Shown: piece by piece, positions 1 through 64,000 of the stretch | Layout of the letters: each line of letters begins with the position of its first letter | Position numbering within the stretch: the first letter of the stretch is position 1 | Assembly: GCA_947624965.1 (NCBI GenBank) | Contig: CANQMN010000005.1 | Location: forward strand, 36,442 to 100,441 | Direction of reading: 5' to 3' | Source of the DNA: an uncultured Clostridia bacterium | GTDB lineage: Bacteria > Bacillota > Clostridia > Christensenellales > Borkfalkiaceae | DNA length: 64,000 nucleotides | Notes under the pieces: generated by a model | What the model saw: only the letters and a program-made list of their open reading frames with translations | Databases searched by the model: none | What the model was told of the DNA's origin: nothing | Made by a program: the position numbers and the translations under genes

Positions 1-1209
1 CTTGCGGTCGGAGAGCGCCTTTATGGGGTGTTCGCGGTTCTGGATGCGGAAATCCTGCCTGTACTGCGCGATCATCTTCTCGATGACCGCGTGCGTCCCG
101 ACGGCGATGGGACTGCCGTTCGTCTTGGCGTTGTAGGAAAAATAGCGGAAGCTGTCCGGGACCTTGTCGAGTTCCTCCCAGCCCTCCTCCACGCCCGTGA
201 GCCGAACCGATTTGAGCACGTCGCGGATATAATCCTTCTGCGGGCGGAATTTGAGAAGTTCGGGGAAATCGCCGCCCTCGGGCAACACCTGCTGCCACAC
301 CTTCCCCTCGTGCGTTTTGAGAAGATCCGCCGCCTCGTGCAGGTGCGCGACTTCCTCCTCGAAGTGCTGTTCCCAAATTTTCTTGATGCGCGCGTCCTTT
401 TCGTCCTCGTAGCACGAGTAGTAGAGATAGCTCTCCGTGTATTCGTTCATGAGGAGGCACTCCCACGGCGTCATGCAGGGGTCTTTGAGACACCCGTACC
501 CCGTTACGTGCTGTTCCTCGATCATGGCGATCTCATTGTACAGCTTTCTGCCGAGGGGAGAGGCGTACAGGTTGGCGACGTTCATGTAGAAGTTCATCGT
601 CTGCTGTTCCGCCGCGGTGATGATGTTCACGTTGAGCTTGGTTTTCAGCCCGTTCAGATATCCGTTGATATAGAAGTTCACGTCGTCGTGCGGGTGGCGG
701 TATTCGGAGACGGTGGGACGCCCCGGCATGATCTCGGTGTATTCCCCCACGAGCCGCTGCGGATCCCCGCCCTTTTCGAGCTCCATGAGGTCGGAATAGC
801 GGTACAGATGGTCGAAATCTTCGAGAAGCGCAAAATCGAGCTGCTTTTTCACATAGGAATTTTTCTCGGTGATGGCGAGATTGGCGGTGAGATCGACGGC
901 GAGCTGTTCGTAACCGATGGTGTGCTCCAAAATGGTCTCGTTCGCGGGTTTCAAACTCGCCACGCGCTTTTGCTGGATCTGTTCGCCGCGGCGCATCACG
1001 GCGAGGCGGCGCCTTATGTCGTTGTTCGCGCAGTGCCGCGTGATCTCGTTGGACAGGCGCACGCTCTCGAACTCCGTGCCCGACATCAGAATGACGCGCA
1101 GGCGGGTGTAGGGGTCCACTTCGTTCTTGTTATACGGCTTGACGAGCACCTTATTCCAATTCGTAAATACTTTGTCCGCCTTCTGCGGCTTCAATTCAAA
1201 CGGATTCAT
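1..1209 (-). CDS. ferritin-like di-iron domain protein (C-terminus runs off window)
   Basis: Absent from ORF track because there is no stop in the window. Reverse-strand ATG at 1209-1207 follows AAGGAGG. Translation MNPFELKPQKADKVF... stays open to position 1. It has ExxH pairs (MIEEQHVTGY, FEEEVAHLHE). The 28..1317 + ORF is its antisense shadow. Confidence 0.6.
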   Translation of the reverse strand, partial: MNPFELKPQKADKVFTNWNKVLVKPYNKNEVDPYTRLRVILMSGTEFESVRLSNEITRHCANNDIRRRLAVMRRGEQIQQKRVASLKPANETILEHTIGYEQLAVDLTANLAITEKNSYVKKQLDFALLEDFDHLYRYSDLMELEKGGDPQRLVGEYTEIMPGRPTVSEYRHPHDDVNFYINGYLNGLKTKLNVNIITAAEQQTMNFYMNVANLYASPLGRKLYNEIAMIEEQHVTGYGCLKDPCMTPWECLLMNEYTESYLYYSCYEDEKDARIKKIWEQHFEEEVAHLHEAADLLKTHEGKVWQQVLPEGGDFPELLKFRPQKDYIRDVLKSVRLTGVEEGWEELDKVPDSFRYFSYNAKTNGSPIAVGTHAVIEKMIAQYRQDFRIQNREHPIKALSDRK

Positions 1210-1313
1210 TTGAACCTCCTTGTGCGGAAATTTTTTCCGCTTTCCGAAAAAAGTATTCCTGCGATTGCGTTTTTGCGAAAATCTTGTTATAATATCCGAA
1301 AAGGAGAAAAATC

Positions 1314-1970
1314 ATGATCGGTTGCGTCATTGCCATGGACAGCGAGGCGGAGATCCTGCTCGGCTCCATGGAGATCGAAAATATCCGCACCGTGTACGGA
1401 AAGACGGTGCACATCGGCAAGGCGTTCGGAAAAGAGATCGCCCTCGCCGTCTGCGGGGTCGGAAAAGTGAACGCCGCGGCGGGAACCTGCGCCGTGCTCG
1501 CCGCGGGCGCGGACGTCGTTTTGAACTTCGGCGTCGCGGGCGGTCTCTCGCCCGCGCGCACCGAAGTCGGCGAAGTGTACCTCATCGAAAAGGTCGTGCA
1601 GTACGATTTCGACTGCACCCAATTAAACGGCGCCGAAATAGGCACCCTCGACGGCGAGACGGAGAACTTTTTGCCCCTTCTCTGCCCGAAGGGGCTCGAC
1701 CTTCCCCGCCGCGCTTTGGGCACGGGCGACAGGTTCAACGATTCCGCCGACGATCACGCGCTTCTTCTCCGCCTCGGGTGCGACATCCGCGAGATGGAGG
1801 CGGGCGCGGTCGCCGAGGTGTGCAAGTATGCGGGCGTGCCCTTCGTCTCGGTGAAGGCGATCTCCGACGTGTACGGCTCCGGCTCGACGACGGAGCAGTT
1901 CAAACAGAACTTGAAGCGCGCCGCCCTGAACTTAATGGCGCATCTCAAAGAGATTTTGGAGCGTTTATGA
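1314..1970 (+). CDS. mtnN: 5'-methylthioadenosine/S-adenosylhomocysteine nucleosidase
   Basis: 218 aa, MIGCVIAMDSEAE..., with GVAGG and REMEAGAVA motifs of the Pfs family. The stop overlaps the luxS ATG (ATGA at 1967-1970). Confidence 0.85.
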   Translation: MIGCVIAMDSEAEILLGSMEIENIRTVYGKTVHIGKAFGKEIALAVCGVGKVNAAAGTCAVLAAGADVVLNFGVAGGLSPARTEVGEVYLIEKVVQYDFDCTQLNGAEIGTLDGETENFLPLLCPKGLDLPRRALGTGDRFNDSADDHALLLRLGCDIREMEAGAVAEVCKYAGVPFVSVKAISDVYGSGSTTEQFKQNLKRAALNLMAHLKEILERL

Positions 1971-2395
1971 AAAAGATCCCCTCCTTTGAAAAGGACCACG
2001 ACGCCCTGCAACCCGGTCTCCACGCGCGCACGGACGCGAACAACATCACGACCTTCGATCTCCGCTTCAAAAAGCCCAACGCGGGCGACTACATCTCCCC
2101 CGCCGCGCTCCACACCATCGAGCACCTGCTCGCGACGACCGTCCGCGACTTGGGCGGGGACGACATCGTCTACTTCGGACCGATGGGCTGCCGCACGGGG
2201 TTCTACCTTCTCACCCTGCGGAAAAGCTACGGCGAGGTGAAAGCGCTCATCAAAGAGGGCATCCTTGCCGCCCTCGCCCTCGAAGAAATTCCCGGCGCGA
2301 CGCGGAAGGAGTGCGGCAACTACCTCGAACACGACCTTGCGGGCGCGAAGGAAGAACTCGAAAAGTACCTGGCTGTCCTCAACGAAATCGGATAA
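1967..2395 (+). CDS. luxS: S-ribosylhomocysteine lyase
   Basis: 142 aa with the HTIEHL metal motif and GPMGCRTGFY. The track ORF 1220..2395 is an over-extended frame; the real start is the ATG at 1967. Confidence 0.9.
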   Translation: MKKIPSFEKDHDALQPGLHARTDANNITTFDLRFKKPNAGDYISPAALHTIEHLLATTVRDLGGDDIVYFGPMGCRTGFYLLTLRKSYGEVKALIKEGILAALALEEIPGATRKECGNYLEHDLAGAKEELEKYLAVLNEIG

Positions 2396-2415
2396 TTTGG
2401 TTTGAAGGAGATTTT

Positions 2416-3417
2416 ATGTCGTTCGATCTGCAATATCTCATCTATCTGCAAGATTTCCGCGAAGCCGTGAACGGCGCATTCAACGACTTCTTTCTCTTTT
2501 TGAGCGAAATTTCTTACGGCGTGTTCATCTGGATGATCGCCTGCGTGCTGTTTTGGGCTGTGGATAAGCGGAGCGGCAGGGCAATGTTCCTCAACCTCGG
2601 CATATCCCGCTTTTTGATGCAGTTTCTGAAACTCACCTTCTGCGCCTACCGCCCGTGGGTGCGCTCCGCCGAGATCAAACCGCTCGAATCCGCCTCGGGC
2701 TACTCTTTCCCGAGCGGGCACAGCGTAACGGCAGCTTCCAACTACGGGACCCTCATCGAGCGCTACCGCAAGCACCGCGCATTCTGCATTTTGATGGCGG
2801 TACTCATCGTACTCACGATGTTCTCCCGCAACTACATCGGCGTCCACACGCCGCAGGACGTCGTCGTGGGCGCGCTTTTGGGTGCGCTCGTCGTCCTCGG
2901 CGGCGCGTTTTTATGGCCGCTCCTCGAAAAGCACCCCAAGTGGGATTGGCTCGTGCCCGCGGTCGGCGCGCTTCTTTCGGCGGCATTCCTCCTCTACATC
3001 AATCTCAAATCCTATCCGACGGACTATGACGCGGCGGGAAAACTCCTCGTCGACCCCCAAAAGATGATGAAGGACGGCTTTAAGGACGTCGGCAGATTTC
3101 TCGGAGTTACCGTTGCGTGGTTCCTCGAAAAGAAGTTCGTGGACTTCTCCACCGAGGTCCCTGCCTCCGCAAAGGTCTCGCGCTGCGTATTCGGCATCCT
3201 CCTTCTTCTCCTGTACGAGCAGATCCTCATGCCCTCCGTAACGGGCGCGATCGCAGACGTTACCGCAAGTTCGTGGGTTAGTTTCTTGTTCACCTTCTTT
3301 GAACTCTTCCTGCTCGTGTTCCTCTACCCGCTCGCTTTCAAGACCTTGGAAAAGCGCTTGGGCAAGAAAAAGCATGGCGAAAATGCAGACCCCTGTCCGC
3401 CTGCCGAAGCCGAATAG
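2416..3417 (+). CDS. PAP2-family membrane phosphatase
   Basis: GAAGGAG RBS precedes the ATG at 2416. It has the three PAP2 motifs KLTFCAYRPW, PSGHS and SRNYIGVHTPQD, plus multiple TM segments. Confidence 0.75.
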   Translation: MSFDLQYLIYLQDFREAVNGAFNDFFLFLSEISYGVFIWMIACVLFWAVDKRSGRAMFLNLGISRFLMQFLKLTFCAYRPWVRSAEIKPLESASGYSFPSGHSVTAASNYGTLIERYRKHRAFCILMAVLIVLTMFSRNYIGVHTPQDVVVGALLGALVVLGGAFLWPLLEKHPKWDWLVPAVGALLSAAFLLYINLKSYPTDYDAAGKLLVDPQKMMKDGFKDVGRFLGVTVAWFLEKKFVDFSTEVPASAKVSRCVFGILLLLLYEQILMPSVTGAIADVTASSWVSFLFTFFELFLLVFLYPLAFKTLEKRLGKKKHGENADPCPPAEAE

Positions 3418-3470
3418 CCCCCTTCGGAAGGGATGGGAACGCCCCCATCAAACCAAAAAGGAGACCCCAT

Positions 3471-4142
3471 ATGATAGATTTAGGCGATTGGAACGAGATC
3501 CTCGCGCCGCTCTTTCAAGACGAGCGGTACAAAAAGATCCGTGAATTTTTGAAGTACGAGTACTCCCACTATGTCGTCTATCCCGACATGTACGATCTTT
3601 ATAACTGTTTCCGCTATACGCCGTTTGCAAACGTGAAGGTCGTGCTTCTCGGGCAGGACCCCTACCACGAGCCCGGTCAGGCGCACGGGCTGTGCTTCTC
3701 GGTAAAGGACGGCGTCCCCAAGCCGCCCTCTCTCGAAAACATGCTCAAAGAGCTCAAAGACGACTTGGGCTTCCCCCCGCCGCGTTCGGGAAACCTCACC
3801 AAGTGGGCGAAGGAGGGCGTGCTCCTTCTCAACACCGCGCTTACCGTGCGCGAACATCAGGCAAACAGCCATGCAAATTGCGGTTGGAGCTGGTTTACCG
3901 ACTCGGTCATCGAACTCCTATCCCGCGAAAAGGAACATCTCGTCTTTCTCCTTTGGGGCGGGAACGCGCGGCGCAAAAAGCCGCTCATCGATACGCAAAA
4001 GCACCTCGTTCTGGAATGCGCGCACCCCTCGCCCCTCTCCGCCTACAACGGATTTTTCGGTTGCCGCCACTACTCCAAGGCGAACGAATATCTCCTCTCC
4101 CACGGCGTTTCGCCCGTCGATTGGGACCTGAACGCCCGTTGA
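3471..4142 (+). CDS. ung: uracil-DNA glycosylase
   Basis: 223 aa with LLGQDPYH, GLCFSV and AHPSPLSA motifs of family-1 UDG. Confidence 0.9.
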   Translation: MIDLGDWNEILAPLFQDERYKKIREFLKYEYSHYVVYPDMYDLYNCFRYTPFANVKVVLLGQDPYHEPGQAHGLCFSVKDGVPKPPSLENMLKELKDDLGFPPPRSGNLTKWAKEGVLLLNTALTVREHQANSHANCGWSWFTDSVIELLSREKEHLVFLLWGGNARRKKPLIDTQKHLVLECAHPSPLSAYNGFFGCRHYSKANEYLLSHGVSPVDWDLNAR

Positions 4143-4167
4143 CCCGAAAAAATACAAGGAGGACCCC

Positions 4168-4794
4168 ATGAAAGTATTGCTGTTTAACGGAAGTCCGAGA
4201 GCGAACGGCTGTACGTATACCGCGCTCACGGAGATCGCAAACGTCCTGAACGAACAGAGCGTCCGGACGGAGATCTTGCAGATCGGAAACAGACCCGTGC
4301 AGGACTGCATCGCCTGCGGCGGTTGCGAAAAGACGGGCAGGTGCGTCTTCGGGGAGGACTGCGCAAACGAATGGATCGGGAAGGCGGCGGAGGCGGACGG
4401 CTTCGTGTTCGGAACGCCCGTCTATTATGCGCACCCCTCGGGGCGGATGCTCTCCGTGATGGACAGAATGTTCTATGCGGGCGGGGAAAATTTCGCGCAC
4501 AAGCCCGCCGCCGTGATCGCCTCCGCCCGCCGCGCGGGAACGACCGCCGCGCTCGACGCGATCGGCAAGCATCTCGGGATCTCCCAGATGCCCGTCGTCT
4601 CCTCCACTTACTGGAACATGGTGCACGGAAACACGCCCGAGGAAGTAAAACAAGACCTCGAAGGCATGCAGACGATGCGGAACATCGGGCGGAACATGGC
4701 TTGGCTTCTCAAATGTATCCAAGCGGGAAAGCGCGAAAAGATCGAGGCGCCCGCGACGGAGCATTCCGCATGGACGAACTTTATCCGCCATTGA
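4168..4794 (+). CDS. iron-sulfur flavoprotein / NADPH-dependent FMN reductase family
   Basis: 208 aa. The flavodoxin-like N-terminus is MKVLLFNGSPR. It has the compact Cys motif CIACGGCEKTGRC (Cx2Cx2Cx5C) typical of Isf proteins. Confidence 0.7.
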   Translation: MKVLLFNGSPRANGCTYTALTEIANVLNEQSVRTEILQIGNRPVQDCIACGGCEKTGRCVFGEDCANEWIGKAAEADGFVFGTPVYYAHPSGRMLSVMDRMFYAGGENFAHKPAAVIASARRAGTTAALDAIGKHLGISQMPVVSSTYWNMVHGNTPEEVKQDLEGMQTMRNIGRNMAWLLKCIQAGKREKIEAPATEHSAWTNFIRH

Positions 4795-4817
4795 GCCCCT
4801 AAAAAAGTGCAAAATAT

Positions 4818-4850
4818 GGGGAGCGGTCCGAAAATTTCGGACCGCTCCCC
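4818..4850. terminator. bidirectional stem-loop between convergent genes
   Basis: GGGGAGCGGTCCG-aaaattt-CGGACCGCTCCCC, with T-rich sequence after it on + and A-rich before it. Confidence 0.6.
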
Positions 4851-4878
4851 TTCCTTTTTGTTCCCGCCGCGCGGGCTT

Positions 4879-7338
4879 TTATTCCTCGCTGAACGTGAGC
4901 TTGCCGTCCTCTTCGTCCACGACGACGGTACTGCCCGCTTTGAACTTGCCCTTCAAAATCTCCTCGGAAAGCCGATCCTCCACGAGCCGCTGTACGGCGC
5001 GCTTCAACGGGCGTGCGCCGTACTCGTCGTTATACCCCTCTTCGACGAGCTTCATGCGGGCGCGGGAGCTCACCTTGATGAAATAGTTCCTCTCCGCGAG
5101 CCGCTTTTGAAGGGAGGAGAGAATTTTGTCGCAGATGGCGACGGCGTCCTCCCGCGTGAGTTTATGGAATACGATGACGTCGTCCAAACGGTTGAGAAAT
5201 TCGGGACGGAAATGCGCGCGGAGCGCCTCGTCGATGTTCTCGCGCATGTTCTCGTACTCGCTCTCCCCGTCCGCCGAGCGGAACCCGAGCGCGGGCTCCT
5301 TCACCGCGTGCGCGCCGATGTTGGACGTGAGGATGAGCACGGTGTTTTTGAAACTGACGACCCTGCCGCGGCTGTCCGTGAGCCGCCCGTCGTCGAGGAT
5401 CTGCAAGAGCAGATTGAATACGTCGGGGTGCGCCTTTTCGATCTCATCGAAGAGCACGACGGCATACGGCTTGCGGCGGATGGGCTCGGTGAGCTGTCCC
5501 CCCTGCATGTCGTCGTACCCGACGTACCCGGGGGGCGCGCCGATGAGCTTGGAGACGGCGTGCTTTTCCATGTATTCGGACATATCCAGCCGCACCATGA
5601 GCCGCTCGTCGCCGAACATGCACTCCGCGAGCGCCTTGCAAAGATCGGTCTTTCCGACGCCCGTGGGACCCACGAAGATGAAGGAGCCGATGGGGCGGTT
5701 GGGGTCCTTCAACCCCGCCCGCGCGCGGCGGATCGCCTTGGCGACGGCGTTCACCGCCTCGTTCTGCCCCACGATGCGCTCGTGGAGCTGTTCTTCGAGG
5801 TGCATGAGCCGCTCGCTCTCCTCCTCCGTGAGTTTGGCGACGGGCACGCCCGTCCAGCCGCTCACGATCTCCGCGATCTCCTCTCTTCCGATCGAGAGAT
5901 GGGTGGCGCTGCGCTTGCGCTTCCACTGCTCGGTAAGTTCGTCTATCTCCGCCGTGAGTTCCGCCATGCGGCGGGAGAGCTCGGAAACGCGCGCCTCGTC
6001 CCGCCATTTCGCCGCCTTCTCGCGCTCGATGCGGAGACGGTTGCGCTTATCCTCCGCCTCGCGCAGTTCCGCGGGACCGTTATACGAATTGAGACGGGCG
6101 CGGGACGCCGCTTCGTCGATGAGGTCGATCGCCTTATCGGGAAGGAACCTGTCCGTGATGTATCTGTCCGAAAGTTTCACCGCCGCCTCGATCGCCTCGT
6201 CCGTTATCACGACGTTGTGGTGCGCCTCGTACTTATCCTTCAAGCCCGTTAAAATGGCGATCGCGTCCTCCACGCTCGGCTGTTCCACCGTAACGGGCGT
6301 GAAACGGCGTTCGAGTGCGGCGTCCTTTTCAATATATTTGCGATATTCGTCCAGCGTCGTCGCCCCAACCGTTTGCAACTCGCCGCGCGCCAGCATGGGT
6401 TTCAAAATATTGGACGCGTCCATGTTGCTCTCCGAGGAGCTCCCCGCGCCGACGATCATGTGGATCTCGTCGATGAAGAGAATGATGTTCTTGTTCGCCG
6501 TGATGCTCTCGACGACCGATTTGAGCCGCTCCTCAAAGTCCCCGCGGTAGCGCGCGCCCGCGAGAAGCCCCGTAAGATTGAGCGAGAACACCGTCTTGCC
6601 GCGCAAAAGATCGGGGACGTTCCCCGCGACGATCTCCTGCGCAAGCCCTTCCACGACCGCGCTCTTCCCCACGCCCGGCTCGCCGACGAGCACGGGGTTG
6701 TTCTTTGTCCGCCGCGAGAGGATCTGAATTACTTTTTCGATCTCTTTGCGGCGTCCGATGACGGGGTCGAGCTTGCCCTCGCGAGCCTTGCGGGTGAGGT
6801 CGAGCCCGTAGTTGAGGAGATTTTCGTCGAGCGCCGCCGCGGGCTCGCCGCCCTCGGCGGTCTCCGGTCCGATGAACCTTCCGAAGTCCTCCCCCTCGTC
6901 GTCGAACGCGGGTATGGCGAACTTCCCCGTGCGGTCGGCGAGCGCGTCCACGTCCACGCCCATGCTTTTGAGGATATACACCGCGATGCAGTCCTCCATG
7001 CCGAGAATGGCAAGCAGAACGTGCTCCGTCCCCACGAGCGCGTGGAGATCGCCGCCCTGCATGGAAAATTCCTTCGCGCGCTCGAACAGCTTCTTGGTGC
7101 GGGGCGTATATCCCTGAACGGTGCCGATCCGCATAATGCCCCGCTTGAATCCTTCGAGATACCGTTTGAGGTCTACGTTCGCCTCGGCGAGCAGCCTCCC
7201 CGCCGTGCTCGACGGAATGCCGAGTAAGCCCAACATGATGTGCTCGCTCCCGATATAGCTCGTCTGGTACCGTTCCGCCGCCTCCTTCGCGAGGGCGAGC
7301 GCCGCTTTGAGATGATCGGAATAGCCCGAATCGTCCAT
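4879..7338 (-). CDS. clpC: ATP-dependent Clp protease ATP-binding subunit ClpC
   Basis: 819 aa with N-terminal Clp repeats, two AAA+ modules ([16 protein letters not shown]) and a UVR-like linker. Confidence 0.9.
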
Positions 7339-7356
7339 CTTCTTTTCTCCTTGTCC

Positions 7357-8427
7357 CTATACGGAAAACCGCATGCCGCGGAGCGCCTTGGAGACGTATT
7401 CCGCGCGATAGATATCCTGTTCCTGCGCCGAGAGCGGCGCGCCGTTCAATTCGTCGATGTTCGCGGGGCGCATTCCGACGATGATGTCCTCCATGCCGTA
7501 CATCAGCTCTTCCGCCGTTCTGTCGGCGTCGTCGTCCCCCTCGTCGTCGAAAAACCCGAGCGCAAGCCCCAGCTTTACGTCCGCCGCCAGCGCCATAAAT
7601 TCGCCGAGACCCAGCGTGGCGCAATGGGTGAGAATGCCGTACGAGCGCAAAAGTTTATCGCGAAGCGAGACGCCCTCCTCCACGCGCATCCTTCTGCGCT
7701 CGGCGATCTCCGCCTTCACGACGGCGGAGACCGTCCGTTCGACTTCCTGCAAGATCTCCCCCTCCGAGTCGCCGAGCGTGTTCTCGTTGCTCACCTGAAA
7801 GAGTTCGCCCTCCGCGCCGCTCCCCTCGCCGAACGCGCCGCGCACGGTGAGCCCCTTTTTGGAGAGGATGGGCATGATGGTGCGGATGACGCCCCGCCGC
7901 GAGAGCGCGGGGAGAAAGAGCATGACGGAGGCGCGCATGCCCGTTCCGAGATTGGTGGGACAGGCGGTGAGGTAGCCGAACTCCTCGTCGTAGGCGAACG
8001 GGGTGCTCGCGCCGATCGCCTCGTCGATGCCCGCGATGCGCTCGTACGCCCGTTGCAGATCGAACCCCTTGGTAAAGTACTGCTCGCGGATATGGTCCTC
8101 CTCGTTCACCATCACGGAGATGCTCTCGTCCCGCGAGACGTATACGGCGGAGATGCGCCGATGGGCGAGAAGGTCGCGGCTGATGAGGTTGCGCTCCTTC
8201 AAAAACGCGGCGGTCCCGTTCGGAATGTCCGCCATCGTGTAGAGGCGGAAGTCCTCGATGCGGTTGAGTTCGTCCCCGATGCGGCGGATCATCTCCGCCG
8301 CCTGCTCCTGTGCGTGCGCGTCCTTTTCGAGACGCCCTGGGAAGGGATATTCCTGAAAGTTCCGCGCGAGGCGGATGCGCGTGGACACGGCGACGCTCTC
8401 ATAGGTCGCCTTCACTTCTCCCGTCAT
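7357..8427 (-). CDS. mcsB: protein arginine kinase McsB
   Basis: The internal ATG at 8427 gives 356 aa. It carries the phosphagen-kinase signature CPTNLGTGMRAS and overlaps the mcsA stop by 4 nt. Confidence 0.85.
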   Translation of the reverse strand: MTGEVKATYESVAVSTRIRLARNFQEYPFPGRLEKDAHAQEQAAEMIRRIGDELNRIEDFRLYTMADIPNGTAAFLKERNLISRDLLAHRRISAVYVSRDESISVMVNEEDHIREQYFTKGFDLQRAYERIAGIDEAIGASTPFAYDEEFGYLTACPTNLGTGMRASVMLFLPALSRRGVIRTIMPILSKKGLTVRGAFGEGSGAEGELFQVSNENTLGDSEGEILQEVERTVSAVVKAEIAERRRMRVEEGVSLRDKLLRSYGILTHCATLGLGEFMALAADVKLGLALGFFDDEGDDDADRTAEELMYGMEDIIVGMRPANIDELNGAPLSAQEQDIYRAEYVSKALRGMRFSV

Positions 8428-8912
8428 TTTACGCCTCCCGATCCGTCGAGAAAACGGTTGAGTTCGATGATCTCCGCCTTCAACGCCTCCGCGCGCGCGG
8501 AATCCCCCGAGCGGACGGCGCGGTCGAACTCCGCCTTCAAACGCTCCCTGCGGAGGGCGGTGTCGTACGCCTCCTCGGCGTTCACCTTGGGCGGCTCGCC
8601 CTTGTAGCGCGTCGCTCCCTGGATATAGTATATGGTGGGCGTGAGCTCCTCGCGAAAGGCGGTATAGCAATACGCGCAGCCGAGAAGCCCCGTGCTCTTA
8701 AATTCTCCCAACGTCGTGTCGCAGACGGGACACTTGCGCTTTCGCTCGCCGCCGATGCCGTTGAGATAGGACGAAAACAAGTCCGCCTCCTCCCGCTTTT
8801 CCGAATAGAGGAGCTCGTAACACGAGGGACAGAGATACAGTTTCAACGTCTTTCCGCCCTTGTTCTTCGTATATTCCGCGGCGGGACGCTTCCCGCAGTT
8901 CGCGCACAGCAT
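8424..8912 (-). CDS. mcsA: McsA (UVR-domain activator of McsB)
   Basis: ATG at 8912 follows GGAGGCAC. It has paired CxxC motifs (CANCG, CPSC, CPVC, CAYC) and a UVR-like C-terminus. Confidence 0.75.
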   Translation of the reverse strand: MLCANCGKRPAAEYTKNKGGKTLKLYLCPSCYELLYSEKREEADLFSSYLNGIGGERKRKCPVCDTTLGEFKSTGLLGCAYCYTAFREELTPTIYYIQGATRYKGEPPKVNAEEAYDTALRRERLKAEFDRAVRSGDSARAEALKAEIIELNRFLDGSGGVK

Positions 8913-8920
8913 AGTGCCTC

Positions 8921-9148
8921 CTAACCTATCAACTCGAAGCGGAACTTCTGCTCCGCGTCCGGATATTTCTCCCTGTCTACCTCGGAGAGGAACATGCCGA
9001 GCGGGCGCATCCACAGCCCGCCCTCGCCGTACAGTTGGCGGTAGACGACGACCGTCCCGCCCGTCTCGCTGTCCCGCGCCGTTCCCTCGACGCGGTACTC
9101 GTTCCCCTTAAAATGGCGGTACACGCCGCCGATCTTCAATTCCCGCAT
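8921..9148 (-). CDS. DUF1653-like small protein
   Basis: 75 aa, MRELKIGGVYRHFKGNEYRV...VVVYRQLYGEG, which is the characteristic DUF1653 pattern. An RBS precedes the ATG at 9148. Confidence 0.6.
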   Translation of the reverse strand: MRELKIGGVYRHFKGNEYRVEGTARDSETGGTVVVYRQLYGEGGLWMRPLGMFLSEVDREKYPDAEQKFRFELIG

Positions 9149-10212
9149 GCTTCCTCCCCGCATTTTTCGGGGAAATTCTCCCTGATGTATTCCGCCGCGC
9201 CCGCGGGGTCGGGAAAGTGATAGGAGCCGTAGGCGCACGTGAAGCGCAGATAGCGCACGCCGTCCTTTTCCGTCTCGCCCGCGCGCTCGATCTCCGACCA
9301 TTTGAGAAAGACGCTGTCCGCTTTCCCGTTTTCGCCCCAGAATACGCCCTCGTCGTAGAAGGCGAGCGTCCCCTTCGCGCGCGCAAAGGAGATCGCCGCG
9401 CGGACTGCCGCGAATGCGCCGAATACCGCGACGATGACGCCGACGGAGACGTTCCACAGCCCCGCGAGAAGCGCGCCTGCGGCGATGGCGACCGCGCCGA
9501 CGCCGAGAAAGAGCGCGGCGCGCTTGCGGCGGGCGGGGTCGGGAAGGGTAAATTTCATCTTGCGCGCGAACTTTCCGCGCGGACGCTTTCCCGCGGGGGG
9601 CGTCTCCCCCAAAAGGGGCTGCCCGAACCGCGCGAGCGTGCGATACAGCCGCTCCTTCGCGTCTGCCTGCACGAGGACGGGCTTGCCGTCGCGCGGCTCC
9701 CTTCCCCGCTTCGCGAGATAGCGCGCGGGGATCTCCAAGACGACGCTCCATACGCCCCGCTCCGCGGGACGGGTGCGCGTGCAGACGGAGAAAAACCGCA
9801 TCTTATCGTAGGGCACGAACACATCCGCATCGCCCTTCGGCGCGCCCTCCGTATGGATGCGCACGCCCTCCTCCGAAAACGTCGCGAGCGTGCCGTCGCC
9901 CACGAAGAAGGAGGTCTCCGAATCGTACGATTCGCGCAGATCGAGCTCCCGCGAATGCGCCCGCTCCCCGCACTTCGCGGCGAGCGCGGCGAGCCCGCCG
10001 CACAGCACGGCGCCGCCCGCGAACGAGCCCGTGAGAATATACAAAAGCGTCGTCTCGGCGGGGGAGTTTCCCCGCACTTCGAGCATGATCACGACGACGA
10101 GCACCCCCGCAAGGAGCAAAAACGCGAAGATCGCCGCCGCGAAGGAGAGTACATTCCACAATTTGTGCGCGCGGCGGTGCGCGCGGATACGAGCTTGCGT
10201 CGGTCCCTTCAT
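9136..10212 (-). CDS. hypothetical membrane protein
   Basis: ATG at 10212 follows GGAGGG. It has TM pairs at both ends and overlaps the next gene by 13 nt. I recognised no family. Confidence 0.5.
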   Translation of the reverse strand: MKGPTQARIRAHRRAHKLWNVLSFAAAIFAFLLLAGVLVVVIMLEVRGNSPAETTLLYILTGSFAGGAVLCGGLAALAAKCGERAHSRELDLRESYDSETSFFVGDGTLATFSEEGVRIHTEGAPKGDADVFVPYDKMRFFSVCTRTRPAERGVWSVVLEIPARYLAKRGREPRDGKPVLVQADAKERLYRTLARFGQPLLGETPPAGKRPRGKFARKMKFTLPDPARRKRAALFLGVGAVAIAAGALLAGLWNVSVGVIVAVFGAFAAVRAAISFARAKGTLAFYDEGVFWGENGKADSVFLKWSEIERAGETEKDGVRYLRFTCAYGSYHFPDPAGAAEYIRENFPEKCGEEACGN

Positions 10213-10228
10213 AGTCCCTCCGTTCCGC

Positions 10229-10843
10229 CTATGTGCGGAAAAAATGCGCGCGCTTCCACCACACAAAGAAGAAGAGCGCCAGCCCTTGGAGCGGCAAGCC
10301 GATGAGGAAGATCAGCCAGAGATTCCCCACTTCCCCCGCAATGACGAACGCCGTCAAAAAGACGCAGGCGAGCGCCGTCCAGATGAGAAGCGAGAGGGAG
10401 AGGATGCGCACGAATTTCCAACGCCATATGCACGAAAACACGAGCACGACGACCGCGCTCACGGGCACGGCGTACACGAACGCGAGCCACGAAGCCGTCC
10501 CCTCGGGCGCGAACAGCCCCATGAGCACGAAACTGACGACCGCCACGAGCCAGCAAAGCCCCACCGAACAAAAGGTGATGATGAGCCGCCGAAGCCCGCG
10601 CGCGGGCTTGGGAATGACCTCCGCCCGCTGTTCGCGCACCAGATCGTCCACCGTAACGTGGAACAGATCGGCGAGACGGAGCAAGATGCGCACGTCCGGA
10701 ATGCCGTTCCCCTGTTCCCATTTGGAGATGGACTTATCCGAATATTGCAGTTTCTCCGCAAGCTCCATCTGCGTCAGATTTGCCATCTTGCGGAGCCGCG
10801 TGAGATTTTTACCGATGATCTCGGCGAGACGATCCTCTTCCAT
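10229..10843 (-). CDS. XRE-family HTH regulator with C-terminal multi-TM domain
   Basis: 204 aa. The N-terminal HTH_3 is LTQMELAEKLQYSDKSISKWEQG, followed by about 4 TM helices. Confidence 0.8.
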   Translation of the reverse strand: MEEDRLAEIIGKNLTRLRKMANLTQMELAEKLQYSDKSISKWEQGNGIPDVRILLRLADLFHVTVDDLVREQRAEVIPKPARGLRRLIITFCSVGLCWLVAVVSFVLMGLFAPEGTASWLAFVYAVPVSAVVVLVFSCIWRWKFVRILSLSLLIWTALACVFLTAFVIAGEVGNLWLIFLIGLPLQGLALFFFVWWKRAHFFRT

Positions 10844-10849
10844 ACCTCT

Positions 10850-10878
10850 ATTATAGCGTACAGCGCGGCGAAAGTCAA
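10850..10878 (-). promoter_or_regulatory. sigma-A-like promoter placed for a leaderless XRE mRNA
   Basis: The reverse strand reads TTGACT-17 nt-TATAAT, then agaggt, then the ATG at 10843. Confidence 0.45.
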
Positions 10879-11288
10879 CAATTCTACTGTGAGTAGAGCC
10901 GTTTTTGCGGATTCTACTCGCGAAGCGCCCGAAAGTAGAGTGAACTTTTCCGCCGGCTTCCCCTCACGGCGGCTTTTTGCGTTCACTGCCTCCTTCGGAT
11001 ATGATAGAGAAAGGTCTGCCGTTTGAGCCCCGTCGCACGGAGCGCTTCGGCGAGCGTGAGTTTCTTCTCGGAAAACAGCCTCGCCGTCTCCGACCATGTC
11101 AGCACGCCGAAGGAATTGATAGAGTTGGCAGAGCCCGTTTTCTATAATTGTACCGTTGCGCTCATCCTGTTCGCCGCCTTCTCTGCGCGCTCTATCAAAA
11201 GAAGCGCGGCGCGGCGTGCACCTTTCCCCTTGCTTACCTTTGGTGGAATTTCTCCCTCTGAATATTTCCTCTGATACGGAAAAATTTT

Positions 11289-11316
11289 GAGGGGCGAGCC
11301 GTTCGGCTCGCCCCTC
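11289..11316. terminator. stem-loop downstream of the rubrerythrin gene
   Basis: GAGGGGCGAGCC-gttc-GGCTCGCCCCTC, flanked by A/T runs on both sides. Confidence 0.6.
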
Positions 11317-11337
11317 TTTTTCTTTTGTAAAAATTCT

Positions 11338-11862
11338 TTACGCGTTAAAATAACGCTTCAAGAGCCCCTTGAACCCCGCGCCGTGACGCGCCTCGTCCTT
11401 CGCCATTTCGTGCACGGTATCGTGAATGGCGTCGTAGCCGAGCTCCTTCGCGCGCTTGGCGAGCATGAGTTTGCCCTCGCACGCGCCCGCTTCCGCCGCC
11501 GCGCGCAGTTCCAAGTTCTTCTTGGTGCTGTCGGTTACGACTTCGCCCAAGAGCTCCGCGAACTTCGCCGCGTGCTCCGCTTCCTCATAGGCGTAACGCT
11601 TGTATGCCTCCGCGATCTCGGGATAGCCCTCGCGTTCCGCAACGCGGGACATCGCAAGGTACATGCCCACCTCGGTGCACTCGCCCGCAAAGTTGGCGTG
11701 GAGCCCGTCCATCACTTCCTTGTCCTCCACCTTGCCGTCGCCGACATGGTGCTCGCAGGCAAACTTCGCCTCTTCCACGGGAACGAACTTCTTCGCGTGG
11801 CAGACGGGGCATTCCTGAACGTCGTCCGCGACGATCTCGCCGCAAATCGCACATCTTTTCAT
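11338..11862 (-). CDS. reverse rubrerythrin (N-terminal rubredoxin-like plus ferritin-like domain)
   Basis: 174 aa. It has CAICG...CPVCH at the N-terminus, then EEAEHAAKF and DEARHGAGF di-iron helices. Confidence 0.8.
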
Positions 11863-11918
11863 AGCAATATCTCCTTGAAAAATTCTTTGCTAAATTATAT
11901 CACACCCGACGCGGAATA

Positions 11919-12581
11919 TCAAGAATTTTTTTTGATTTTTTCCTCGCCGAGCAACATTTTCCGCAGTTCTTCGGGGGAGGCGGCAAATTCCGACGCGCCC
12001 GCCGCCGCGAGCTGTTCGCGGGAGCGGTACCCCCACAGCGCGGCGCAAAACCGCATTCCCGCGGCGCGCGCCGTTGCGGCGTCCGTTTCCCCGTCGCCGA
12101 CGAAAACGCAGTCCCGCGGGGCGACGCGGAGCGAAAGCGCGGCGTAGCGTGTGAGCGCGGGGTCCGGCTTTACGGGGAAATCCCCGCTGTCGCCGCCGAT
12201 GAAATCGAACGTTCCCGCGGGGAATTTTTGCAAAAGGGTGTGTTCCGCCGCCTCCTGCGGCTTGTTCGTGATGACCGCCAGCGCACAGCCCCGCGCTTTG
12301 AGCGCTTCGAGCAGCGCCCCGATCCCCTCGTACGCGCGGGTCTTGCCGTTTTCGCACCGCGCGTAGCGGCGTTTGAACGCGGCGAGGGGCGCCTCGATCT
12401 CGGCGCCCTTCGGGAGCGCGCGTTCCAAAAGTTTGCGCGCGCCGTTGCCGACGTATGCGCGCGTGCGCTCCTCCGAAAGCGTCGGATAGCCGCCCTCCGC
12501 GAGCGTCGCGTTGAGCTCCGCGCAGATATCGGGAACGGTATCGAGGAGGGTGCCGTCGAGGTCGAAAAAGACAGCGCGCAT
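11919..12581 (-). CDS. HAD-family hydrolase (phosphoglycolate phosphatase-like)
   Basis: The internal ATG at 12581 gives MRAVFFDLDGTLLDT (DxDGT motif), ITNK and GDGETD motifs. The start overlaps the argS stop by 1 nt. Confidence 0.75.
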   Translation of the reverse strand: MRAVFFDLDGTLLDTVPDICAELNATLAEGGYPTLSEERTRAYVGNGARKLLERALPKGAEIEAPLAAFKRRYARCENGKTRAYEGIGALLEALKARGCALAVITNKPQEAAEHTLLQKFPAGTFDFIGGDSGDFPVKPDPALTRYAALSLRVAPRDCVFVGDGETDAATARAAGMRFCAALWGYRSREQLAAAGASEFAASPEELRKMLLGEEKIKKNS

Positions 12582-14263
12582 CACATCTTCTCCGGCACGC
12601 CGATGCCGAGCAGGCGGAGCGCGGTCGTCATCACCGTGAGCGCGGCGCGGGTGAGCCGAAGCCGATATGCGCGCGTCTCCTCCGATTCCGCCTGCAAAAT
12701 TTTGCATTCGATATAAAACTTGTTGAACTTCTGCGCGCAGTCCACCGCGAAACGGGCGATCGTGCTCGGCTCGTAATTTTTCGCCGCCGCGAGAACGGCG
12801 TCCGGAAATTCGGCGAGCGATTTGAGAACTTCGAGCTCCTGCGCGTTGGGCGCGCACACCGCGTCGCCGAGGCTCGATCCCCCCGCCTTCGCGAGCACGG
12901 AAGCGGCGCGCGCGCAGGTATACTGCACGTAGACGCTCGTCTCGCCGTCGAAATTGAGCGCCTTATCGTAGGAAAAGACGATATCCTTGATCTTATTGTT
13001 GTACAGCGCGCCGAAAACGACCGCGCCCACGCCGACCTTCTCGGCGACGTCCTCCCTGTTTTCGAGGGCGGGGTTCTTCTCTTCGAGCACCTCTTTCGCC
13101 TTCTCGACGCAGCGGGAGATCACGTCTTCCAGCCAAACGACCTTCCCCTGCCGCGTGGACATCGCGCCGTCTTCCAGCGAGACCATGCCGTAGGCGACGT
13201 GCACCATATCCTTCGCCCAGTCCTTCCCCATGAGTTCGAGCACCTTGAAGAGCTGTTTGAAGTGCAGATTTTGCTGGTATGCGACGACGTAGAGGCATTT
13301 CTCGAAATCGTACGTTTTCTTGCGGTAGACCGCCGCGGCGAGGTCGCGCGTTGCGTACAGCGACGCGCCGTCCGAGCGGAGCACGATGAACGGCGGCATG
13401 CCGTATGCTTCGAGATCGACGACCTGCGCCCCTTGGCTCTCGACGAGGAGCCCCTTCTCTTTGAGCTCGTCGATGACGGGCTGCATCTTGTCGATATAAA
13501 AGCGTTCGCCCGCGTAACTGTCGAAACGGATGTGCAGACGGTCGTAGATCTTGCCGACGTACGCCATCGTGAGCGATTTGAACCATTCAAACAACTCGTT
13601 CGCCTCTTCATCCCCGCTCTCGATGAGGCGGAAATACTCGCGCGCCTCCGCCTCCATTTCGGGCGTCGCCTCGCGGTTGAAGCGGACGTACAGATCGTTG
13701 ACGGCGCGGATGCCGCCCTCCTGCACCGCCTCTTTCACGCCCCAATGCTTGTAGGCGGAGATGAGCTTGCCGAACTGCGTGCCGTAGTCGCCGAGGTGGT
13801 TGATTCCCACCGTGCGGTAGCCGAGAAAGCCGAAAATGCGATACAGCGCGCCCCCCAGCACCGTCGTGGAGAGGTGCCCGATGTGGAAGGGCTTTGCGAT
13901 GTTCACCGAGGAATAATCGATGCACACCGTCTTGCCCGCGCCGACGTCCGAAGCGCCGTACCGCTCCCCCTCCCGCTCGATGCGCGCAAGCGTCTCTTCG
14001 GCGAGCGATCTCCCGTCGATCTTGAAATTGAGATAGCCGTTGACGGCGGAGACGGAGGAGACGACGCCGTCCGCGGGATACCGCTCCGCGAGCTCCTGCG
14101 CGATGAGCGCGGGGGATCTGCGGAGAAGTTTTGCGAATTTGAAGCAGGGCAGGGCGTAGTCGCCGAGCGAAGTATCGGGCGGGACGACGATGCTCTCTGC
14201 GAGCTCTTCCTTGCTCACGCCCTCGACGGACAGCCGCTCTGCGATGTAAGTTTTATAATCCAT
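12581..14263 (-). CDS. argS: arginine--tRNA ligase
   Basis: 560 aa with class-I HIGH-type motif PFHIGHL and the ArgRS N-terminal and anticodon-binding layout. Confidence 0.9.
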   Translation of the reverse strand: MDYKTYIAERLSVEGVSKEELAESIVVPPDTSLGDYALPCFKFAKLLRRSPALIAQELAERYPADGVVSSVSAVNGYLNFKIDGRSLAEETLARIEREGERYGASDVGAGKTVCIDYSSVNIAKPFHIGHLSTTVLGGALYRIFGFLGYRTVGINHLGDYGTQFGKLISAYKHWGVKEAVQEGGIRAVNDLYVRFNREATPEMEAEAREYFRLIESGDEEANELFEWFKSLTMAYVGKIYDRLHIRFDSYAGERFYIDKMQPVIDELKEKGLLVESQGAQVVDLEAYGMPPFIVLRSDGASLYATRDLAAAVYRKKTYDFEKCLYVVAYQQNLHFKQLFKVLELMGKDWAKDMVHVAYGMVSLEDGAMSTRQGKVVWLEDVISRCVEKAKEVLEEKNPALENREDVAEKVGVGAVVFGALYNNKIKDIVFSYDKALNFDGETSVYVQYTCARAASVLAKAGGSSLGDAVCAPNAQELEVLKSLAEFPDAVLAAAKNYEPSTIARFAVDCAQKFNKFYIECKILQAESEETRAYRLRLTRAALTVMTTALRLLGIGVPEKM

Positions 14264-14328
14264 GGGACCTTCCTCGTTTTTTCGTCTGTCATTCTACCAC
14301 ATTTTTGCCGCGAAGGCAACCGAAAGAC

Positions 14329-14357
14329 TTGAAGTTTGGAGAGAAAAGTTATATAAT
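14329..14357 (+). promoter_or_regulatory. candidate sigma-A promoter of ychF
   Basis: TTGAAG-17 nt-TATAAT, ending 27 nt upstream of the ATG. Confidence 0.4.
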
Positions 14358-14383
14358 GAGGAAAACCGAAGAGAGGAATCCCC

Positions 14384-15484
14384 ATGAAATTAGGCGTAGT
14401 CGGTCTCCCCAACGTAGGAAAGTCCACGCTGTTCAACGCGATCACGCATGCGAGCGCGGAGGCGGCGAACTATCCCTTCTGCACCATCGAACCAAACGTC
14501 GGCGTCGTCGCCGTTCCCGACGAACGGCTCGCAAAGCTCGCCGACCTCTACCATTCCAAAAAGGTTACCCCCGCCGTCATCGAATTTGTGGACATCGCGG
14601 GGCTCGTGAAGGGCGCGAGCCGCGGCGAGGGGCTGGGCAATAAATTTCTTTCCCACATCCGCGAAGTGGACGCCGTCGTGCACGTCGTCCGCTGTTTCGA
14701 GGACGAAAACGTCATCCACGTCGAAAACTCGGTGGACCCCGTCCGCGACATCGAAACCATCGAACTCGAACTCATCCTCGCCGATATCGAAGCGGTGGAA
14801 AAGCGGAAGGACCGCATCCGCAACGCGGCGCGCGGCGGCTCCGACAAAAACGCCGCGGCGGAATTCGCCTTTTTAAGCCGCCTCTCCGAGCACCTCGAAA
14901 AGGAACGCCCCGCCTCCTCCCTTCCCCTCACCGAGGAGGAAAAGCCCCTCCTCGACAACCTGTTTCTGCTCTCCGCCAAGCCCGTCATCTACTGCGCGAA
15001 CATCTCCGAGCGGGACATGGGCGCGGGCGAGGACGACCTTCCCTTCGTGAAGGCGGTGCGCGCGTACGCCGAAAAAAGCGGCGCGGGCGTCATCGTCGTC
15101 TGCGCAAAGACGGAGGAGGAGCTCTCCCTGATGGAAGAGGAGGAACGCGCCCTCTTCCTCGAAGAATTCGGGCTCAAAGAGAGCGGGCTCTCCAAGCTCA
15201 TCAAAGCCTCTTACGAACTTTTGGGGCTCATCTCCTACCTCACGGCGGGCGAAAAGGAGACGCGCGCGTGGACCATCGAAAAGGGCACGAAGGCGCCGCA
15301 GGCGGCGGGAAAGATCCACTCCGACTTTGAAAAGGGATTCATCCGCGCCGAAGTCGTGGACTGGGAGACCCTGCTCGAATGCGGCGGGCTCGCGGGCGCG
15401 CGCGAAAAGGGAAAAGTCCGCTCCGAGGGCAAGGACTATGTGATGAAGGACGGCGACGTCGTCCTATTCCGCTTCAACGTTTGA
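14384..15484 (+). CDS. ychF: redox-regulated ribosome-binding ATPase YchF
   Basis: 366 aa, MKLGVVGLPNVGKSTLFNA, with the YchF/OLA1 C-terminal TGS-like domain. Confidence 0.9.
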   Translation: MKLGVVGLPNVGKSTLFNAITHASAEAANYPFCTIEPNVGVVAVPDERLAKLADLYHSKKVTPAVIEFVDIAGLVKGASRGEGLGNKFLSHIREVDAVVHVVRCFEDENVIHVENSVDPVRDIETIELELILADIEAVEKRKDRIRNAARGGSDKNAAAEFAFLSRLSEHLEKERPASSLPLTEEEKPLLDNLFLLSAKPVIYCANISERDMGAGEDDLPFVKAVRAYAEKSGAGVIVVCAKTEEELSLMEEEERALFLEEFGLKESGLSKLIKASYELLGLISYLTAGEKETRAWTIEKGTKAPQAAGKIHSDFEKGFIRAEVVDWETLLECGGLAGAREKGKVRSEGKDYVMKDGDVVLFRFNV

Positions 15485-15496
15485 CCTTCCGAAACG

Positions 15497-15530
15497 AAAA
15501 AAACGCACCCCATTGGTGCGTTTTTTGTTT
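15497..15530 (+). terminator. rho-independent terminator of ychF
   Basis: aaaaaaaCGCACC-ccatt-GGTGCGttttttgttttt. Confidence 0.7.
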
Positions 15531-15559
15531 TTTCGCCGCATTCCGAAAAAAGATGCGGC

Positions 15560-15694
15560 TTACGATTGCCCCGTGGGGGCAATGTCCTCATCGTCGCGCC
15601 TGACCGCGTCCGGCATGATCATGCAGTACCGCGGATTGTGCGCGAAGTTCGTATCGACCTTCTTCTTGCGCTTGTTTTTCGCTTTCTTCGGCAT
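15560..15694 (-). CDS. 44-aa basic small protein (below the track size cutoff)
   Basis: GGAGGAAGG RBS precedes the ATG at 15694. Translation is MPKKAKNKRKKKVDTNFAHNPRYCMIMPDAVRRDDEDIAPTGQS. Third codon positions are GC-rich like real genes here. Confidence 0.35.
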   Translation of the reverse strand: MPKKAKNKRKKKVDTNFAHNPRYCMIMPDAVRRDDEDIAPTGQS

Positions 15695-15733
15695 ACCTTC
15701 CTCCGAAAGGCAGTATGCGCAAAAATTTGCCCG

Positions 15734-15871
15734 TTACTCCTCTTCGGACGGTTCGGGCGCGCTCTGCGACATCTCCGCGATCGCTTCCCGCTCGCGCGCG
15801 ACGCGCTCCGCCTCCCGTGCTTCCGCGTCGAAGTCCACGCGGTCGGGATTTTCGCTCTTCCGTTTCTCCAT
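15734..15871 (-). CDS. 45-aa acidic small protein (below the track size cutoff)
   Basis: GGAGG RBS precedes the ATG at 15871. Translation is MEKRKSENPDRVDFDAEAREAERVAREREAIAEMSQSAPEPSEEE. Confidence 0.3.
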   Translation of the reverse strand: MEKRKSENPDRVDFDAEAREAERVAREREAIAEMSQSAPEPSEEE

Positions 15872-15921
15872 GCTTGACCTCCGCGCACAGTATAACACAA
15901 AACGGGCGCGGCGTCAACCCC

Positions 15922-16215
15922 TCAACAGGCGGAGATCTGTTTGCAGACCTTGGAAAAGGTCTCCGTCTTTTGGTCGAGAAGCATCTTTGCGGCGGGCTGG
16001 ACCTGATAGTACCCGCGGGAGAGCATCTGCTCGAACACGGAGAACTGCGTCTCCGCGTGCGCGGAATAGTGTTTGAGGATCTCCTTGCGGAACGCCTTGC
16101 TGCTCCCCTCCGTGAGCGCGACGGAATAGTAGTTCATGAGCAACTTTTCCGTGTCGAGCAGATCTTGCAATGCGTCCTTTTCGCAGAGCGTGGTGTCCAT
16201 CTTCGACTGTTTCAT
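15922..16215 (-). CDS. Coat F-domain spore coat protein
   Basis: The internal ATG at 16215 follows GGAAGGAGGG. The 97-aa product has the pattern EKDALQDLLDTEKLLMNYYSVALTEGSS typical of CotF. Confidence 0.6.
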   Translation of the reverse strand: MKQSKMDTTLCEKDALQDLLDTEKLLMNYYSVALTEGSSKAFRKEILKHYSAHAETQFSVFEQMLSRGYYQVQPAAKMLLDQKTETFSKVCKQISAC

Positions 16216-16409
16216 TTTTTCCCTCCTTCCAAAATCGCGAACAGCGCGGAGAACCTCTCCGCATGCGCCGCCGCGACGCGCTCCATCTCCTGCGCGAGCG
16301 CGGCGTCCGTGAGCGTGTTGGCGTAGATCTTCGCCTTCTTGCACGCCATTTCCTCTCCCGTGAGAACATGGGACAGCACGTCCAAGTCTTTTGCCGTCAA
16401 ATTCGTCAT
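16212..16409 (-). CDS. small Coat F-like protein
   Basis: 65 aa with a GGAGGAGG RBS. LTAKDLDVLSHVLTGEEMACKKAKIYA matches the CotF N-terminal pattern. It overlaps the next gene by 4 nt. Confidence 0.5.
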   Translation of the reverse strand: MTNLTAKDLDVLSHVLTGEEMACKKAKIYANTLTDAALAQEMERVAAAHAERFSALFAILEGGKK

Positions 16410-16452
16410 AAAAAAACCTCCTCCGTCCTTGTTTTGACGGAGGAGCGTTCTT

Positions 16453-17076
16453 TTATACCTTTTGCGCGAAAAATTCGCACGAGGGCGCGAGCGGACACCG
16501 CCCGCACTCCGGCTTCTGCGAATGGCAGATCTTTCGCCCGTGCCAGATGAGCCAGTGGTGCGCGGCGGACCACTTTTCCCGCGGGATCGCGCGCATCAGC
16601 CCCTCTTCCACCCGCTCGGGCGTGTTCCCCTTCGCGAGTCCCAGACGGTTGGAGACGCGGAACACGTGGGTATCCACCGCGATCGCGTCCCCGTGAAAGG
16701 CGACGGAATAGACGACGTTCGCCGTCTTTCTCCCCACGCCCGCGAGCGTGCGCAGTTCCTCCAACGAGGCGGGCACCTCCCCGCCGTACTTTTCGAGGAT
16801 GTCCCGCGAGGCGGAGAGGATATGCGCCGCCTTGTTGCGGTAAAATCCGCACGAATAGATGTAATGTTCCAGTTCCTCCTGCGAAAGTTCGACCATGCGC
16901 GCGGGCGTGCCGTGTTCGCGGAAGAGCGTCTCCGTCACCTTGTTCACCCGCTCGTCCGTGCACTGCGCCGAGAGAATGACGGCGACGAGCAATTCGTACG
17001 GGGAGCGGTATTGCAGCGCGGGGCGCGCGTCCGGATACATGCGTTCGAGCTCTTGCAAAATTTTTTCGGCGTCCAT
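16453..17076 (-). CDS. nth: endonuclease III
   Basis: It has the HhH-GPD motif LAGVGRKTANVV and the C-terminal 4Fe-4S motif CHSQKPECGRCPLAPSC. I prefer the ATG at 17076 over the TTG at 17112. Confidence 0.85.
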   Translation of the reverse strand: MDAEKILQELERMYPDARPALQYRSPYELLVAVILSAQCTDERVNKVTETLFREHGTPARMVELSQEELEHYIYSCGFYRNKAAHILSASRDILEKYGGEVPASLEELRTLAGVGRKTANVVYSVAFHGDAIAVDTHVFRVSNRLGLAKGNTPERVEEGLMRAIPREKWSAAHHWLIWHGRKICHSQKPECGRCPLAPSCEFFAQKV

Positions 17077-17118
17077 GTCGGTTATTATAGCGCGGAACGC
17101 GGAAAAAAGCAAGCGCGT

Positions 17119-17361
17119 TCATTCATAAACGTAAAAATCTCCCTGCGCCCGCATGAAGCCCGCGAACGCGGAATACTTTCTCGCCGCGAGGAGCGTCCCC
17201 GCGCGGGCGCGAAACCGCCCGTCGAACTTGGCGGAGACGCCGCACCCGACGCCCGCCTCCTTGGGCGTGGAGACCGCCTGAACGGGCACGCCCGCCCCTT
17301 TGAGACGTGCGATAAAATCGAGCGCCTGCGCGCGCGAACGGAATACTGCCAACAGTGTCAT
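17119..17361 (-). CDS. DUF3343-like small protein (putative S/Se carrier-associated)
   Basis: 80 aa, MTLLAVFRSRAQALDFIARLKGAGVPVQAVSTPKE..GCGVS. It is the C-terminal real part of the 512-aa track ORF. Confidence 0.55.
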   Translation of the reverse strand: MTLLAVFRSRAQALDFIARLKGAGVPVQAVSTPKEAGVGCGVSAKFDGRFRARAGTLLAARKYSAFAGFMRAQGDFYVYE

Positions 17362-17415
17362 GAACGTTTCCCTGCCTTCGTATAATAGAATAATTTTTTT
17401 TTCGGGGAGATAACT

Positions 17416-18528
17416 ATGACCTATCTCGACAACGCCGCGACGGGCGGCTTCAAACCCGCCTCCGTCCAAAGCGCGGTGATCGCCGCCATGAAGCAGTGCG
17501 CCAACCCCGGCAGAAGCGGACATTCGCTCTCGCTCGCGCTGGCGGAACGCGTGCTCGCCTGCCGCGACCTTCTCGACGGGCTCTTCGGCGGCTACGGGTT
17601 CGACCGCGTCGTCTTTACGAAGAACTGCACGGAGGCGCTGAATATCGCCCTCCTCGGCACGCTGGAAAAGGGCGACCACGTCGTCGCCACCTGTTTGGAA
17701 CACAACTCCGTTCTGCGCCCGCTCGAATTTTTGCGCGCCGCGGGAAAGATCGACTATTCCGTCGCTCCCGCGGCGGACGGAAAGGTGAGTGCGGAGGCGA
17801 TCGCCGCGCTCGTGCGTCCCGAGACGCGCGTCTGCTGCGTTACGACCGCCTCCAACGTTACGGGCTATGCGCCCGACCTCGCCGCCGTGCGCCGCCTGCT
17901 GCCGCCGCGCGTCCTCCTGTTCGCGGACGGCGCGCAGGGCGCGGGACATCTCGCCATCGACATGAAAAGGACGGGCATAGACGCGCTCGCGCTGGCGGGA
18001 CACAAGGGGTTGTTTGCCATTCAGGGCGCGGGCGCGCTGCTCTTTTCCGAGCGCATCTCCCCCCGTCCCCTCCTCTTCGGCGGCACGGGGAGCGACAGCC
18101 ACCGTTTGGAAATGCCCGAGTTTTACCCCGACCGCCTCGAAAGCGGCACGCTCTCCTATCCCGCGATCGTCTCCCTCTACGAGGGCGCGCTCATCGTGAA
18201 AAGCCGCCGCGAGGAACACGCGAAGCGGTTGCGCCTTCTCACCGAACAGGTCTGCGCCGCGCTCGCCCGCCGCCCTCAATACGCCCTGTATTCGGAGCCG
18301 AACGACTGCGGCATCGTCTCGTTTGCGCATGCGGGCATTCCTTCGGAGCGGCTCGCGGGGCTCCTTTCGGAGCGGTTCCGCATCGCCGTCCGCGGCGGAC
18401 TGCACTGCGCGCCCCTCGCGCACAAGGCGCTGGGGACCTTCCCCGACGGGCTCGTGCGCGTCTCCTTCTCCCCCATGCAGGGCGAGCGGGACGCGGAGAC
18501 CTTGCTCCGCGCGCTCACATGTTTTTGA
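17416..18528 (+). CDS. class-V aminotransferase / cysteine desulfurase family
   Basis: 370 aa with MTYLDNAATG, the PLP-lysine context LALAGHKGL, and GGLHCAP near the C-terminus. Confidence 0.8.
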   Translation: MTYLDNAATGGFKPASVQSAVIAAMKQCANPGRSGHSLSLALAERVLACRDLLDGLFGGYGFDRVVFTKNCTEALNIALLGTLEKGDHVVATCLEHNSVLRPLEFLRAAGKIDYSVAPAADGKVSAEAIAALVRPETRVCCVTTASNVTGYAPDLAAVRRLLPPRVLLFADGAQGAGHLAIDMKRTGIDALALAGHKGLFAIQGAGALLFSERISPRPLLFGGTGSDSHRLEMPEFYPDRLESGTLSYPAIVSLYEGALIVKSRREEHAKRLRLLTEQVCAALARRPQYALYSEPNDCGIVSFAHAGIPSERLAGLLSERFRIAVRGGLHCAPLAHKALGTFPDGLVRVSFSPMQGERDAETLLRALTCF

Positions 18529-18778
18529 GCCGTTCCACGATCCTTGCGAGCTTTTTGCGCTTTGCGCCGTCGAGCATGGGCGAAAAGCGCGCATAGAACG
18601 CGTCGATCTGCTCGTTGGTGAGCGTGCCGTTGCGCTTTCCCTCCACCGCGCGGGCATAGATATCGCGCAAGAGCTCGTTTTCGCCCTTGCCCGCGTATCC
18701 GTCCGCGAATTTGCGCGCCTCGTCCAGCCATTCCTCCCGCGTGCCGTCCGGTCCCGTATAGCTTGCGAAATCTTTCAC
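18515..18778 (-). CDS. hypothetical small protein
   Basis: GTG at 18778 follows AGAGGTGA. The 87-aa product has GC3-rich codons. I recognised no family. Confidence 0.35.
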   Translation of the reverse strand: MKDFASYTGPDGTREEWLDEARKFADGYAGKGENELLRDIYARAVEGKRNGTLTNEQIDAFYARFSPMLDGAKRKKLARIVERLKNM

Positions 18779-18842
18779 GTTTTCACCTCTTGTATATCCT
18801 ATGACGGGAACGGGATTTTTGCCAGCGGCATACCATGGGCGT

Positions 18843-19106
18843 ATGGAACTTCTCGTTTTGCTCCTGCTCATCGCCATGACGAACGGCAACCGCGATTTCA
18901 AGCATACGCTCGACGACCTCGTCTCCTTCTACCGAGAAAACAGGGAACTCATCTCCCTGCTCGCGGGGAGCGTCCGCCAGACGGCTCCGCCGCCGCCCGC
19001 GGAGCGCGCGCCCGAAGCCCCCGCCGCGGCGGACGAAAAAAGCCGACCCCGAAGCGAGGCCGGCAAGGATATCCTCGAAAATTTTCTCAAAAACCGCGTC
19101 GGTTAG
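18843..19106 (+). CDS. hypothetical small protein with N-terminal hydrophobic helix
   Basis: Translation starts MELLVLLLLIAMTNGNRDFKH... The frame has a strong GC3 codon bias, but the RBS is weak. Confidence 0.3.
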   Translation: MELLVLLLLIAMTNGNRDFKHTLDDLVSFYRENRELISLLAGSVRQTAPPPPAERAPEAPAAADEKSRPRSEAGKDILENFLKNRVG

Positions 19107-20413
19107 GAGATCGCGTCCAGCGCCGCCTGCAACATGGGGTCGGCGCCCGCCCGCCACAGAAGGGGCGCGGCGACGCTCTGTGCGCCGGATGCCGCCGTGA
19201 GCTTATCGAACTGCACGCAGCGGTCGGAGAGCGGCCAGTGGACGGTCGCCACCGTGAGTTTCATCACGTTCCCGTCCCCGTCGCGGAAGTGGGATTGCAT
19301 GATGCCCTTCCCGTACGTCGCGGGGACGTCCGTTCCGTTGTCGCGCAGAAGGATGTCCGAGAACGAGACCGTACCGTAATCGACGAGCGCGCCGATGAGC
19401 GCCTCCGAGGCGGAGGCGGTATGCTCGTCCGCGAGCACGGTAAAGCGCGCGTCCGCGGGAAAGTAGGCGGCAAAATCGGAGCGCTCCGCCACATAGCGCT
19501 CCGTCTTTCCCGAACGGAACTTCGCCGTGAGCACGAGGGGATGGCTCTCGGGCGCGTTGCGCATGAGGCGAGAGGCGATGGCGACCATGTCGTCGAGGTA
19601 TCCGCCGCCGTTACAGCGGAGATCGAGGATGAGGTTTTCCCGTCCCCGCGCGCGCATGAGGTCGAGCATCCCGAACACCTCCCGCACGACGTTTCCGTCG
19701 AATTCGTCGATGCGAAGATAGGCGGTCTTGCCGTCCGCTCCCGCGAGCGCGCCCTCCGTCTCGGTGAGGACAAGTTCGTCCTTCCCGCGGAACACGAACT
19801 GCGCCCCGCTGTCGCGGTAGAGCGTATAGGAAGCGAGGTAGTCCCCGCACGTAATGTAGCGCGTCTCCGCGTCCGAGCCGTCCGCCTCGAAGCCGCAGCG
19901 CAGATAATACCCGTCCGCGTGCGCGCTCTGGAAGCTCGTCCATTGCGACGCGGTCCCGCTTTGGAGCGCATCCTCCGTCTCGCCGAAGGAGAACACCGTC
20001 ATGCCCCGCTCCACCCCCGCAAGGCAGGCGGGAGAATTTCCCACGACGGAATAGACGAGCGGAAGCCCGCCCTGCACGGACGTGAGCGAGATCCCGCTGC
20101 CCGTGTTGTTCCCCTCGCTCTCCCGCAAGACCTTGCCGTATTCCGCCTTGGAGTAGTAGCGGGAATAGGCGTCCGGACGGAGAGCGTCGAAAAGGGCGTC
20201 GTAGATCGCATCCTCGTCGAGCTCGGTGTAGAATTGTTCCTCGGTCGTATCCACTGCCCACATGAGATCGCGCATGCGCCCGTCGATGGCGTAGTACCTT
20301 CCGTACCATCCCGCCGTAAAGGCGCCCGCCGCCAAGGCGAGCGCGCCGAACACGCAGGCGGCGCAAAACGCCGCGCGCCTGCCGCGCGATCCTTCTTTCT
20401 TATCCTGTTTCAC
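19103..20413 (-). CDS. S41-family C-terminal processing peptidase
   Basis: 436 aa with an N-terminal TM, a PDZ-like segment, and LRCNGGGY, TASASE and TYGKG catalytic-region motifs. Confidence 0.8.
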   Translation of the reverse strand: MKQDKKEGSRGRRAAFCAACVFGALALAAGAFTAGWYGRYYAIDGRMRDLMWAVDTTEEQFYTELDEDAIYDALFDALRPDAYSRYYSKAEYGKVLRESEGNNTGSGISLTSVQGGLPLVYSVVGNSPACLAGVERGMTVFSFGETEDALQSGTASQWTSFQSAHADGYYLRCGFEADGSDAETRYITCGDYLASYTLYRDSGAQFVFRGKDELVLTETEGALAGADGKTAYLRIDEFDGNVVREVFGMLDLMRARGRENLILDLRCNGGGYLDDMVAIASRLMRNAPESHPLVLTAKFRSGKTERYVAERSDFAAYFPADARFTVLADEHTASASEALIGALVDYGTVSFSDILLRDNGTDVPATYGKGIMQSHFRDGDGNVMKLTVATVHWPLSDRCVQFDKLTAASGAQSVAAPLLWRAGADPMLQAALDAIS

Positions 20414-20422
20414 GGTGCCTCC

Positions 20423-21385
20423 TTACAGATGCAAGAGTTTGTAGAGTATGGTGATGACGCGGAAGGTGACCGCGTCCGAAAACTTTCTGATGTTCAGCCC
20501 CGTTACGCGCTCGATCTTATCGAGACGGTACATGAGCGTGTTGCGGTGCATGAACAGTTTGCGCGACGTCTCGGAGATATTCAGGCTGCTCTCCAAAAAT
20601 TCTTCCGCGGTGTTCGTCATGTCCTCGTCCTCGAAGATCTCCGCCGCGTCGCCGATACGGAACTGTTCCATATAATCTTTCAGGCGCGCCTCGGGAACGT
20701 CTTCGAGCATGCGCACGAGCAGATATTCGCGGTAGGAGTGGACCTCCCCCTCCGAATGAAAGATGCCGCTCATGCGGACCGCCGTCGCCGCCTGATGGTA
20801 GGAGAGCGCGATCTCCGAAAAGGACTTCATTTCACAGCCGACGCCCACGCTCGCGCGCACGCCGATCTCCTCGTACAGCGTCTGCGCGAGAAACTGTCCG
20901 AACTCGTTCGGAGACTGCCCCTCCTCCGCGAATTTCACGACGGCGATGCGGGTGTCGTCCATCTTGGCGACGAGGTCCGCGCCGTCTTCGAGGCACCGCT
21001 CCACGTGCGCATAGGACTGTTCCACGTTCCTGTCCGGAACGAGGTCCAGCGCGTAACAGGGCGCGTCCGCGACGTTGTACTTCGTCATGAAGCGGAAGGC
21101 GTACCACTGCCCTCCCTCGCCGAGCAGAATGCTTTTGAGATATTCCCTCTTTTCGGGGAAAAAGCGGCGGGCTTCCGCCCCCGCGAAAAAGTATGCGATG
21201 AGGCTCGCCTGCCTGCGCGCGGCGTCCCCCGTCCCCGAAACGTACGCCTCCGTTTTATTGCCGAAATAATCGAGCGTAAAACGTGTTTCTTCCCCTCCGC
21301 GGGAATTGAGGTATGCCTCCGTTCCCGTGTGAAGGGCGATGTCTTTGAGGATCTTTTCGATCTCGACCGCAATATTCGGATCCAT
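20423..21385 (-). CDS. PucR/CdaR-family transcriptional regulator
   Basis: ATG at 21385 follows GGAGGCG. The C-terminal HTH is TSRKLFMHRNTLMYRLDKIERVTGLN. Confidence 0.75.
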   Translation of the reverse strand: MDPNIAVEIEKILKDIALHTGTEAYLNSRGGEETRFTLDYFGNKTEAYVSGTGDAARRQASLIAYFFAGAEARRFFPEKREYLKSILLGEGGQWYAFRFMTKYNVADAPCYALDLVPDRNVEQSYAHVERCLEDGADLVAKMDDTRIAVVKFAEEGQSPNEFGQFLAQTLYEEIGVRASVGVGCEMKSFSEIALSYHQAATAVRMSGIFHSEGEVHSYREYLLVRMLEDVPEARLKDYMEQFRIGDAAEIFEDEDMTNTAEEFLESSLNISETSRKLFMHRNTLMYRLDKIERVTGLNIRKFSDAVTFRVITILYKLLHL

Positions 21386-21622
21386 AGAGCGCGCCTCCGC
21401 GTGAAAAATTTTTAGGCAGATTGCACGAAAATCGCCTTCCACGCGAAAAGATTATACCATGTCCGCGGTAAAATAGCAAGTAATTTCTCTTTTTTCCTGT
21501 TTTTTCCCGCGGGAATTGCACAAAATATCGGTAAAATCGGCTCGGATACGGGCATCGCTGCGGGCAAAATTGTGCAAAATGCCAGAAAAAAAGACGAATC
21601 GCGGATTTTTTTACGGATAAAG

Positions 21623-21651
21623 TTGACACCCCGTATTTTCAATGCTATAAT
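21623..21651 (+). promoter_or_regulatory. consensus sigma-A promoter for the 565-aa membrane protein gene
   Basis: TTGACA-17 nt-TGcTATAAT. Confidence 0.5.
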
Positions 21652-21711
21652 AGTGTGGCATAGAAAGGAAAAAATGCCCTTTTCGGGTCAAAATAAAATT
21701 CATTTGGAGCG

Positions 21712-23409
21712 ATGATCATGAAAAAACGGAACGTTGCGGAACCCTCCGCAGCACCTGCCGAATCCAATTCAAACGCGAACATGGTACCCCCCAAGAGCGC
21801 GGCGACGGGTTATAAGGTCCTCTCCGTGCTCATCTTTGTCCTCGCGACGGGCGGGCTGTTCCTCGGATTGCTCGGAGAGGTCGTGTATGCCTTTATGGGC
21901 ACGCCTCTCGGAGGGCTCTCTCCGGATGCGCCCCTCTACGGCTCCTCGATGGGAAATATCATCGGGATCTTCCAAGCGCTCTTCTCGGGCGGGTCGGTTG
22001 CCGCGCCCGCGCTTACCTTTGCAGGCGGCGCCGCGGGTCTTGCGTATTTCTTGGAATATTACCTGCATTTTGTTCTCATCGTCGCGGTCCTTCTTTCCCT
22101 CGTCCTCGGGATCTTGTCCCTCTGCCTTTCCAAAATTTCCAAGCCCTGCGCCTATGTGAGCGCGTATGTCGTAATGCTCACGTACGGCGCGATCTTCGCC
22201 TGTGAATTTTTCGTCGCATCCGCAGGATTCTCTCAACTCCTCGGAGTTCCCGTAGAGATCCTCGACCTCATCGATCTGCCCGCTCTCCTCATCTCGCTCG
22301 TTGCGGCGGCGGCGATCTGCGTCGCGGCGTTTGCCCGCAGAAAGGCTGCGGCTCTGCCCAACGTCATCCTCTTTTTGCTCTCGCTCGTCGCGCCCTTTGC
22401 GCTCTTCTATCCCAACACTGCGGGCGAGGCGGGCAACAGCGTCCTCTGCTTTAACGACGCTCTTTCGACCGCCTCAACGTTGGATCTTGCGACGCGCATC
22501 TTCATCATCATTGCCGGGATCATGCTCATTCTCAACGCCGTGATCTCCTCTTTCAGGATCTCCGCGAAGAGGGCTTACGCGCTCGACCTTGTGCGCTTTG
22601 CGGTCCAGTTCGCCGTTCTCATCGCGCTCACATGCGTCTATATATTCAGCCCGTTGGACGAAGCGTCGATCTCGGACGCCGCGGCGAACGTATTTACGCA
22701 GATCTCCTACATCGTCGTGCTGGCGGCTTCTCTTGCGGAACTCTTCTTCGGAATTTTGCTCACCGCGATCGCCACGGCAAAGAGCAACCGCGAAAAGGAA
22801 GACAAGGCGCTCGATGCGCTTGCGGAGGGCGTGCTCATCGCCCGCGCGGCGGGACAGCCTGCCGCGGCAATGCCGTCGCCCCTTGCACCCACGCCCGTGC
22901 CCGCCTACGTGCCCGCTTTCGTGCCTGCGTACGCGCCCGCACCCATGTATGCGCCCGCCCCTGCTTCTATCGCGCCTACGCCTACGCCTGCGCCTGCTCC
23001 TGCACCCGCGCCCGCGCCCGCGGAGACGCCCATGAGCGAGTTTGAAAAGTCGATGGAAGCGCTCGCGAAGGGCGAACAGCCCGAGCCCGCGCCCGAAGCG
23101 CAAGCGGACTTCCGCATGCCTTCCTATCCCTCGATCACGCCCGCGGCGCAGCCCTCCTCTCCCGCGTACGACCCGACGCAGTACACCTACGATCCCTTCA
23201 TCAACGGGCTCTCGCCCAAGGAGAAGAACGAGTTCGGCGATCTGTTCATCGCGGGAAAAGCGGGAAAACTGCAAAATTTGCCCACCTACGTCATCGGCGG
23301 GGACAACACCGAATTTTTCCGCAAGGTGTTCATCTATTTGGGGCGTTACCGCAAGAACATCTCCGCGGAACTTCTCGATAAGCTCTACGTGTACGTCTCC
23401 AAAAATTAA
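21712..23409 (+). CDS. multi-pass membrane protein with Pro/Ala-rich linker
   Basis: 565 aa; the ATG at 21718 has better RBS spacing. It has about 10 TM helices and a low-complexity PAPMYAPAPASIAPTPTPAPAPAPAPAPA stretch, followed by a conserved-looking C-terminal domain. Confidence 0.6.
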   Translation: MIMKKRNVAEPSAAPAESNSNANMVPPKSAATGYKVLSVLIFVLATGGLFLGLLGEVVYAFMGTPLGGLSPDAPLYGSSMGNIIGIFQALFSGGSVAAPALTFAGGAAGLAYFLEYYLHFVLIVAVLLSLVLGILSLCLSKISKPCAYVSAYVVMLTYGAIFACEFFVASAGFSQLLGVPVEILDLIDLPALLISLVAAAAICVAAFARRKAAALPNVILFLLSLVAPFALFYPNTAGEAGNSVLCFNDALSTASTLDLATRIFIIIAGIMLILNAVISSFRISAKRAYALDLVRFAVQFAVLIALTCVYIFSPLDEASISDAAANVFTQISYIVVLAASLAELFFGILLTAIATAKSNREKEDKALDALAEGVLIARAAGQPAAAMPSPLAPTPVPAYVPAFVPAYAPAPMYAPAPASIAPTPTPAPAPAPAPAPAETPMSEFEKSMEALAKGEQPEPAPEAQADFRMPSYPSITPAAQPSSPAYDPTQYTYDPFINGLSPKEKNEFGDLFIAGKAGKLQNLPTYVIGGDNTEFFRKVFIYLGRYRKNISAELLDKLYVYVSKN

Positions 23410-23421
23410 AAACCGAAAACA

Positions 23422-23448
23422 AAGAGCCGCCCGAGAAGGGCGGCTCTT
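23422..23448. terminator. stem-loop between convergent genes
   Basis: AAGAGCCGCCC-gagaa-GGGCGGCTCTT followed by TTCTT. Confidence 0.6.
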
Positions 23449-23489
23449 TTCTTATCGTTCGCCTTTTGCTCCCGCCTCTGCGGGGCGTT

Positions 23490-23771
23490 TTAAGCGAGAA
23501 GAATGCGGTCGAGCGCGGCGCGGAGGTTTTGCTTGCAGTCCTCGTACCTCTCCGAGGGATGCGCCTCGTACAGCTTTTCTCCGCCGTAAAACAGCGAAGG
23601 CACATAATAGTAATCGTATTTTTCGGAGATCTCGGGATGCCTCGTCTCCTCGATCCATTCGACAAAGATCTCCCCGTATTCGCGCCGCTCGGCTTTGAGC
23701 TCGCGGAGCGCGCGCTCCGCATAGCGGCAATACGGGCACCCGTCCATGCAGAACAAAATGCACTTTTTCAT
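23490..23771 (-). CDS. glutaredoxin/thioredoxin-fold protein
   Basis: 93 aa, MKKCILFCMDGCPYCRYAE, with the CPYC active site. Confidence 0.6.
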   Translation of the reverse strand: MKKCILFCMDGCPYCRYAERALRELKAERREYGEIFVEWIEETRHPEISEKYDYYYVPSLFYGGEKLYEAHPSERYEDCKQNLRAALDRILLA

Positions 23772-23786
23772 ACCCCATTCCCCCGT

Positions 23787-24152
23787 TTATCGCTTCTCGA
23801 ACACGACGATCACGCTGATGCCGTCCCGCTCGCTGAACGTTCTTCCGTCGCCGAGCGCGTCGATGAGATAGAGCCCTCTCCCCCGCTCCTCGTCCACGGC
23901 GGAGCAAAAACTCTCCGCGGGCGGACAAAAGTTGTTTTCGCTCTTCACGCTGATGCGGATCTCCCCGCCCGCGACGACGGCGCGCATGCGCGCCCTTCCG
24001 CCGCCATGGACAAGGGCGTTGGAAAGCAGCTCGTTCGCGATGAGCCGACTGTCGAAGACCTTCTCCTCGGGCACGTTTTCCCGGAAGAGGGCCTCGCACA
24101 TGCGATGAAGCGCCGACCGCAGCGCGTTGAAATCGTCGATCTCGTAATCCAT
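23787..24152 (-). CDS. anti-sigma factor / HATPase_c-like serine kinase (RsbW-type)
   Basis: 121 aa with N-box ELLSNALVHG and a GRGLYLI box. The start overlaps the sigma stop (ATGA). Confidence 0.65.
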   Translation of the reverse strand: MDYEIDDFNALRSALHRMCEALFRENVPEEKVFDSRLIANELLSNALVHGGGRARMRAVVAGGEIRISVKSENNFCPPAESFCSAVDEERGRGLYLIDALGDGRTFSERDGISVIVVFEKR

Positions 24153-24877
24153 CAGTCCGCCATGCTCTTTTTCAGTTCGTCTTTGAGTTTGTCCAAAACC
24201 TTGCGTTCCATGCGCGAAACGTACATTTGCGACACGTTCATGCGCTTTGCGGTCTCCGTTTGGGAGAGTTCCTTCCCGAAGCGGAGCCGCACGAGCTCGC
24301 GTTCCCGCTCCGAAAGGGTGGAACAGGCGGCGAGCACCGCGTCGCGGTTTTCAAACCGCTCGAAATCGTCCCTCTCGGCGGGAATGGTCTCGTAGAGGGC
24401 GGGACCCTCCGCGCCGTCCGCGGGCTTATCGAGCGAGACGACGCCGCCCGCCTCCGCCGCGTTGACGACGTCTTCCTCCGAGACCCCCAGCATCGCCGCG
24501 AGTTCGCGCGCGGAGGGAAGCCTGCCGTTCTCCGCAAAGAATTTTTCGGCGCTCTGTTTGAGCGCGCCGCGCAGTTCAAACACCTTGCGCGGAAGATGCA
24601 CGAGACGGGAGCGGTCGCGGAAATAATTTTTGATCTCCCCCGTGATGGTGGGCGTGATGAAGGTGGAAAAGCGCAGACCCTTCGTTTCGTCGAAGCGGTC
24701 TATTCCCTTGACAAGCGCAAGCGAGGCGACCTGATACAGGTCGTCGTATTCCACGCCGCGCCCCACGAACTTCTTCGCGAGAATGGAGGCGATGTACAGA
24801 TATTTTGCGACGATCTCGTCCCGAAGGTGCCTATCCCCCGTCGCGCGATATCTTGCAAACAGCTCGGTCTCGTCCAT
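24152..24877 (-). CDS. SigB/F/G-group RNA polymerase sigma factor
   Basis: 241 aa. Region 2 reads DLYQVASLALVKGIDRFD and FSTFITPTITGEIKNYFRD. The region 4 HTH reads SQTETAKRMNVSQMYVSRMERK. Confidence 0.85.
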   Translation of the reverse strand: MDETELFARYRATGDRHLRDEIVAKYLYIASILAKKFVGRGVEYDDLYQVASLALVKGIDRFDETKGLRFSTFITPTITGEIKNYFRDRSRLVHLPRKVFELRGALKQSAEKFFAENGRLPSARELAAMLGVSEEDVVNAAEAGGVVSLDKPADGAEGPALYETIPAERDDFERFENRDAVLAACSTLSERERELVRLRFGKELSQTETAKRMNVSQMYVSRMERKVLDKLKDELKKSMAD

Positions 24878-25236
24878 TACTTTTTTCCGAATGTGAATTT
24901 GACGGAGGAAAGCGCGCCGTCCGCGCGTTCAAACTCCACGTCCGCGAGCGCGCTCAACAGCGCGTAAGAGATCTCGTCCTCGGAGGAGGGCGCGGCGCTC
25001 CCCCGCGATTCGCCGAGGATCTCCACGCGCAGCCCGCCGTCGTCCGAAAAGCGCATGCGCGCGCCGCGGTAGCCGCTGTGTCCCAGAAGGAGCAGGCTCT
25101 CCGTAACGCATACTTTGCAGTCCTCGCTGGCGTCGAGGTCGAGACCCGCGCGCGAACAGACGCCGCCCGTGGCGAGACGCACCGTCGTCATCATGTCGCT
25201 CCCGAGCGGGAAGCGCAATTCGAGATATTCTTTCAT
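24877..25236 (-). CDS. degenerate RsbW/SpoIIAB-like protein (probable pseudokinase)
   Basis: The internal ATG at 25236 gives 119 aa. LELRFPLGSDMMTTVRLATGGVCSRAGLDLDASEDCKVCVTES aligns by eye with the RsbW N-terminus, but the N-box Asn and G-box glycines are missing. Confidence 0.5.
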   Translation of the reverse strand: MKEYLELRFPLGSDMMTTVRLATGGVCSRAGLDLDASEDCKVCVTESLLLLGHSGYRGARMRFSDDGGLRVEILGESRGSAAPSSEDEISYALLSALADVEFERADGALSSVKFTFGKK

Positions 25237-25541
25237 CCTTCTATCTCCATCACGGTGTCCAGCGCGCAGATCGTGAACAGCTTTTTCAGCCGAGGGCGCA
25301 GAGAGACGAGTTTGGTCTTCTTGCCGTCCGCCTTCGCCTTTTTCATGATCTTCACGAAGGTGCCGAGCGTCGTGGAATCGATAAATTCGAGCCCTGCGCA
25401 ATCGAACACGATGTCGCGGGGCGCGTCTCCGTACGCGCGGACGGTCTCCTCGTAAAATTCGTCGGCATTGCGGGAATCGATCTCCCCCGCAAGCGCGATT
25501 TCCAGCGCGGGTTCCGTGCTCTTGATGGCTACTTCCTGCAT
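25233..25541 (-). CDS. STAS-domain anti-anti-sigma factor (RsbV/SpoIIAA-like)
   Basis: 102 aa with a GGAGG RBS. The motif DCAGLEFIDSTTLGTFV contains the conserved phospho-Ser context. Confidence 0.8.
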   Translation of the reverse strand: MQEVAIKSTEPALEIALAGEIDSRNADEFYEETVRAYGDAPRDIVFDCAGLEFIDSTTLGTFVKIMKKAKADGKKTKLVSLRPRLKKLFTICALDTVMEIEG

Positions 25542-25604
25542 AATGACCTCCTGCCGTTCACGGTATTCATACCGCAAAACCGCTGATTTCAAACGATTTT
25601 CTCC

Positions 25605-25633
25605 ATTATAAACGAAAAACGGGGAAATGTCAA
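25605..25633 (-). promoter_or_regulatory. consensus sigma-A promoter of the STAS-sigma operon
   Basis: The reverse strand reads TTGACA-17 nt-TATAAT. The -35 overlaps the stop of the upstream HAD gene. Confidence 0.5.
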
Positions 25634-26424
25634 TCCCCGTCGAAGAGCGCGTTGAGGTCGGGCAGCGTGAGATCCGGCTTATCCGGGAAATCGCGCGCGG
25701 ACTGCTGCGTCGTCTCGCCCGAGAGCACGAGGAGCCCCGCGATGCCGTTGGCGTTGGCGAAGCGGATATCGGTATACATCCTGTCGCCCGCCATGCACAT
25801 CTTGCCGCGGGGAACGCCGTATTCCCGTTCGAGCATCTCCGCCATGGGCGCATACGGTTTGCCGATGATCTTTTCGGGAACTCTGCCGGAAGACTTTTCG
25901 AGCAAAGCGAGAAAACTGCCCGCGTCCGGCATGGAGCCGTCCTCCGTGGGGCAAACGACGTCCGCATGCGTGGCGATGAACGTCGCGCCCCGCCGCAAAA
26001 AGCGGTCGAACGCGCGCAGTTTCGCGAAGGTGAGCTCGGTGTCGTAGGCGAGCACGCACACCTCGGGCGAATGCTCGTCGAGCGGCACGCCGAACGCCGC
26101 GAACTCCGCTTTGAGCGCCGCCGTTCCGAGCAGATACACCCGCTTGCCGCCGTAAAACGCGTTCAGATAGCGCGCCGTCGCCATGCCGGAGGTGAACACG
26201 CCGTCTCCCTCGCCGAGCAAGCCGATGCGCGCGAGCTTTTCGCGGTATTCCCGTTCCGTGCGGGAGGAATTGTTCGTGAGGAACACGAGTTTCTTCCCCA
26301 TCGCGCGGAGGCGTGCGAGCGTGCGCTTCATGTCCCCGATGGGCGTCTCGCCGAGGTAGACCGTGCCGTCCAAATCGAGCAGAAACAGCTCCGTATTGTT
26401 CAAGATGTCTTCTTTCGTCATCAT
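25630..26424 (-). CDS. HAD-IIA sugar phosphatase (NagD/AraL-like)
   Basis: The internal ATG at 26424 gives 264 aa with LLDLDGTVY, FLTNNSS, GKP and GDRMYTDI motifs. Confidence 0.8.
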   Translation of the reverse strand: MMTKEDILNNTELFLLDLDGTVYLGETPIGDMKRTLARLRAMGKKLVFLTNNSSRTEREYREKLARIGLLGEGDGVFTSGMATARYLNAFYGGKRVYLLGTAALKAEFAAFGVPLDEHSPEVCVLAYDTELTFAKLRAFDRFLRRGATFIATHADVVCPTEDGSMPDAGSFLALLEKSSGRVPEKIIGKPYAPMAEMLEREYGVPRGKMCMAGDRMYTDIRFANANGIAGLLVLSGETTQQSARDFPDKPDLTLPDLNALFDGD

Positions 26425-27464
26425 AGCTCCAACGATCCGAAATCGCGCAGGAGGGCGCACAGCCCGTCCGCGCACAGCTCGGGCAGGCGGACGAGCCGCG
26501 CCGCGGAGAGCGGTCTCTCCTCCCCGCCGAACTGCGTAAACGCGCGCCGCAGCGCCCCTTTCTCCGCATAGATGCGCTCCGCTTCCCGCGCAAGCTCTCC
26601 CCGCGCGCGCTCCAACGCGACCGCGCGGGAGACGTATTCCGCTACCGTGGGAATGCGGATATCGCGATACTCCACGCCCGCCGCAGCCGCGCGGCGTGCG
26701 TAGTCGGGAATGAAATATCGGCGGGGCTTTCCGTAGCGGAAGAACGCCGCATACAGCGCGGAAAGCAGGCAAAACGCACCCCATTCCCCTATTTTTCCCG
26801 CTTCGGCGGACGCCGAACGCGCAAGCACGACCCCTTCGCCGACGGGCAGCCCCTCCCGCTCCGCCTTCCGCAACGCGAGGTTGCGCGAATAAATTTGTTC
26901 GGCGTTCAGATCCGCTATCCCTTCGGTGAGCGGGAGCGCGGCTTGGTGCGGCGCGTACGCCCGCCCGTTCAACGCGGCGAGCGCGCGCGCTTCAAAGAGC
27001 GCGAGACGGGCGAGACAGAGCCGCGCAAACGCCGCGGGCAGGGAGGAACGGAGCAGTTCCCCGTCGCAGAAGAGTTCCCCCTCGGCGAGCGGAACGCGCC
27101 GAAGTTCCCCGCCCAACCGCAGTTGCGCCGTCCGCTCGAACACGCCGTCGAACGTTCCGTCCGCGGGGACGAGAAAGCAGGGCGTCCGCCTTATTTCGGC
27201 GAAACAGCGCGCCGCGCGCATCGCGGCGGGACCGCCCACGGCGACCACGCGCGAAACGTCGTCCGGCGCGGAAAAGAGCGGCAACACCTCGTCGCCTTCG
27301 AGGACCACCGTAAACGCGCGGAAGGCGGGCGGCAACAGCGCGGAGAGCGCGTTCCCGTCCGAGACAAGGAGCGCGCGCCCCGCAAACGGCTGTTTCCAGA
27401 CCTCGCCCGCGGCGCGGAAAACGCGCCCCTCCCCTTCGTACCCCGTTCCGCCCGGCGGCGTCAT
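26421..27464 (-). CDS. dehydroquinate-synthase-fold protein (AraM / glycerol-1-phosphate dehydrogenase-like, degenerate)
   Basis: VVAVGGPAAMRAARCFAEIRRTPCFLVPADGTFDG resembles the GGGxxxD...PT..s.dg core. The start is uncertain: ATG at 27464 or an upstream TTG/GTG. Confidence 0.45.
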   Translation of the reverse strand: MTPPGGTGYEGEGRVFRAAGEVWKQPFAGRALLVSDGNALSALLPPAFRAFTVVLEGDEVLPLFSAPDDVSRVVAVGGPAAMRAARCFAEIRRTPCFLVPADGTFDGVFERTAQLRLGGELRRVPLAEGELFCDGELLRSSLPAAFARLCLARLALFEARALAALNGRAYAPHQAALPLTEGIADLNAEQIYSRNLALRKAEREGLPVGEGVVLARSASAEAGKIGEWGAFCLLSALYAAFFRYGKPRRYFIPDYARRAAAAGVEYRDIRIPTVAEYVSRAVALERARGELAREAERIYAEKGALRRAFTQFGGEERPLSAARLVRLPELCADGLCALLRDFGSLEL

Positions 27465-27599
27465 CTTCGGTACGAAATTTTCGGCGGGTCCCAACCTTTC
27501 ACCTCGCAATAAAATTTTAACGAAAAAGCCCCGCGATCGCCCCGTCAGGGCGCGCGACGGGCGGGCGTCTCCCCGCACACGTCCCGCCCCGAAAAGCCG

Positions 27600-28592
27600 T
27601 TACAGGGGCAATACGAGCGCGACCGCGTTCACCGCGTAACCGACGGCGGCGCCGAACGCCGCCATGCCGAGCATGATGAGAACGGCGCGCGCGGAGGCGC
27701 GAAGCCTGCGCAGAAGCACGAAATATCCGAGCCCCGCGCCCGCGACGAGCCCGCCGAGACAGCTCCCGAAGGCGATGCCGCCCATCGCGTACGTCTCGGC
27801 AAGAATGACGGAGGAAGCGCAGTTCGGCACGAGCCCGACGAGCGCGCACACGAGCGGCTGGACCCAGTACACGCCGTCCGCTTGGAGAAAGGCGACGACG
27901 TTTTCCTCGCCGAGCCCCCAAAAGAGGAAGCCGAACACGAGATTTACGAGCAGGACGAACGCCGCCACTTCCAGCGCATGGACGAGCGGCGACAGGAGAT
28001 AGAGGCGGAGCGTGCTCTCCTTTTTGTGCTCGCAGACGGAGAGCTCGTCGCACGCGCAGTCGCCGTGTTCGTGATCCTCGTGCTCGTGTTCATGTTCGGG
28101 TTCGGGTTCGGGTTCGGGCTCATGCTCGTGCTCATGTTCTTGCTCATGTTCGTGTTCGTGATGAACGGGCATGGGCGCGAGCGGATGCTTTCGCAGAAGA
28201 AAATCGAACAGATACCCCACCGCGACGCCGAGCGCGAACTTGATACCGATCATCGCCGCAAGGGAGATGCCCTTCTCCGCCCAGCCCATGTTTTCGGAGA
28301 GGAGCAGAACGATGAACGCCTCGTCGCTCGTGGCGACGAACACGGCGAGAAGCGTCCCCAGCGTGATGTGGCGATGTTCGTAGAGCTTCGCCGCCATCAC
28401 GGAAAAGCCGCACAGCGGAACGAGCCCCGTCGCCGCCCCCACGAGCGGCGCTGCCTTGCCCGAGAGCGCGCGGAACGGCTTCCCCACCCTCGTGTTGTGC
28501 TCCATGAGCTCGATGAGGATATAGAGAAGAAGCAGGAACGGAAAGAGCTTTAACGTATCGTAGAGCGCATCCAATATGACATCCCACCACAT
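27600..28592 (-). CDS. 10-TM putative metal permease (ArsP_2-like) with His/Glu/Pro-rich loop
   Basis: 330 aa. The N-terminus is WDVILDALYDTLKLFPFLLLLYILIELMEH and the central loop is HHEHEHEQEHEHEHEPEPEPEPEHEHEHEDHEH. Confidence 0.6.
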   Translation of the reverse strand: MWWDVILDALYDTLKLFPFLLLLYILIELMEHNTRVGKPFRALSGKAAPLVGAATGLVPLCGFSVMAAKLYEHRHITLGTLLAVFVATSDEAFIVLLLSENMGWAEKGISLAAMIGIKFALGVAVGYLFDFLLRKHPLAPMPVHHEHEHEQEHEHEHEPEPEPEPEHEHEHEDHEHGDCACDELSVCEHKKESTLRLYLLSPLVHALEVAAFVLLVNLVFGFLFWGLGEENVVAFLQADGVYWVQPLVCALVGLVPNCASSVILAETYAMGGIAFGSCLGGLVAGAGLGYFVLLRRLRASARAVLIMLGMAAFGAAVGYAVNAVALVLPL

Positions 28593-28624
28593 ATTCCGTT
28601 CCTCCCGAAGATAATTTCCGTATT

Positions 28625-28653
28625 ATCATAGCGATTTTTTTTCGCTTTGTCAA
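28625..28653 (-). promoter_or_regulatory. candidate sigma-A promoter of the permease gene
   Basis: The reverse strand reads TTGACA-17 nt-TATGAT. Confidence 0.4.
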
Positions 28654-28717
28654 CGGATTTGCGGAAAAAGAGCGTTTCCCTTTGCGGGAAACGCTCTTTT
28701 GTAGTCAGCGGAAGGAA

Positions 28718-30148
28718 TTATTCCTGTTTTTCTTCGGGCGTCTCCGCGGGAGTTTCGCTCTCTTCCGCGGCGGGAGCCTCGGGCTCCTCCGCAGGGGTCT
28801 CTGCGGGAGCTTCGGCACCTTCCTGCGCCTTGCGCTTCGCTTCCATCTTCGCGTCGCGCTTCATCTGCTTCTTCATTTCCTTGGTAACGACGCGCGCCGC
28901 ATCGATCTGCGCCTTCATCTCCTGCGGCGTAGGAGGCACGAACGCCGCGCCCTCCGCGTTTTCGGGGATCACGTCGTAGTGCTCGTCGCGCTCCAAAAGG
29001 GTGGCTTCCGTGTAGCCGTCGAACAGGTGGATGTGCTTCGCGTCGAAGGCAAGCTCGACGATCTCGCCGAGATTGACGACCGCACGGGAAGAGATCTTCG
29101 CAATCATCTGCGCCGCGTTGTCGACGACGGAGTTCTTATCGCTCTCGTAATCGAGGTCGCAGTAGATCTGCGTCTCCGCGCCGAGTTTTTCGATAACGTC
29201 GATGCGCGCCTTCACGAGCGTCTCGGGAGAGGTGGAGATGAACGCCTGATCTTCGTGAATGTCCTCGGGACGGACGCCGAGCGTAACTTCCTTGCCCGTG
29301 TTGAGGTATTCGTCGATGTTCTTGATCTTCGCGACCATCGTCTTGGGAAGGACGATCTTGTTGCCGCCGATGAAGTTCACGCTCACCTTGCCGTTCTCTT
29401 CGGTGAGGGTGGAGTTCTTGAAGAAGTTCATCTGGGGCGTTCCGATGAAGCCCGCGACGAACAGGTTGATGGGATAATCGTAGAGGTTCTGGGGCGTATC
29501 GACCTGCTGCATGAAGCCGTCCTTCATGACGACGATACGGGTGCCCATCGTCATCGCTTCGATCTGATCGTGCGTGACGTAGATGAACGTCGTCGCGAGA
29601 CGGACGTGCAGTTTGGAAATTTCGGTACGCATCTGCGCACGGAGCTTCGCATCGAGGTTGGACAGAGGCTCGTCGAGCAGGAACACTTTGGGCTCGCGGA
29701 CGATCGTTCTGCCGAGCGCGACACGCTGGCGCTGACCACCGGAAAGAGCCTTGGGCTTACGGGAAAGGTAATCGGTGATGCCGAGGATCTCCGCGGCGGC
29801 TTTCACTTTCTCATCGATGACTTCCTTGGGCACCTTGCGGAGCTTCAAGCCGAACGCCATATTGTCGTAGACGGACATATGAGGATAGAGCGCGTAGTTC
29901 TGGAAAACCATTGCGATATCTCTGTCCTTGGGAACGACGTCGTTGACGAGCTTGCCGTCGATGTACAGTTCGCCCGAGGAGATCTCTTCGAGGCCCGCGA
30001 TCATGCGGAGCGTCGTAGACTTACCGCAGCCGGAGGGACCGACGAAGACGATGAATTCCTTGTCGCGGATATCGAGGCAGAAGTTGAACACCGCCTGGTT
30101 TCCGCCGGGATAAATTTTGTTGATGCCTTTGAGTAACAGACCGGACAT
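28718..30148 (-). CDS. MalK/MsmK-type sugar ABC transporter ATPase with about 100-aa charged C-terminal extension
   Basis: 476 aa with Walker A GPSGCGKST, signature LSGGQRQR and Walker B FLLDEPLS, plus a TOBE-like domain and a Lys/Glu/Ala/Pro-rich tail. No permease genes are adjacent. Confidence 0.85.
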   Translation of the reverse strand: MSGLLLKGINKIYPGGNQAVFNFCLDIRDKEFIVFVGPSGCGKSTTLRMIAGLEEISSGELYIDGKLVNDVVPKDRDIAMVFQNYALYPHMSVYDNMAFGLKLRKVPKEVIDEKVKAAAEILGITDYLSRKPKALSGGQRQRVALGRTIVREPKVFLLDEPLSNLDAKLRAQMRTEISKLHVRLATTFIYVTHDQIEAMTMGTRIVVMKDGFMQQVDTPQNLYDYPINLFVAGFIGTPQMNFFKNSTLTEENGKVSVNFIGGNKIVLPKTMVAKIKNIDEYLNTGKEVTLGVRPEDIHEDQAFISTSPETLVKARIDVIEKLGAETQIYCDLDYESDKNSVVDNAAQMIAKISSRAVVNLGEIVELAFDAKHIHLFDGYTEATLLERDEHYDVIPENAEGAAFVPPTPQEMKAQIDAARVVTKEMKKQMKRDAKMEAKRKAQEGAEAPAETPAEEPEAPAAEESETPAETPEEKQE

Positions 30149-30186
30149 AATTTTCCTCCCACAGAAAAGTAGATTTTTATGCTATT

Positions 30187-30215
30187 ATTTTACACGATAT
30201 GAAGGAAAATTTCAA
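30187..30215 (-). promoter_or_regulatory. candidate sigma-A promoter of the ABC ATPase gene
   Basis: The reverse strand reads TTGAAA-17 nt-TGtAAAAT. Confidence 0.4.
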
Positions 30216-30310
30216 GAGAAAATGATAACAAAGATTGACGGGCATTTTGTACAGTTTGCACAAAAAAAGAGGAAAAGCGCCTATTCCTTTTGTGCGGAAT
30301 GCGCGATATT

Positions 30311-31848
30311 CCCCCCCGCGCTCCGCGCGGGGGAGAAGAAGGAAAAGCGCGGGGGTACCAACAACTTACCTCCCCCTTGAAAGGGGGAGGGTTGGGTGGG
30401 GGTTGACGGGAAGGACGAAGGGTGGGGAGAAGAAGCCACTCCCCCTCCCCTATCGCCCGCACGTATTGTGCCGCCGAAGGGCGACACGAGGAGCGGAGCG
30501 ACGAAGTACCCCTCCCCCCCACCCTACCCTCCCCCTCACATCGTGAGGGGGAGGTAAAAACGAGGATGAGGGTAACAAGAACAACAAAGCGCAGGGGGAA
30601 AGTGAAACCACTCCCCCCCTCCTCTCCCCCGCGCGAAGCGCGGGGGAGTGCCAACAACTTACCTCCCCCTTTCAAGGGGGAGGGTTGGGTGGGGGTTGAC
30701 AGGAAGGACGAGAGGCGGGGAGAAGAAGCCACTCCCCCTACCCTATCGCCCGCACGTATTGTGCCGCCGAAGGGCGACACGAGGAGCGAAGCGACGAAGT
30801 ACCCGTCCCCCTCCCCAACCCCTCCCCCTCAATGAGGGGGAGGGTAAATAAGTAGTAATACGCGCGGGGGGAAAGAAGGAAAAGCGAGGGGGTACCAACT
30901 TACCTCCCCCTTGAAAGGGGGAGGGTTGGGTGGGGGTTGACGGGAAGGACGAAAGGTGAGGAGAAGAAACCACTCCCCCTACCCTACCCTCCCCCTCGCA
31001 AAGCGAGGGGGAGGGTAAAAGAAAGAAAAAAGGCGGGGAAATAGAGACCCCCCGCGCTCCGCGCGGGGGGTGAAGAAGGAAAAGCGCGGGGGTACCAACT
31101 TACCTCCCCCCCACTTGAAAGGGAAGGATCTGCCAACTCACCTCCCCCTTGAAAGGGGGAGGGTTGGGTGGGGGTTGAGATCTGCCGCGGCGCTCCTTTG
31201 TCTGCTCTCCCTCCCCAACCCCTGGGTGCGGCGGCAGGTACCGCCGCACCCCCCGTCGCGCTTGCCTGCGCTCCCGTCGCGGCGCGCTACTTCGTGCCGC
31301 GCTTAGTAGACAATAGTGCGCGCGGGGCACAGTCCACTGGACTGTTGAGCAGAACGCGCCGCTCCCCCCCCGCGCGAAGCGCGGGGGGGTTGACGGGAAG
31401 GACGAAAGGTGAGGAGAAGAAACCACTCCCCCTCCCCAACCCCTCCCCCTCGCAAGGCGAGGGGGAGGGTAAAAGAAAGAAAAGCGCGGGGGAGGGTAAA
31501 GAAAGAAAAGCGCGGGAAGGAAAAGACCTCCCCCGCGCGAAGCGCGGGGGTACCAACTTACCTCCCCCTTGAAAGGGGGAGGGTTGGGTGGGGGTTGACG
31601 GGAAGGACGAAAGGTGGGGAGAAGAAACCCCTCCCCCTACCCTACCCTCCCCCCTCACATCGTGAGGGGGGAGGTAAAAAAGACGAACGCGGGGGAGGGT
31701 AAAGAGGGATAGCGCGGGAAGAAAAAGAACTCCCCCGCGCGGAGCGCGGGGGAGGTTTGGTTCGTTATGGATACCGAAAGGTCGGTTGCGTATCCAATGT
31801 GGAGGGGGCTCCCCCTCCCCTACCCCTCCCCCTCAATGAGGGGGAGGG
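30311..31848. repeat. mosaic array of GC-rich palindromic units (left flank of giant lipoprotein gene)
   Basis: It contains recurrent hairpin units CCCCCGCGC-nnn-GCGCGGGGG, CCTCCCCC-TTGAAA-GGGGGAGG with a conserved tail, and CCCTCCCCCTC-loop-GAGGGGGAGGG. Details are in the findings. Confidence 0.85.
31257..31369 (+). repeat. 113-bp direct repeat, copy 1
   Basis: CGCGCTTGCCTGCGCTCCCGTCGCGGCGCGCTACTTCGTGCCGCGCTTAGTAGACAATAGTGCGCGCGGGGCACAGTCCACTGGACTGTTGAGCAGAACGCGCCGCTCCCCCC recurs at 36607-36719 with a single mismatch. Confidence 0.9.
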
Positions 31849-31884
31849 TGGGTTAAGCGTTAACGCCTAATCGGTCGAGAAGTG

Positions 31885-34800
31885 TTACTCTTGGGGCGTA
31901 AGCGTATTGCTGTAACAGAACGAGAGGTTATCGAGCCACCAGGTATTGCCAAGTTGCAATCTGAAAGTGAGCGCTTCCGTCGTAAAGTCATGCAAAACGA
32001 TCTTGTGCTCCCAAACAGATTCGTTCTGGCTGTGCAAACTGATGAGCACCGTGAACTTACTGCCGATCCTGTAAACCGTTACCTCGTAATCCCCGATAAC
32101 TTCCTCATCGCCCTCAACTTCCTCAGCAGGCTGCTGGGGTTTGGTTCCTTGGGTCGTCTCGTTGGTTTCGATTTTGTCATTAGTCAGGTCGCCCCAGATG
32201 TTACCATCGACAACATTGTAGTCGAAGTACTGATTGGCTGCATTAAAGAACTCGACAAAGCCGCAGTTGAAATACTTGCCGGCATCGCGTGTATTCGACC
32301 AAGATATTACCGCTACAAAGTCGCCCGCGGCAACTTGAACCTCGCTCGACGCGTCGCCGCCTTGTCCCCCGATAGCATTCGTATCGGCGTTATAGAAGGC
32401 ATAATTTCTCTCTGCCGTTGCGTTATACGTCGTATCGCTTTCCGTGATGGTGAGTTTCCGCGCGCCGCAGATGGAGCAGACGTTCTCCTCCCACTGGTGG
32501 TCGGCTTCCACTGCGGGAACGCTCTGCGCATTGCCGCTCCTCGTGACCGTGCCCGTGAACTGTACGCCCGCTTCGTCGCCGGCGATCCCGAGCCAATACT
32601 TATCCGCAAGTTTTTGATGCTTGTCGTATGCAGTATAGGTCATCACGTTCTGATAGTGCTTATCGCTCGCGGAGAACGTCGTGGTAACGACGATCTTCGT
32701 CGAATCCGAAAAGTCTACTACGATCTGGAAGTCGGACAAGGAGACCCCCACAAAGCTCGCTTGGAAGGTTTCACGCGAAGAAGCCACGTCGTCTATCGTC
32801 GAGTTAGACGTATAGGCGAGCATCGTATCGACGTTTACCGCACTGTTGCCCTTTGCGTTGTCGTTTACAAGAATGTTGTTGGCTTCGTAAACAGAGAATG
32901 CGATATTCACACTGTCCCCGTCATTCGGCGCCAATACGGCGACAACGGAGTCCCAAGCGTGAGTGAACTGCGTAGACCCTGCGTACGTAACCGTCTGCCC
33001 ATACCCGATGGACATGGAGAGCCATTCGGGCTGGAACCAACCCGTGCCGGTATAAGGCGTTTCGGTGTAGTTTACGCTGTTGAGGTCGTAAACCGCTTCG
33101 AGCGTGATACTGCCGCTCAGCGAAGAGAACTGCGAATCCGCCGTATAGGTCGAATTGTCGTTCGTCCCTTTCCAATAGCGGAAGGTACCCTTCGTGGACG
33201 TGGGATCCTCGTATCCTTCGACGAGGTCGGAAAGTTTGCCGTTCGACGTGCTCGTGAGCCCTGTCTGCTTCTTATACTCCGAACCGTCGTTCATGAGCGT
33301 GATGGTGAAGTCCTCCTTGAACACCGCAACAAACTCGATGTCGTCCATCTCGTCCGTCAGCGTAAGTTCGGAGATCGCCGTGGTATCGCCACTGCCGTCC
33401 GCGGAGTAGGTCGTGCCGTCATACTTCCAGCCGACGAGCGCGTGATCCGTCCACGTAGGGCCGTCCTCGGGAAGGGTGATCGCCTCGCCCGACTTCTTCG
33501 TTTGGGTCTGAACGTCCCACGAATCGCCATCGTAGTCTCCGTCCGTCGTGAAGGTTATGGTGTGCGCCTTCTCCCAAACCGCAACGAACTCGATGTTCGC
33601 AGTGATCGGGGTCTCATACTTTTCGCCGTCGTGCGTGTAGAGGCGCTCGCCCGAAACGTCGGTGGAGAGCTTCCAACCCTTGAAGGTCAGCTTGCCGTCC
33701 GTCGCCGTGGGATCTTCGGGCCACTGATCGGTGAGCGTCGTGTTCTTATCTACATAGAAGGACGTAGAGCCGTTGCCCTTCTCATCCGTGAAGGTAACTT
33801 GCGGGCGCTCTTCCCAAACCGCCGTGAAGGTGGTATCGGCAGTGATCGTCCCGGCGTAGGGGCTCGCCTTGGTGTACTTGGTATCGTCCCCGCCGTTCTT
33901 CGTCCAGCCGAGGAACTTGAAGCCCTCGGGCGCCGTGGGATCGTTGGGCCACTGATCGCCGATCGTCGCGTTTTGGTCTACATAGAAGGACGTAGAACCG
34001 ATGTTCTTGTCATCCGTGAAGGTGATATGCCACTGCCGTTCCCACTGCGCGTTGAACGTCGTCGCGTCAATGATCGCTTCGGAATAGGGGTTCGACTTGG
34101 TGTACTTTTCGCCGTCGTTGCCGTCCTTCGTCCAACCGAGGAACTTCCAGCCCGTTACGACGGGATCTTCGGGCCAAGAGCCCGCGGGGATCGTTTCGCC
34201 CTTTACGACGGAGAGCGTCTTGCCGCTTCCGCCCTTGTTATCCGTAAAGGTAACTTCCCACACTTGGTCTGCGCTCGGCTGGGTGTAAACCGCATACGTC
34301 GCGGGTTCGCCGCCGTAGATGCCGATGCTCTCATCGAGGTAGTGCAGGAACCAATATTCGAGATCTTCGTCTCCCGAAGCAAAGCCGACGTAGCCGTAAC
34401 CGCCGAGCCACATGATCGCGCCCGTCTTGGCGCCCATCGACAGGCTGCCCTCTTCGATGATAACGGTCTCGTGCTCCGCCGCCATCCACGTGCCTTCCAC
34501 GTCCGAGGGTGCGAGACCGATCGGGTTCTTCGTTGCATTCGCAGAGCCGATGACGATGTGGTCCGTATCATACGTGAAGGAAAGGAGGCCGCTGTACTCG
34601 GTGGTATACGTGCCGTCTGCATAGTTGACCGCTACGAGACGCGCGGACTGGGTATCGCCCGCCGTCCAGATGAGCGCATTCGCAACGTGCGTGCCCTCTA
34701 CATCCGCGGGAACGGTGATGAGAATGGTGTCGTTCCCGTTCGCATACTGCCCTTCGATCTCCAATTCCCAAACTGCGGCATACTCGTATGTCTCGCCGCC

Positions 34801-36183
34801 TTCGAGTTCCGTGATCGTCTCGCCGGGAGCTTTAATTGTCATCGAGCCGACGCCGTGGCCGCCCCCTTCATTGACGCCCCAACCCTTGAAGGCGTAGCAA
34901 CCGAGCGACGCCGTAAATCCGAGCGCAGAAGGCTGGGGAAGGGTGAGCGAGAAGGTATCCGAAGTTTCCGTAAGGCAAGCGCGCACCTTGTTGTTTGCCT
35001 TGCCGATCGAGCCGCCCTCACCGCTGCCCGCGTTGAACACAACTTCGGGACGGATGGCGACTTTTTCGCCGTAGAGCGTGATATCTGCCGTCGGAACGTA
35101 GGTATAGTCCACAAGGGTGGTCGCATCGTGCGTCGTCTCGTCCGTATACCAATACATTTCCTGCGTCCAAACATCGTTTTCGAGCGCTTCGTCATCGACG
35201 TCGCTGAACGCCCACTCGTCGCCGATGGGCTCGCCCTTCGCGACTTCGATCGTCGCGGTGAGCGGCGCCCCCTCCACAGAGAAGGAGACCGTCCACTTGT
35301 CCTCGGCGAGAATATCGCCGTTCTCGTACATCGTGCAGCTGTCGCCGCCCAGAACGTTGACGCCGCCCGTCGTCTTTTCCACGATGTAGTAGTCGTCGTC
35401 GGCGCACGTAAGGACCGCCCACTTGCCGAGATAAATTACGGTGTAGCCGTCGCCGTCAAGGGTCGCCATGCCGCCCGTCTTGATTTCGAGACGGGACGTC
35501 TCATGATGATAGACGCCGACAAATTCGGGCGTTGCGGGAAGCGCGGCATGCTCGGTGAGTTGGAGCGTATCCATATCGCCGTACTTAAACGTGAGCGTTC
35601 CTTCCGCATAGGAGAGGATCGCATCCTCGGCGGGAAGCGCATTCCCCTGGATGCTTTTCAGCGTATACGCGCCGTCCTCTTCGTCAACTTGGAGAAGTAT
35701 CGTAAAACAGTGCGAGCTCGACGAATCGTCGCGGGCAACCATCACGAGGTCGTAATCGTAGCCTGCCAACGTGCCCGCGGCTTGAATGCCGATCTCCATG
35801 GTCATCGTAACGCCGGGCCCCTCCGAATCCGTGATGGTCCAGAGACCCGGGATGCCGTCGGGAACGTTTTCCTGCCACTGCGCGGTGAACGTTACGTTCT
35901 TCTTGGGCATCGTATATTCCGCCTTGGCGGCGTACGTCTTCGTGCCGTCGCTCCAACCCGTGAACGTATGATTCTCATACGAATAGGTGCTTTCCGCAAG
36001 CTGGAACTTTTCCCCCTCTGCGTGCGTTTCGCTTTCAGGCGTCGTTCCCGTTACCGCCGTGTTGCCCGGCGCGTACGTTACGGTGTACTTGTCCCCCTCC
36101 GTCTCCGTACACGCGGCAATGCCGCACGCCAGAAGCGATACGAGAAGAACGGAGCCGAACACTTTGCACAAAAGTTTCTTCAT
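31885..36183 (-). CDS. 1432-aa surface lipoprotein with InlB B-repeat (Listeria-Bacteroides repeat) domains
   Basis: It has signal peptide plus lipobox MKKLLCKVFGSVLLVSLLACGIAAC. There are at least 6 repeats ending in F.GW...(A/T)(V/Q)W (e.g. FLGWTKDG...FNAQW, FKGWKL...FVAVW). The C-terminus has beta-sandwich-like domains. An AGGAGG RBS is present. Confidence 0.8.
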   Translation of the reverse strand: MKKLLCKVFGSVLLVSLLACGIAACTETEGDKYTVTYAPGNTAVTGTTPESETHAEGEKFQLAESTYSYENHTFTGWSDGTKTYAAKAEYTMPKKNVTFTAQWQENVPDGIPGLWTITDSEGPGVTMTMEIGIQAAGTLAGYDYDLVMVARDDSSSSHCFTILLQVDEEDGAYTLKSIQGNALPAEDAILSYAEGTLTFKYGDMDTLQLTEHAALPATPEFVGVYHHETSRLEIKTGGMATLDGDGYTVIYLGKWAVLTCADDDYYIVEKTTGGVNVLGGDSCTMYENGDILAEDKWTVSFSVEGAPLTATIEVAKGEPIGDEWAFSDVDDEALENDVWTQEMYWYTDETTHDATTLVDYTYVPTADITLYGEKVAIRPEVVFNAGSGEGGSIGKANNKVRACLTETSDTFSLTLPQPSALGFTASLGCYAFKGWGVNEGGGHGVGSMTIKAPGETITELEGGETYEYAAVWELEIEGQYANGNDTILITVPADVEGTHVANALIWTAGDTQSARLVAVNYADGTYTTEYSGLLSFTYDTDHIVIGSANATKNPIGLAPSDVEGTWMAAEHETVIIEEGSLSMGAKTGAIMWLGGYGYVGFASGDEDLEYWFLHYLDESIGIYGGEPATYAVYTQPSADQVWEVTFTDNKGGSGKTLSVVKGETIPAGSWPEDPVVTGWKFLGWTKDGNDGEKYTKSNPYSEAIIDATTFNAQWERQWHITFTDDKNIGSTSFYVDQNATIGDQWPNDPTAPEGFKFLGWTKNGGDDTKYTKASPYAGTITADTTFTAVWEERPQVTFTDEKGNGSTSFYVDKNTTLTDQWPEDPTATDGKLTFKGWKLSTDVSGERLYTHDGEKYETPITANIEFVAVWEKAHTITFTTDGDYDGDSWDVQTQTKKSGEAITLPEDGPTWTDHALVGWKYDGTTYSADGSGDTTAISELTLTDEMDDIEFVAVFKEDFTITLMNDGSEYKKQTGLTSTSNGKLSDLVEGYEDPTSTKGTFRYWKGTNDNSTYTADSQFSSLSGSITLEAVYDLNSVNYTETPYTGTGWFQPEWLSMSIGYGQTVTYAGSTQFTHAWDSVVAVLAPNDGDSVNIAFSVYEANNILVNDNAKGNSAVNVDTMLAYTSNSTIDDVASSRETFQASFVGVSLSDFQIVVDFSDSTKIVVTTTFSASDKHYQNVMTYTAYDKHQKLADKYWLGIAGDEAGVQFTGTVTRSGNAQSVPAVEADHQWEENVCSICGARKLTITESDTTYNATAERNYAFYNADTNAIGGQGGDASSEVQVAAGDFVAVISWSNTRDAGKYFNCGFVEFFNAANQYFDYNVVDGNIWGDLTNDKIETNETTQGTKPQQPAEEVEGDEEVIGDYEVTVYRIGSKFTVLISLHSQNESVWEHKIVLHDFTTEALTFRLQLGNTWWLDNLSFCYSNTLTPQE

Positions 36184-36325
36184 TCTGGTCCTCCTGATAT
36201 TATTTTTGCTCTATGTCCAACGGTTATGCATCTCTCCCGAGAACCCCCATTGCCGGGAGAAAAGCATCGCCACCTGTGCCGATTTCCTCGGTTTTTTTGA
36301 CAATAAAAACCAATTATGTGGGTAT

Positions 36326-36355
36326 AGTATACCATTACCCCCCCCCGAATGTCAA
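36326..36355 (-). promoter_or_regulatory. promoter of the giant lipoprotein gene with a G9 tract in the spacer
   Basis: The reverse strand reads TTGACA ttcGGGGGGGGGtaatgg TATACT. The spacer is 18 nt with a TGg extended -10. The C9 run lies at 36338-36346 on +. Confidence 0.55.
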
Positions 36356-36390
36356 CCGTTTTGTGAAAATTTATTTTTTATTATAAGGTC

Positions 36391-37477
36391 TGCGCGCCCG
36401 CGCGTGAGAAACCACGCCCTTCGGCGCACTTTTCCACCCCCACCCCTTATGAGGGGGAAAGAGAGTGTTCTCCCCACGTTGAGGGGGGGAACGAAGCCAC
36501 TCCCCCCACCCTACCCCTCGGGTGCGGCGGCAGGTACCGCCGCACCCCCCGTACTTCGGCGCAATGCGCCTCGTGCCGCGCTTAGTAGACAATCGTGCGC
36601 GCGGGGCGCGCTTGCCTGCGCTCCCGTCGCGGCGCGCTACTTCGTGCCGCGCTTAGTAGGCAATAGTGCGCGCGGGGCACAGTCCACTGGACTGTTGAGC
36701 AGAACGCGCCGCTCCCCCCTCGCTTGCGAGGGGGGAGGTAAAGAGAACCGACGAGAGGGATATATAGCTACCTTCCCCCTCGCTTGCGAGGGGGAAGGTA
36801 AAAAGGAAAACGCGGGGAGAGAATATATCCACCTCCCCCCTTCCAAGAGGGAGCAAAATCTATCTACCTCCCCCTTCCAAGGGGAAACAAAATATATCCA
36901 CCTCCCCCTTTCCAAGGGGGAGGGTTGGGTGGGGGTTGATTTCCTCACTCGCCTTTCCCCTCTCCTTTCCTCCCCCTCATTGAAAGGAGAGAAAAATAGA
37001 GTGTTCTCCCCTCAACGAGGAGAGAACGAAGCCACTCCCCCTACCCTGCCCTTCCCCCTCGCAACGCGAGGGGGAAGGTAAAGAGAACCGACGCGGGGAA
37101 ACAAAATCTATCTACCTCCCCCTTCCAAGGGGAAACAAAATATATCCACCTCCCCCTTCCCAAGGGGAAACAAAATATATCCACCTCCCCCTTTCCAAGG
37201 GGGAGGGTTGGGTGGGGGTTGATTTCCTCACTCGCCTTTCCCCTCTCCTTCCCCCCCTCATTGAAAGGAGAAAAAATAGAGTGGTCTCCCCTCGTTGAGG
37301 GGAGACCGAAACCACTCCCCCTACCCTACCCTCGGGTGCGGCGGCAGGTACCGCCGCACCCCCCGTACTTCGGCGCAATGCGCCTCGTGCCGCGCTTGGT
37401 CAATAATAGTGCGCGCGGGGCGCGCTTGCCTGCGCTCCCCCTACCCTGCCCTCCCCCCTCGTGAACGAGGGGGGAGG
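36391..37477. repeat. mosaic array of GC-rich palindromic units (right flank / upstream of giant lipoprotein gene)
   Basis: It uses the same unit families as the left array. It also has about 34-bp mini-units (caaaatatatccaCCTCCCCCttccaaGGGGG) and a duplicated compound unit (36854-37046 and 37102-37329). Confidence 0.85.
36607..36719 (+). repeat. 113-bp direct repeat, copy 2
   Basis: It matches 31257-31369 with one A/G mismatch. Confidence 0.9.
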
Positions 37478-37539
37478 TAAGAGGGAACCGACGCGGGAGG
37501 AGGGAAAAACGGCGTGGGAGGAGAGAGCGGCATAAAAAA

Positions 37540-37567
37540 TCCGCGCGGACAGATCTGTCCGCGCGGA
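37540..37567 (-). terminator. rho-independent terminator of clpX
   Basis: The palindrome is TCCGCGCGGACAGATCTGTCCGCGCGGA, followed on the reverse strand by ATTTTTTATG. Confidence 0.7.
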
Positions 37568-37587
37568 ACGGTTTCCCTATTCTTCCG

Positions 37588-38817
<1,230 letters not shown>

Positions 38818-38827
38818 ATTCACTCCG

Positions 38828-39421
38828 TTATTTTTTCTCTACCACGCCGTCGATGAGACCGTATTCCTTCGCCTCGTCGGCGGAGAGATAATTGTCCCGA
38901 TCGGTATCGCGCGCGATCTCTTCAAACGTTTTTCCCGTGTTTTCGGCGAGGATGCGCGTCATCTTCTCCTTGATGCGGAGGATGTGCTCCGCCTGGATCT
39001 GGATGTCGCTCGCCTGCCCCTGCGCGCCGCCGAGGGGCTGGTGGATCATGATCTCGCTGTTTTTGAGGGCGAAACGCTTGCCCTTCGTCCCCGCCGCGAG
39101 AAGAAATGCGCCCATGCTCGCCGCAAGCCCCACGCAGATCGTGGAAACGTCGCAGCGGATGTAATTCATCGTATCGTAGATCGCCATGCCCGCGGAGACG
39201 GAGCCGCCCGGGCTGTTGATGTACAGGCTCACGTCCTTCGTCGGGTCCTTCCCTTCGAGATAGATGAGCTGCGCCACGACGGTGTTCGCCGTTGCGTCGT
39301 CGATCTCTCCGGAGAGAAAGACGATGCGGTCCTCCAAGAGGCGGGAATAGAGGTCGTAGCTCCGCTCGCCGCCCGAGGTGCGCTCCACAACATAGGGAAT
39401 GAGCACGTTCTTTTCCTTCAT
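38828..39421 (-). CDS. clpP: ATP-dependent Clp protease proteolytic subunit
   Basis: 197 aa with INSPGGSV, the [11 protein letters not shown] catalytic Ser context, and IMIHQPLGG. Confidence 0.92.
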
Positions 39422-40786
39422 TTACTTCTCCTCCGTCCCGTTCGCGTCTGCCGCGGGTTTGTTTTCCGCGGGCGCTTCGCTTGCCGCGGGCTCCTCGGTG
39501 TACAACTCGTTGTTCTTCTGCAAGAAGTCGAAGAGTTTGCTGATGATGATGTCGTTCTCGATATATTCGATCTGGCGGGGATCCATCGTCTTTCTGTATT
39601 CTTCCGCTTCCTTGCCCACGCTCTTCGCCTGCTCGGCGACTTTTTCGGAGATCTCCGTCTCTTCCGCCGTGATGTTCTCCGTCTTTATGATCTTCTCGAT
39701 GATGAGCTGGTGCAGGATCTCCTTCCTCGCCTCCGCCTCGAAGTTCTTTTTATACTCCTCGCGCGTCGTTCCGATGTAATTGAGATAGTCGTCCATGCGG
39801 ATGCCCTGTTGCAGGAAATTAGGCTCCATCCTCTTCAAGATGCTTTCCTCCTGACGGTCGAGCATGGCGTCGGGGATCTCCGCGGTCGCGCTCTCCGCGA
39901 TCGCTTCGAGAATGGAATTTTCCGTCTCGTTGACGGAGCGGGAAGCCGCGCGGCGTTCCAACCGCCCGCGCACCTTGGCGCGGTACGCCTCCACGTTCTC
40001 CGCCTGCATCTTCGCCGCGAACGCATCGTCGAGCGGGGGGATGTTTTTCGCCGTGATCTTGTGCAGCGTTACGGTGAACACGGCGGGCTTGCCTTTGAGC
40101 GCCTCCGCCTGATAGTTTTCGGGGAACACGACGTCGATGTCGCGCGTTTCGCCGATGGTCATGCCGACGAGATTCTCCTCGAACCCGGGGATGAACTGCC
40201 CCGAGCCGAGCGTGAGGTCGTACCCCTTCGCCGAACCGCCCTCGAACTCCTTCCCGTCCGTCTTGCCGACGAAATCGATGTTCACGGTGTCCTTCATCTG
40301 CGCGGGACGGTCGGAGACCTCCGCGCTCACGGCGTGGCTCTCGCGGGCGGCGTCGATCGCCTCTTCCACTTCGGCGTCCGTAACAGTATACTCATACTTC
40401 TTGATTTTTATACCCGTGTATTTGCCGATCGTAACGTCGGGCTTTACGGGCGTCGTCGCGACGAGCACGATGTTTTCCTCCGAGAAATCCTCCCCCAGCG
40501 CGACGGAGGGATCGCCGACCGCCGTAAAGGTCTCCTGTTCCTTTTCGAGCACGTCGCCGTAATTCTCCGAGAAGAGGATATTGAGCGCGTCCTCGAAGAA
40601 CAGCGCCCTGCCGTAGTACATTTCGAGCACGTGCTTGGGCGCCTTGCCCTTGCGGAATCCGTTTACGGTATACTTGTTCCTGTTCTCGCGGTACGCCTTT
40701 TCGTTCGCCGCCTTCCACTCCTCGGGGGTAAAGTGCAGCGTGAGCTTTACGGTGCTCTTTTCGGCGTTTGCAACTTCGTAATTCAT
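39422..40786 (-). CDS. tig: trigger factor
   Basis: 454 aa with the N-terminal ribosome-binding motif GFRKGKAP, an FKBP-like middle domain, and an acidic C-terminal tail. Confidence 0.85.
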   Translation of the reverse strand: MNYEVANAEKSTVKLTLHFTPEEWKAANEKAYRENRNKYTVNGFRKGKAPKHVLEMYYGRALFFEDALNILFSENYGDVLEKEQETFTAVGDPSVALGEDFSEENIVLVATTPVKPDVTIGKYTGIKIKKYEYTVTDAEVEEAIDAARESHAVSAEVSDRPAQMKDTVNIDFVGKTDGKEFEGGSAKGYDLTLGSGQFIPGFEENLVGMTIGETRDIDVVFPENYQAEALKGKPAVFTVTLHKITAKNIPPLDDAFAAKMQAENVEAYRAKVRGRLERRAASRSVNETENSILEAIAESATAEIPDAMLDRQEESILKRMEPNFLQQGIRMDDYLNYIGTTREEYKKNFEAEARKEILHQLIIEKIIKTENITAEETEISEKVAEQAKSVGKEAEEYRKTMDPRQIEYIENDIIISKLFDFLQKNNELYTEEPAASEAPAENKPAADANGTEEK

Positions 40787-40932
40787 AGTTCACTCCTAAC
40801 GTTAAGATTTGTAATTTCGCAAGCTATATTTTAGCATAACGGACTCCAAAAGAAAAGCGTTTTTATTTACAAATTTCTTTTTTTCGGTTATAATGGAGAA
40901 GATTTCCGTTTCGGCTTTGCCGTGGAGAACGT

Positions 40933-42555
40933 ATGCCGCAGGACGCTTTTACCCTTCGCCTCGTCGCCAAAGAACTCAACGAAGAGCTCACGGGCGGGCG
41001 CGTCAACAAAATCAACCAACCGGACCGCGAGGAGGTCTCCCTTGTTATATACACGGGAAAACGCACCGTTAAACTCGTCGTCAACGCAAATGCCTCCGAT
41101 TGCGGCGTTTATTTTTGCGACGACGACAGGGAAAACCCCCTCAACGCCCCCAACTTCTGCATGCTCCTGCGCAAACACTTGCAGGGCGCGCAGATCCTCG
41201 GCGTCTCCATGGTCGGCTTCGAGCGCATCTTGAAGATCCGCTTTCTCTGCCTCTCCGATTTCTCCTCGTGCGAGCGGGAACTCTGCGTGGAGGTGATGGG
41301 CAAGTACTCCAACGTCCTCCTCCTCGAACGGGATATTATCCTCGGCGCGATGAAGACGACTTCTCTCGACGAAAACCGCCGCCGCGTCATCCTCGCGGGC
41401 GCAAAGTATACGCTCCCCGCCCCGCAGGACAAAGTGGACCCGCGCGACTTCGCCGCGCTCTCCCGCGTGCTTTCCGCCGCCGAGGGGGACAGGGCGCGCT
41501 ATCTCTTCACGCGCGTCGCGGGGCTCGCCCCCGTAACGGCGGAACAGATCGCCGCGGGCGATACGGGCGGGGACTTCGCGCGGTACGTTTACGACTACAT
41601 CTTTTCCGACGAGATCTCCCCCTGCGCGACGGAGAGCGACTTCTTCGCGCGAACCGTGGCGGGCGCGGTCCCCTACCCCACCCTCTCCGCCGCCCAGACG
41701 GCGTTCTATCGGGCGAAGCGGGCGAAAAAAGCGGAGGACGGGCTGAAAAGGCGGCTCCTCTCCGCCATTTCCGCCGCGCTGAAAAAGCACGAAAAGCGGC
41801 TCGCGCAGGAAGAGGAAAAGCGCAGGGACTGCGCGCTCGCGGAGGAAAACCGCAAAAAGGGAGAACTTCTCACCGCCAATCTCTGGCGGCTTCCGCGCGG
41901 GGAGAAGAGCTGTGAACTGACCGACTATACGGACGGTTCCGCCGTGAAAATTTCCCTCGACGCGCGCCTCTCCCCCGCCGAAAACGCGCAGGCATACTTC
42001 AAAAAATACCGCAAACAAAAGCGCGCGTTGGAAATCCTCGATGCGCAGGAAGAAGAGACGCGCGCGGAGATCGGGTCGCTGTGCGCGCTCCGCGCCGCCG
42101 TCGTAAGCGCGGACGGCACGGAGGACCTTCTCTGCGCGGAAGAAGAGCTTCTGCTCGCCGGGCTGTTGAAGTCGCCCGAACGGGACGGTCGGCGCAAAAA
42201 GACGGCGGAATATCCCTTCCGCGTCTATGAAAAGGACGGCTTCACCGTGCGCGCGGGCAGAAACAATTTGCAGAACGAAAGGCTGGTGCGGCTCTCCGCG
42301 CCCGAGGACATCTGGTTCCACGCACAGCGGTACCATTCCTGCCACGTCGTCGTCAGGACAGAGGGACGCGAAGTTCCCCGCGCCGTGCTGCAATTCGCCG
42401 CGGACGTATGCGCAAAGTATTCGGACGGGGGCGGAGACCGCGTCGCCGTGGACTACTGTCCCGTCCGCCGCGTAAAAAAGCCCGCGGGCGCAAAGGCGGG
42501 CTTTGTTACCTATACCGACCATGAGACGCTCCTCGGCGATCCCGAACACGTGTGA
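40933..42555 (+). CDS. rqcH: ribosome quality control factor RqcH (NFACT / FbpA family)
   Basis: 540 aa. The NFACT-N start is MPQDAFTLRLVAKELNEEL.GGRVNKINQP, followed by a coiled-coil middle and an NFACT-R/DUF814 region (WFHAQRYHSCHVVV). Confidence 0.8.
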   Translation: MPQDAFTLRLVAKELNEELTGGRVNKINQPDREEVSLVIYTGKRTVKLVVNANASDCGVYFCDDDRENPLNAPNFCMLLRKHLQGAQILGVSMVGFERILKIRFLCLSDFSSCERELCVEVMGKYSNVLLLERDIILGAMKTTSLDENRRRVILAGAKYTLPAPQDKVDPRDFAALSRVLSAAEGDRARYLFTRVAGLAPVTAEQIAAGDTGGDFARYVYDYIFSDEISPCATESDFFARTVAGAVPYPTLSAAQTAFYRAKRAKKAEDGLKRRLLSAISAALKKHEKRLAQEEEKRRDCALAEENRKKGELLTANLWRLPRGEKSCELTDYTDGSAVKISLDARLSPAENAQAYFKKYRKQKRALEILDAQEEETRAEIGSLCALRAAVVSADGTEDLLCAEEELLLAGLLKSPERDGRRKKTAEYPFRVYEKDGFTVRAGRNNLQNERLVRLSAPEDIWFHAQRYHSCHVVVRTEGREVPRAVLQFAADVCAKYSDGGGDRVAVDYCPVRRVKKPAGAKAGFVTYTDHETLLGDPEHV

Positions 42556-42702
42556 GCGTTCCGAAAAGGCGCCGCCGTGGACTACTGCCCCGTCCGCCAC
42601 GTAAAAAAGCCCGCGGGCGCAAAGGCGGGCTTCGTTACTTACACCGACTATGAGACGCTCCTCGGCGATCCCGAACACGTGTGAGCGTTCCGAAAAGGCG
42701 CC
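42445..42702 (+). repeat. 129-bp tandem duplication covering the rqcH 3' end and stop
   Basis: Copy 1 spans 42445-42573 and copy 2 spans 42574-42702, with 6 mismatches. Confidence 0.9.
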
Positions 42703-42731
42703 GCCGCCCCCGAACACGGGGCGGCGGCGCC
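42697..42731. terminator. stem-loop between convergent rqcH and metH
   Basis: GGCGCCGCCGCCCC-cgaacac-GGGGCGGCGGCGCC followed by TTATTA. Confidence 0.65.
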
Positions 42732-42743
42732 TTATTACCCTTA

Positions 42744-45077
42744 TTACAGCGATCCCAATTTCTTTACGAATTCGAGCGCGTTCTTCGTATAGTAGTCCGC
42801 GCCGATGCGCGCCGCCGTCTCCGCGTTGAGCACCGCGCCCCCCACGAAGATCTTCGCCCTGCATCCCGCCGCGCGGAGCTTTTCCACCGTCTCCGCCATG
42901 CTCTTCACCGTCGTCGTCATGAGAGCGGAGAGTCCCACCGCGATGGGTCGGTGCCGCTTCTCCGCCGCGACGACTTCCTCGGCGGGGACGTCCTTCCCGA
43001 GATCCACGACGCGGTAGCCGTACGATTCGGCGACCACCTTCACGATGTTTTTCCCGATGTCGTGCACGTCGCCGCGCACCGTCGCAAGGACGACCGTCCC
43101 CTTCTTTTCGCCGCTGCTCTCCGCAAAGAACGCGGACAGCGCGGAAAACGCCTCCTTCGCCGCCTCCGCCGAGGCGACGAGCTGGGGCAGGTAGCGCACG
43201 CCCCGCTCGTATTCCGCGCCCACCTTTTCTAACGTCGCGGCGAGAAGATCGGAAATTTCGAGGGGGGAACGGCGCGCTGTCTCCTCGCGGACGAGCGCGG
43301 CGGACGCCTCTTTCAGACCCCGCTTCACGCAGTCCGCGAGCGTGCGCGCGGGCTCCGCCGCGGAAGGAGGCGGGGAAGCCGTCCCGCCGCCTTGAAGGCG
43401 GATATAGTTCTCCGCGCCGCCGTCCTCGCCCGAGAGCACGGCGAATGCCCGCACCGTCTCCGTCATCCCCCCGTCGAGCGGGTCCATGATGGGCATGTCC
43501 AGCCCCGCGGCGAGCGCGGCGGCGAGAAAGGTGCGGTTGAGGAGCGGACGATCCGGCAAACCGTACGAGACGTTGGAGACGCCCAGCGCGATCTTTACGC
43601 CGAGCGATTTCACGAGGCGCACCGCCTCCAACGTCTCCCGCACGAGGGACTGTTCCGCGGACGCGGTGAGCGTGAGCGTATCGATCATCACGTTGCGGCG
43701 GGGAATGCCGAATTTTTCCGCCGTCTGTACGATCTTCTCCGCGATGGCGACCCGTTCGCGCGCCGTCGCGGGGACGCCGCGCCCGTCCATCGTGAGCCCG
43801 AGCACGACCGCGCCGTATTTCGCGGCGACGGGAAAGACGCGCTCCATCGTCTCGCGCTCCCCGTTCACGGAGTTGATGAGCGGCACGCCGCAGCAATAGC
43901 GCGCGCCCGCCTCCACCGCGCGGAGGTCGGAGCTGTCTATCTGCACGGGCGCATCCGAATATTCCTGTACCGCCGCGATCGCGCGGCGCATGGTCTCCGC
44001 CTCGTCGATCCCGGGGACGCCGACGTTGACGTCGAGCACCTGCGCCCCCGCCTCCGTCTCCTTCATCGCGACGTCGGCGAGATAGCCGAAGTCGCCCGCA
44101 AGGAGCGCCTCCCGCAATCTCTTCTTTCCCGTGGGATTGAGCCGCTCCCCGCAGACGACGACGCGGTCCATCTTCACGAACATGCGCGCCGAACAGACGG
44201 AGGTCTCCTCGGGGACCGTCCGCGCGGCGACGGGACGCCCGCTGAGGTCGGCGATGCGGCGGATGCAGGCGGGCGTCGTCCCGCAACAGCCGCCCAGCAC
44301 GGCGACGCCGTCGGCGGCATAGCCGCGCATCGCGCGCTCGAACGCCTCTTCGGAGAGCGGGTAGCGCGTTCCCCCCGCCTCCGCGACGGGCACGCCGCGG
44401 TTGGGCTGGACGATGACGGGACCGTGTGCGCATGCGAGCATGCGGGAGACGACGGGGCGGAGCTCCTCGGGTCCCGAAGAGCAGTTCACGCCCACCGCGT
44501 CCGCTCCCAGCCCTTCGAGCGTCCGCACGACGATCTCGGGCGAGGAGCCCGTGAGCGTCCGCCCGTTCGCGTCGAACGTCATCGTTGCAAAGACGGGAAG
44601 CGCGCTGTTCTCCTTCACGGCGAGCAGCGCGGCTTTTATTTCGTACAGATCGGAAAACGTTTCGAGGATATACCCGTCCGCGAGCTCCCGCGAGGCGAGC
44701 ACGACTTCGCGGAACGCGTCGTACGCCTCGTCGAAGGAGAGCGTGCCGAGCGGCGCGAGCAACGCGCCCGTGGGTCCGATGTCGAAGAATACCCTCTTCC
44801 CCGCCTCCCGCGCAAGGCGGACCGCCTGTGCGGCGACGTCCGCGATGCGGTATTTTCCGCGGTACTTTATGCGGTTGAGCCCGAATGTGTTCGTCGTAAT
44901 TACGTCCGCGCAGGCGTAGGAACGGTGGATGCGCGCAACGAGCTCGGGGCGGTCGAGATTGAGGTCCTCGGGCACGGGCGCAAGGATGCCCGCGCGCTCC
45001 AATTCGCTCCCCATCCCGCCGTCGAAGATCAGGATCTCTTTTCCGGGGCGAAACACGTTGTTCCCTCCTCTTTCCAT
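42744..45077 (-). CDS. metH: methionine synthase (Hcy-binding, pterin-binding and B12-binding modules, no activation domain)
   Basis: ATG at 45077 follows AAGGAG. It has LIFDGGMGSELE, GGCCGTTP, a pterin-binding region, and the B12 motif DVHDIGKN. The first 168 aa of the 945-aa track ORF are spurious. Confidence 0.85.
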   Translation of the reverse strand: MERGGNNVFRPGKEILIFDGGMGSELERAGILAPVPEDLNLDRPELVARIHRSYACADVITTNTFGLNRIKYRGKYRIADVAAQAVRLAREAGKRVFFDIGPTGALLAPLGTLSFDEAYDAFREVVLASRELADGYILETFSDLYEIKAALLAVKENSALPVFATMTFDANGRTLTGSSPEIVVRTLEGLGADAVGVNCSSGPEELRPVVSRMLACAHGPVIVQPNRGVPVAEAGGTRYPLSEEAFERAMRGYAADGVAVLGGCCGTTPACIRRIADLSGRPVAARTVPEETSVCSARMFVKMDRVVVCGERLNPTGKKRLREALLAGDFGYLADVAMKETEAGAQVLDVNVGVPGIDEAETMRRAIAAVQEYSDAPVQIDSSDLRAVEAGARYCCGVPLINSVNGERETMERVFPVAAKYGAVVLGLTMDGRGVPATARERVAIAEKIVQTAEKFGIPRRNVMIDTLTLTASAEQSLVRETLEAVRLVKSLGVKIALGVSNVSYGLPDRPLLNRTFLAAALAAGLDMPIMDPLDGGMTETVRAFAVLSGEDGGAENYIRLQGGGTASPPPSAAEPARTLADCVKRGLKEASAALVREETARRSPLEISDLLAATLEKVGAEYERGVRYLPQLVASAEAAKEAFSALSAFFAESSGEKKGTVVLATVRGDVHDIGKNIVKVVAESYGYRVVDLGKDVPAEEVVAAEKRHRPIAVGLSALMTTTVKSMAETVEKLRAAGCRAKIFVGGAVLNAETAARIGADYYTKNALEFVKKLGSL

Positions 45078-45649
45078 GTGCAATGCTCCTTTGCGGCGCA
45101 GTCCCCGCACCGCCTTTCCGCCCTCCTCCCGATGCCGACGATCCCCGCCATCGACTTTTGCGGGACCATGAGCCCCGAGGGAAGCAGCGCGATGCCCGTC
45201 TCCTTTTCGGGACGGAGCAACGCGAAAATTTCGCGCACGTCCTCCGAAGGACTGCCGCCGTAGCCCGGGCAGAACCGATCGGTGCGCGCCGCGCCGAACC
45301 TCTCCTCGTATTCGTCGCTCATCGCTTCGAGCAGCGCGCTCGCGGCGGCGTCGAGCACGACGGCGCGGGCAGGATCGCTGCGCATGAGGCGGCGGATGCG
45401 AAGGTCGATCTCCGCGCCGAGCGTCATCGCGCACAGCGCGACGCGCGGACACCCCGCGAAGTACTCCGCATAGGGGCTCTTCCGCAAAAAGGCGGGCGTC
45501 TCGTCGAAGATGCGGCTGACATAGCGGAACCGCTGGACCGCGCGCGCCTCGGCGAGGCACGCTTCGACGAGTTCCCCGCACGCGGGGGGAACTTCTCCGC
45601 GGGCTCCGAGATAGCGGTTCGTCCGCGCGGCGAGGTCAGAAAAATTCAT
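45029..45649 (-). CDS. stand-alone methionine synthase activation (SAM-binding) domain-like protein
   Basis: 206 aa starting at the ATG at 45649, with the PGYGGSP.. pattern. It overlaps the metF stop by 14 nt and the metH start by 49 nt. Confidence 0.65.
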   Translation of the reverse strand: MNFSDLAARTNRYLGARGEVPPACGELVEACLAEARAVQRFRYVSRIFDETPAFLRKSPYAEYFAGCPRVALCAMTLGAEIDLRIRRLMRSDPARAVVLDAAASALLEAMSDEYEERFGAARTDRFCPGYGGSPSEDVREIFALLRPEKETGIALLPSGLMVPQKSMAGIVGIGRRAERRCGDCAAKEHCTWKEEGTTCFAPEKRS

Positions 45650-46505
45650 GGATAATATTGCGGAGCCGCGCAAAGATCTCCCGCGCGACGGAGACGTTGT
45701 TCATCACGTAGAGGTGCACGCCGGGCGCGCCCTTCGCGATGAGGTCGGTGATCTGGTACACGGCGTAATTGAGCCCCAACTCCCGCATGACGGCGGGACG
45801 GGAGGAATAGATCTCCAACATATTGCGGAAGTCCAGCGGCAGTGCGGCGCCGCACATGTTCTTGATCCGCGGGATGTTCTTCGCGCTTACGAGCGGCATG
45901 ACGCCGGGCAGAATGGGCGAACGGACGCCGATCTTTCTCGCCTCGTGCACGAGGCGGTAATAATAGGCGTTGTCGTAAAAGAGCTGGGTGATGAAAAACT
46001 TCGCGCCGCACTCCTCTTTCAGTTTCATGTAGCAGAGGTCGGCGTACAGCGATTCGCACTCGGTATGCCCCTCGGGATAGCACGCCGCGCCGAGGGTGAA
46101 TCCGCGGGGAGAAAGGCGGCGCATGAGGTCGGTCGCATGGGGGAAGTCCTTCCCGAACGCTAGCGTCCCCTCCTCGGGCTTGTCCCCGCGCAGGGCGAGC
46201 ACGTTCTGCACGCCGTGCCGAAGGAGCTCGTCCGCCAACGCGTCCACCTTTTCGGAGGAAGAGGTCCCGCCGGTTATGTGCGCGAGCGCGGGAATGCCGA
46301 GGCGCTCGATGTAAGCCGCGACCTCCGCCGTGCGCCCCGCTTCGGAGCCGCCCGCCCCGTAAGTAACGCTGATAAAGTCGGGCGAGAGCGCGGCAAGCTC
46401 CTTTACCGTCGCAAAAATTTTTTCCGCGTCCGCGTCCTCCCGCTTGGGGGGAAATACCTCAAAGGACAGCGTGCGCTTGCTCTGTAAAATTTCGTCGATC
46501 CGCAT
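45636..46505 (-). CDS. metF: methylenetetrahydrofolate reductase
   Basis: 289 aa with LSFEVFPPK, ISVTYGAGGS and LALRGD motifs. Confidence 0.85.
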   Translation of the reverse strand: MRIDEILQSKRTLSFEVFPPKREDADAEKIFATVKELAALSPDFISVTYGAGGSEAGRTAEVAAYIERLGIPALAHITGGTSSSEKVDALADELLRHGVQNVLALRGDKPEEGTLAFGKDFPHATDLMRRLSPRGFTLGAACYPEGHTECESLYADLCYMKLKEECGAKFFITQLFYDNAYYYRLVHEARKIGVRSPILPGVMPLVSAKNIPRIKNMCGAALPLDFRNMLEIYSSRPAVMRELGLNYAVYQITDLIAKGAPGVHLYVMNNVSVAREIFARLRNIIHEFF

Positions 46506-46566
46506 AACGTCAACCTCGTTTGCCCCATTGTACTACAAAACGCGCGCAAAGTCAAGCGCGGCGCGC

Positions 46567-47481
46567 TCACGGAAGATCCCCGCGGGAAAGATATCGCTCG
46601 CCGCCGTCGGGAAGGAGAACGACGATGCGCTTCCCCGCCGCCCGTTCCGCCGCCTTTACCGCCGCCGCAAGCGCGGCGCCCGAGGAGATCCCCGCAAAGA
46701 TGCCCTCACAGTAGCAGAGCTCCCGCGCGGTCTCGGCGGCTTCCGCGTCCCCGACCGCGACGATCTCGTCTATGATCCCGAGATCGAGGGTCGCGGGGAT
46801 AAATCCCGCGCCGATGCCCTCGATGCCGTGCGCGCCCGCCTTCCCGCCCGAGAGCACCGCGGAGGCGGCGGGCTCCGCCGCGACGACGCGCACGGAAGGA
46901 CGGCGCCGTTTGAGATATCTGCCGACGCCCGTGAGCGTTCCGCCCGTCCCGACGCCCGCGACGAAAACATCGACGCCGCCCGCCGTCTGCCGCCAGATCT
47001 CCGGTCCCGTCGTGCGATCGTGCGCGCGGGGATTGGCGGGATCGGAAAATTGGTCGAGAAGCACGCCGCCGCGCGCCCGCGCGAGCTCCTCCGCCCGTGC
47101 GATCGCCCCCTTCATCCCCTGTCCGCCCGCGGTGAGCGTGACCTCCGCGCCGTACGCCGCGAGAAGTTTCCGCCGCTCCGCGCTCATCGTCTCGGGCATG
47201 GCGACGAGAACGCGATAGCCGCGCGCCGCGCCGACGGCGGCGAGCGCGATCCCCGTATTGCCCGAGGTCGCGGCGACGACGAGCCCGCCCGCTTTCAGCT
47301 CGCCCCGCCGTTCGGAGGCGCACAGCATGGAGAGCGCGACCCTGTCCTTGCACGACCCGGAGAGATTTTTCTGCTCCGTCTTTGCAAAAAGGGGCGTTTT
47401 GAGCCCCCTTCGGGCGGAAAATTTTTCAAGCCGCACGAGCGGCGTATTCCCGATGAGCCGTTCAAAGCCGCGCACCCCCAT
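46567..47481 (-). CDS. cysK: cysteine synthase (O-acetylserine sulfhydrylase)
   Basis: 304 aa with IGNTPLVRL, PLP-lysine context SCKDR, TSGNTG and GVGTGGTLTG. The GTG at 47475 has better RBS spacing. Confidence 0.85.
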   Translation of the reverse strand: MGVRGFERLIGNTPLVRLEKFSARRGLKTPLFAKTEQKNLSGSCKDRVALSMLCASERRGELKAGGLVVAATSGNTGIALAAVGAARGYRVLVAMPETMSAERRKLLAAYGAEVTLTAGGQGMKGAIARAEELARARGGVLLDQFSDPANPRAHDRTTGPEIWRQTAGGVDVFVAGVGTGGTLTGVGRYLKRRRPSVRVVAAEPAASAVLSGGKAGAHGIEGIGAGFIPATLDLGIIDEIVAVGDAEAAETARELCYCEGIFAGISSGAALAAAVKAAERAAGKRIVVLLPDGGERYLSRGDLP

Positions 47482-47501
47482 TCCTCCTTTTCGGCAAAGA
47501 A

Positions 47502-47524
47502 AAGCCGACGAAAGTCGTCGGCTT
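47502..47524 (-). terminator. stem-loop between the upstream hypothetical gene and cysK
   Basis: AAGCCGACG-aaag-TCGTCGGCTT, followed on the reverse strand by TTCTTTG. Confidence 0.5.
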
Positions 47525-47572
47525 AAAGACGGTAAGACCCGATTTCCGTAGAGTTTTTTGTCCCGAAGGACG

Positions 47573-48226
47573 TTACTTTTTACTGCAAGCTCTTCCCTGC
47601 GGGTAGAGCGGGAGCTCGAAGAATCCCGAGCAGACTTCCTGCGAATATTCCTGTGCGGGCGGAATGGCGCAGTAGCCGTAGCTGGGCACGAGCAGTTCCA
47701 CCTGCATGGAGACTTTGAGAATGCAGGTAAGGCATGCGCTGATGGAGAACGTCCCCGTCGCCGCGTCGAACGTGCCCTCGGGCGAGACGCAAGAGGCGAC
47801 CGCCGTAACCGTGAACGGCATCACCGATGCGGGCGGAACGTACATGATGACGTCCTCTTGCAGCGTGATGGAGCTCGTTGCCTTCCCCTCCACGCCCGCG
47901 GCGTCCACATAGACGATCTCGATGGGAACGGTTACCGTCGCCTGTACGCGCGCGCATTCGCTGTCTGCCTGACGCTCCACCGTGAGATTGCTCACCGTGC
48001 CCGTCGCGGAGAGCGAGCGCGCGCTGATGAACGTGAGCGGATATGTAGGGTTGGCGGGCGTGGGATCGACGGGCGCGACGGTGTAATTTTCAAGGCGCGT
48101 CTGGATGATGCCCGCGTCGAAGATCTTTTCCGCCTGAATGCACACCTTTTCGCACAGACCGTTCAACGGATTGCCCGAGATGGTGCCGGGGCAGTGATCC
48201 GAAGAAAAATTGGAAAAAAATGACAT
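47573..48226 (-). CDS. hypothetical Cys-containing protein (possibly spore-envelope associated)
   Basis: 217 aa, MSFFSNFSSDHCPGTISGNPLNGLCEKVCIQAEKIFD... It looks beta-rich and has no signal peptide. I recognised no family. Confidence 0.5.
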   Translation of the reverse strand: MSFFSNFSSDHCPGTISGNPLNGLCEKVCIQAEKIFDAGIIQTRLENYTVAPVDPTPANPTYPLTFISARSLSATGTVSNLTVERQADSECARVQATVTVPIEIVYVDAAGVEGKATSSITLQEDVIMYVPPASVMPFTVTAVASCVSPEGTFDAATGTFSISACLTCILKVSMQVELLVPSYGYCAIPPAQEYSQEVCSGFFELPLYPQGRACSKK

Positions 48227-48290
48227 TTGTTACCTCCGTATAAGAACAGTAAGTTCTGTTATCATTGTATGCGCAAAGCGCGCGCGCCGT

Positions 48291-48602
48291 TCATCCGAGA
48301 TAGACGGTCTGCCCGACGTAAAAGCAATCCGTCCCGTTGAGGAGGCGGAACCGCTCGGGCGAGCCGCAGAGCAGTGTCTTGCTCTCCCCGCCCCGCACGC
48401 GGTAGGCGTTCCCCGCGGCGGGAGGAATGCACAGCGCCTGCCCCGCGGACAGCTCCTTTACCCCGCCGTTGCGGGCGGAAAGGACGGCGGGCGGCACGCC
48501 GAACGCACGGGCGACGTCCTGCAACGTCTGTCCCTTTTTCACGCGGTACAGCCGCGCTTCGCATGCGGAAAGTTTCACACGGCATGATATGCGCCCGCTC
48601 AT
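48291..48602 (-). CDS. LysM-domain protein
   Basis: YRVKKGQTLQDVARAFGVPPAVLSARNG is a LysM motif, and a second degenerate copy is present. The start is uncertain (ATG at 48602, no clear RBS). Confidence 0.5.
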   Translation of the reverse strand: MSGRISCRVKLSACEARLYRVKKGQTLQDVARAFGVPPAVLSARNGGVKELSAGQALCIPPAAGNAYRVRGGESKTLLCGSPERFRLLNGTDCFYVGQTVYLG

Positions 48603-48633
48603 AAAAAGGTTTCCGCGCCGAATAAAATACTCT

Positions 48634-50166
48634 ATGAACTTGTACCGTACCGCCGCCGCCGTAACCGTATTTTCCGCGCTCGAACACTGCCTCGGGTTTT
48701 TATATCGCATCGTCCTCTCGCGCACGCTGGGTCCCGAAGGGCTCGGCGTGTACCAGATCTCCTACACCGTATTCGCCGTCTTTCTCACCATCTCGTCGAG
48801 CGGGCTCCCCATCACCCTTTCGCGCGTGATCTCCAAGCACCGCGCGGAGAAAAACCCGCGCGCGGAACACGCCGCCACGACCGCGGCGATGGCGATCTCC
48901 CTCTCGTTCAGCGTGCCGCTCACCGCTTTGCTGTTCGCACTGCGCGCGCCCTTTTCCCGCATCTTTTCCGACCCGCGCTGCGCCGACCTCTTCTATATCC
49001 TGCTCTTTTCGCTCTCGTTCACCTCGCTCTACTCCATCATCCGCGGAAGTTTTTGGGGAAGAAAGCGGTTCTTCGCCTACTCCTTCATCGAGCTCGCGGA
49101 GGAAATTGTAAAGATCCTCGCGGGCGTCGTGCTCCTTCTCCTCGTGCAGACGTCCTTGCCCGACGTCAACCGCGCCGCCGTCGCCCTGCTCATCGCCTAT
49201 CTCTTCTCCTTTGCGCTCGCCGCCTTCTGGTTCTTCGTAACGGGCGGGAAGCTCCGCTCCCCGCGCGGAGAGTTTCTCCCCCTCATCCGTTCCTCCGCGC
49301 CCGTAACGGCGATGCGCGCTTCCTCCTCCCTCGTGAGTTCCCTCGTCTCCGTGCTCTTCCCCATCCGGATGATGGCGGCGGGCGCCTCGTCCGCCCGCGC
49401 GCTCGCGGAGTACGGGGTCGTCTACGGCATGGTCGCGCCCGTCATCTTCGTGCCGAATACCTTTCTCTCCTCCATCGCGCTCGTGCTCGTGCCCGAGCTC
49501 TCCGAGAGCTACTACCGCAAGCAGACGGAAAAGGTCTCCGCCCTCGTGCGCAAGGCGCTCTCCTCCGCCCTGCTCATCACGGGCGCGCTCATCCCCTTCT
49601 TCGTCGCCTGCGGCGAGGACGTGGGCGTCCTCCTCTTCGCGAGCGCGGAGAGCGGCAAGATGATCGCGGGATGCGCCCTCATGCTCGTGCCCATGGGCGT
49701 CGCGATGATCTCAACGAGCATGCTCAACTCGATGAACTGCGAAAAGCACACGCTCCTCTTCTTTCTCCTCGGCTCGGCGGCGATGCTCCTGTGCGTATGG
49801 TTTTTGCCGCCCTACCTCGGGAGCGGCGCGCTCCTTGCGGGCATGGCGGCAGACTACGCCGTTACCGCCGTGTGCTCCCTCGCGCTCCTGCGCAAAAAGG
49901 CGGGGAAGCTCGCCCTCGGAAAGCACTGCCTCAAACTTGCCGCGGCGATCCTCCCGACGACGCTGCTCGCGGCGGGACTGCACACCCTTCTCGTCCGCTG
50001 TTTGAGCTACGTGCCCGCGCTCGTTCTCACGTTTTTGTTCGTCGCGCTGTGCGAGGGCGTCCTCTTCTCGCTTTTGAAACTGTTCGACTTCCGCGCGTTT
50101 GCGAAAAAGTTCCTCCCGTCGCGAAAAAAACGGGCGGCGCGGCATTTTTTTCGCTCCCGCGCTTGA
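48634..50166 (+). CDS. MOP-superfamily flippase (SpoVB / MurJ-like)
   Basis: The ATG at 48634 gives 510 aa with about 14 TM segments and the N-terminal pattern FLYRIVLSRTLGPEGLGVYQ. Confidence 0.75.
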   Translation: MNLYRTAAAVTVFSALEHCLGFLYRIVLSRTLGPEGLGVYQISYTVFAVFLTISSSGLPITLSRVISKHRAEKNPRAEHAATTAAMAISLSFSVPLTALLFALRAPFSRIFSDPRCADLFYILLFSLSFTSLYSIIRGSFWGRKRFFAYSFIELAEEIVKILAGVVLLLLVQTSLPDVNRAAVALLIAYLFSFALAAFWFFVTGGKLRSPRGEFLPLIRSSAPVTAMRASSSLVSSLVSVLFPIRMMAAGASSARALAEYGVVYGMVAPVIFVPNTFLSSIALVLVPELSESYYRKQTEKVSALVRKALSSALLITGALIPFFVACGEDVGVLLFASAESGKMIAGCALMLVPMGVAMISTSMLNSMNCEKHTLLFFLLGSAAMLLCVWFLPPYLGSGALLAGMAADYAVTAVCSLALLRKKAGKLALGKHCLKLAAAILPTTLLAAGLHTLLVRCLSYVPALVLTFLFVALCEGVLFSLLKLFDFRAFAKKFLPSRKKRAARHFFRSRA

Positions 50167-50223
50167 TAATGGCGCGGAAGTGTGCTATAATTTTCTGCGA
50201 GAAATTTCTCGGAGGAAAAAGAA

Positions 50224-51651
50224 ATGAAGCTGACCGAAGAACAGCGCAAAAAGATGCGCATCACGGTGGACTACACCAACATGACCGATAAGTATCTCGG
50301 GGACAAGGGCATCTCGCAAAAGACGCTCGCCGCGCACAAGCCGCTCGCGAAAGCGGCGCACGCGTACGTCGCCGAAAACCGCGGCAAGGACGAGCTCTTC
50401 ATGGGCTGGACGGAGCTCCCCTACAACCAGGACGAGATCGTCGCCGACATCCTCGCGACCGCGAAGGACATCCGCAAGAAGTTCGACTGCTTCGTCGTGC
50501 TCGGCATCGGCGGTTCGGCGCTCGGTCCCTCGATGGCGTTCTCCGCGCTCTGCCATCTGCACTATAACGACCTGCCCAAGTCCAAGCGCAAGGGTCCCAA
50601 GTTCTATGTGGAGGACAACGTGGACCCCGTCCGCATGAAGGAACTTTTGGACGTCATCGACGTGAAAAAGACGTGCTTCAACGTCATCTCCAAGTCGGGC
50701 GCGACGAGCGAGACGATGACCCAGTACCTCATCATCGCCGACCTCCTCGAAAAGGCGGGCGAAAACGTGAAGGACCACGTCGTGTTCACGACGGACGCCT
50801 CCCGCGGCAACCTCGTGAAAATTTCCAAGGAACTGGGCGGCGTGAAGTCCTTCGTGCTCGGCGACGGCGTGGGCGGAAGATTTTCCGAGCTCTCCCCCGT
50901 CGGGCTCCTGCCCGCGGCGGTGCTCGGCATCGACATCAAGCTCCTCTTGAAGGGCGCGGCGTACATGGATAAGCTGTGCAAGACGCCCGACCTCAAAAAG
51001 AACCCCGCCCTCCTCTCCGCGACCCTGCAATTCATCGCGATGAACAGCGGCAAGAATATCGGCGTCATGATGCCCTATTCGGACAATTTGCGCTACGTCT
51101 CCGATTGGTACGCCCAGCTGTGGGCGGAGAGCCTCGGCAAGAACACGAAACTTTCGGGCGAACCGTGCGCCGTCGGACAGACGCCCGTAAAAGCCCTCGG
51201 CGTGACCGACCAGCACTCGCAGGTCCAGCTCTACACCGAAGGTCCCTACGACAAGGTGGTGACCTTCCTCTCCGTGGGAAGCTACAAGGAAAAGACGCCC
51301 ATTCCGCACGGCTGCGAGAACATTCCCGACGTGGGATTTTTGGGCGGACATACGATGGAAGAGCTCATTCAGGCGGAGAACAAGGCGACGGCGTACGCCC
51401 TCACCAAGGCGGGGCGGCTCAATTACACCGTTACCCTTCCCGAGATCAACGAATTTACCCTCGGACAGCTCCTCTTCTACTTCGAGTTGCAGACGGCTTA
51501 CGCGGGCGCGATGTTCGACATCAACACCTTCAACCAGCCCGGCGTGGAGGCGGGAAAGAAGGCGACGTTCGCGCTCCTCGGTAAGCCCGGCTACGAGGAA
51601 CAGCGCAAGGCGCTCGACGGCGCCGCGCCCGACCCCGCCTATATCGTATAA
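50224..51651 (+). CDS. pgi: glucose-6-phosphate isomerase
   Basis: 475 aa with VVLGIGGSALGP and ISKSGATSET motifs. Confidence 0.9.
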   Translation: MKLTEEQRKKMRITVDYTNMTDKYLGDKGISQKTLAAHKPLAKAAHAYVAENRGKDELFMGWTELPYNQDEIVADILATAKDIRKKFDCFVVLGIGGSALGPSMAFSALCHLHYNDLPKSKRKGPKFYVEDNVDPVRMKELLDVIDVKKTCFNVISKSGATSETMTQYLIIADLLEKAGENVKDHVVFTTDASRGNLVKISKELGGVKSFVLGDGVGGRFSELSPVGLLPAAVLGIDIKLLLKGAAYMDKLCKTPDLKKNPALLSATLQFIAMNSGKNIGVMMPYSDNLRYVSDWYAQLWAESLGKNTKLSGEPCAVGQTPVKALGVTDQHSQVQLYTEGPYDKVVTFLSVGSYKEKTPIPHGCENIPDVGFLGGHTMEELIQAENKATAYALTKAGRLNYTVTLPEINEFTLGQLLFYFELQTAYAGAMFDINTFNQPGVEAGKKATFALLGKPGYEEQRKALDGAAPDPAYIV

Positions 51652-51665
51652 CTTACAACGAAAAA

Positions 51666-51693
51666 GCCCGCCGCGGCAATTGCCGCGGCGGGC
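51666..51693. terminator. bidirectional terminator
   Basis: The perfect palindrome GCCCGCCGCGGCAATTGCCGCGGCGGGC is flanked by A5 and T5 runs. Confidence 0.7.
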
Positions 51694-51706
51694 TTTTTCT
51701 ACCCCA

Positions 51707-54337
51707 TTATGCGTTCTTCGTCCAAGTATAGAAGTCCGTCAACGCCGCCGCAACTGCGGCAGGATCGGAAAAGTCGGGCGTAACGTCTTCATCAAAGTAG
51801 TTCTTCGCCGTCCAACCCGTCGCATCGGCGAACGTCGCCCCCGTCAGACCGCATCCGGAAAACGCGTCCCCGCCGAGCTCTGCGACGCTCGCCGGAATGA
51901 TAACGCTCGTAAGGTCATAGTTGGAAGCAAACGCGCTTGCGCCGATATGCCGCACCTTTTCTCCGAGCGTGAGTTCGGTGATGCCGCAGTACTCGAACGC
52001 ATGGTCCCCGATGAACGTAACGTTCCCCGAAACGGTAACGCTTGTAAGATCATAGTTGGAAGCAAACGCCGCCTCCCCGATCGTCTCCGTATTCGCGCCG
52101 AGTCGGAGCCCCGTAATGCCGCAAGAGTCGAATGCGTGCGCGCCGATCTCCTTCACGTCCGAGCCGATCGCGACCTCGTCATAGATCGCCTTACCCGAGA
52201 AGGCATAGTCGCCGATCTTCCGAACGCCGTCCACGGTGAGCGCGCCGTATCCGCTCACAATGCCGATGACGAGGGTATCCGTCGCCTTTTCCACGACGCC
52301 GCACGTCCTCACCTCATAGAAGGAATTGCCCGCCGCCACCTCGATCTCGGTGAGGTTACTGTTATCGGCGAACGCCGTGGAGGCGATCTTCTCCACGCTC
52401 GCGGGCAAATGGAGCGCCGTCGTCGAGATATTCCAAAACGCGTACGGCTTGATCTCCTTCACGCCCTCGGGAATGGTGAGCGTTGTCCCGTAGTCGTTGA
52501 TCACCGTCTCTACGCCGCCCGCGGTCGAGGCATAGATAGTCGCACTCTCCCAAACCAAGGGGTTCGCGCCGTCGTCCGCAAAGTCGATCTCGCACCACTT
52601 CGCAAGGTCTTTGATGTGGAAGACGGTGTCCTCGCCGAACGGCGTGCAGGAGGAGAACGCCCATTCGCCGACCCGCTTCAACCCCGTGCCGATGGTGAGA
52701 TCGGTGATCGTTCCGCAGTTATAGAACGCCCGTTCGCCGATCTCCTCCACGCTGTCGGGAATGACGAACGTCGGCGAGAGCGCCGTCTGCTCGAACGTAT
52801 GGGCGGGAACGATCTTTATGCCGCTCGGAATTTGCGAATTACAGCATCCGAGCACGACGGACATCGTCGCCCTGTCATAGATGCAGTTGGTCTCCGACCC
52901 GTACGCGGCATTGCCCGCGGCAACGGAGAGCGACGTGATATCCGCACAGCCTTGCAGAACGCCGAAGCCGATCTTCTCGACGTCCTTCCCGACCGTGAAG
53001 GAGGTAAGCTCCGCACAGCCCGCAAAGGTAAAGGCGTTGATCTCGGTCACGCCGTCGGGAATGACGACTTCGGTAACCTTCTGCCCGTCCGCATAGAGCA
53101 AGGCGTTCCCGCCGTTGAGCGGGTTCGCGGAGGCGTCGGGAGAGTCCTCATCATAGACGAATTCGATTTCAAGCCACTGTGCGAGGGAGGGAATGTTCAC
53201 CGTCTGAATGGCGTCGCACATGGAAAACGCCGATCCCTCGATTTTTTTCAGCCCGCTGCCGAAGGAGACCGATCGCAGCGCGTCGCAGAGCATAAACGCG
53301 CCGTTCCCGATCTTGCGCAAGCTGTCGGGGAGTTCGATCTCCTCCAACAAACTGCAAAAGGAGAATGCGCTCGAACCGATGGATCTCACATTTTCCCCGA
53401 AAGTCACGTTCGCGAGGTTGGAACAACCGTCGAACACATTGTCCATGATGACCGCCGTCTCTGCCGCGATCGTAACCTCGGTGATCCCCTCGATGCTCTC
53501 GGGGTCTGCGATCGCGACGAGGACCAATTTCGGATGCTCCGCGTTGCCGAGATAGTTGTATCCCCCCTCCTCATGATAGGTGAGCGCGTCGCACTCCTCG
53601 AAGGCGCCGTAACCGATCTCCGCGATACTGTCGCCGAGGGACAGGGTTTCGAGCGCGGAACACCCGAAAAAGGCGTAGGCCGCAATTTCCGACACGCTGT
53701 CGGGAAGAACGATGGTCTCGATCTTATCGCAATAGCCGAAGGCGCAGTAGCCGATGCTCTTGATATTGTTGCCGAATACGACCTCTTCGAGCACTTTCCC
53801 GACGTCTTTTGCGTCCGCGCGGAACGCATGTGCTGCGATCGCCGTCACAGGCTTTTCGTTATGCGTATCGGGAATGACGATCTTTGTGAGGGTGTCGTTC
53901 GTCGTCCCCGTCACAGTGTAACCGCCGTCCTCGTTTTCGAGGAACCCGAGCGAAGTCGTGCCGTCCGCATGCCAATGGCAGACGGAACACTCGTAGTCGT
54001 TGATAAAGGTATGCTCCGCCTCGCCGTCACGCGCGCCGCAGCGCGTGCACGCGTAGTAATGACCGTTTTCATCCGCCGAATAGGTCGTCTCGAAGTCATG
54101 CCCGAGTTTGGTTATGGCTTGCGTTTCAATGTCGTCGCACGTCGTGCATTCGCGCTGCCGTTCGCCGTCCGCCGTGCAGGTCGCGTCCCTCGTCGTATGC
54201 CATTCGCCATAGGCATGGGTATGGGGCTCAATACCCCCCCCCGGATTTTCGCTGTCGCTTCCGCAGGCGCAGAGCGCCGACATCGAACCCGTCGCAAGAA
54301 ACACAGCCGCCAAGATCGTCGCAATTTTCCGTCTCAT
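51707..54337 (-). CDS. BspA-type leucine-rich-repeat surface lipoprotein
   Basis: 876 aa with signal plus lipobox MRRKIATILAAVFLATGSMSALCAC, a Cys/His-rich N-terminal module, and many LRR_5-type units (IPDSV..IG..AF..C..L..). Confidence 0.8.
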   Translation of the reverse strand: MRRKIATILAAVFLATGSMSALCACGSDSENPGGGIEPHTHAYGEWHTTRDATCTADGERQRECTTCDDIETQAITKLGHDFETTYSADENGHYYACTRCGARDGEAEHTFINDYECSVCHWHADGTTSLGFLENEDGGYTVTGTTNDTLTKIVIPDTHNEKPVTAIAAHAFRADAKDVGKVLEEVVFGNNIKSIGYCAFGYCDKIETIVLPDSVSEIAAYAFFGCSALETLSLGDSIAEIGYGAFEECDALTYHEEGGYNYLGNAEHPKLVLVAIADPESIEGITEVTIAAETAVIMDNVFDGCSNLANVTFGENVRSIGSSAFSFCSLLEEIELPDSLRKIGNGAFMLCDALRSVSFGSGLKKIEGSAFSMCDAIQTVNIPSLAQWLEIEFVYDEDSPDASANPLNGGNALLYADGQKVTEVVIPDGVTEINAFTFAGCAELTSFTVGKDVEKIGFGVLQGCADITSLSVAAGNAAYGSETNCIYDRATMSVVLGCCNSQIPSGIKIVPAHTFEQTALSPTFVIPDSVEEIGERAFYNCGTITDLTIGTGLKRVGEWAFSSCTPFGEDTVFHIKDLAKWCEIDFADDGANPLVWESATIYASTAGGVETVINDYGTTLTIPEGVKEIKPYAFWNISTTALHLPASVEKIASTAFADNSNLTEIEVAAGNSFYEVRTCGVVEKATDTLVIGIVSGYGALTVDGVRKIGDYAFSGKAIYDEVAIGSDVKEIGAHAFDSCGITGLRLGANTETIGEAAFASNYDLTSVTVSGNVTFIGDHAFEYCGITELTLGEKVRHIGASAFASNYDLTSVIIPASVAELGGDAFSGCGLTGATFADATGWTAKNYFDEDVTPDFSDPAAVAAALTDFYTWTKNA

Positions 54338-54381
54338 ATTTTCTCCTTCTTCCGAATGAAGCGCTCCCGCTTCGTATTACA

Positions 54382-54410
54382 ATTATACCATAACCCCGCC
54401 GCATTTGCAA
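54382..54410 (-). promoter_or_regulatory. candidate promoter of the LRR lipoprotein gene
   Basis: The reverse strand reads TTGCAA-17 nt-TGgTATAAT. Confidence 0.5.
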
Positions 54411-54478
54411 TCGTTTTTCGGGAAAGAGCCCGCACGAAGCGCCGAATTTCGTGCAACGGGTGTCGGTTTTTACAAAAC

Positions 54479-54512
54479 CTGCGCCGCCGCGGCTGATGCC
54501 GCGGCGGCGCAG
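54479..54512 (-). terminator. stem-loop after the 458-aa membrane protein gene
   Basis: CTGCGCCGCCGCGG-ctgatg-CCGCGGCGGCGCAG, followed on the reverse strand by GTTTTGT. Confidence 0.55.
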
Positions 54513-54515
54513 GCG

Positions 54516-55892
54516 TCAAGTTACTTTCAAAGTTGCATAGTAATCAAAAAGGCTGTCCGTCCATTTGAGATAGTATGTTCCCGGTCCTTTGATACTTGTG
54601 GAATGATAACGACCCGGATCGGAAAACACTTCTATATAACCCAAACGGGCGCGCACATAATTGGACGAATATTCTGCCGTATAAGTAAACGCCGTCGCTG
54701 CAAAGTATTCATAGGAGACGCTTGCGGGAGAAAGCGTCGCTTCGGCGGTGTGCTTTTTACCCGAAGTGTCCGTCATCCCGCTATTAAGCATTTCGGCGCG
54801 TGTTACCGTGGAATTTGCGTCGAACAGCACGCGAATGACGCGATACCGCATACCTTTCGCCTCTTCGGCGAGCGCAGCGATCTCGCCGTCGATCGCTTCG
54901 ATACGCCTCTCGTCCCCTTTTATGAGCGCCGCTTCGAGCTCGCGGTCAAGCTCATTTTGCTTTCGCATGAGCGAAACGGCATTGTCGGAATAATAGTACC
55001 ATTCTCCCGTTGACTCGACGTCCGCTCTGCCGAGAATGTCCGCCACGCGAGACTGCGACGCGCCTATATCGATCTCGTAAAATTTGGATTCCAAGAAAAT
55101 ATTCGAGCTGACTGCTGTGCCGATCACGATCGTGATGACGAGAATGACCGACGTGGCTACCGTAAGAAAACCCGCCCACATGCGGCGCACACGGGGAAAG
55201 GATGGCGTGCGTGCGATCTCTCTTTTTAACAGCGCGGTATTTTCCGCATAATCGGTAATCTCCGTCATCTGTGCGGGAAGCTGTTTGCAAGCAACGGCGC
55301 ATGTGCACGAACTGACGGAAAGAAGAAAGTAACCCAAAGCAAACAAAGGATAAATCGCAATATTGACCCAATTTTCAATATAATTGCTCTCACTGATTTG
55401 ACCGAGTTGCAACGCGAGGCTATCCAAACCTTCTCCCTCTGCGGAAAACATCGGAGACGATCCAAATACAAATACAGATCCAAATACAAGATAAGCGACT
55501 GCAAAGAAGGAATACGCTACGGCGCACGCAATCATGCTTGCCCTGTTCTTCCGCAAGTATTTCAAAGGCGCTCGGGACACCTTTTCTCCGATTATTTGCT
55601 TTTTCTTTACAAGAAATATAAGCCCGACAATAATAAGAGCAACCCCGAAAAATCGGGGAAAATCCAATATGAGATTGCCAATATACCTCATTCCCACTAC
55701 TACAACACCTGCACCACCGCACACCAACCACGGGCAAGCCCATTTGAGCCGCAGAACGGAGCGGACACGACCAAGCAATTTATTTTTGCCGTCGTCTGCA
55801 TTTGTTTTCGTCTTCGGCGTGGCATACCTCTCTCTCCATTCGGTGCGGAGCGCCCGCTCTTCCTCCGGGAAGGCGGGGTATTTTTTCCGCAA
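54516..55892 (-). CDS. hypothetical membrane protein
   Basis: 458 aa with about 6 TM segments and a soluble C-terminal domain. The sequence is AT-richer than its surroundings by eye. I recognised no family. Confidence 0.5.
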   Translation of the reverse strand: MRKKYPAFPEEERALRTEWRERYATPKTKTNADDGKNKLLGRVRSVLRLKWACPWLVCGGAGVVVVGMRYIGNLILDFPRFFGVALIIVGLIFLVKKKQIIGEKVSRAPLKYLRKNRASMIACAVAYSFFAVAYLVFGSVFVFGSSPMFSAEGEGLDSLALQLGQISESNYIENWVNIAIYPLFALGYFLLSVSSCTCAVACKQLPAQMTEITDYAENTALLKREIARTPSFPRVRRMWAGFLTVATSVILVITIVIGTAVSSNIFLESKFYEIDIGASQSRVADILGRADVESTGEWYYYSDNAVSLMRKQNELDRELEAALIKGDERRIEAIDGEIAALAEEAKGMRYRVIRVLFDANSTVTRAEMLNSGMTDTSGKKHTAEATLSPASVSYEYFAATAFTYTAEYSSNYVRARLGYIEVFSDPGRYHSTSIKGPGTYYLKWTDSLFDYYATLKVT

Positions 55893-56643
55893 GAAATTTT
55901 TTTCTCCAACTCTGTATTCCCGCCGCGAGCAATCCGAACAAGACGGAAAATACGATGATGAGAATGGGACCCGCGCCTACGGAAATCGCACCGCTGCCGT
56001 CCATCTCTTGTACTTCTGCGCAGATGACGCAGGCGGACACGAATGCGCCGATCCAAACGGCTTGGAACAGCCACGAAATCGGCTCGTATAGCGGAATGTC
56101 CGACCTCGGGATCTCGTGCCACGCGAGCCGTTTCACGAAAAGAAACAGCCATCCGACAAGGGCAACCGCAAGTCCAATCGCGGCGAATGCCAAAACGGCG
56201 GACGAGGACGCGTCCGAAAGATCGTAAACGGAGCCGAGGCTTTGGCTACCCGTGCCGAATAGGATGTCCTTCACCTCGGCGGCGGGCGCAAAACAGAACA
56301 TGAATGTGAGGAAGGAAAACAGCCCGCACAGCGCAAGAGGCAAGACCGCAGAAATTTTATAAATAGATCTCAGCCTGTCTTCGGTAAAAAACGGTGCGGA
56401 GACGCGCACATGGCTTACGGGCACGTGCGGCTCCTCTGCATACGCGGATACATATTCCTCGGGCGCGGTCGCTTTCTCCGCGGGCACACAGCCATCGGCG
56501 GGAAGTCCGCATTCGGAACAAAATTTTGCCGACGGAGCAAGCGGAGTTCCGCACCCGCGGCAAGTGCGTTCTTCACGCTTTGTGCCGCACTCGGGGCAGA
56601 AGTTTCCTTCAAATTCCGTGCCGCAGTTTTTGCATTGGTACAT
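55780..56643 (-). CDS. double zinc-ribbon membrane protein
   Basis: 287 aa. The N-terminus is CKNCG..CPECG...CRGCG..CSECG, followed by about 5 TM segments. The 3' end overlaps the next ORF by 113 nt. Confidence 0.6.
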   Translation of the reverse strand: MYQCKNCGTEFEGNFCPECGTKREERTCRGCGTPLAPSAKFCSECGLPADGCVPAEKATAPEEYVSAYAEEPHVPVSHVRVSAPFFTEDRLRSIYKISAVLPLALCGLFSFLTFMFCFAPAAEVKDILFGTGSQSLGSVYDLSDASSSAVLAFAAIGLAVALVGWLFLFVKRLAWHEIPRSDIPLYEPISWLFQAVWIGAFVSACVICAEVQEMDGSGAISVGAGPILIIVFSVLFGLLAAGIQSWRKKFLAEKIPRLPGGRAGAPHRMEREVCHAEDENKCRRRQK

Positions 56644-56875
56644 CTTTTTTCTCCTTGTTATTCATTTGCGGGCAAAAAAATAAGGACGTTCCAATACGGA
56701 ACGCCCGCAGAGAGTATCCCGCATTGTTGCGACACAAATGAATCTGCGGCGTGGCAGAAAAAGGATACACCTATGCCAGGTTGTACCACGCTGCAAAATC
56801 ATATTCATTTGTGTCGCAAAAGATATTATACCACAAATGCACGCGGAATACAATCATTTTGCCGAAAAAAAGAAA

Positions 56876-56904
56876 GCCGCCGCGGCATCAGCCGCGGCGG
56901 CGCA
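56876..56904 (-). terminator. rho-independent terminator of the GH2 gene
   Basis: GCCGCCGCGG-catca-GCCGCGGCGGC, followed on the reverse strand by TTTCTTTTTTT. Confidence 0.6.
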
Positions 56905-56912
56905 GTTATTTT

Positions 56913-59786
<2,874 letters not shown>

Positions 59787-59925
59787 TCAAACAGATTATA
59801 CCATAAAATGCGCGGGAGCTCAACTGCTTTTCCAAAAAATCGAGCGTTGCGCATATGTGCGGACGGGAAGATAGAATTTGCGCCCGCGCGGCGTTGCCGC
59901 GCGGGCGCACTTTTGCTTTTGAGCG

Positions 59926-60171
59926 TTACGCCTCTTCGGGGCGTTCCTTGATCTCCACGATATACTTTTTGGAATCCTTGGGCGTCGCCGCGCGCACGAG
60001 GGTGCGAAGCGCCTTCGCGATCTTGCCCTGCTTGCCGATGACCTTTCCCATGTCCGAATCGGCGAGAAGAACGGTAACTGTAATGGTTTCCTCCGTCTCC
60101 TCCACCAGATAGTCTACATGCGCCTTGTCCTCGGCGAACTGTTCGACGATGTATTTGATGAGTTCCAACAT
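59926..60171 (-). CDS. khpA: KH-domain RNA-binding protein KhpA
   Basis: 81 aa with the GKVIGKQGKIAKALRTL GxxG KH motif. Confidence 0.8.
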   Translation of the reverse strand: MLELIKYIVEQFAEDKAHVDYLVEETEETITVTVLLADSDMGKVIGKQGKIAKALRTLVRAATPKDSKKYIVEIKERPEEA

Positions 60172-60218
60172 TTCGGTTTCCTCCGTAAACGGTTACCGCG
60201 GCGCGGGACCGCGGACGC

Positions 60219-60512
60219 TTATTTCTTCGACTTCTTGCCCTTCGTCTTGGCGGGAGAGAGCTTTTCGGACTTCTCCATCGCGCCCGCACGAACGAGCAGG
60301 CTCTTCACCGTCTCGGTGGGCTGAACGCCCTTGGCGAGCCAGTCCTTCGCCTTCTCCACGTTCACGTCGAGCGTTACGGGCGTAGACTTTGGATCGTAAA
60401 ATCCGACCTTGTCGATGTACTCGCCCGTGGCGGCTTTGCGCGCATCCACCACGACGATGCGGTAGACGGGAGACTTCTTGTCGCCCATTCTCACCAATCT
60501 CATTTTTACCAT
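60219..60512 (-). CDS. rpsP: 30S ribosomal protein S16
   Basis: ATG at 60512 follows GGAGGA. The start MVKMRLVRMGDKKSPVYRIVV is followed by a Lys-rich tail. Confidence 0.9.
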   Translation of the reverse strand: MVKMRLVRMGDKKSPVYRIVVVDARKAATGEYIDKVGFYDPKSTPVTLDVNVEKAKDWLAKGVQPTETVKSLLVRAGAMEKSEKLSPAKTKGKKSKK

Positions 60513-60561
60513 TTTTGTATCCTCCAAATAATTTTTTTCTTTCAGAATTTATTCCGCGGTC

Positions 60562-61881
60562 TTAAAACGGCAGCCGCATCTTGCCTTTTCCGCCGCGCAT
60601 CCGCTTCATCAGTTCCTTCGTCTGCTCGAATTGTTTGAGGAGCTGGTTGATATCCTGCACCGTCGTGCCAGAGCCCAGCGCGATCCTGCGCTTGCGGGAG
60701 GAGTTGATGATCTGCGGATTGTCGCGCTCCTTCGGGGTCATCGAGAGAATGATCGCGCGGATCCGCTCGATGCGCTTCTCGTCCACATCGCCCTCTTTGA
60801 GCCGCAATTTTCCCGCGCCGGGGAGCATGTTCACGAGCGCGCCCGCGCCGCCCATCCTTTTGAGCGTCTCGAACTGGGTGAGATAATCGGACAGCGTAAA
60901 GGAATTTTCGCGCATCTTGCGCTCCATCTCCTTCGCCTGCTGTTCGGACACCGCCTCCTGCGCCTTCTCGATGAGGGAGAGAACGTCGCCCATGCCCAAG
61001 ATCCTCGACGCCATGCGGTCGGGATAGAAGGGCTCCAAGTCGGTGATCTTTTCGCCCACGCCGATAAATTTGATGGGCTTGCCCGTAACCGCCTTGATGG
61101 AGAGACATGCGCCGCCGCGCGTATCGCCGTCGAGTTTGGTGAGGATGACGCCCGTAACGGAGAGCCGCGCGTTGAACGTCTCGGCGACGTTGACGGCGTC
61201 CTGCCCCGTCATCGCGTCCACGGTGAGAAGGATCTCGGTAACGTCCACTTCCCGCTTGATCTCTTCCAGCTCCTCCATGAGCTTCTCGTCGATATGAAGG
61301 CGACCCGCCGTGTCGATGACGACGGTATCGAACCCCATCTTGCGCGCGTATTCCACCGCCTGTTTCGCCGTCTTGGCGGGGTTTTGCGTGCCCTTTTCAA
61401 AGACTTCCGCCCCCGCCTTTCCGCCGACGATTTTCAGTTGGTCGATGGCGGCGGGACGGTAGATGTCGCACGCGACGAGGAGCGGCCGCTTCCCCTGCTT
61501 TTTGAGCTGGACGGCGAGCTTTGCGCACATCGTCGTCTTGCCCGCGCCTTGGAGCCCGCACATCATGATGACCGTGGGAGGCTTGGGATTCACTTCGAGC
61601 TTGGCGTTCGCGGGTCCCATCAGGGCGATGAGCTCGTCGTTGACGATCTTGATGACCTGTTGGGCGGGATTGAGACTTTGGAGCACTTGCTGTCCCACCG
61701 CCTTTTCGGAAACTTCCGCGATGAACTCTTTGGCGACTTTCAGGTTAACGTCCGCCTCCAAGAGCGCGATACGCACCTCGCGCATCGCCCCCCGAATTTC
61801 GAGCTCGGTGAGCTTCCCGCGCTTGGTGAGCTTGGAAAAGATATGGTTGAGCCGCTCCGAAAGCGAAGCAAAAAGCGCCAT
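60562..61881 (-). CDS. ffh: signal recognition particle protein
   Basis: 439 aa with an NG domain (GLQGAGKTT, DTAGR) and a Met-rich M domain. Confidence 0.92.
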   Translation of the reverse strand: MALFASLSERLNHIFSKLTKRGKLTELEIRGAMREVRIALLEADVNLKVAKEFIAEVSEKAVGQQVLQSLNPAQQVIKIVNDELIALMGPANAKLEVNPKPPTVIMMCGLQGAGKTTMCAKLAVQLKKQGKRPLLVACDIYRPAAIDQLKIVGGKAGAEVFEKGTQNPAKTAKQAVEYARKMGFDTVVIDTAGRLHIDEKLMEELEEIKREVDVTEILLTVDAMTGQDAVNVAETFNARLSVTGVILTKLDGDTRGGACLSIKAVTGKPIKFIGVGEKITDLEPFYPDRMASRILGMGDVLSLIEKAQEAVSEQQAKEMERKMRENSFTLSDYLTQFETLKRMGGAGALVNMLPGAGKLRLKEGDVDEKRIERIRAIILSMTPKERDNPQIINSSRKRRIALGSGTTVQDINQLLKQFEQTKELMKRMRGGKGKMRLPF

Positions 61882-62181
61882 CTATTCCTCCTTTCCGCCC
61901 GAAGCGGATACAAGTTCCGCGATCTCCCCCGCAAGTTCGGGATGACGCGCCGCAATTCTTTGCAAAATTCCCGAAAACCCGAGCCGCTCTTCATAGGAGA
62001 GAAGCTGCCCGCGCGTTTTCTTGATACAGTCCGACACCGCCTGTTTGGTGATGCCCTTCTCCTCGGCGATCTCCGAAAGGGAGAGGTCGCACAGGTAGTA
62101 GAGCGCGCAGATCTCGCGGCGGCTCTTTGTGAGGAGCGAGCCGTAGAGATCGAAAAGCTGTACGTCCCCGAGATCTTTCAT
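61882..62181 (-). CDS. ylxM: YlxM (UPF0122, sigma-70 region-4-like HTH)
   Basis: 99 aa with LLTKSRREICALYYLCDLSLSEIAEEKGITKQAV. It lies immediately upstream of ffh. Confidence 0.8.
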   Translation of the reverse strand: MKDLGDVQLFDLYGSLLTKSRREICALYYLCDLSLSEIAEEKGITKQAVSDCIKKTRGQLLSYEERLGFSGILQRIAARHPELAGEIAELVSASGGKEE

Positions 62182-62201
62182 GTTACGCTCCTTATATCGC
62201 C

Positions 62202-62230
62202 ATTATACCAAAGAAAAAACCGCCCGTCAA
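62202..62230 (-). promoter_or_regulatory. candidate promoter of ylxM-ffh
   Basis: The reverse strand reads TTGACG-17 nt-TGgTATAAT. The -35 is embedded in the upstream terminator hairpin. Confidence 0.45.
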
Positions 62231-62251
62231 GCATTTTTACTTGACGGGGCG
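62220..62251 (-). terminator. terminator of the inserted two-gene unit
   Basis: The reverse strand reads CGCCCCGTCAAG-taaaaatg-CTTGACGGGCGG followed by TTTTTTCTTT. Confidence 0.6.
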
Positions 62252-62268
62252 AAAATTTTTGCAACGCA

Positions 62269-62655
62269 CTACAAAGTGATTTCGTCGGAGACCAAACTCA
62301 ATACGCGGCGCAGAAGCGTAGAACCTTGTTCGAGTTCAAAGACGCCGCGAAAGACGAAATATCCGCCCCAATCGCTCTTTTCAAATACTGCTCTCCTTCG
62401 CACCTCGAGCCCCAAATCGATATTGTCCGGATAGGGTCGCCCGCCCACATATTCTTCGATAATTTTGCCGTTTTGCATCGTATTTCTCCAGCCCGCACGG
62501 ACGACGCCGTCCAATCTCGGCATCCAAAGCATTTCTCCGACGCGCAACAGTATGTAAGATTTCATCCAAACCTTATAGTGCTTGCCGAGCAAGGTATTTA
62601 AGAGTTCCGCATTTGTTTTGGCGTAAATGGTTTCGCCCGCTTTGATTGTTTTCAT
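62269..62655 (-). CDS. hypothetical 128-aa protein (AT-rich insertion)
   Basis: AAGGAG RBS is present. The sequence runs MKTIKAGETIYAKTNAELLN...GGYFVFRGVFELEQ. I recognised no family. The start overlaps the stop of the upstream gene (ATGA). Confidence 0.5.
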   Translation of the reverse strand: MKTIKAGETIYAKTNAELLNTLLGKHYKVWMKSYILLRVGEMLWMPRLDGVVRAGWRNTMQNGKIIEEYVGGRPYPDNIDLGLEVRRRAVFEKSDWGGYFVFRGVFELEQGSTLLRRVLSLVSDEITL

Positions 62656-63398
62656 TTTATTTCTCCTTTTTCATTTTCTATTTCGTCCAATAAAATTTTT
62701 GCCCGCCCGATGACTTCTTCCGAAAAAACGTCGCCGAACTTCTCGATGATGTAGTGCAATGCGCACTCTGTCAGCCCCAAATCGACAATTTTTTTCGCGG
62801 CGGTGAGGCGCACAAGCCGCTCGGGGAAATAGTGGTCGGACACGGTAATATCGGGAATGGGAAGCCGTTTGAGTTGCGGATAGTATTCGATGAAAAACTG
62901 CATACCGCACTCTTCGAGCAGCGTTTTGCAAGTGGCAATATCCTGTTCGGCTTTTTGTTTTCGGGCCTCTTCTGCTTCACGTCTTTTTCGGGCTTCGTCC
63001 GACTTTGCTATGGCTCTTTGCCGTTCTTCTTCATACTTGCCCGTGCGGTCGAACACGACGACTTCCTCGGAGGCGTCCTGCTCGGCTTTAGGGAGGCAAG
63101 GCTTCGCCTCATGTCGCTTCTCTTCCTCTTCGGTTTTCAGTCTCAAAATTTTTTCTATATCCACAATCGCTCTGATTAAAAAAAGTCCCGCGAGGATTAT
63201 AAAAAGTATTCCACCAAAGATAAAGCCCCAAGAATCTTCTTCCGGAACAGTGGAAGTCCCTGTAAACATGACGATCCCCGCAATTAAGAAAAATGTGCCT
63301 ATAATTGCCGCTATTACAGAACGGGCGGTAAGTTCCTTTTTATTTTCGCTTTTCCTGAACCACCAAATAAATATGTAGAAAAAAATTACTTGCAACAT
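62652..63398 (-). CDS. hypothetical membrane protein with charged coiled-coil and C-terminal globular domain
   Basis: ATG at 63398 follows GGAGGAGG. It has 3 TM segments, an EEEEKRHEAK...RKRREAEEARKQKAEQD helix, and then an unknown domain. Confidence 0.5.
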   Translation of the reverse strand: MLQVIFFYIFIWWFRKSENKKELTARSVIAAIIGTFFLIAGIVMFTGTSTVPEEDSWGFIFGGILFIILAGLFLIRAIVDIEKILRLKTEEEEKRHEAKPCLPKAEQDASEEVVVFDRTGKYEEERQRAIAKSDEARKRREAEEARKQKAEQDIATCKTLLEECGMQFFIEYYPQLKRLPIPDITVSDHYFPERLVRLTAAKKIVDLGLTECALHYIIEKFGDVFSEEVIGRAKILLDEIENEKGEIK

Positions 63399-63474
63399 AA
63401 CTTTTTCCTCCTCCAAAGTAAAAAAAGTGCGCCGACCGAAGCCGACGCGCTACAAAACGCAAACTCCGATCGTC

Positions 63475-63615
63475 GCCAAACAATCATGATGAAGCACGGA
63501 ATATCATCCTACCCTCGTCATTGGAATTTGCAGTCCTGCCAAATTCGCACAAGGGTAGTATGTGTCATGCAAATAAAAAGCCCGCGCTCCCGACATGGGC
63601 TCATGATTGTTTGGC
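63475..63615. repeat. perfect 15-bp inverted repeat enclosing a nested hairpin
   Basis: GCCAAACAATCATGA (63475-63489) pairs with TCATGATTGTTTGGC (63601-63615). The inner stem is CTACCCT..GAATTTG-cagtcctgc-CAAATTC..AGGGTAG (about 63509-63558). Confidence 0.7.
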
Positions 63616-63752
63616 ATATTCAGTATAGCACAGTTCAGGCGGCAATGTCAAGCCGAATTTTTTCCGGAAAACCTTGCAAAAACATGTATATTTCAAATAT
63701 CTATTATGCGTGAAACCCGACCGTCGCCAAACGATCGCCGAAACACGAAAAA

Positions 63753-63776
63753 AGAGCGGGGATATTTCCCTGCTCT
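63753..63776 (-). terminator. terminator of ftsY
   Basis: AGAGCGGGG-atattt-CCCTGCTCT, flanked by A6 and T6 runs. Confidence 0.55.
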
Positions 63777-63804
63777 TTTTTATTTAGCCGCTGATATGCG
63801 GTTT

Positions 63805-64000
63805 TTAGATGAATCCCTCGACAAACTGCTCGGCGTCGAAGAGTTCGATATCGTCGATCTTCTCGCCGACGCCCGCAAAGACGACGGGCACTTTGAGTTC
63901 GCCGCACAGGGAAAACACAAACCCGCCCTTTGCCGTACCGTCCAACTTCGTCAAGACGATGCCGTCGAGGTCCACCGCTTCCTTGAACACTTTCGCCTGC
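63805..64000 (-). CDS. ftsY: signal recognition particle receptor FtsY (C-terminal fragment, N-terminus beyond window)
   Basis: GIVLTKLDGTAKGG...PVVFAGVGEKIDDIELFDAEQFVEGFI is the conserved SRP-GTPase C-terminus. The frame is open to the window edge. Confidence 0.8.
   Translation of the reverse strand, partial: QAKVFKEAVDLDGIVLTKLDGTAKGGFVFSLCGELKVPVVFAGVGEKIDDIELFDAEQFVEGFI

What the first reader, a model, noticed from the sequence alone, without database searches (positions are those of the whole stretch)
30311..31848. 1.5-kb non-coding mosaic of GC-rich palindromic units downstream of the giant lipoprotein gene
The block is built almost entirely from a few hairpin families used combinatorially.
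- Type A is CCCCCGCGC-nnn-GCGCGGGGG. It occurs 6 times, at about 30313, 30626, 31048, 31364, 31530 and 31732.
- Type B is CCTCCCCC-TTGAAA-GGGGGAGG followed by a conserved tail GTTGGGTGGGGGTTGACGGGAAGGACGAAAGGTG.GGAGAAGAA.CCACTCCCCCT. It occurs 5 times, at 30369, 30662, 30903, 31141 and 31561, and there is also a degenerate copy at about 31100.
- Type D is CCCTCCCCCTC-loop-GAGGGGGAGGG. Its inner stem varies in a compensatory way (CAC/GTG, GC/GC, A/T). It occurs 6 times, at 30527, 30820, 30987, 31441, 31646 and 31824. Each copy is followed by TAAA(A/G)A.
- A 60-nt linker (ATCGCCCGCACGTATTGTGCCGCCGAAGGGCGACACGAGGAGCG.AGCGACGAAGTACCC) occurs twice.

Spacing between units is irregular, at about 200-420 bp. 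The hairpins have no downstream U tract in either direction, so they are not ordinary terminators. The organisation resembles enterobacterial REP/BIME mosaics. I know of no described equivalent in Clostridia-like genomes.
Basis: seen in the sequence. Interest (0 to 1): 0.7.

Follow-up and report, generated by a model that had tools for sequence, protein, structure and literature searches.

The report
Clustered triplex-motif (BoxC-type) palindromic repeats
The 1.5-kb block is real non-coding DNA built from a known kind of bacterial repeat (BoxC/PIT "intrastrand triplex" hairpins), here piled up unusually densely on both sides of one large surface-protein gene in a Clostridia-type gut bacterium.

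Summary
All hairpin families sit at the stated coordinates, far above chance, and several independent metagenome assemblies carry the same sequence.

- Type B plus its "conserved tail" and type D plus its upstream C-run are one ~35-nt module (M) in opposite orientations.
- The tail is a mirror copy of the hairpin's purine arm, giving 8-11 canonical purine-motif triads.
- A second mosaic lies on the other side of the giant gene.

Module M matches the known BoxC / PIT / "TM" intrastrand-triplex repeat (Holder et al. 2015, PMC4666352). It shares that family's forward/reverse doublets of two subtypes.

The window holds 15 modules (7 on the + strand, 8 on the - strand), all inside the two mosaics. 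Related genomes have 200-280-nt spacers with ordinary terminators at the same locus, and no modules. The mosaic is therefore lineage-specific.

It most likely grew by tandem amplification of a ~205-240-nt composite unit plus nested inserts. No Rfam family, coding signal, transposase or RAYT was found.

Side lead: in other phyla these modules bracket DUF559 (Vsr-like) nuclease genes, including E. coli ycjD next to the original BoxC locus. I found no description of this link in the paper library I could search.

Verdict: new variant of a known kind, moderate interest.

The parts
30313..30333 (.). Type A hairpin 1 (CCCCCGCGC-TCC-GCGCGGGGG). A plain GC hairpin with a mixed-sequence stem and no triplex tail.
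30369..30402 (+). Module M(+) number 1: the B hairpin (CCTCCCCCT-TGAA-AGGGGGAGG) plus the mirror G-tail (GTT-GGGTGGGGG). 9 canonical triads.
30403..30440 (+). Inner spacer s (TTGACGGGAAGGACGAAGGGTGGGGAGAAGAAGCCACT) between M(+) and M(-). Also present at 30696-30733, 30937-30974, 31390-31427 and 31595-31632.
30452..30512 (+). 60-nt linker, copy 1. It is inserted at the C-tail, and a C-tail is present on both sides of it.
30516..30554 (-). Module M(-) number 1: the C-tail plus the D hairpin. 8 triads when read on the minus strand.
30624..30648 (.). Type A hairpin 2.
30662..30695 (+). Module M(+) number 2.
30745..30804 (+). 60-nt linker, copy 2.
30806..30844 (-). Module M(-) number 2 (D hairpin 30820-30844). 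10 triads.
30903..30936 (+). Module M(+) number 3.
30972..31017 (-). Module M(-) number 3 (D hairpin 30985-31017). Its third strand has a 1-nt bulge.
31047..31071 (.). Type A hairpin 3. On the minus strand it is followed by CTCTATTTCC.
31100..31123 (+). Degenerate M(+) remnant (CCTCCCCCCCACTTGAAAGGGAAGG).
31141..31174 (+). Module M(+) number 4. Its unit is interrupted just after the tail's TTGA.
31224..31362 (+). GC-rich insert X, copy 1. It starts with the hairpin GGGTGCGGCGG-CAGGTA-CCGCCGCACCC. It is near-identical to X2 at 36520-36711, in direct orientation on the other side of the giant gene.
31365..31389 (.). Type A hairpin 4. Here it takes the place of B plus its tail in front of spacer s.
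31425..31469 (-). Module M(-) number 4 (D hairpin 31441-31469). 11 triads.
31457..31516 (+). Local 26-nt tandem duplication, 2.3 copies of GCGCGGGGGAGGGTAAAAGAAAGAAAA. A slippage footprint.
31530..31550 (.). Type A hairpin 5. On the minus strand it is followed by AGGTCTTTTC.
31561..31594 (+). Module M(+) number 5.
31631..31674 (-). Module M(-) number 5 (D hairpin 31646-31674).
31720..31754 (-). Type A hairpin 6 plus TTCTTTTTCT. The best intrinsic-terminator candidate for the giant gene, about 130 nt after its stop codon.
31809..31848 (-). Module M(-) number 6 (D hairpin 31824-31848). 11 triads. Lies 37 nt downstream of the giant gene's stop codon.
30187..30215 (-). Promoter-like site (TTGAAA-17-TAAAAT) for the MalK-like ABC ATPase gene. 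It lies outside the mosaic, in the region collinear with the promoter region of relative L176.
31885..36183 (-). Gene for a 1432-aa protein with a Flg_new (Listeria-Bacteroides repeat) domain. It is bracketed by the two mosaics.
36395..37530 (.). Mosaic 2. It contains M(+) at 36901-36935 and 37184-37218; M(-) at 37034-37078 and 37435-37477; tail-less D-type hairpins at 36712-36737 and 36769-36800; and X2 (36520-36711) and X3 (37334-37432).
37540..37567 (-). Canonical intrinsic terminator of clpX (a hairpin followed by TTTTTT). It shows that this genome uses ordinary terminators.

Best explanation
**What it is.** The block is a lineage-specific cluster of BoxC/PIT-type 'intrastrand triplex motif' repeats. 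Each module M has three parts:
- a homopyrimidine arm (CCCTCCCCC);
- a loop followed by the complementary homopurine arm (GGGGGAGGG);
- 2-4 nt later, a G-rich third segment (GGGTGGGGG) that mirrors the purine arm.

As single-stranded DNA this can fold into a hairpin plus a purine-motif triplex. The same run is also a canonical G-quadruplex motif.

**How the modules are arranged.** They occur as forward/reverse doublets, M(+), a 38-nt spacer, then M(-). Each doublet is joined to a plain GC hairpin (type A) and purine-rich linkers to make a composite unit of about 205-240 nt.

**How it got there.**
- Shown: the orthologous spacers in relatives lack the modules entirely.
- Inferred: the composite unit entered the two spacers flanking the giant gene. 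It was then amplified in tandem by replication slippage or unequal recombination between the G/C runs, and was interrupted by nested inserts (the 60-nt linker and element X).

**What it does.** It is DNA-level selfish or neutral repeat material, not an RNA gene or a coding sequence.
- Likely consequence 1 (inferred, following the published E. coli data): local genome instability at a locus that is already hypervariable.
- Likely consequence 2 (inferred): stable 3'-end hairpins, and at least one usable terminator (A6), for the giant gene's transcript.
- How the modules first spread between loci and genomes is unknown.
For: **Identity with the known family.**
- B and reverse-complemented D align as one module.
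- 12 M modules satisfy the antiparallel purine-motif rule with 8-11 consecutive canonical triads, as does one type A hairpin (7 triads). Nothing else in the 64 kb does.
- The module differs from E. coli TMECO type A (CCCTCTCCCTTGAGGGAGAGGGTTAGGGTGAGGGT; PMC4666352 Table 1) only by covarying changes in the stem and the third strand.
- That paper also reports inverted doublets that always pair two subtypes.
- The same hairpin-plus-tail occurs in more than 120 genome loci from many phyla. 113 of 129 have the complementary 5' arm, which the search pattern did not require.

**Lineage-specific origin.**
- Relatives L176, L173-175, L172 and L178 have 200-280-nt spacers with canonical terminators and no modules in 13-21 kb each.
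- L176 has clpX directly next to the MalK-like gene.

**Tandem amplification and nesting.** See the supra-unit alignment, the repeat families with spacings of 205, 241, 293 and 454 nt, the 26-nt slippage array, and the X and linker inserts flanked by duplicated C-tails.

**Not RNA and not coding.** No Rfam family reaches its threshold. Codon-position GC is flat.

**A real sequence.** Independent assemblies agree.

**Instability.** The published link between TM loci and rearrangement fits the variable gene content of the clpX-malK spacer among relatives.
Against: - Triplex or G4 folding of these particular sequences was not tested. For E. coli TMECO a triplex was seen only in single-stranded DNA in vitro, not in vivo.
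- The literal TMECO pattern (third strand GGGNGAGGG, second loop N3) is not matched exactly.
- Only 64 kb of the genome is visible. I cannot say whether the modules are dispersed genome-wide, as in E. coli, or confined to this locus.
- All 15 modules lie next to one gene and none occur at about 14 other terminator-bearing spacers. That is unlike the scattered distribution described for BoxC, and would also fit a locus-specific function.
- Published PIT tests found no terminator activity, so the terminator role of A6 rests on a consensus scan only.
Confidence: 0.7

Rival explanations
1. The modules are the non-autonomous partners of a DUF559 (Vsr-like PD-(D/E)XK) nuclease encoded elsewhere in the genome, analogous to REPINs and their RAYT. 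The nuclease would recognise or cut the hairpin/triplex ends and so drive copying and clustering.
For: - 9 of 9 DUF559 genes found in motif-selected loci are bracketed by M-type modules, usually as M(+), then the gene, then M(-). In L099 the gene sits exactly between the G-tail and the C-tail.
- 4 of 4 DUF559 orthologues in the Sphingomonadales carA-carB spacer are flanked by such modules.
- 8 of 8 taxa sampled from the plasmid collection have a triplex-type motif within 200 nt of the DUF559 gene: Azospirillum, Sphingomonas, Shinella, Sinorhizobium, Deinococcus, E. coli ycjD, Picosynechococcus and Neisseria.
- E. coli ycjD lies beside fabI (envM), where BoxC was first described.
- The motif sequence differs between lineages but keeps the rule linking stem and mirror tail.
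- Short doublets (20-100 nt spacers) coexist with two DUF559-containing ones (320-366 nt).
- The DUF559 gene is syntenic and apparently single-copy, as RAYTs are.
Against: - There is no DUF559 gene in the 64-kb window, in the Clostridia locus L026, or in about 250 kb of Tepidisphaerales-like contigs carrying more than 30 doublets.
- There is no biochemical evidence that DUF559 acts on these sequences. A Caulobacter DUF559 protein was instead proposed, not shown, to act in T:G mismatch repair.
- The association could arise because DUF559 genes home into pre-existing doublets rather than mobilise them.
- Holder et al. report no mobility genes near TMECO sites.
Confidence: 0.3
2. The block is a REP/BIME array maintained by a REP-associated tyrosine transposase (RAYT), as in enterobacteria and pseudomonads.
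For: - It consists of extragenic palindromes in alternating orientation with conserved linkers.
- REPIN-like doublets fold as long hairpins.
Against: - No GTAG or CGTC tag lies next to any stem (read directly; tag families as in PMC3733652).
- No Y1 transposase, RAYT or other transposase was found among the window ORFs scanned against Pfam. Not every ORF was scanned.
- The mirror third strand is not a REP feature but does define BoxC/PIT elements.
Confidence: 0.07
3. The array acts at RNA level. It would be a 3'-UTR/5'-UTR insulator that terminates, stabilises or attenuates transcripts of the giant gene and the MalK-like gene.
For: - The minus-strand RNA downstream of the giant gene folds much better than shuffles (z = -6.6).
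- Three type A hairpins have T-rich tails on the gene strand.
- The first stable hairpin lies 37 nt after the stop codon.
- G:U-compatible T:G positions occur in some 5' arms in other phyla.
Against: - Relatives run the same genes with one ordinary terminator and a 200-280-nt spacer.
- No Rfam family matches.
- According to the literature cited in PMC4666352, purine-motif triplexes do not form in RNA. The conserved mirror tail therefore has no RNA-level explanation.
- PIT elements showed no promoter or terminator activity in published tests.
- Fifteen-fold redundancy is not needed for termination.
Confidence: 0.15
4. The two mosaics are recombination devices. G4 or triplex motifs and the direct X repeats would promote programmed loss, replacement or variation of the giant surface-protein gene.
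For: - 16 of the 21 G4 motifs in the window lie in the 2.9 kb of mosaics.
- X1 and X2 are near-identical direct repeats 5.3 kb apart that flank the gene.
- The locus content differs in every relative examined.
- Contig L180 shows an alternative join inside the mosaic.
Against: - Five assemblies from different samples carry the same gene and the same flanks, so no variation was actually seen.
- The L180 join may be a short-read mis-join.
- No silent cassettes or recombinase were found in the window.
Confidence: 0.08
5. The block is an assembly artefact or a cryptic coding region.
For: - Short-read contigs often end inside the block (L121, L122, L180-183).
- Long ORFs exist on both strands.
Against: - L179 spans the whole block with 1 mismatch in 8 kb, and other contigs are 100% identical.
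- The ORFs have flat codon-position GC.
- The one ORF tested, the 196-aa ORF at 30190-30780(-), has no homologue among 5.8 billion proteins.
Confidence: 0.01

Closest known systems
BoxC / PIT elements / TMECO intrastrand triplex motifs (Bergler 1992; Hoyne & Maher 2000, 2002; Holder et al. 2015, PMC4666352)
   Same: - The architecture is the same: pyrimidine arm, loop, purine arm, short loop, mirror G-rich third strand.
- The sequence is near-identical to TMECO type A apart from covarying positions.
- Both are strictly intergenic.
- Both form forward/reverse doublets that pair two subtypes.
- Both are associated with a variable locus.
   Different: - The host is a Clostridia-class gut bacterium. 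The published TMECO set is proteobacterial, with other G/C-rich motifs noted in cyanobacteria, Thermus and Neisseria.
- The third strand is GGGTGGGGG (stem N = C:G) and the second loop is 2-4 nt, so the literal TMECO pattern is not matched.
- 15 modules are packed into two mosaics of 1.5 and 1.1 kb, with extra plain hairpins, fixed linkers and nested inserts. The published pattern is singletons or doublets scattered around the chromosome.
Enterobacterial REP/BIME mosaics and REPIN-RAYT systems
   Same: - Extragenic palindromes of two subtypes alternate in orientation, with conserved linkers.
- Doublets can fold into a long hairpin.
- Clusters sit between a terminator and the next promoter.
   Different: - There is no GTAG or CGTC tag and no RAYT.
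- The modules carry a mirror-repeat third strand.
- In other phyla the only gene recurrently linked to them is a DUF559 PD-(D/E)XK nuclease, not a Y1 transposase.
MITEs (for example Correia, RUP, Nezha)
   Same: - A small, non-coding unit bounded by inverted repeats.
- Multi-copy in some genomes: more than 30 copies of a ~150-nt version occur in Tepidisphaerales-like contigs.
- Assemblies break at them.
   Different: - No target-site duplication is visible.
- No parent IS is known.
- The ends are triplex-type hairpins rather than transposase-binding inverted repeats.
G-quadruplex-forming intergenic repeats (for example the Xanthomonas/Nostoc heptamer repeat, PMC4692102; the Neisseria pilE G4)
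   Same: - G-run motifs with 1-2-nt loops are concentrated in intergenic DNA.
- They lie next to a surface-protein gene.
   Different: - Here the G-runs are part of a hairpin-plus-mirror module, not a simple-sequence repeat.
- No recombination function has been shown.

Membership tests
BoxC / PIT / TM intrastrand triplex motif | A homopyrimidine arm, a loop and the complementary homopurine arm forming a hairpin of at least 8 bp. | tested here: met
   9-15-bp stems in all 15 modules.
BoxC / PIT / TM intrastrand triplex motif | A third G-rich segment 1-6 nt after the purine arm that mirrors it (antiparallel G.G:C, A.A:T and T.A:T triads). | tested here: met
   - 12 M modules, plus one type A hairpin, have 7-11 consecutive canonical triads.
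- 3 further modules have a 1-nt bulge.
- There are none elsewhere in the window.
- The third strand covaries with the stem: GAGG pairs with GGTG, GAGGG with GGGAG, and GAAGG with GGTAG.
BoxC / PIT / TM intrastrand triplex motif | The literal TMECO pattern CCCTCNCCC N3-6 GGGNGAGGG N3 GGGNGAGGG. | tested here: not met
   The first two blocks fit. The third is GGGTGGGGG (G instead of A at position 6, matching its own stem) and the second loop is 2-4 nt. It is therefore a sequence variant, not TMECO sensu stricto.
BoxC / PIT / TM intrastrand triplex motif | Intergenic location, with inverted doublets that pair two subtypes. | tested here: met
   All modules are intergenic. Every M(+) is the B subtype and every M(-) is the D subtype (compare).
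BoxC / PIT / TM intrastrand triplex motif | Actual triplex formation by the single strand. | not testable with these tools
   This needs CD or NMR as in PMC4666352. ViennaRNA predicts only the hairpins.
BoxC / PIT / TM intrastrand triplex motif | Many dispersed copies per genome. | not testable with these tools
   Only 64 kb of this genome is available. The collection scans did not return the source genome.
REP / BIME (RAYT-associated) | A GTAG or CGTC tetranucleotide at the foot of the palindrome. | tested here: not met
   The flanks are cTTA/TAAa or varied.
REP / BIME (RAYT-associated) | A cognate RAYT (Y1 transposase) gene flanked by the repeats. | tested here: inconclusive
   None was found among the window ORFs scanned. 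The rest of the genome is unseen.
REP / BIME (RAYT-associated) | Alternating orientation of palindromes with conserved linkers (the BIME architecture). | tested here: met
MITE | Terminal inverted repeats plus a target-site duplication, and a related autonomous IS. | tested here: not met
   Inverted ends are present, but there is no direct duplication at the unit borders and no IS was found.
Any Rfam RNA family | A score at or above the family's gathering threshold. | tested here: not met
   There are no matches at threshold in the window or in 17 related loci. Below threshold there is only generic miRNA-hairpin noise.
Intrinsic terminators | A GC-rich hairpin followed by a U-tract on the transcribed strand. 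| tested here: inconclusive
   Three type A hairpins pass a simple consensus scan on the minus strand, but B and D modules do not. Activity was not tested.

The most novel reading that the evidence does not exclude
BoxC/PIT triplex-motif repeats, whose origin and spread have been unexplained since the 1990s, may be the cis partners of DUF559 (Vsr-like PD-(D/E)XK) nucleases. This would be a second, mechanistically distinct REPIN/RAYT-like system found across many bacterial phyla. On this reading the Clostridial mosaic in this window is an extreme local product of that system, and the hairpin-plus-mirror-tail structure is the nuclease's recognition element.
Probability: 0.25. Interest if true: 0.8.

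Novelty: new variant of a known kind. Interest (0 to 1): 0.5.

Why it matters
- **Host range.** The finding places a well-defined but poorly understood repeat class (BoxC/PIT/TM) in a Clostridia-type gut bacterium.
- **New arrangement.** These modules can build BIME-like, tandemly amplified mosaics more than 1 kb long. I did not find this arrangement described.
- **A natural test case.** Relatives have empty sites at the same locus. That allows the published idea that triplex motifs destabilise their surroundings to be tested here.
- **A candidate protein partner.** The recurrent bracketing of DUF559 nuclease genes by these motifs, including at the original E. coli BoxC locus, offers the first candidate protein partner for the family and is cheap to test.
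- **A practical point.** These arrays break short-read assemblies next to large surface-protein genes.

Tried and rejected
- **Rfam.** I scanned at the gathering threshold and at permissive thresholds. Only sub-threshold miRNA-like hairpin hits appeared.
- **Metagenome scan.** A 24-mer scan found a Tepidisphaerales-like repeat family, not the Clostridial lineage.
- **Viral contigs.** Three scans with lineage-specific patterns found nothing.
- **Plasmid collection.** BLAST of a unit and of insert X found nothing meaningful.
- **Spurious mosaic ORF.** Searching the protein database with it, to find other copies, gave no hits.
- **tRNA scan.** None found.
- **Exact ClpX look-up.** The protein is not on record.
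- **Homology to the empty site.** I tested whether the linker or X descends from the ancestral spacer of relative L176. Only 10-12-nt matches appeared, which is not significant.
- **The two large proteins.** The one next to the L026 array and the one next to the window array are unrelated.
- **G4 as the primary reading.** I considered this. The mirror-repeat rule and the published triplex work explain the conserved tail better, although both folds remain possible.
- **First ORF pick.** Choosing the longest ORFs selected antisense frames. I replaced it with a GC3-based pick.
Full report
**1. Setting**

The finding lies in a 1736-nt gap (30149-31884) between two minus-strand genes.
- One gene is a MalK/UgpC-like ABC ATPase (28718-30148).
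- The other encodes a 1432-aa protein with a Listeria-Bacteroides repeat domain (31885-36183).

The block is therefore 3' of the giant gene and 5' of the ATPase gene. The ATPase gene's promoter-like site (30215-30187) lies outside the repeats.

The window is core chromosome of a sporulating Firmicute.
- It carries clpC, mcsB, argS, tig-clpP-clpX, spoIIAA-spoIIAB-sigF, metH and ffh.
- The closest named relatives of the ATPase are 'Clostridia', 'Clostridiales' and 'Firmicutes' MAG proteins.

**2.

- Pattern searches give 9-11 matches where 0.01-0.05 are expected by chance.
- The 60-nt linker occurs twice.
- Compensatory changes in the D stems are real: 4 of 13 pairs change on both sides.
- The ORFs that cross the block have flat GC at the three codon positions, unlike every real gene in the window.
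- The one such ORF I searched with, the 196-aa ORF at 30190-30780(-), has no homologue among 5.8 billion proteins.

The sequence is not an artefact.
- A 58-kb contig from another sample (L179) spans the whole block with one mismatch in 8 kb.
- Four further contigs are identical over their overlaps.
- Several short-read contigs end inside the block, as expected for repeats.
- One contig (L180) joins unit 3 to the sequence that follows unit 5. This is either a copy-number variant or a mis-join.

**3.

*One module, two orientations.* Type B with its 'conserved tail' and type D with the C-rich run in front of it are the same ~35-nt module, M. When the D copies are reverse-complemented they align column for column with the B copies. 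A profile of M finds 15 strong matches in the 64 kb: seven on the + strand (all B subtype) and eight on the - strand (all D subtype). All 15 lie inside two mosaics, and nothing else appears even at E = 10.

*A second mosaic.* It lies at about 36395-37530, between the clpX terminator and the giant gene's promoter region. The giant gene is therefore bracketed.

*A regular period underneath.* The 'irregular spacing' is a degenerate tandem array of a composite unit of about 205-240 nt. The order of its parts is:
- an A hairpin;
- the connector TACCAAC(AAC)TTA;
- M(+);
- the 38-nt spacer s;
- M(-);
- a purine-rich linker.

The array is interrupted by the 60-nt linker (twice) and by a GC-rich insert, X. 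X and the linker sit at the C-tail, and a C-tail is present on both sides of each. X1 (31224-31362) and X2 (36520-36711) are near-identical direct repeats on either side of the giant gene.

*Some U-tracts do exist.* On the gene strand, three A hairpins carry T-rich tails in a simple consensus scan. The best is 31754-31730 followed by TTCTTTTTCT.

**4. Identity of the module**

The tail is not arbitrary.
- Read from its 3' end, the purine arm GGGGGAGGG gives GGGAGGGGG. The tail is GGGTGGGGG.
- This is the antiparallel purine-motif rule for an intrastrand triplex: G.G:C throughout, and T.A:T at the single A.
- A rule-based scan finds 8-11 consecutive canonical triads in 12 M modules, and 7 in one type A hairpin (30624-30648). 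Three more modules have one bulge. There are none elsewhere in the window.
- The third strand covaries with the stem. Arm ...GAGG goes with tail GGTG..., ...GAGGG with GGGAG..., and ...GAAGG with GGTAG....

This architecture is the BoxC repeat of E. coli, later called the PIT element and then TMECO (Holder et al. 2015, PMC4666352).
- Their type A example is CCCTCTCCCTTGAGGGAGAGGGTTAGGGTGAGGGT.
- The window's B module is CCTCCCCCTTGAAAGGGGGAGGGTTGGGTGGGGGT.

That paper reports:
- 3610 copies in 262 proteobacterial genomes;
- a strictly intergenic location;
- inverted doublets that always pair two subtypes;
- stable triplex formation by the single strand in vitro, but not detectably in vivo;
- no promoter or terminator activity in earlier tests;
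- more rearrangement at motif-bearing loci between strains;
- no transposase or integrase nearby.

The literal TMECO pattern is not met here (third-strand position 6 and the length of loop 2). I therefore call this a sequence variant of the family, not TMECO itself. The same run is also a canonical G4 motif, and 16 of the window's 21 G4 motifs lie in the mosaics. Which fold forms was not tested.

**5. Distribution elsewhere**

- The 20-mer 'purine arm plus tail' occurs in more than 120 loci from Alpha-, Beta-, Gamma- and Deltaproteobacteria, Chloroflexota, Planctomycetota and others.
- In 113 of 129 cases the complementary 5' arm is present, although the search did not require it.
- About a third have an inverted partner 20-100 nt downstream.
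- In Tepidisphaerales-like metagenome contigs, a ~150-nt doublet with spacer ends like those of the window (TTGAC... ...GAAGAA/CCACT) is a dispersed repeat at which many contigs end.
- One other Clostridia MAG (L026, rabbit gut) has a tandem array of related modules. It starts right after the stop codon of an unrelated ORF of at least 925 aa and runs to the contig end.
- No Rfam family covers any of these loci.
- Nothing was found in viral contigs or plasmids with lineage-specific queries.

**6. The mosaics are lineage-specific**

Relatives share the order tig-clpP-clpX ... malK-like-ArsP ... spoIIA. Their ATPases are about 86-94% identical to the window's in local protein alignment. They differ in what lies between clpX and the ATPase gene:
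- nothing, with a 243-nt spacer (L176, GCA_947629575.1);
- a 565-aa Flg_new gene with 205-280-nt spacers (L173-175);
- DZR-domain genes on the other strand (L171, L172, L178).

All of them have ordinary terminators and promoters, and no M-type module in 13-21 kb each. The flanking genes therefore do not need the mosaics. The locus is a hot spot of gene-content change, which fits the published link between these motifs and instability.

**7. Mechanism**

Shown:
- the module anatomy and the triplex rule;
- alternating orientation of the two subtypes;
- a tandem composite unit with nested inserts;
- absence from the orthologous spacers of relatives;
- no coding or known-RNA signal.

Inferred:
- The unit arrived in the two spacers and was amplified by slippage or unequal exchange between its G/C runs. 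The footprints are the 26-nt tandem array, an A hairpin standing in for B plus its tail in front of spacer s, and the duplicated C-tails.
- When single-stranded, the DNA can form hairpin, triplex or G4 structures that stall polymerases and promote rearrangement.
- As by-products, the giant gene's transcript acquires very stable 3' hairpins (z = -6.6) and a plausible terminator at A6.

I put 0.7 on this overall reading. The step 'how do the modules spread' remains open.

**8. A lead on spread**

In other phyla the modules bracket DUF559 (PF04480; Vsr-like PD-(D/E)XK) genes.
- All nine DUF559 genes present in the motif-selected loci are flanked by M-type modules. In L099 the gene lies exactly between the G-tail and the C-tail.
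- Starting instead from the protein, four DUF559 orthologues in the Sphingomonadales carA-carB spacer are flanked by such modules.
- Eight of eight taxa sampled from the plasmid collection have a triplex-type motif within 200 nt, with lineage-specific sequence but the same mirror rule.
- E. coli ycjD lies next to fabI (envM), where BoxC was first reported, with TMECO copies in the shared spacer.

The 25 papers in the library that mention DUF559 do not describe this link by title or abstract; I opened two of them. The triplex paper mentions neither DUF559 nor ycjD.

The pattern resembles REPs flanking a single-copy RAYT. However, there is no DUF559 gene in this window, in L026, or near the Tepidisphaerales copies, and there is no biochemistry. 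I treat it as a rival or extension at about 0.25-0.3.

**9. Verdict**

The block is a real, non-coding, lineage-specific mosaic. Its core module belongs to a known repeat class (BoxC/PIT/TM).

What appears new:
- the host lineage;
- the BIME-like, tandemly amplified organisation on both sides of one large surface-protein gene;
- as a side observation, the association with DUF559.

Interest is moderate. The main object is explained by a known family, but the locus and the DUF559 link make an old open question, what makes and spreads these motifs, directly testable.

Noticed in passing
window 36395-37530: A second mosaic of the same module family lies upstream of the giant gene, between the clpX terminator and the giant gene's promoter region. 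Its spacer differs (about 100 nt) and its period is 283 nt. The giant gene is therefore bracketed by mosaics.
   Followed up: yes
L001, L002, L029, L043, L048, L055, L081, L099; L158-L170; L184-L193: DUF559 (Vsr-like) nuclease genes in many phyla are bracketed by triplex-type hairpin-plus-mirror-tail modules. This includes E. coli ycjD beside fabI (envM), the original BoxC locus. I found no description of this link in the paper library I could search.
   Followed up: partly
window 31224-31362 versus 36520-36711 (and 37334-37432): The GC-rich insert X is present in three versions. X1 and X2 are near-identical direct repeats 5.3 kb apart that flank the giant gene. They are a possible substrate for deletion or gene conversion. 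X always sits between a C-tail and a hairpin.
   Followed up: partly
L171-L178 versus window 30149-37587: The clpX to malK-like spacer is a gene-content hot spot among relatives. It is empty in L176, holds a 565-aa Flg_new gene in L173-175, holds DZR-domain genes in L171, L172 and L178, and holds the 1432-aa gene plus mosaics here.
   Followed up: yes
L180 positions 5700-6095 (window 31020-30882 joined to 31540-31283): One assembly joins unit 3 to the sequence that normally follows unit 5. This is either a real copy-number variant of the array or a repeat-induced mis-join.
   Followed up: no
L026 2905-3753: Another Clostridia MAG (rabbit gut) has a tandem array (period about 225-290 nt) of related modules. 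It begins at the stop codon of an ORF of at least 925 aa that has no Pfam match and no similarity to the window's giant protein. The contig ends inside the array.
   Followed up: partly
L124-L157 (metagenomes Ga0181517 and Ga0181520): A ~150-nt M(+), 65-nt spacer, M(-) doublet with conserved outer flanks is a dispersed repeat in Tepidisphaerales-like contigs. Many contigs start or end in it. Its spacer ends resemble those of the window's spacer s.
   Followed up: partly
window 42695, 51660, 54478, 56876, 59879: Several terminator-position hairpins share GCCGC(G)GCGGC-type stems. This may be another, looser hairpin family, or may just reflect the genome's terminator composition. One flanks an 876-aa BspA-type LRR surface protein (51707-54337, minus strand).
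   Followed up: no
proteins P0121-P0240: The MalK/UgpC-like ATPase varies from 437 to 571 aa among close relatives (82-94% identity in the aligned part). Its C-terminal region is therefore length-variable.
   Followed up: no
L004, L025, L058, L061, L063, L067, L076: A recurrent Alphaproteobacterial variant has a T opposite G in the hairpin (CCCTCTCCC... with ...GGGGGAGGG). That is a T:G mismatch in a DNA hairpin, which is the substrate type of Vsr-family nucleases. This may be coincidence.
   Followed up: no

What the first reader, a model, noticed from the sequence alone, without database searches (positions are those of the whole stretch)
31257..36719. 113-bp near-identical direct repeats bracket the AT-richer giant lipoprotein gene (cassette-like architecture)
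31257-31369 and 36607-36719 are direct repeats with one mismatch in 113 nt. They enclose the whole 4.3-kb gene and its promoter. By eye, the gene is clearly AT-richer than the flanking housekeeping genes, especially in its 3' third. Sub-segments of the repeat (TCGTGCCGCGCTTAGTAGACAATAGTGCGCGCGGGG) recur at about 36569 and 37383. Homologous recombination between the 113-bp copies would delete or exchange the gene. The layout fits a replaceable surface-antigen cassette.
Basis: partly seen in the sequence, partly recalled or inferred. Interest (0 to 1): 0.6.

Follow-up and report, generated by a model that had tools for sequence, protein, structure and literature searches.

The report
Nested hairpin repeats flanking variable lipoprotein
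The two 113-base repeats are real, but they are two of at least five copies of a small hairpin element, nested inside other small repeats scattered through this rabbit-gut Clostridia genome, and they happen to lie on both sides of a species-specific giant surface lipoprotein gene in a spot that holds other genes, or none, in related species.

Summary
The repeat pair is confirmed: 31257-31373 and 36607-36723 are 117 nt with 2 mismatches (113 nt with 1). It is not a dedicated cassette border.

- **What the unit is.** A ~100-nt multi-hairpin element ("A") carries a 39-nt hairpin element ("B") inserted in it. A itself sits inside a third repeat module ("hpD").
- **How common it is.** Five full copies and two B-less copies exist in the 1.79-Mb genome. 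The right copy is as close to a copy on another contig as to the left copy.
- **Where it lies.** Both copies sit in the genome's two largest mosaic repeat arrays. About 58 intergenic gaps carry such repeats, almost all downstream of genes.
- **Gene composition.** It is ordinary: GC z = -0.6 and synonymous codon use z = -0.14.
- **The site.** The gap between clpX and the ABC-ATPase gene is hypervariable in the genus. It is empty (187-272 bp) in some species and holds unrelated giant lipoproteins or other genes in others.
- **Other samples.** Independent assemblies keep the gene intact. The only change seen is a 248-bp repeat-mediated indel inside the right array.
- **Transposases.** None was found.

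The verdict is REP/BIME-like nested repeats beside a gene slot resembling a minimal mobile element. The scan noted similar hairpin mosaics in another gut Clostridia genome.

The parts
28718..30148 (-). MalK-like ABC transporter ATPase. This is the conserved left border of the variable slot. Its promoter-like site is at 30215-30187.
   Evidence: Pfam ABC_tran, OB_MalK and TOBE_2. 85-93% identical orthologues in most congeners. Promoter scan.
30280..31880 (.). Left mosaic repeat array, 1.6 kb and the largest in the genome. It is built from hairpin and G-run modules and from segmental duplications of 114-197 nt.
31224..31363 (+). Left copy of element A (140 nt, with B nested).
   Evidence: Folds as several hairpins, DNA z = -3.5.
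31289..31327 (+). Element B (39 nt, ACTTCGTGCCGCGCTTAGTAGACAATAGTGCGCGCGGGG) inserted in A. B-less copies of A read GGCGCGCT|CACAGTCC at this point.
   Evidence: filled versus empty A copies at C5:8643 and C3:112278
31730..31754 (-). First strong terminator-like hairpin downstream of the lipoprotein gene (11-bp stem with a T-rich tail). It is one of many such hairpins oriented with transcription.
   Evidence: 23 terminator-like sites against 9.9 +/- 2.9 in shuffles, mostly on the minus strand
31885..36183 (-). P0001, a 1432-aa lipoprotein. It has a lipobox signal peptide, one N-terminal and about five central Flg_new (Listeria-Bacteroides) repeats, and otherwise no known domain.
   Evidence: No full-length homologue.
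36326..36355 (-). Promoter-like site of P0001, TTGACA-18-TATACT with TG, and a G9 run in the spacer.
   Evidence: sequence
36390..37530 (.). Right mosaic repeat array, 1.1 kb and the second largest in the genome. It lies between the clpX terminator and the P0001 promoter.
36520..36713 (+). Right copy of element A (194 nt) with two nested inserts, B' (36553-36606) and B (36639-36677). Joining its flanks restores an intact hpD module.
36854..37167 (+). Two 66-nt direct repeats (36854-36919 and 37102-37167). Recombination between them, or assembly collapse, explains an array 248 bp shorter in another sample.
   Evidence: L042 from ERZ27249481; family D8
37334..37439 (+). Third, truncated A element with a B' insert (37367-37420), joined to another module.
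   Evidence: (D13, D18)
37540..37567 (-). Canonical intrinsic terminator of clpX (12-bp stem followed by TTTTTT).
37588..38823 (-). clpX, the conserved right border of the slot. clpP and trigger factor lie upstream of it.
   Evidence: 87-93% identical in 40 of 40 congeners

Best explanation
The two 113-nt repeats are two copies of a dispersed, composite, non-coding hairpin element. They are not purpose-built cassette ends.

**Anatomy (shown).** A 39-54-nt two-hairpin element (B/B') inserts without target duplication, after a T, into a ~100-nt multi-hairpin element (A). A in turn sits at one fixed position inside a third, far more abundant hairpin module (hpD).

**How the arrays form.** These pieces accumulate downstream of genes, together with local segmental duplications and unequal crossing-over. 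This builds mosaic arrays. The nesting, the filled and empty sites and the tandem duplications are shown. The process of insertion is inferred from them.

**Why two copies flank this gene.** The genome's two largest arrays lie on either side of P0001. P0001 is a species-specific giant surface lipoprotein that occupies a hypervariable slot between clpX and an ABC-ATPase gene. Because both arrays have the same orientation, they inevitably offer direct repeats across the gene. The A+B pair is simply the longest and most similar of these.

**What the arrays do (inferred).** They probably act like REP/BIME clusters, as stacked terminator or insulator hairpins and as permissive landing sites.

**Consequence for the gene (inferred, not observed).** As a by-product, the arrays make the gene prone to RecA-dependent loss. 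Gene turnover at the slot over evolutionary time more likely runs through the conserved flanking genes, in the manner of a minimal mobile element, than through the 113-nt repeats.
For: - **Copy number.** The 113-nt unit has five full copies at 96-100% identity (C5 x3, C9, C3), plus partial copies.
- **B is nested in A.** B-less A copies at C5:8643 and C3:112278 read straight across the B site. The right copy carries an extra B'.
- **A is nested in hpD.** For 6 of 7 A elements, joining the two flanks restores an intact hpD module found at 12-39 other places, at 88-96% identity across the junction.
- **B' filled and empty sites.** A paralogous filled and empty pair exists in G018.
- **B' is a structured family.** Its first hairpin shows 14 different stems of at least 4 bp, present in 48% of variants against 3% of shuffles. 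Loop sequences are species-specific and there are 12-33 copies per genome, with 0 in the reversed-pattern control.
- **The pair is not special.** The right copy differs from the C9:39887 copy by 1 nt and shares a 216-nt, 97% match with it. It shares 113 nt with the left copy.
- **Genome-wide distribution.** Repeats lie in 58 gene gaps: 34 tandem, 22 convergent and 2 divergent, against a background of 712/144/148. The density of repeated 16-mers is about 10 times higher outside genes.
- **Array size and orientation.** The two arrays here are the largest in the genome. Terminator-like hairpins number 23 against 9.9 +/- 2.9 in shuffles, mostly on the transcribed strand.
- **Slot variability.**
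- **Ordinary composition.**
- **Same layout in independent assemblies.** The only change is a 248-bp intra-array indel.
- **Recombination machinery.** RecA, ComEC and DprA are encoded.
Against: - No enzyme that moves these elements was found. Y1_Tnp/RAYT, OrfB_IS605, DDE_Tnp_1 and rve gave no match, and DEDD_Tnp_IS110 gave only a weak match below the cut-off. Active mobility is therefore inferred only from nesting and from near-identity of copies. Bins built from metagenomes often lose insertion sequences.
- The left/right pair has the highest identity of all copy pairs (99.1%). This could reflect local gene conversion or a recent local event rather than coincidence.
- The left copy's right flank is not an hpD half, so some rearrangement happened there.
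- The terminator or insulator function is inferred from sequence only; there are no transcript data.
- The nearest sampled species are distant (ClpX at most 93% identical), so the recent history of the slot is unknown.
Confidence: 0.78

Rival explanations
1. Dedicated cassette. The 113-nt repeats are the functional ends of a replaceable surface-antigen cassette. Recombination between them, or with incoming DNA carrying the same ends, deletes or exchanges the lipoprotein gene as a selected mechanism.
For: - The pair is the longest and most similar direct repeat across the gene (113 nt, 99.1%).
- It encloses the gene and its promoter but spares the clpX terminator and the ABC promoter.
- The slot is variable among species.
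- RecA, ComEC and DprA are present.
- Repeat-mediated change does occur in the right array, as a 248-bp indel.
Against: - The unit is dispersed: 5 full copies, two subfamilies, and copies with 0, 1 or 2 nested inserts.
- The right copy is equally close to a copy on another contig.
- No congener slot has the 113-nt unit at its borders, and truly empty sites carry no repeat at all.
- Composition is ordinary.
- Six contigs from other samples (L035-L039, L042) carry the gene intact, and contig depth equals that of the flanks.
- No recombinase gene lies nearby.
Confidence: 0.1
2. Selected regulatory or insulator arrays. The mosaic arrays, including the A+B units, are kept because stacked hairpins and G-rich motifs terminate transcription, stabilise the 3' end of the giant mRNA, or insulate it from clpX and the ABC operon. 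Their repetition across the gene is a side effect. This can be true together with the best explanation.
For: - Repeat-bearing gaps are almost all tandem or convergent, 56 of 58.
- Terminator-like hairpins are enriched and oriented with transcription.
- Arrays are enriched next to genes of at least 1000 aa: 13 of 116 neighbour slots against 3.8 expected, with no permutation out of 5000 reaching 13.
- The G018 slot shows the same layout with other repeat families.
- REPs are proposed to have such roles (PMC3733652 abstract).
Against: - There are no transcript data.
- Congeners with a small or empty slot manage with a single clpX terminator.
- The array length differs by 248 bp between samples.
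- Most hairpins lack a good T-run.
Confidence: 0.3
3. Assembly artefact. The repeats and arrays are chimeric or duplicated joins made when the metagenome-derived genome was assembled.
For: - Many contigs of this genome end in these repeats.
- Contigs from other samples break at the 113-nt unit.
- One contig (L036) shows a looped path through the left array.
Against: - L042, from a separately assembled sample, spans clpX, the right array, the gene, the left array and the ABC gene. It has one mismatch and one 248-bp indel.
- L035 and L043 confirm each array separately.
Confidence: 0.02

Closest known systems
REP / BIME / REPIN clusters of proteobacteria (Bertels and Rainey 2011, PMC3116915; BIME concept recalled from memory)
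   Same: These are short, repetitive, extragenic, palindromic units. They are combined into mosaic clusters of several hundred bases, lie mostly between tandem and convergent genes, occur as several families in one genome, and show insertion of one element into another.
   Different: No RAYT or Y1 transposase is present in this genome, and Y1 genes in three congeners are not flanked by these repeats. Units A (100 nt) and B' (52-55 nt, two hairpins, 14-17-nt loop) are not classical 20-40-nt REPs. The host is an uncultured Clostridia lineage. The nesting has three ordered levels with fixed insertion points.
GTAG- and CGTC-tagged REP superfamilies (Di Nocera et al. 2013, PMC3733652)
   Same: The genomic distribution is the same: downstream of genes, in tandem and convergent gaps. 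CGTC REPs also lack a dedicated transposase. Some form large clusters, for example in Neisseria and Wolbachia.
   Different: The defining anatomy does not fit A or B. That anatomy is an unpaired GTAG or CGTC tag, an 8-9-bp stem starting with two A-T pairs, a 4-5-nt loop and a CCA tail. Only the CCCCCGCGC-N3-GCGCGGGGG hairpins show a loose resemblance, with CCTC before and ..ACCA after.
Minimal mobile elements of Neisseria (definition quoted in PMC3082526)
   Same: Two conserved genes (clpX and the ABC-ATPase gene) have different whole-gene contents, or nothing, between them. No integrase or insertion sequence lies at the site.
   Different: Here the variation is seen between species of a genus, not between strains. 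Exchange by homologous recombination after DNA uptake is not shown. The slot is also a synteny breakpoint in some species.
IS200/IS605-derived miniature elements (palindrome-associated elements; recalled from memory)
   Same: They insert without target duplication next to a short motif. They have hairpin ends whose stems covary between subfamilies.
   Different: No Y1 transposase or TnpB was found in this genome. No autonomous parent flanked by B'-like ends was found in five candidate places.

Membership tests
[quoted passage not shown] | Repetitive within the genome | tested here: met
   About 69 regions hit by the two arrays. 58 gene gaps carry repeated 16-mers. There are 13 B-type and 7 A copies.
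[quoted passage not shown] | Predominantly extragenic, between tandem or convergent genes | tested here: met
   16,643 of 24,760 repeat-masked bases lie in the 17% of the genome that is non-coding. Gap types are 34 tandem, 22 convergent and 2 divergent.
[quoted passage not shown] | Palindromic, forming hairpins | tested here: met
   Inverted repeats. A+B folds with z -3.5 as DNA. The first hairpin of B' covaries.
[quoted passage not shown] | Unit size of 20-40 bp | tested here: inconclusive
   B is 39 nt and several hairpin modules are 21-35 nt. A is 100 nt and B' is 52-55 nt.
REPIN-RAYT system | A RAYT (Y1 transposase) gene is present in the genome | tested here: not met
   PF01797 gave no match in a 98.7% complete genome while the control genomes rang. 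It is also absent from the repeat-rich congeners G006, G014 and G015. Caveat: this is a metagenome bin.
REPIN-RAYT system | The RAYT gene is flanked by the cognate REPs | tested here: not met
   Three Y1 loci of congeners (L046-L048) hold no B'-like element.
GTAG/CGTC-tagged REP superfamilies | Unpaired GTAG or CGTC tag, 8-9-bp stem starting with A-T pairs, 4-5-nt loop, CCA tail | tested here: not met
   Definition from PMC3733652 section 6. B has a G+C-only stem and a 14-17-nt loop. A is a multi-hairpin element.
MITE (miniature inverted-repeat transposable element) | Terminal inverted repeats plus a target-site duplication | tested here: not met
   No duplication is seen at the filled and empty sites of B, B' or A. 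The ends of A and B are not inverted repeats of each other.
Minimal mobile element | Two conserved flanking genes with different whole-gene contents between them | tested here: met
   The comparison is between species of the genus, not between strains.
Minimal mobile element | Contents exchanged by homologous recombination in the flanks | not testable with these tools
   No closely related strains with another content were found. The other samples carry the identical gene.
Site-specific gene cassette (integron or recombinase-driven shufflon type) | A recombinase gene lies nearby and the repeat is confined to cassette borders | tested here: not met
   The neighbours are ABC ATPase, ArsP_2, clpX, clpP, tig and others, with no recombinase domain. 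The repeat is dispersed.
Repeat-mediated deletion or amplification switch | Junction reads or altered depth in the population | tested here: inconclusive
   Assembler depth of the gene contig equals that of the flanks in three samples: 5.56 against 6.00; 6.45 against 6.45 and 5.40; 6.48 against 5.69. At about 6x depth this cannot show rare variants.

The most novel reading that the evidence does not exclude
The B' -> A -> hpD hierarchy may be a self-targeting family of hairpin elements that still moves in these rabbit-gut Clostridia by an enzyme other than the known Y1, TnpB or DDE transposases. The points in favour are the fixed insertion points, the absence of target duplication, the species-specific homogenised copies and the failure to find any of those transposases. 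The arrays it builds would then preferentially flank giant orphan surface-protein genes and speed up their loss and replacement.
Probability: 0.15. Interest if true: 0.65.

Novelty: new member of a known kind. Interest (0 to 1): 0.36.

Why it matters
This result corrects a tempting reading. Long direct repeats around a gene in a repeat-rich genome need not be cassette ends.

It also documents, in an uncultured gut Clostridia lineage, a REP/BIME-like system with clear three-level nesting and no visible transposase. That bears on the open question of how transposase-less palindromic repeats spread.

The clpX/ABC slot and the enrichment of arrays next to giant orphan surface proteins give concrete places to look for surface-protein turnover in gut commensals. 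If repeat-mediated loss of such genes were shown in reads, it would be a simple way for the population to vary its surface.

Tried and rejected
- **Junction pattern search.** An exact-pattern scan of JGI metagenome contigs for the predicted deletion junction found nothing. The control scan for the repeat itself also found nothing. The organism is not in that collection, so the result is uninformative.
- **Known RNA families.** Rfam gave only sub-threshold miRNA-like hairpin hits over 29500-38500. A known RNA family is rejected.
- **RAYT/REPIN membership.** Rejected.
- **Other transposase families in the genome.** OrfB_IS605, DDE_Tnp_1 and rve gave no match. DEDD_Tnp_IS110 gave one weak match below the cut-off.
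- **Autonomous parent element.** I looked between closely spaced B' copies in G018 and G006 and found only ordinary genes: a DnaJ-like gene, a tRNA synthetase-like gene and a lipoprotein.
- **Horizontal transfer judged by composition.** Rejected.
- **Exact look-up of ClpX.** It failed because the annotated start differs. ClpP and the ABC ATPase were used instead.
- **First repeat census.** A census with 13-mers was too permissive and was discarded. It was redone with 16-mers.
- **First B-element regex.** A loose regex gave mostly false hits. It was replaced by exact patterns.
- **Domains and structures.** Pfam on protein pieces and a PDB sequence search found nothing beyond Flg_new.

Full report
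**Observation.** The direct repeat is real. 31257-31373 and 36607-36723 match over 117 nt with 2 mismatches, or 113 nt with 1 (family D14). The pair encloses the 1432-aa lipoprotein gene P0001 (31885-36183, minus strand). It also encloses the gene's promoter-like site, TTGACA-18-TATACT at 36355-36326.

**Anatomy of the repeat.** The 113-nt unit is a composite.
- The genome has five full copies: C5:67698 (the left copy), C5:73048 (the right copy), C5:21066, C9:39887 and C3:121155. They are 96-100% identical.
- Two further copies, at C5:8643 and C3:112278, lack the central 39 nt and read GGCGCGCT|CACAGTCC across that point.
- The insert is B, ACTTCGTGCCGCGCTTAGTAGACAATAGTGCGCGCGGGG.
- The right copy and the C9 and C3:121155 copies carry a second, longer insert, B' (54 nt), between the first hairpin and the rest of A. 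A elements are thus 100, 139-140 or 194 nt long.
- A third, truncated A with a B' lies at 37334-37439.
- A is itself an insert. For 6 of 7 A elements, joining the two flanks restores an uninterrupted hpD module (CCACTCCCCCTCCCC..CCCCTCCCCCTCGCAAGGCGAGGGGGAGGGTAA). That module exists at 12-39 other places at 88-96% identity across the junction.
- The left copy is the exception. Its right flank belongs to another hairpin module.
- No target duplication is visible at any of these filled and empty pairs.

**B' is a structured family spread through a lineage.**
All 80 listed are rabbit ("Lapin") gut bins labelled uncultured Clostridia bacterium.
- The stem of its first hairpin varies while staying paired. 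There are 14 distinct stems of at least 4 bp, present in 48% of variants against 3% of shuffles.
- Each species has its own homogenised loop sequence and 12-33 copies, with no hit to the reversed control pattern.
- In G018, a B' copy splits a sequence that occurs intact about 300 nt away in the same array. The insertion is after a T and has no duplication.

**Genome-wide picture.**
- The modules of the two arrays hit about 69 regions, roughly 20 kb, in the 1.79-Mb, 58.5% GC, 98.7% complete genome.
- A 16-mer census finds repeats in 58 gene gaps. Of these, 34 are tandem, 22 convergent and 2 divergent, against 712/144/148 for all gaps. The density is about ten times higher outside genes.
- The two arrays around P0001 (1537 and 981 bp by that census) are the largest in the genome.
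- Repeat-bearing gaps adjoin genes of at least 1000 aa more often than expected: 13 of 116 neighbour slots against 3.8 expected, and none of 5000 permutations reached 13. Five such neighbours have few or no known domains: Big_2 in one, a sub-threshold AgI/II-like hit in one, and none in three. The gene calls behind these counts are my own crude ones.
- Many contigs end in these repeats.

**Is the left/right pair special? No.**
- In the A part the left and right copies are identical. In B they differ by one base. That base in the right copy is shared with the C9 copy, and the base in the left copy is shared with C5:21066.
- The right copy matches C9:39579-40022 over 216 nt at 97%, longer than its 113-nt match to the left copy.
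- The seven A elements fall into two subfamilies that do not follow their positions.

**The gene.** P0001 has a lipoprotein signal peptide, one N-terminal Flg_new repeat, about five central Flg_new repeats, and otherwise no Pfam or PDB match. It has no full-length relative in 18 congeners or in the 5.8-billion-protein collection. Only repeat-level matches appear.

**Composition.** It is ordinary.
- The gene is 57.2% GC against 59.9 +/- 4.5% (z -0.6). GC3 has z -0.56 and synonymous codon use z -0.14. The neighbours are 58-59% GC.
- The 3' third is 53.1% GC (z -1.7), which is low but not an outlier.

**The slot in relatives.** clpX and the ABC-ATPase gene are conserved in all 40 congeners searched. 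Where both lie on one contig, the distance between them ranges from 187 bp to 20 kb, with these contents:
- Empty, with only the clpX terminator and the ABC promoter: G037, G031 and G012.
- Small repeat modules only: G013, G011, G044 and G008. G008 holds one divergent A-like element with compensatory stem changes.
- Small lipoproteins: G004 and G051.
- Unrelated giant lipoproteins of 1243-1783 aa: G034, G010, G014, G039, G033 and G018.
- Other genes: G007, G035 and G002.
- A sugar-utilisation island: G049.

The lipoproteins share only the first 100-230 residues at 29-48% identity. At the DNA level only the ABC promoter and scattered modules are shared. The G018 slot is likewise flanked by 1.2-kb and 1.7-kb arrays of other repeat families. 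In the species with the most similar ClpX (G032, G052, G006), other genes follow clpX, so the site is also a synteny breakpoint.

**Other samples.**
- P0001 is encoded identically on contigs from six other assemblies. L042 (ERZ27249481) spans clpX, the right array, the gene, the left array and the ABC gene. It differs by one mismatch and a 248-bp deletion between the 66-nt direct repeats 36854-36919 and 37102-37167.
- L035 and L043 confirm each array separately.
- Several contigs break at the 113-nt unit, as expected for a five-copy repeat.
- Assembler depth of the gene contig equals that of the flanks. There is therefore no sign of amplification or of a major deleted population. At about 6x depth, rare events would be invisible.

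**How it most likely works.**
- Shown: small hairpin elements are nested in a fixed order (B/B' in A, A in hpD). They lie downstream of genes. They are combined with segmental duplications (families D1, D3, D17) and at least one repeat-mediated indel.
- Inferred: they were inserted by a site-preferring process without target duplication, and the arrays then grow and shrink by unequal recombination.
- Inferred: the stacked hairpins, many terminator-like and oriented with transcription (23 against 9.9 +/- 2.9), act as terminators or insulators, as proposed for REPs (PMC3733652).
- Because both arrays point the same way, direct repeats across the gene are unavoidable. The 113-nt pair is the best substrate for RecA, which the genome encodes, so gene loss by this route is plausible. 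It is not shown, and nothing marks the pair as selected for that.

**Comparison with known systems.**
- The elements meet the broad REP hallmarks: repetitive, extragenic and palindromic (PMC3116915). They also match the REP distribution (PMC3733652).
- They fail the REPIN-RAYT test, because no Y1 transposase is present and Y1 genes of congeners are not flanked by them.
- They fail the anatomy of GTAG/CGTC-tagged REPs and the MITE criteria, having no terminal inverted repeats and no target duplication.
- Transposase-less REP families are already known, namely the CGTC REPs (PMC3733652).
- The slot fits the descriptive part of the minimal-mobile-element definition (PMC3082526), but at species level, and the recombination step is untested.
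- An earlier follow-up in this scan described similar REP-type hairpin mosaics in another gut Clostridia genome and pointed me to the Di Nocera paper.

**Limits.**
- The two JGI scans were uninformative.
- The genome is a metagenome bin, so the absence of insertion sequences is weak evidence.
- The nearest species are distant.

**Verdict.** The cassette-border reading is mostly wrong, although the slot is genuinely variable. The thing itself is a new member of the REP/BIME-like class of nested intergenic repeats. Interest is moderate to low.

Noticed in passing
36338-36346: A C9 run (G9 on the gene's strand) fills half of the 18-nt spacer of the P0001 promoter-like site. Its length is the same in the contigs from six other assemblies that cover it; the alignments there have no gaps.
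   Followed up: partly
36854-37167; L042: The right array is 248 bp shorter in sample ERZ27249481. The cause is loss of one unit between two 66-nt direct repeats. This is either a real length polymorphism or an assembly collapse.
   Followed up: partly
Genome-wide (G000), e.g. C1:176533-186191, C5:7886-13998, C19:1364-8975, C20:5406-24448, C3:54085-77806: Repeat arrays adjoin giant genes (at least 1000 aa) about 3.4 times more often than expected. The five neighbours I checked are almost free of known domains and are probably surface proteins.
   Followed up: partly
31882-36300 (+): A 1472-aa open frame runs antisense to the whole lipoprotein gene and is longer than the gene itself. It has no signal peptide or domain evidence and is probably a by-product of the high GC3 of the true frame.
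   Followed up: no
G000, G015, G006, G014, G018: B-type elements have species-specific loop sequences that are nearly uniform within each genome: AGAGAATTAGAAR in G018, AGTAGACAATAG in G000 and G015, and AGTAGACGAATRG in G006 and G014. This is the pattern expected from bursts within a genome or from concerted evolution.
   Followed up: partly
30455-30512 and 30748-30805: A B'-like element lies in reverse orientation inside the 197-nt duplicated unit of the left array: GGTACTTCGTCGCTCCGCTCCTCGTGTCGCCCTTCGGCGGCACAATACGTG on the minus strand. Both orientations therefore occur within one array.
   Followed up: no
G4-type 20-mer GGGGGAGGGTTGGGTGGGGG, e.g. 30382, 30675, 30916, 31154, 31574, 36915, 37198: This 20-mer has 99 copies genome-wide when up to 2 mismatches are allowed. 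None lies in a divergent gap. In tandem gaps the orientation relative to the flanking genes is balanced, 31 against 29.
   Followed up: partly
L165, L166, L168 (G032, G052, G006): In the species with the most similar ClpX, clpX is followed by other genes (triose-phosphate isomerase and phosphoglycerate kinase-like, and others) rather than the ABC ATPase. The slot therefore coincides with a synteny breakpoint.
   Followed up: partly
L182 (G018:C28:600-5500): Another lipoprotein, of 1016 aa, in G018 is bracketed by two B' copies in inverted orientation 4.4 kb apart.
   Followed up: no

What the first reader, a model, noticed from the sequence alone, without database searches (positions are those of the whole stretch)
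30383..37218. Seven identical G-quadruplex-type 20-mers, all on the + strand, each overlapping a hairpin arm
GGGGGAGGGTTGGGTGGGGG has four G3+ runs with 1-2 nt loops. It occurs without any mismatch at 30383, 30676, 30917, 31155, 31575, 36916 and 37199. All copies are on the + strand, which is the template strand for every gene from 27.6 to 40.8 kb. Its first G-run (GGGGGAGG) is also the 3' arm of the type B hairpin. Hairpin formation and G4 (or i-motif on the other strand) formation are therefore mutually exclusive, which gives a possible structural switch. The perfect conservation contrasts with the drift seen in surrounding repeat sequence.
Basis: partly seen in the sequence, partly recalled or inferred. 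Interest (0 to 1): 0.6.

Follow-up and report, generated by a model that had tools for sequence, protein, structure and literature searches.

The report
Triplex-type repeat ends, not G4 switch
The seven identical G-rich 20-mers are real, but they are half of a known and still unexplained bacterial repeat (E. coli "BoxC", a hairpin plus a third strand that can form a DNA triple helix), and here and in other phyla the same 20-mer sits at the end of a small nuclease gene (DUF559) that may be what spreads it.

Summary
Seven exact + strand copies lie at the stated coordinates (chance expectation 0), and each overlaps the 3' arm of a CCTCCCCC/GGGGGAGG hairpin.

The motif is not local. The genome holds 36 exact copies, 45 copies of a one-base variant on either strand, and about 140 related units. 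The exact 20-mer also occurs in at least 120 loci from about ten phyla.

The tail GGGTGGGGG is the mirror image of the hairpin's purine arm. Across variants the tail changes together with the arm, and the base opposite the arm's A is T or A in 190 of 193 cases. That is the rule of a class II purine-motif intrastrand triplex (BoxC/PIT/TMECO: Hoyne 2000, Holder 2015). A G4 does not require it.

G4 folding of the free strand is plausible: G4Hunter scores 2.9, and a 17-mer substring has been used as a G4 substrate. It explains the variation less well.

Units come as inverted doublets, lie downstream of genes, and have a fixed orientation relative to GC skew (21 of 22 regions).

The genome's only DUF559 nuclease gene lies between two such units, one of them the exact 20-mer. 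The same adjacency appears in nine loci of other phyla. Earlier reports of this scan raised this lead on other DNA; I tested it here.

Mobility and function remain inferred.

The parts
30369..30406 (+). Unit 1: Y arm CCTCCCCCT 30369-30377, loop TGAA, R arm AGGGGGAGG 30382-30390, then G-TT linker, mirror tail GGGTGGGGG and TTGA (20-mer 30383-30402)
30662..30699 (+). Unit 2: same anatomy with loop TTCA (20-mer 30676-30695)
30903..30940 (+). Unit 3 (20-mer 30917-30936). It forms a doublet with the inverted unit at 30975-31017, with 38 nt between the G tail and the C tail
31141..31178 (+). Unit 4 (20-mer 31155-31174). It is flanked by an 8-bp direct repeat GATCTGCC, a feature not seen at other copies
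31561..31598 (+). Unit 5 (20-mer 31575-31594). It forms a doublet with the inverted unit at 31633-31674
36901..36939 (+). Unit 6: Y arm CCTCCCCCTT, loop TCC, R arm AAGGGGGAGG (20-mer 36916-36935). It is preceded by 34-bp tandem mini-hairpins
37184..37222 (+). Unit 7: a duplicate of unit 6 (20-mer 37199-37218)
30514..30554 (-). Inverted sister unit (G strand on the - strand): C tail CCCCCCCACCCTACCCTCCCCC plus hairpin CCTCCCCCTCAC/GTGAGGGGGAGG. Partner of units 1 and 2
30807..30844 (-). Inverted sister unit of the class GGGGGAGGGG-TT-GGGGAGGGGG (A.A-T type, exact mirror)
30975..31017 (-). Inverted sister unit with a 15-bp hairpin, partner of unit 3
31428..31469 (-). Inverted sister unit
31633..31674 (-). 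Inverted sister unit, partner of unit 5
31811..31848 (-). Inverted sister unit of the class GGGGGAGGGG-TA-GGGGAGGGGG, the type that also lies upstream of the DUF559 gene on contig C19
37437..37477 (-). Inverted sister unit (linker CA variant)
30149..31884 (.). Right-hand repeat array, 1.7 kb with no credible ORF. It lies between the stop of the lipoprotein gene and the start of the ABC ATPase gene
36184..37587 (.). Left-hand repeat array, 1.4 kb, between the stop of clpX and the start of the lipoprotein gene
31885..36183 (-). 1432-aa surface protein gene (Listeria-Bacteroides repeat). With the two arrays it interrupts the clpX to malK-like gene order kept in at least 7 congeners

Best explanation
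**What the 20-mer is.** It is not a free-standing G4 signal. It is the purine arm (GGGGGAGGG), the TT linker and the mirror-image third strand (GGGTGGGGG) of a class II purine-motif intrastrand-triplex repeat unit. The full unit reads CCTCCCCC-loop-GGGGGAGGG-TT-GGGTGGGGG(TT). This is the same kind of element as E. coli BoxC, also called PIT elements or TMECO.

**How the units are arranged.** In this uncultured Clostridia genome the units are arranged mostly as inverted doublets. A TA-linker unit and the TT-linker unit (the 20-mer) face each other with their tails inward. The doublets lie downstream of genes and have one polarity relative to the replication strand.

**Link to a nuclease gene.** The same two unit types are the inverted ends of the genome's single DUF559 (Vsr-like PD-(D/E)XK nuclease) gene. 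The short doublets therefore look like gene-less derivatives of that cassette. The seven window copies belong to two locally duplicated arrays of such doublets. The arrays bracket a surface-protein gene that was inserted between clpX and a malK-like gene.

**Shown here:**
- the anatomy of the unit;
- the mirror and covariation rule;
- the dispersal, and the position and orientation bias;
- the adjacency to DUF559, in this genome and in other phyla.

**Inferred:**
- The single-stranded G-rich DNA folds as hairpin plus third strand. G4 is a competing fold in K+. Such folding would occur when the strand is unwound, for example at a replication fork.
- The DUF559 nuclease recognises these ends and copies or moves the units.
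- The structures promote local duplication and rearrangement.
For: **Anatomy and copy number.**

**Mirror rule.**
- In units from other phyla, 77 of 86 distinct units (the exact 20-mer left out) have a perfect mirrored run of at least 8 that includes an A. With permuted tails the mean is 29 and the maximum 39 in 200 permutations. With the tail reversed the count is 4.
- The base opposite the arm's A is T 149, A 41, C 3 and G 0, whereas linkers often hold C.
- Run lengths covary: G5AG3/G3TG5, G5AG4/G4AG5, G6AG3/G3TG6, G5AAG2/G2-3ATG5 and G2AG6/G6TG2.
- Loops and linkers vary while arms do not: 16 loop forms occur among 36 copies.

**Literature on the class.** BoxC = PIT = TMECO. NMR showed a triplex, not a G4. 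Inverted pairs of two subtypes occur. The loops are variable (PMC4666352).

**Doublets.** 27 of 36 exact copies are followed by an inverted sister unit. Watson-Crick folds give z = -5.9 and -6.2.

**Position.** Units lie in 46 intergenic regions: 29 tandem, 17 convergent and 0 divergent.

**Orientation.** In 21 of 22 regions the G-rich 20-mer lies on the locally C>G strand. This includes all 8 convergent regions and the one region where gene direction and skew disagree.

**DUF559.**
- There is one gene in the genome (C19:1772-2116). A TA-type unit lies 72 nt upstream and an exact 20-mer unit 19 nt after the domain, with tails inward. The catalytic columns are intact and PDB 3hrl matches at E = 2e-17.
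- 27 of 29 DUF559 loci in the genus have such hairpins within 250 bp, against 3 of 22 clpX loci.
- 15 of 16 hairpin-rich congeners have DUF559, against 13 of 44 others.
- Among 135 loci fetched only because they hold the 20-mer, 9 encode DUF559, and 8 of 10 domain hits lie within 44 bp of the 20-mer.
- E. coli ycjD has a BoxC 165 bp downstream.

**Insertion context.**
Against: - No structure was measured. ViennaRNA's G4 term favours G4 over the hairpin for the free strand. The 1-2 nt loops here should make G4 more competitive than in TMECO.
- In E. coli, in vivo DMS footprinting gave no sign of a stable triplex, and PIT elements showed no promoter or terminator activity (PMC4666352).
- In the own genome the permutation test is weak: 110 observed against a mean of 104, because the variants are few and related.
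- No target-site duplications were found.
- There is only one DUF559 gene for about 140 units. In some other-phylum loci the 20-mer lies next to the gene in a non-inverted geometry.
- 13 congeners have DUF559 but lack this particular hairpin sequence.
- Related genomes are not independent samples.
- My gene calls are from a home-made caller and cover only 77% of the genome.
Confidence: 0.72

Rival explanations
1. G4/hairpin(/duplex) structural switch. When the + strand is unwound, the 20-mer folds either into the hairpin or into a three-tetrad G4, and this choice regulates transcription or replication of the neighbouring genes. coli motifs.
For: There are four G3+ runs with 1-2 nt loops. G4Hunter gives 2.9. 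The predicted G4 is -27.7 kcal/mol against -10.5 or -19.3 for the hairpin. A 17-mer substring has been used as a G4 substrate (PMC12325982). 126 of 132 own-genome units are G4-capable. CD data for the E. coli motifs were read as hairpin plus G4 (PMC5100583).
Against: It does not predict mirror symmetry, arm-tail covariation, or the restriction to T or A opposite the arm's A. 20 of 77 mirror units in other phyla, and the congener variant at the same clpX site, are not canonical G4 motifs. The motif is never found without its C-rich arm; about 33 of 36 copies have a perfect arm. Units avoid divergent (promoter) regions: 0 of 46. Sister units put equivalent G tracts on the other strand in the same arrays. 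NMR of TMECO excluded G4.
Confidence: 0.1
2. RNA-level element. The doublets act like REP/BIME sequences in transcripts, as 3'-end hairpins that stabilise upstream mRNA or attenuate read-through between genes.
For: Units lie only in tandem or convergent intergenic regions, that is, downstream of genes. Both strands fold strongly as RNA or DNA (z about -6). Orientation is mostly fixed relative to the flanking genes: 53 opposite against 15 same.
Against: The conserved mirror rule fits a purine-motif triplex, which is reported not to form in RNA (PMC4666352). The hairpins have no U-tail. In the 8 convergent regions and the one discordant tandem region, orientation follows GC skew, not gene direction. 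PIT elements had no terminator activity in E. coli. Association with a DNA nuclease gene points to a DNA-level role.
Confidence: 0.1
3. The repeat is the target, not the ends, of DUF559. The nuclease gene is a homing-type selfish gene that inserts into the spacer of pre-existing doublets, and the doublets spread by some other, unknown route.
For: The gene sits exactly where the doublet spacer is (402 nt instead of 18-51 nt). There is one gene for about 40 doublets. The spacers of gene-less doublets are unrelated to the cassette interior. The Vsr/DUF559 clade contains a group I intron homing endonuclease (PDB 3r3p; PMC3424549). In L030 a 20-mer unit is nested inside another cassette.
Against: A single copy in a genome with many empty doublets argues against efficient homing. 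Cassette ends in different phyla match each other in type (L020, L030 and L054), as expected for an element's own ends.
Confidence: 0.2
4. Chance low-complexity sequence or an assembly artefact with no constraint.
For: The sequence is G-rich and simple. The genome is a metagenome-assembled genome.
Against: The shuffle expectation is 0. There are 36 copies in unique flanks on 12 contigs. The reversed 20-mer has 0 copies. The same architecture occurs in isolate genomes of many phyla.
Confidence: 0.01

Closest known systems
E. coli BoxC = PIT (potential intrastrand triplex) elements = TMECO G/C-rich class II triplex motif (Hoyne & Maher 2000; Holder et al. 2015, PMC4666352)
   Same: Both have a C-rich arm, a loop, a G-rich arm, a short linker and a G/T/A third segment that mirrors the purine arm. 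Both are intergenic and multi-copy. In both, arms are conserved and loops vary. Inverted pairs are made of two linker subtypes: TTA with CCG in E. coli, and TT with TA here. No transposase is known for either. A DUF559 gene (ycjD) lies beside a BoxC in K-12.
   Different: The sequence does not match the TMECO consensus (0 regex hits). It has one A per arm, a 2-nt second loop and G-run loops of 1-2 nt, which make it more G4-prone. The host is a Clostridia genome. There is a strong orientation bias relative to GC skew and no copies in divergent regions, whereas E. coli shows no strand bias and copies lie more often upstream of ORFs. The units are arranged in kb-sized arrays.
E. coli HPG1/HPG2 'G-quadruplex-hairpin-duplex switch' motifs (Kaplan et al. 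2016, PMC5100583)
   Same: [quoted passage not shown] Those motifs also occur in close pairs on opposite strands.
   Different: That model ignores the mirror rule. The data here favour the triplex rule as what is conserved.
REP/BIME and REPIN-RAYT systems
   Same: Both are dispersed intergenic palindromic units in inverted doublets and mosaics. Both lie downstream of genes. In both, a single-copy nuclease-type gene is flanked by the repeat it is thought to mobilise.
   Different: There is no Y1 (RAYT) transposase in this genome. The candidate partner is a Vsr-like PD-(D/E)XK protein. The units carry a mirror-repeat third strand that REPs lack.
IS200/IS605 elements and their gene-less derivatives (PATEs)
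   Same: Both have structured, hairpin-bearing ends. Both show orientation tied to the replication strand, as expected of single-strand DNA mechanisms. Both have short derivatives without the gene.
   Different: No TnpA or TnpB is present. The ends differ in structure. No mechanism has been demonstrated here.
MITEs such as Correia/NEMIS or RUP
   Same: Both are short non-autonomous inverted-repeat elements present in many copies. The distribution among related species is patchy (0 to 90 copies in congeners).
   Different: No target-site duplication was found. There is no DDE transposase partner. The ends are triplex-type units.

Membership tests
G/C-rich class II intrastrand triplex motif (BoxC/PIT/TM type) | Homopyrimidine arm, 3-6 nt loop, complementary homopurine arm of at least 8 nt | tested here: met
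   CCTCCCCC(T)(T) / (A)(A)GGGGGAGG with a 3-4 nt loop in all 7 window copies. About 33 of 36 genome copies have a perfect arm.
G/C-rich class II intrastrand triplex motif (BoxC/PIT/TM type) | A third segment 3' of the purine arm, antiparallel mirror of it, giving G.G-C, T.A-T or A.A-T triplets after a 1-6 nt linker | tested here: met
   GGGGGAGGG-TT-GGGTGGGGG gives 9 triplets, and the trailing TT mirrors the loop-proximal AA. Covariation and the T/A rule are shown.
G/C-rich class II intrastrand triplex motif (BoxC/PIT/TM type) | Intergenic, multi-copy, with loops less conserved than stems | tested here: met
   36 exact copies with none inside a called gene. 16 loop forms occur.
G/C-rich class II intrastrand triplex motif (BoxC/PIT/TM type) | The single strand folds into a triplex in vitro (CD, NMR, DMS) | not testable with these tools
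   Only TMECO has been measured (PMC4666352). ViennaRNA has no triplex term.
TMECO sensu stricto | Consensus CCCTCNCCC N3-6 GGGNGAGGG N3 GGGNGAGGG | tested here: not met
   0 matches in the own genome. This is a different sequence variant of the same structural class.
Canonical G-quadruplex motif | Four runs of G3+ separated by loops of 1-7 nt, with a high G4Hunter score | tested here: met
   The runs are G5-A-G3-TT-G3-T-G5. G4Hunter gives 2.9 and the predicted G4 is -27.7 kcal/mol.
Canonical G-quadruplex motif | G4 potential is what is conserved across family members | tested here: not met
   20 of 77 mirror-obeying units in other phyla, and the congener variant G2AG6-TA-G6TG2, lack four G3 runs.
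REP/REPIN-RAYT | A Y1 (IS200-like, PF01797) RAYT gene in the genome, flanked by the repeat | tested here: not met
   No PF01797 match in a genome that is 98.7% complete.
IS200/IS605 or PATE | TnpA and/or TnpB present | tested here: not met
   No PF01797 and no PF07282 match.
MITE (cut-and-paste type) | Target-site duplications flanking the copies | tested here: not met
   The longest shared flank words are no longer than for re-paired flanks (5.69 against 5.34). Only one abutting 8-mer case was found.
Any Rfam RNA family | A match at the gathering score | tested here: not met
   Only sub-threshold miRNA-precursor look-alikes were found, that is, generic long hairpins.
DUF559-flanked triplex-repeat cassette (proposed, not in the literature searched) | A DUF559 gene bracketed by inverted triplex-type units with tails facing the gene | tested here: met
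   The own genome's C19 cassette. The same geometry appears in L020, L054, L030 and L109. The genus-level excess is 27 of 29 against 3 of 22.

The most novel reading that the evidence does not exclude
BoxC-type triplex repeats are the ends of a so far undescribed class of mobile element. Its autonomous form would be a roughly 0.5-kb cassette encoding only a DUF559 (Vsr-like) nuclease. The nuclease would recognise the hairpin-plus-third-strand fold on single-stranded DNA at the replication fork, which would explain the replication-strand polarity seen here. It would propagate both the cassette and the gene-less doublets. The identical 20-mer at DUF559 genes in Bacillota, Pseudomonadota and Bacteroidota would then reflect a structurally constrained recognition site, or horizontal spread. 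The arrays it builds would act as recombination substrates that move surface-protein genes in and out of loci such as clpX-malK.
Probability: 0.3. Interest if true: 0.85.

Novelty: new variant of a known kind. Interest (0 to 1): 0.62.

Why it matters
BoxC/PIT/triplex-motif repeats have been known since the early 1990s. They occur in hundreds of genomes, but they have no known function, no known means of spread, and no evidence that their unusual fold matters in cells.

This locus adds three things:
1. Covariation evidence, from hairpin-anchored units in many phyla, that the mirror (triplex) rule is what evolution keeps, rather than G4 potential.
2. A genome in which the units have a clear polarity relative to the replication strand and avoid promoter regions. 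This points to a DNA-level, strand-specific process.
3. A direct and repeatable physical link between the very same 20-mer and a small nuclease gene of unknown function. This turns "what spreads these repeats" into a bench-testable question with a named protein, including in E. coli K-12 (ycjD).

For genome annotation, it also warns that G4 predictors will flag these units wholesale.

Tried and rejected
- **Rfam.** The E-value mode gave only sub-threshold miRNA-like hairpin hits.
- **RAYT/Y1 transposase and TnpB.** Both are absent.
- **Target-site duplications.** They are not a general feature. The 8-bp repeat at 31127-31186 is a single case, and its right copy belongs to a module that follows other copies too.
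- **Promoter or terminator reading of TTGA(C) after the 20-mer.** There is no -10 box at the right distance and no U-tail. The TT is better explained as mirroring the loop-proximal AA.
- **Coding reading.** Loop lengths vary by 1-3 nt and no ORF covers the arrays.
- **Exact 20-mer in 24 congeners and 16 other families of the order.** No copies, so this exact variant is specific to this species among the relatives searched.
- **Fuzzy-regex search for spacers.** It was too strict and then timed out. I replaced it with blastn-short.
- **Strict unit finder on genus DUF559 loci.** It found units at only 5 of 29 loci, because many relatives have arms with C or G interruptions or nested hairpins. A looser hairpin criterion with a clpX control was used instead.
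- **DUF559 fragments elsewhere in the genome.** None were found.
- **Earlier-notes look-up by sequence.** It found nothing.

Full report
**Observation**

The 20-mer GGGGGAGGGTTGGGTGGGGG occurs exactly at 30383, 30676, 30917, 31155, 31575, 36916 and 37199, always on the + strand. None of 100 dinucleotide-preserving shuffles gave a match.

Each copy is preceded by CCTCCCCC(T)(T), a 3-4 nt loop and (A)(A)GGGGGAGG. The first G-run is therefore the 3' arm of a 9-10 bp hairpin.

The surrounding genes are all on the - strand: tig, clpP, clpX, a 1432-aa Listeria-Bacteroides-repeat surface protein, and a MalK-like ABC ATPase.

Seven sister units with the G-rich strand on the - strand lie in the same two arrays. 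Examples are GGGGGAGGGTAGGGTGGGGG and GGGGGAGGGGTAGGGGAGGGGG.

**Distribution in the genome**

- The window lies on contig C5 of a 1.79-Mb, 58.5% G+C, 34-contig genome that is 98.7% complete.
- There are 36 exact copies on 12 contigs.
- There are 45 copies of the one-base variant with a TA linker, and 10 of GGGGGAGGGTAGGGTAGGGG. Variants that would break the structure are rare, 1-2 copies each.
- A hairpin-anchored scan finds about 215 pyrimidine-arm/purine-arm hairpins. About 140 of them carry a G-rich 3' tail.
- Among the 36 exact copies the hairpin loop takes 16 different forms, while the arm ACCTCCCCC is kept in 29 or more.
- I also picked copies by their 44-nt spacer, which is independent of the 20-mer. 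The spacers are 86-100% identical, and the 20-mer is exact in 6 of 8.
- The conservation is therefore real. The seven window copies are nonetheless partly the product of recent duplication of composite units, because their flanks are shared.

**What the 20-mer is**

The second half, GGGTGGGGG, is the mirror image of the first half, GGGGGAGGG, with T opposite A. This is the design of a class II purine-motif intrastrand triplex. It has a pyrimidine arm, a loop, a purine arm, a short linker and a third strand. The third strand lies antiparallel to the purine arm and forms G.G-C and T.A-T (or A.A-T) triplets.

The trailing TT of the conserved TTGA mirrors the AA next to the loop. TT follows the 20-mer in 32 of 36 copies.

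The literature describes this class:
- It is known as E. coli BoxC, as PIT elements (Hoyne and Maher 2000) and as TMECO (Holder et al. 2015, PMC4666352).
- For TMECO oligonucleotides, NMR showed a triplex rather than a G4, with melting at 70-82 degrees C.
- Loops were less conserved than stems.
- Five of 23 K-12 copies formed inverted pairs, each made of two linker subtypes.
- No promoter or terminator activity and no in vivo footprint were found.
- The loci were unusually rearranged between strains.
- Kaplan et al. 2016 (PMC5100583) proposed a G4-hairpin-duplex switch for the same E. coli motifs.

**Triplex rule against G4 rule**

I anchored on hairpins only and then asked what the 3' flank looks like.

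In the own genome the classes covary:
- G5AG3 arms have G3TG5 tails.
- GAG5AG4 arms have G4AG5AG tails.
- GAG6AG3 arms have G3TG6AG tails.

The exact 20-mer was found in at least 120 loci of GTDB genomes. The hosts are Alpha-, Beta- and Gammaproteobacteria, Bacteroidota, Chloroflexota, Planctomycetota, Verrucomicrobiota, Armatimonadota, Desulfobacterota, Nitrospirota and Binatia. In nearly every case it is preceded by AGCCCTCCCCC and a loop. It also occurs on 15 IMG/VR contigs.

The other units in those loci show many arm types, each with the matching mirror tail: G5AAG2/G2-3ATG5, G4AG4/G4TG4, G4AGAG3/G3TGAG4, G6AG2/G2AG6 and G2AAG6A/AG6ATG2.

The numbers are as follows:
- 77 of 86 distinct units (exact 20-mer excluded) have a perfect mirrored run of at least 8 that includes an A. 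With tails permuted among units the mean is 29.3 and the maximum 39 in 200 permutations. With the tail core reversed the count is 4.
- The tail base opposite an arm A is T 149, A 41, C 3 and G 0. The unconstrained linkers often contain C, for example TCG, CCG, CTG and CA.
- 20 of the 77 mirror units are not canonical G4 motifs. Only 5 of 62 G4-capable units fail the mirror rule.
- Two congeners carry CCCCCTCC-GTG-GGAGGGGGG-TA-GGGGGGTGG at the same clpX-downstream site. This variant obeys the mirror rule but lacks four G3 runs.

In the own genome alone the permutation test is weak. It gives 110 observed against a mean of 104 and a maximum of 108, because there are few, related variants.

The free 20-mer is clearly G4-capable:
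- G4Hunter gives 2.9.
- ViennaRNA gives -27.7 kcal/mol for a three-tetrad G4, against -10.5 (DNA) or -19.3 (RNA) for the hairpin. The program has no triplex term.
- The 17-mer substring GGGAGGGTTGGGTGGGG has been used as a K+-annealed G4 substrate (PMC12325982).

I conclude that G4 is a plausible competing fold, more so here than in TMECO because the G-run loops are only 1-2 nt. What is conserved, however, is the triplex geometry. In that geometry the hairpin and the tail cooperate rather than exclude each other.

**Higher-order anatomy**

- 27 of 36 exact copies are followed by an inverted sister unit, C tail first. The spacers are mostly 18-51 nt or 89-111 nt.
- Watson-Crick folding of such a doublet gives two local hairpins, with the two tails paired to each other. 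The z-scores are -5.9 for DNA and -6.2 for RNA. This is also why Rfam's miRNA-precursor models gave sub-threshold hits.
- Units occupy 46 intergenic regions according to my own codon-usage gene caller: 29 between tandem genes, 17 between convergent genes and none between divergent genes. Convergent regions are enriched (p = 6e-6) and divergent ones depleted (p = 0.008).
- These regions make up about 2.9% of the genome.

**Orientation**

Taken together, the family shows no strand bias, because units come in inverted pairs. The subtypes do show a bias:
- The exact TT-linker 20-mer lies on the locally C>G strand in 30 of 36 copies. By region, that is 21 of 22 regions (binomial p about 1e-5).
- This includes all 8 convergent regions, and the one tandem region where gene direction and skew disagree.
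- The TA-linker classes mostly lie on the other strand.

The doublet as a whole therefore has a fixed polarity relative to the replication strand. This is inferred from GC skew and gene-strand bias, because the origin is not mapped. E. coli TMECO shows no such bias.

**No classical partner, but a DUF559 gene**

- The genome has no Y1/RAYT transposase and no TnpB.
- The flanks show no target-site duplications beyond chance.

Earlier reports of this scan, on other genomes, proposed that BoxC-type repeats bracket DUF559 (YcjD-like) nuclease genes. I tested this here.

In the own genome:
- There is exactly one DUF559 gene (C19:1772-2116, - strand, Pfam E = 6e-32).
- PDB 3hrl matches at E = 2e-17.
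- The D, E-x-D and Q-H columns that are invariant in 22 homologues, including YcjD, are intact.
- On the gene's own strand it is preceded, 72 nt upstream, by a unit CCCTCCCCCTCGC-tgtg-GCGAGGGGGAGGGG-TA-GGGGAGGGGGAG, followed by a TTGCCA-17-TATAAT box.
- About 5 nt after the stop codon comes CCCCCACCCAACCCTCCCCC-tttcaa-GGGGGAGG, which is the exact 20-mer unit inverted. The two ends are inverted units with their tails facing the gene.
- The gene-less doublets have the same order of subtypes and the same polarity relative to the leading strand. The 402-nt "spacer" is this cassette.

In the genus:
- 27 of 29 DUF559 loci have pyrimidine/purine-arm hairpins within 250 bp, 16 of them on both sides. 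Only 3 of 22 clpX control loci do, and none on both sides (Fisher p = 5.5e-9; related genomes are not independent).
- 15 of 16 congeners with at least 7 copies of the hairpin have DUF559, against 13 of 44 others.

In other phyla:
- 135 loci had been fetched only because they hold the exact 20-mer. Nine of them encode DUF559, and 8 of 10 domain hits lie 12-44 bp from the 20-mer.
- Several of these loci (L020, L054, L109 and the second gene of L030) have an inverted unit at the other end of the gene.
- In E. coli K-12, ycjD has a BoxC 165 bp downstream and a duplicated fragment of its own 3' end.

The papers I could search place DUF559 in the Vsr clade, together with a group I intron homing endonuclease. 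They do not link it to BoxC.

**Local context**

- In at least seven congeners the malK-like gene follows clpX after 198-1276 bp of variable sequence.
- In this genome 7.4 kb intervenes. It consists of the 1.4-kb array, the 4.3-kb surface-protein gene and the 1.7-kb array.
- The exact 20-mer is absent from 24 congeners and from 16 other families of the order.
- The underlying hairpin occurs in 21 of 60 congeners, at 0 to 90 copies.
- The family is thus patchy and expands within lineages. The seven window copies sit at a rearrangement hot spot. This agrees with the genomic instability reported for TMECO loci.

**Mechanism, with status of each step**

Shown:
- the unit anatomy;
- the mirror and covariation rule;
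- the doublet architecture;
- the position and orientation bias;
- the adjacency to DUF559.

From the literature:
- Related oligonucleotides fold as stable triplexes in vitro.
- Purine-motif triplexes are reported not to form in RNA.

Inferred:
- The element acts at the DNA level when strands are separated.
- The DUF559 nuclease recognises the ends. It would either mobilise them, or home into doublets. I could not tell these two apart.
- The folded structures promote slippage and recombination, which build the arrays.

Nothing here shows a regulatory switch.

**Limits**

- Gene calls came from my own simple caller, which covers 77% of the genome.
- The other-phylum loci were selected for the exact 20-mer.
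- Related genomes are not independent.
- The DUF559 link is correlative.

Noticed in passing
window 30149-37587; loci L140, L142, L147, L153, L156, L159, L160: In at least 7 congeners the malK-like ABC ATPase gene follows clpX after 198-1276 bp of very variable sequence: a bare terminator, small lipoprotein ORFs, or a few triplex-type units. Here the gap is 7.4 kb and holds a 1432-aa surface-protein gene between two repeat arrays. The site is a hot spot for insertion.
   Followed up: partly
L176 1492-1900 (G000:C19): The DUF559 cassette carries TTGCCA-17 nt-TATAAT, with only 6 nt between the -10 box and the ATG (MKKRNHN...). This suggests a leaderless transcript driven from inside the cassette.
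   Followed up: no
L206 2690-2965 (E. coli K-12 NC_000913.3, about 1351190-1351465): Downstream of ycjD lie a BoxC unit (CCCCTCACCCTAACCCTCTCCCC-aga-GGGGCGAGGGG) and a roughly 45-bp duplicate of the ycjD 3' end. This looks like a remnant of a second cassette or of a rearrangement.
   Followed up: no
window 36814-36922 and 37095-37202: There are 34-35-bp tandem mini-repeats (GGGGAAACAAAATATATCCACCTCCCCCTTCCAA, about 3 copies each). They are truncated hairpins without the tail. Only the last copy of each run continues into the full 20-mer unit.
   Followed up: partly
window 33703-34153: A 228-bp tandem duplication (2 copies, 76% identical) lies inside the surface-protein gene.
   Followed up: no
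window 31882-36300 (+) against 31885-36183 (-): Both strands are open for 4.3 kb. Only the - strand frame has a Pfam hit and coding-like codon usage, so the 1472-aa + strand ORF is a shadow.
   Followed up: partly
window 30311-30335, 30628-30648, 31049-31069, 31369-31391, 31530-31550, 31733-31752: A second hairpin family (CCCCCGCGC-GNNG-GCGCGGGGG) has no mirror tail. It regularly precedes the 20-mer unit by about 25 nt, and once replaces it directly in front of the TTGACGGGAAGG spacer (31369-31391).
   Followed up: no
L030 3420-3560 (Allosphingosinicella MAG): An exact 20-mer unit is nested between a DUF559 gene and that gene's own matched inverted end, which is of another arm type (GGGGAGAGGG). 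Units therefore insert into or beside other cassettes.
   Followed up: no
L171 (IMG/VR contig, 9 kb): Three exact 20-mer units lie on one 9-kb contig classed as viral. 15 such contigs hold the motif with the same hairpin context.
   Followed up: no
whole genome G000: The 20-mer read backwards, which would be the class I order (tail first), has no copy. Only the class II order (arm, arm, tail) is used.
   Followed up: partly
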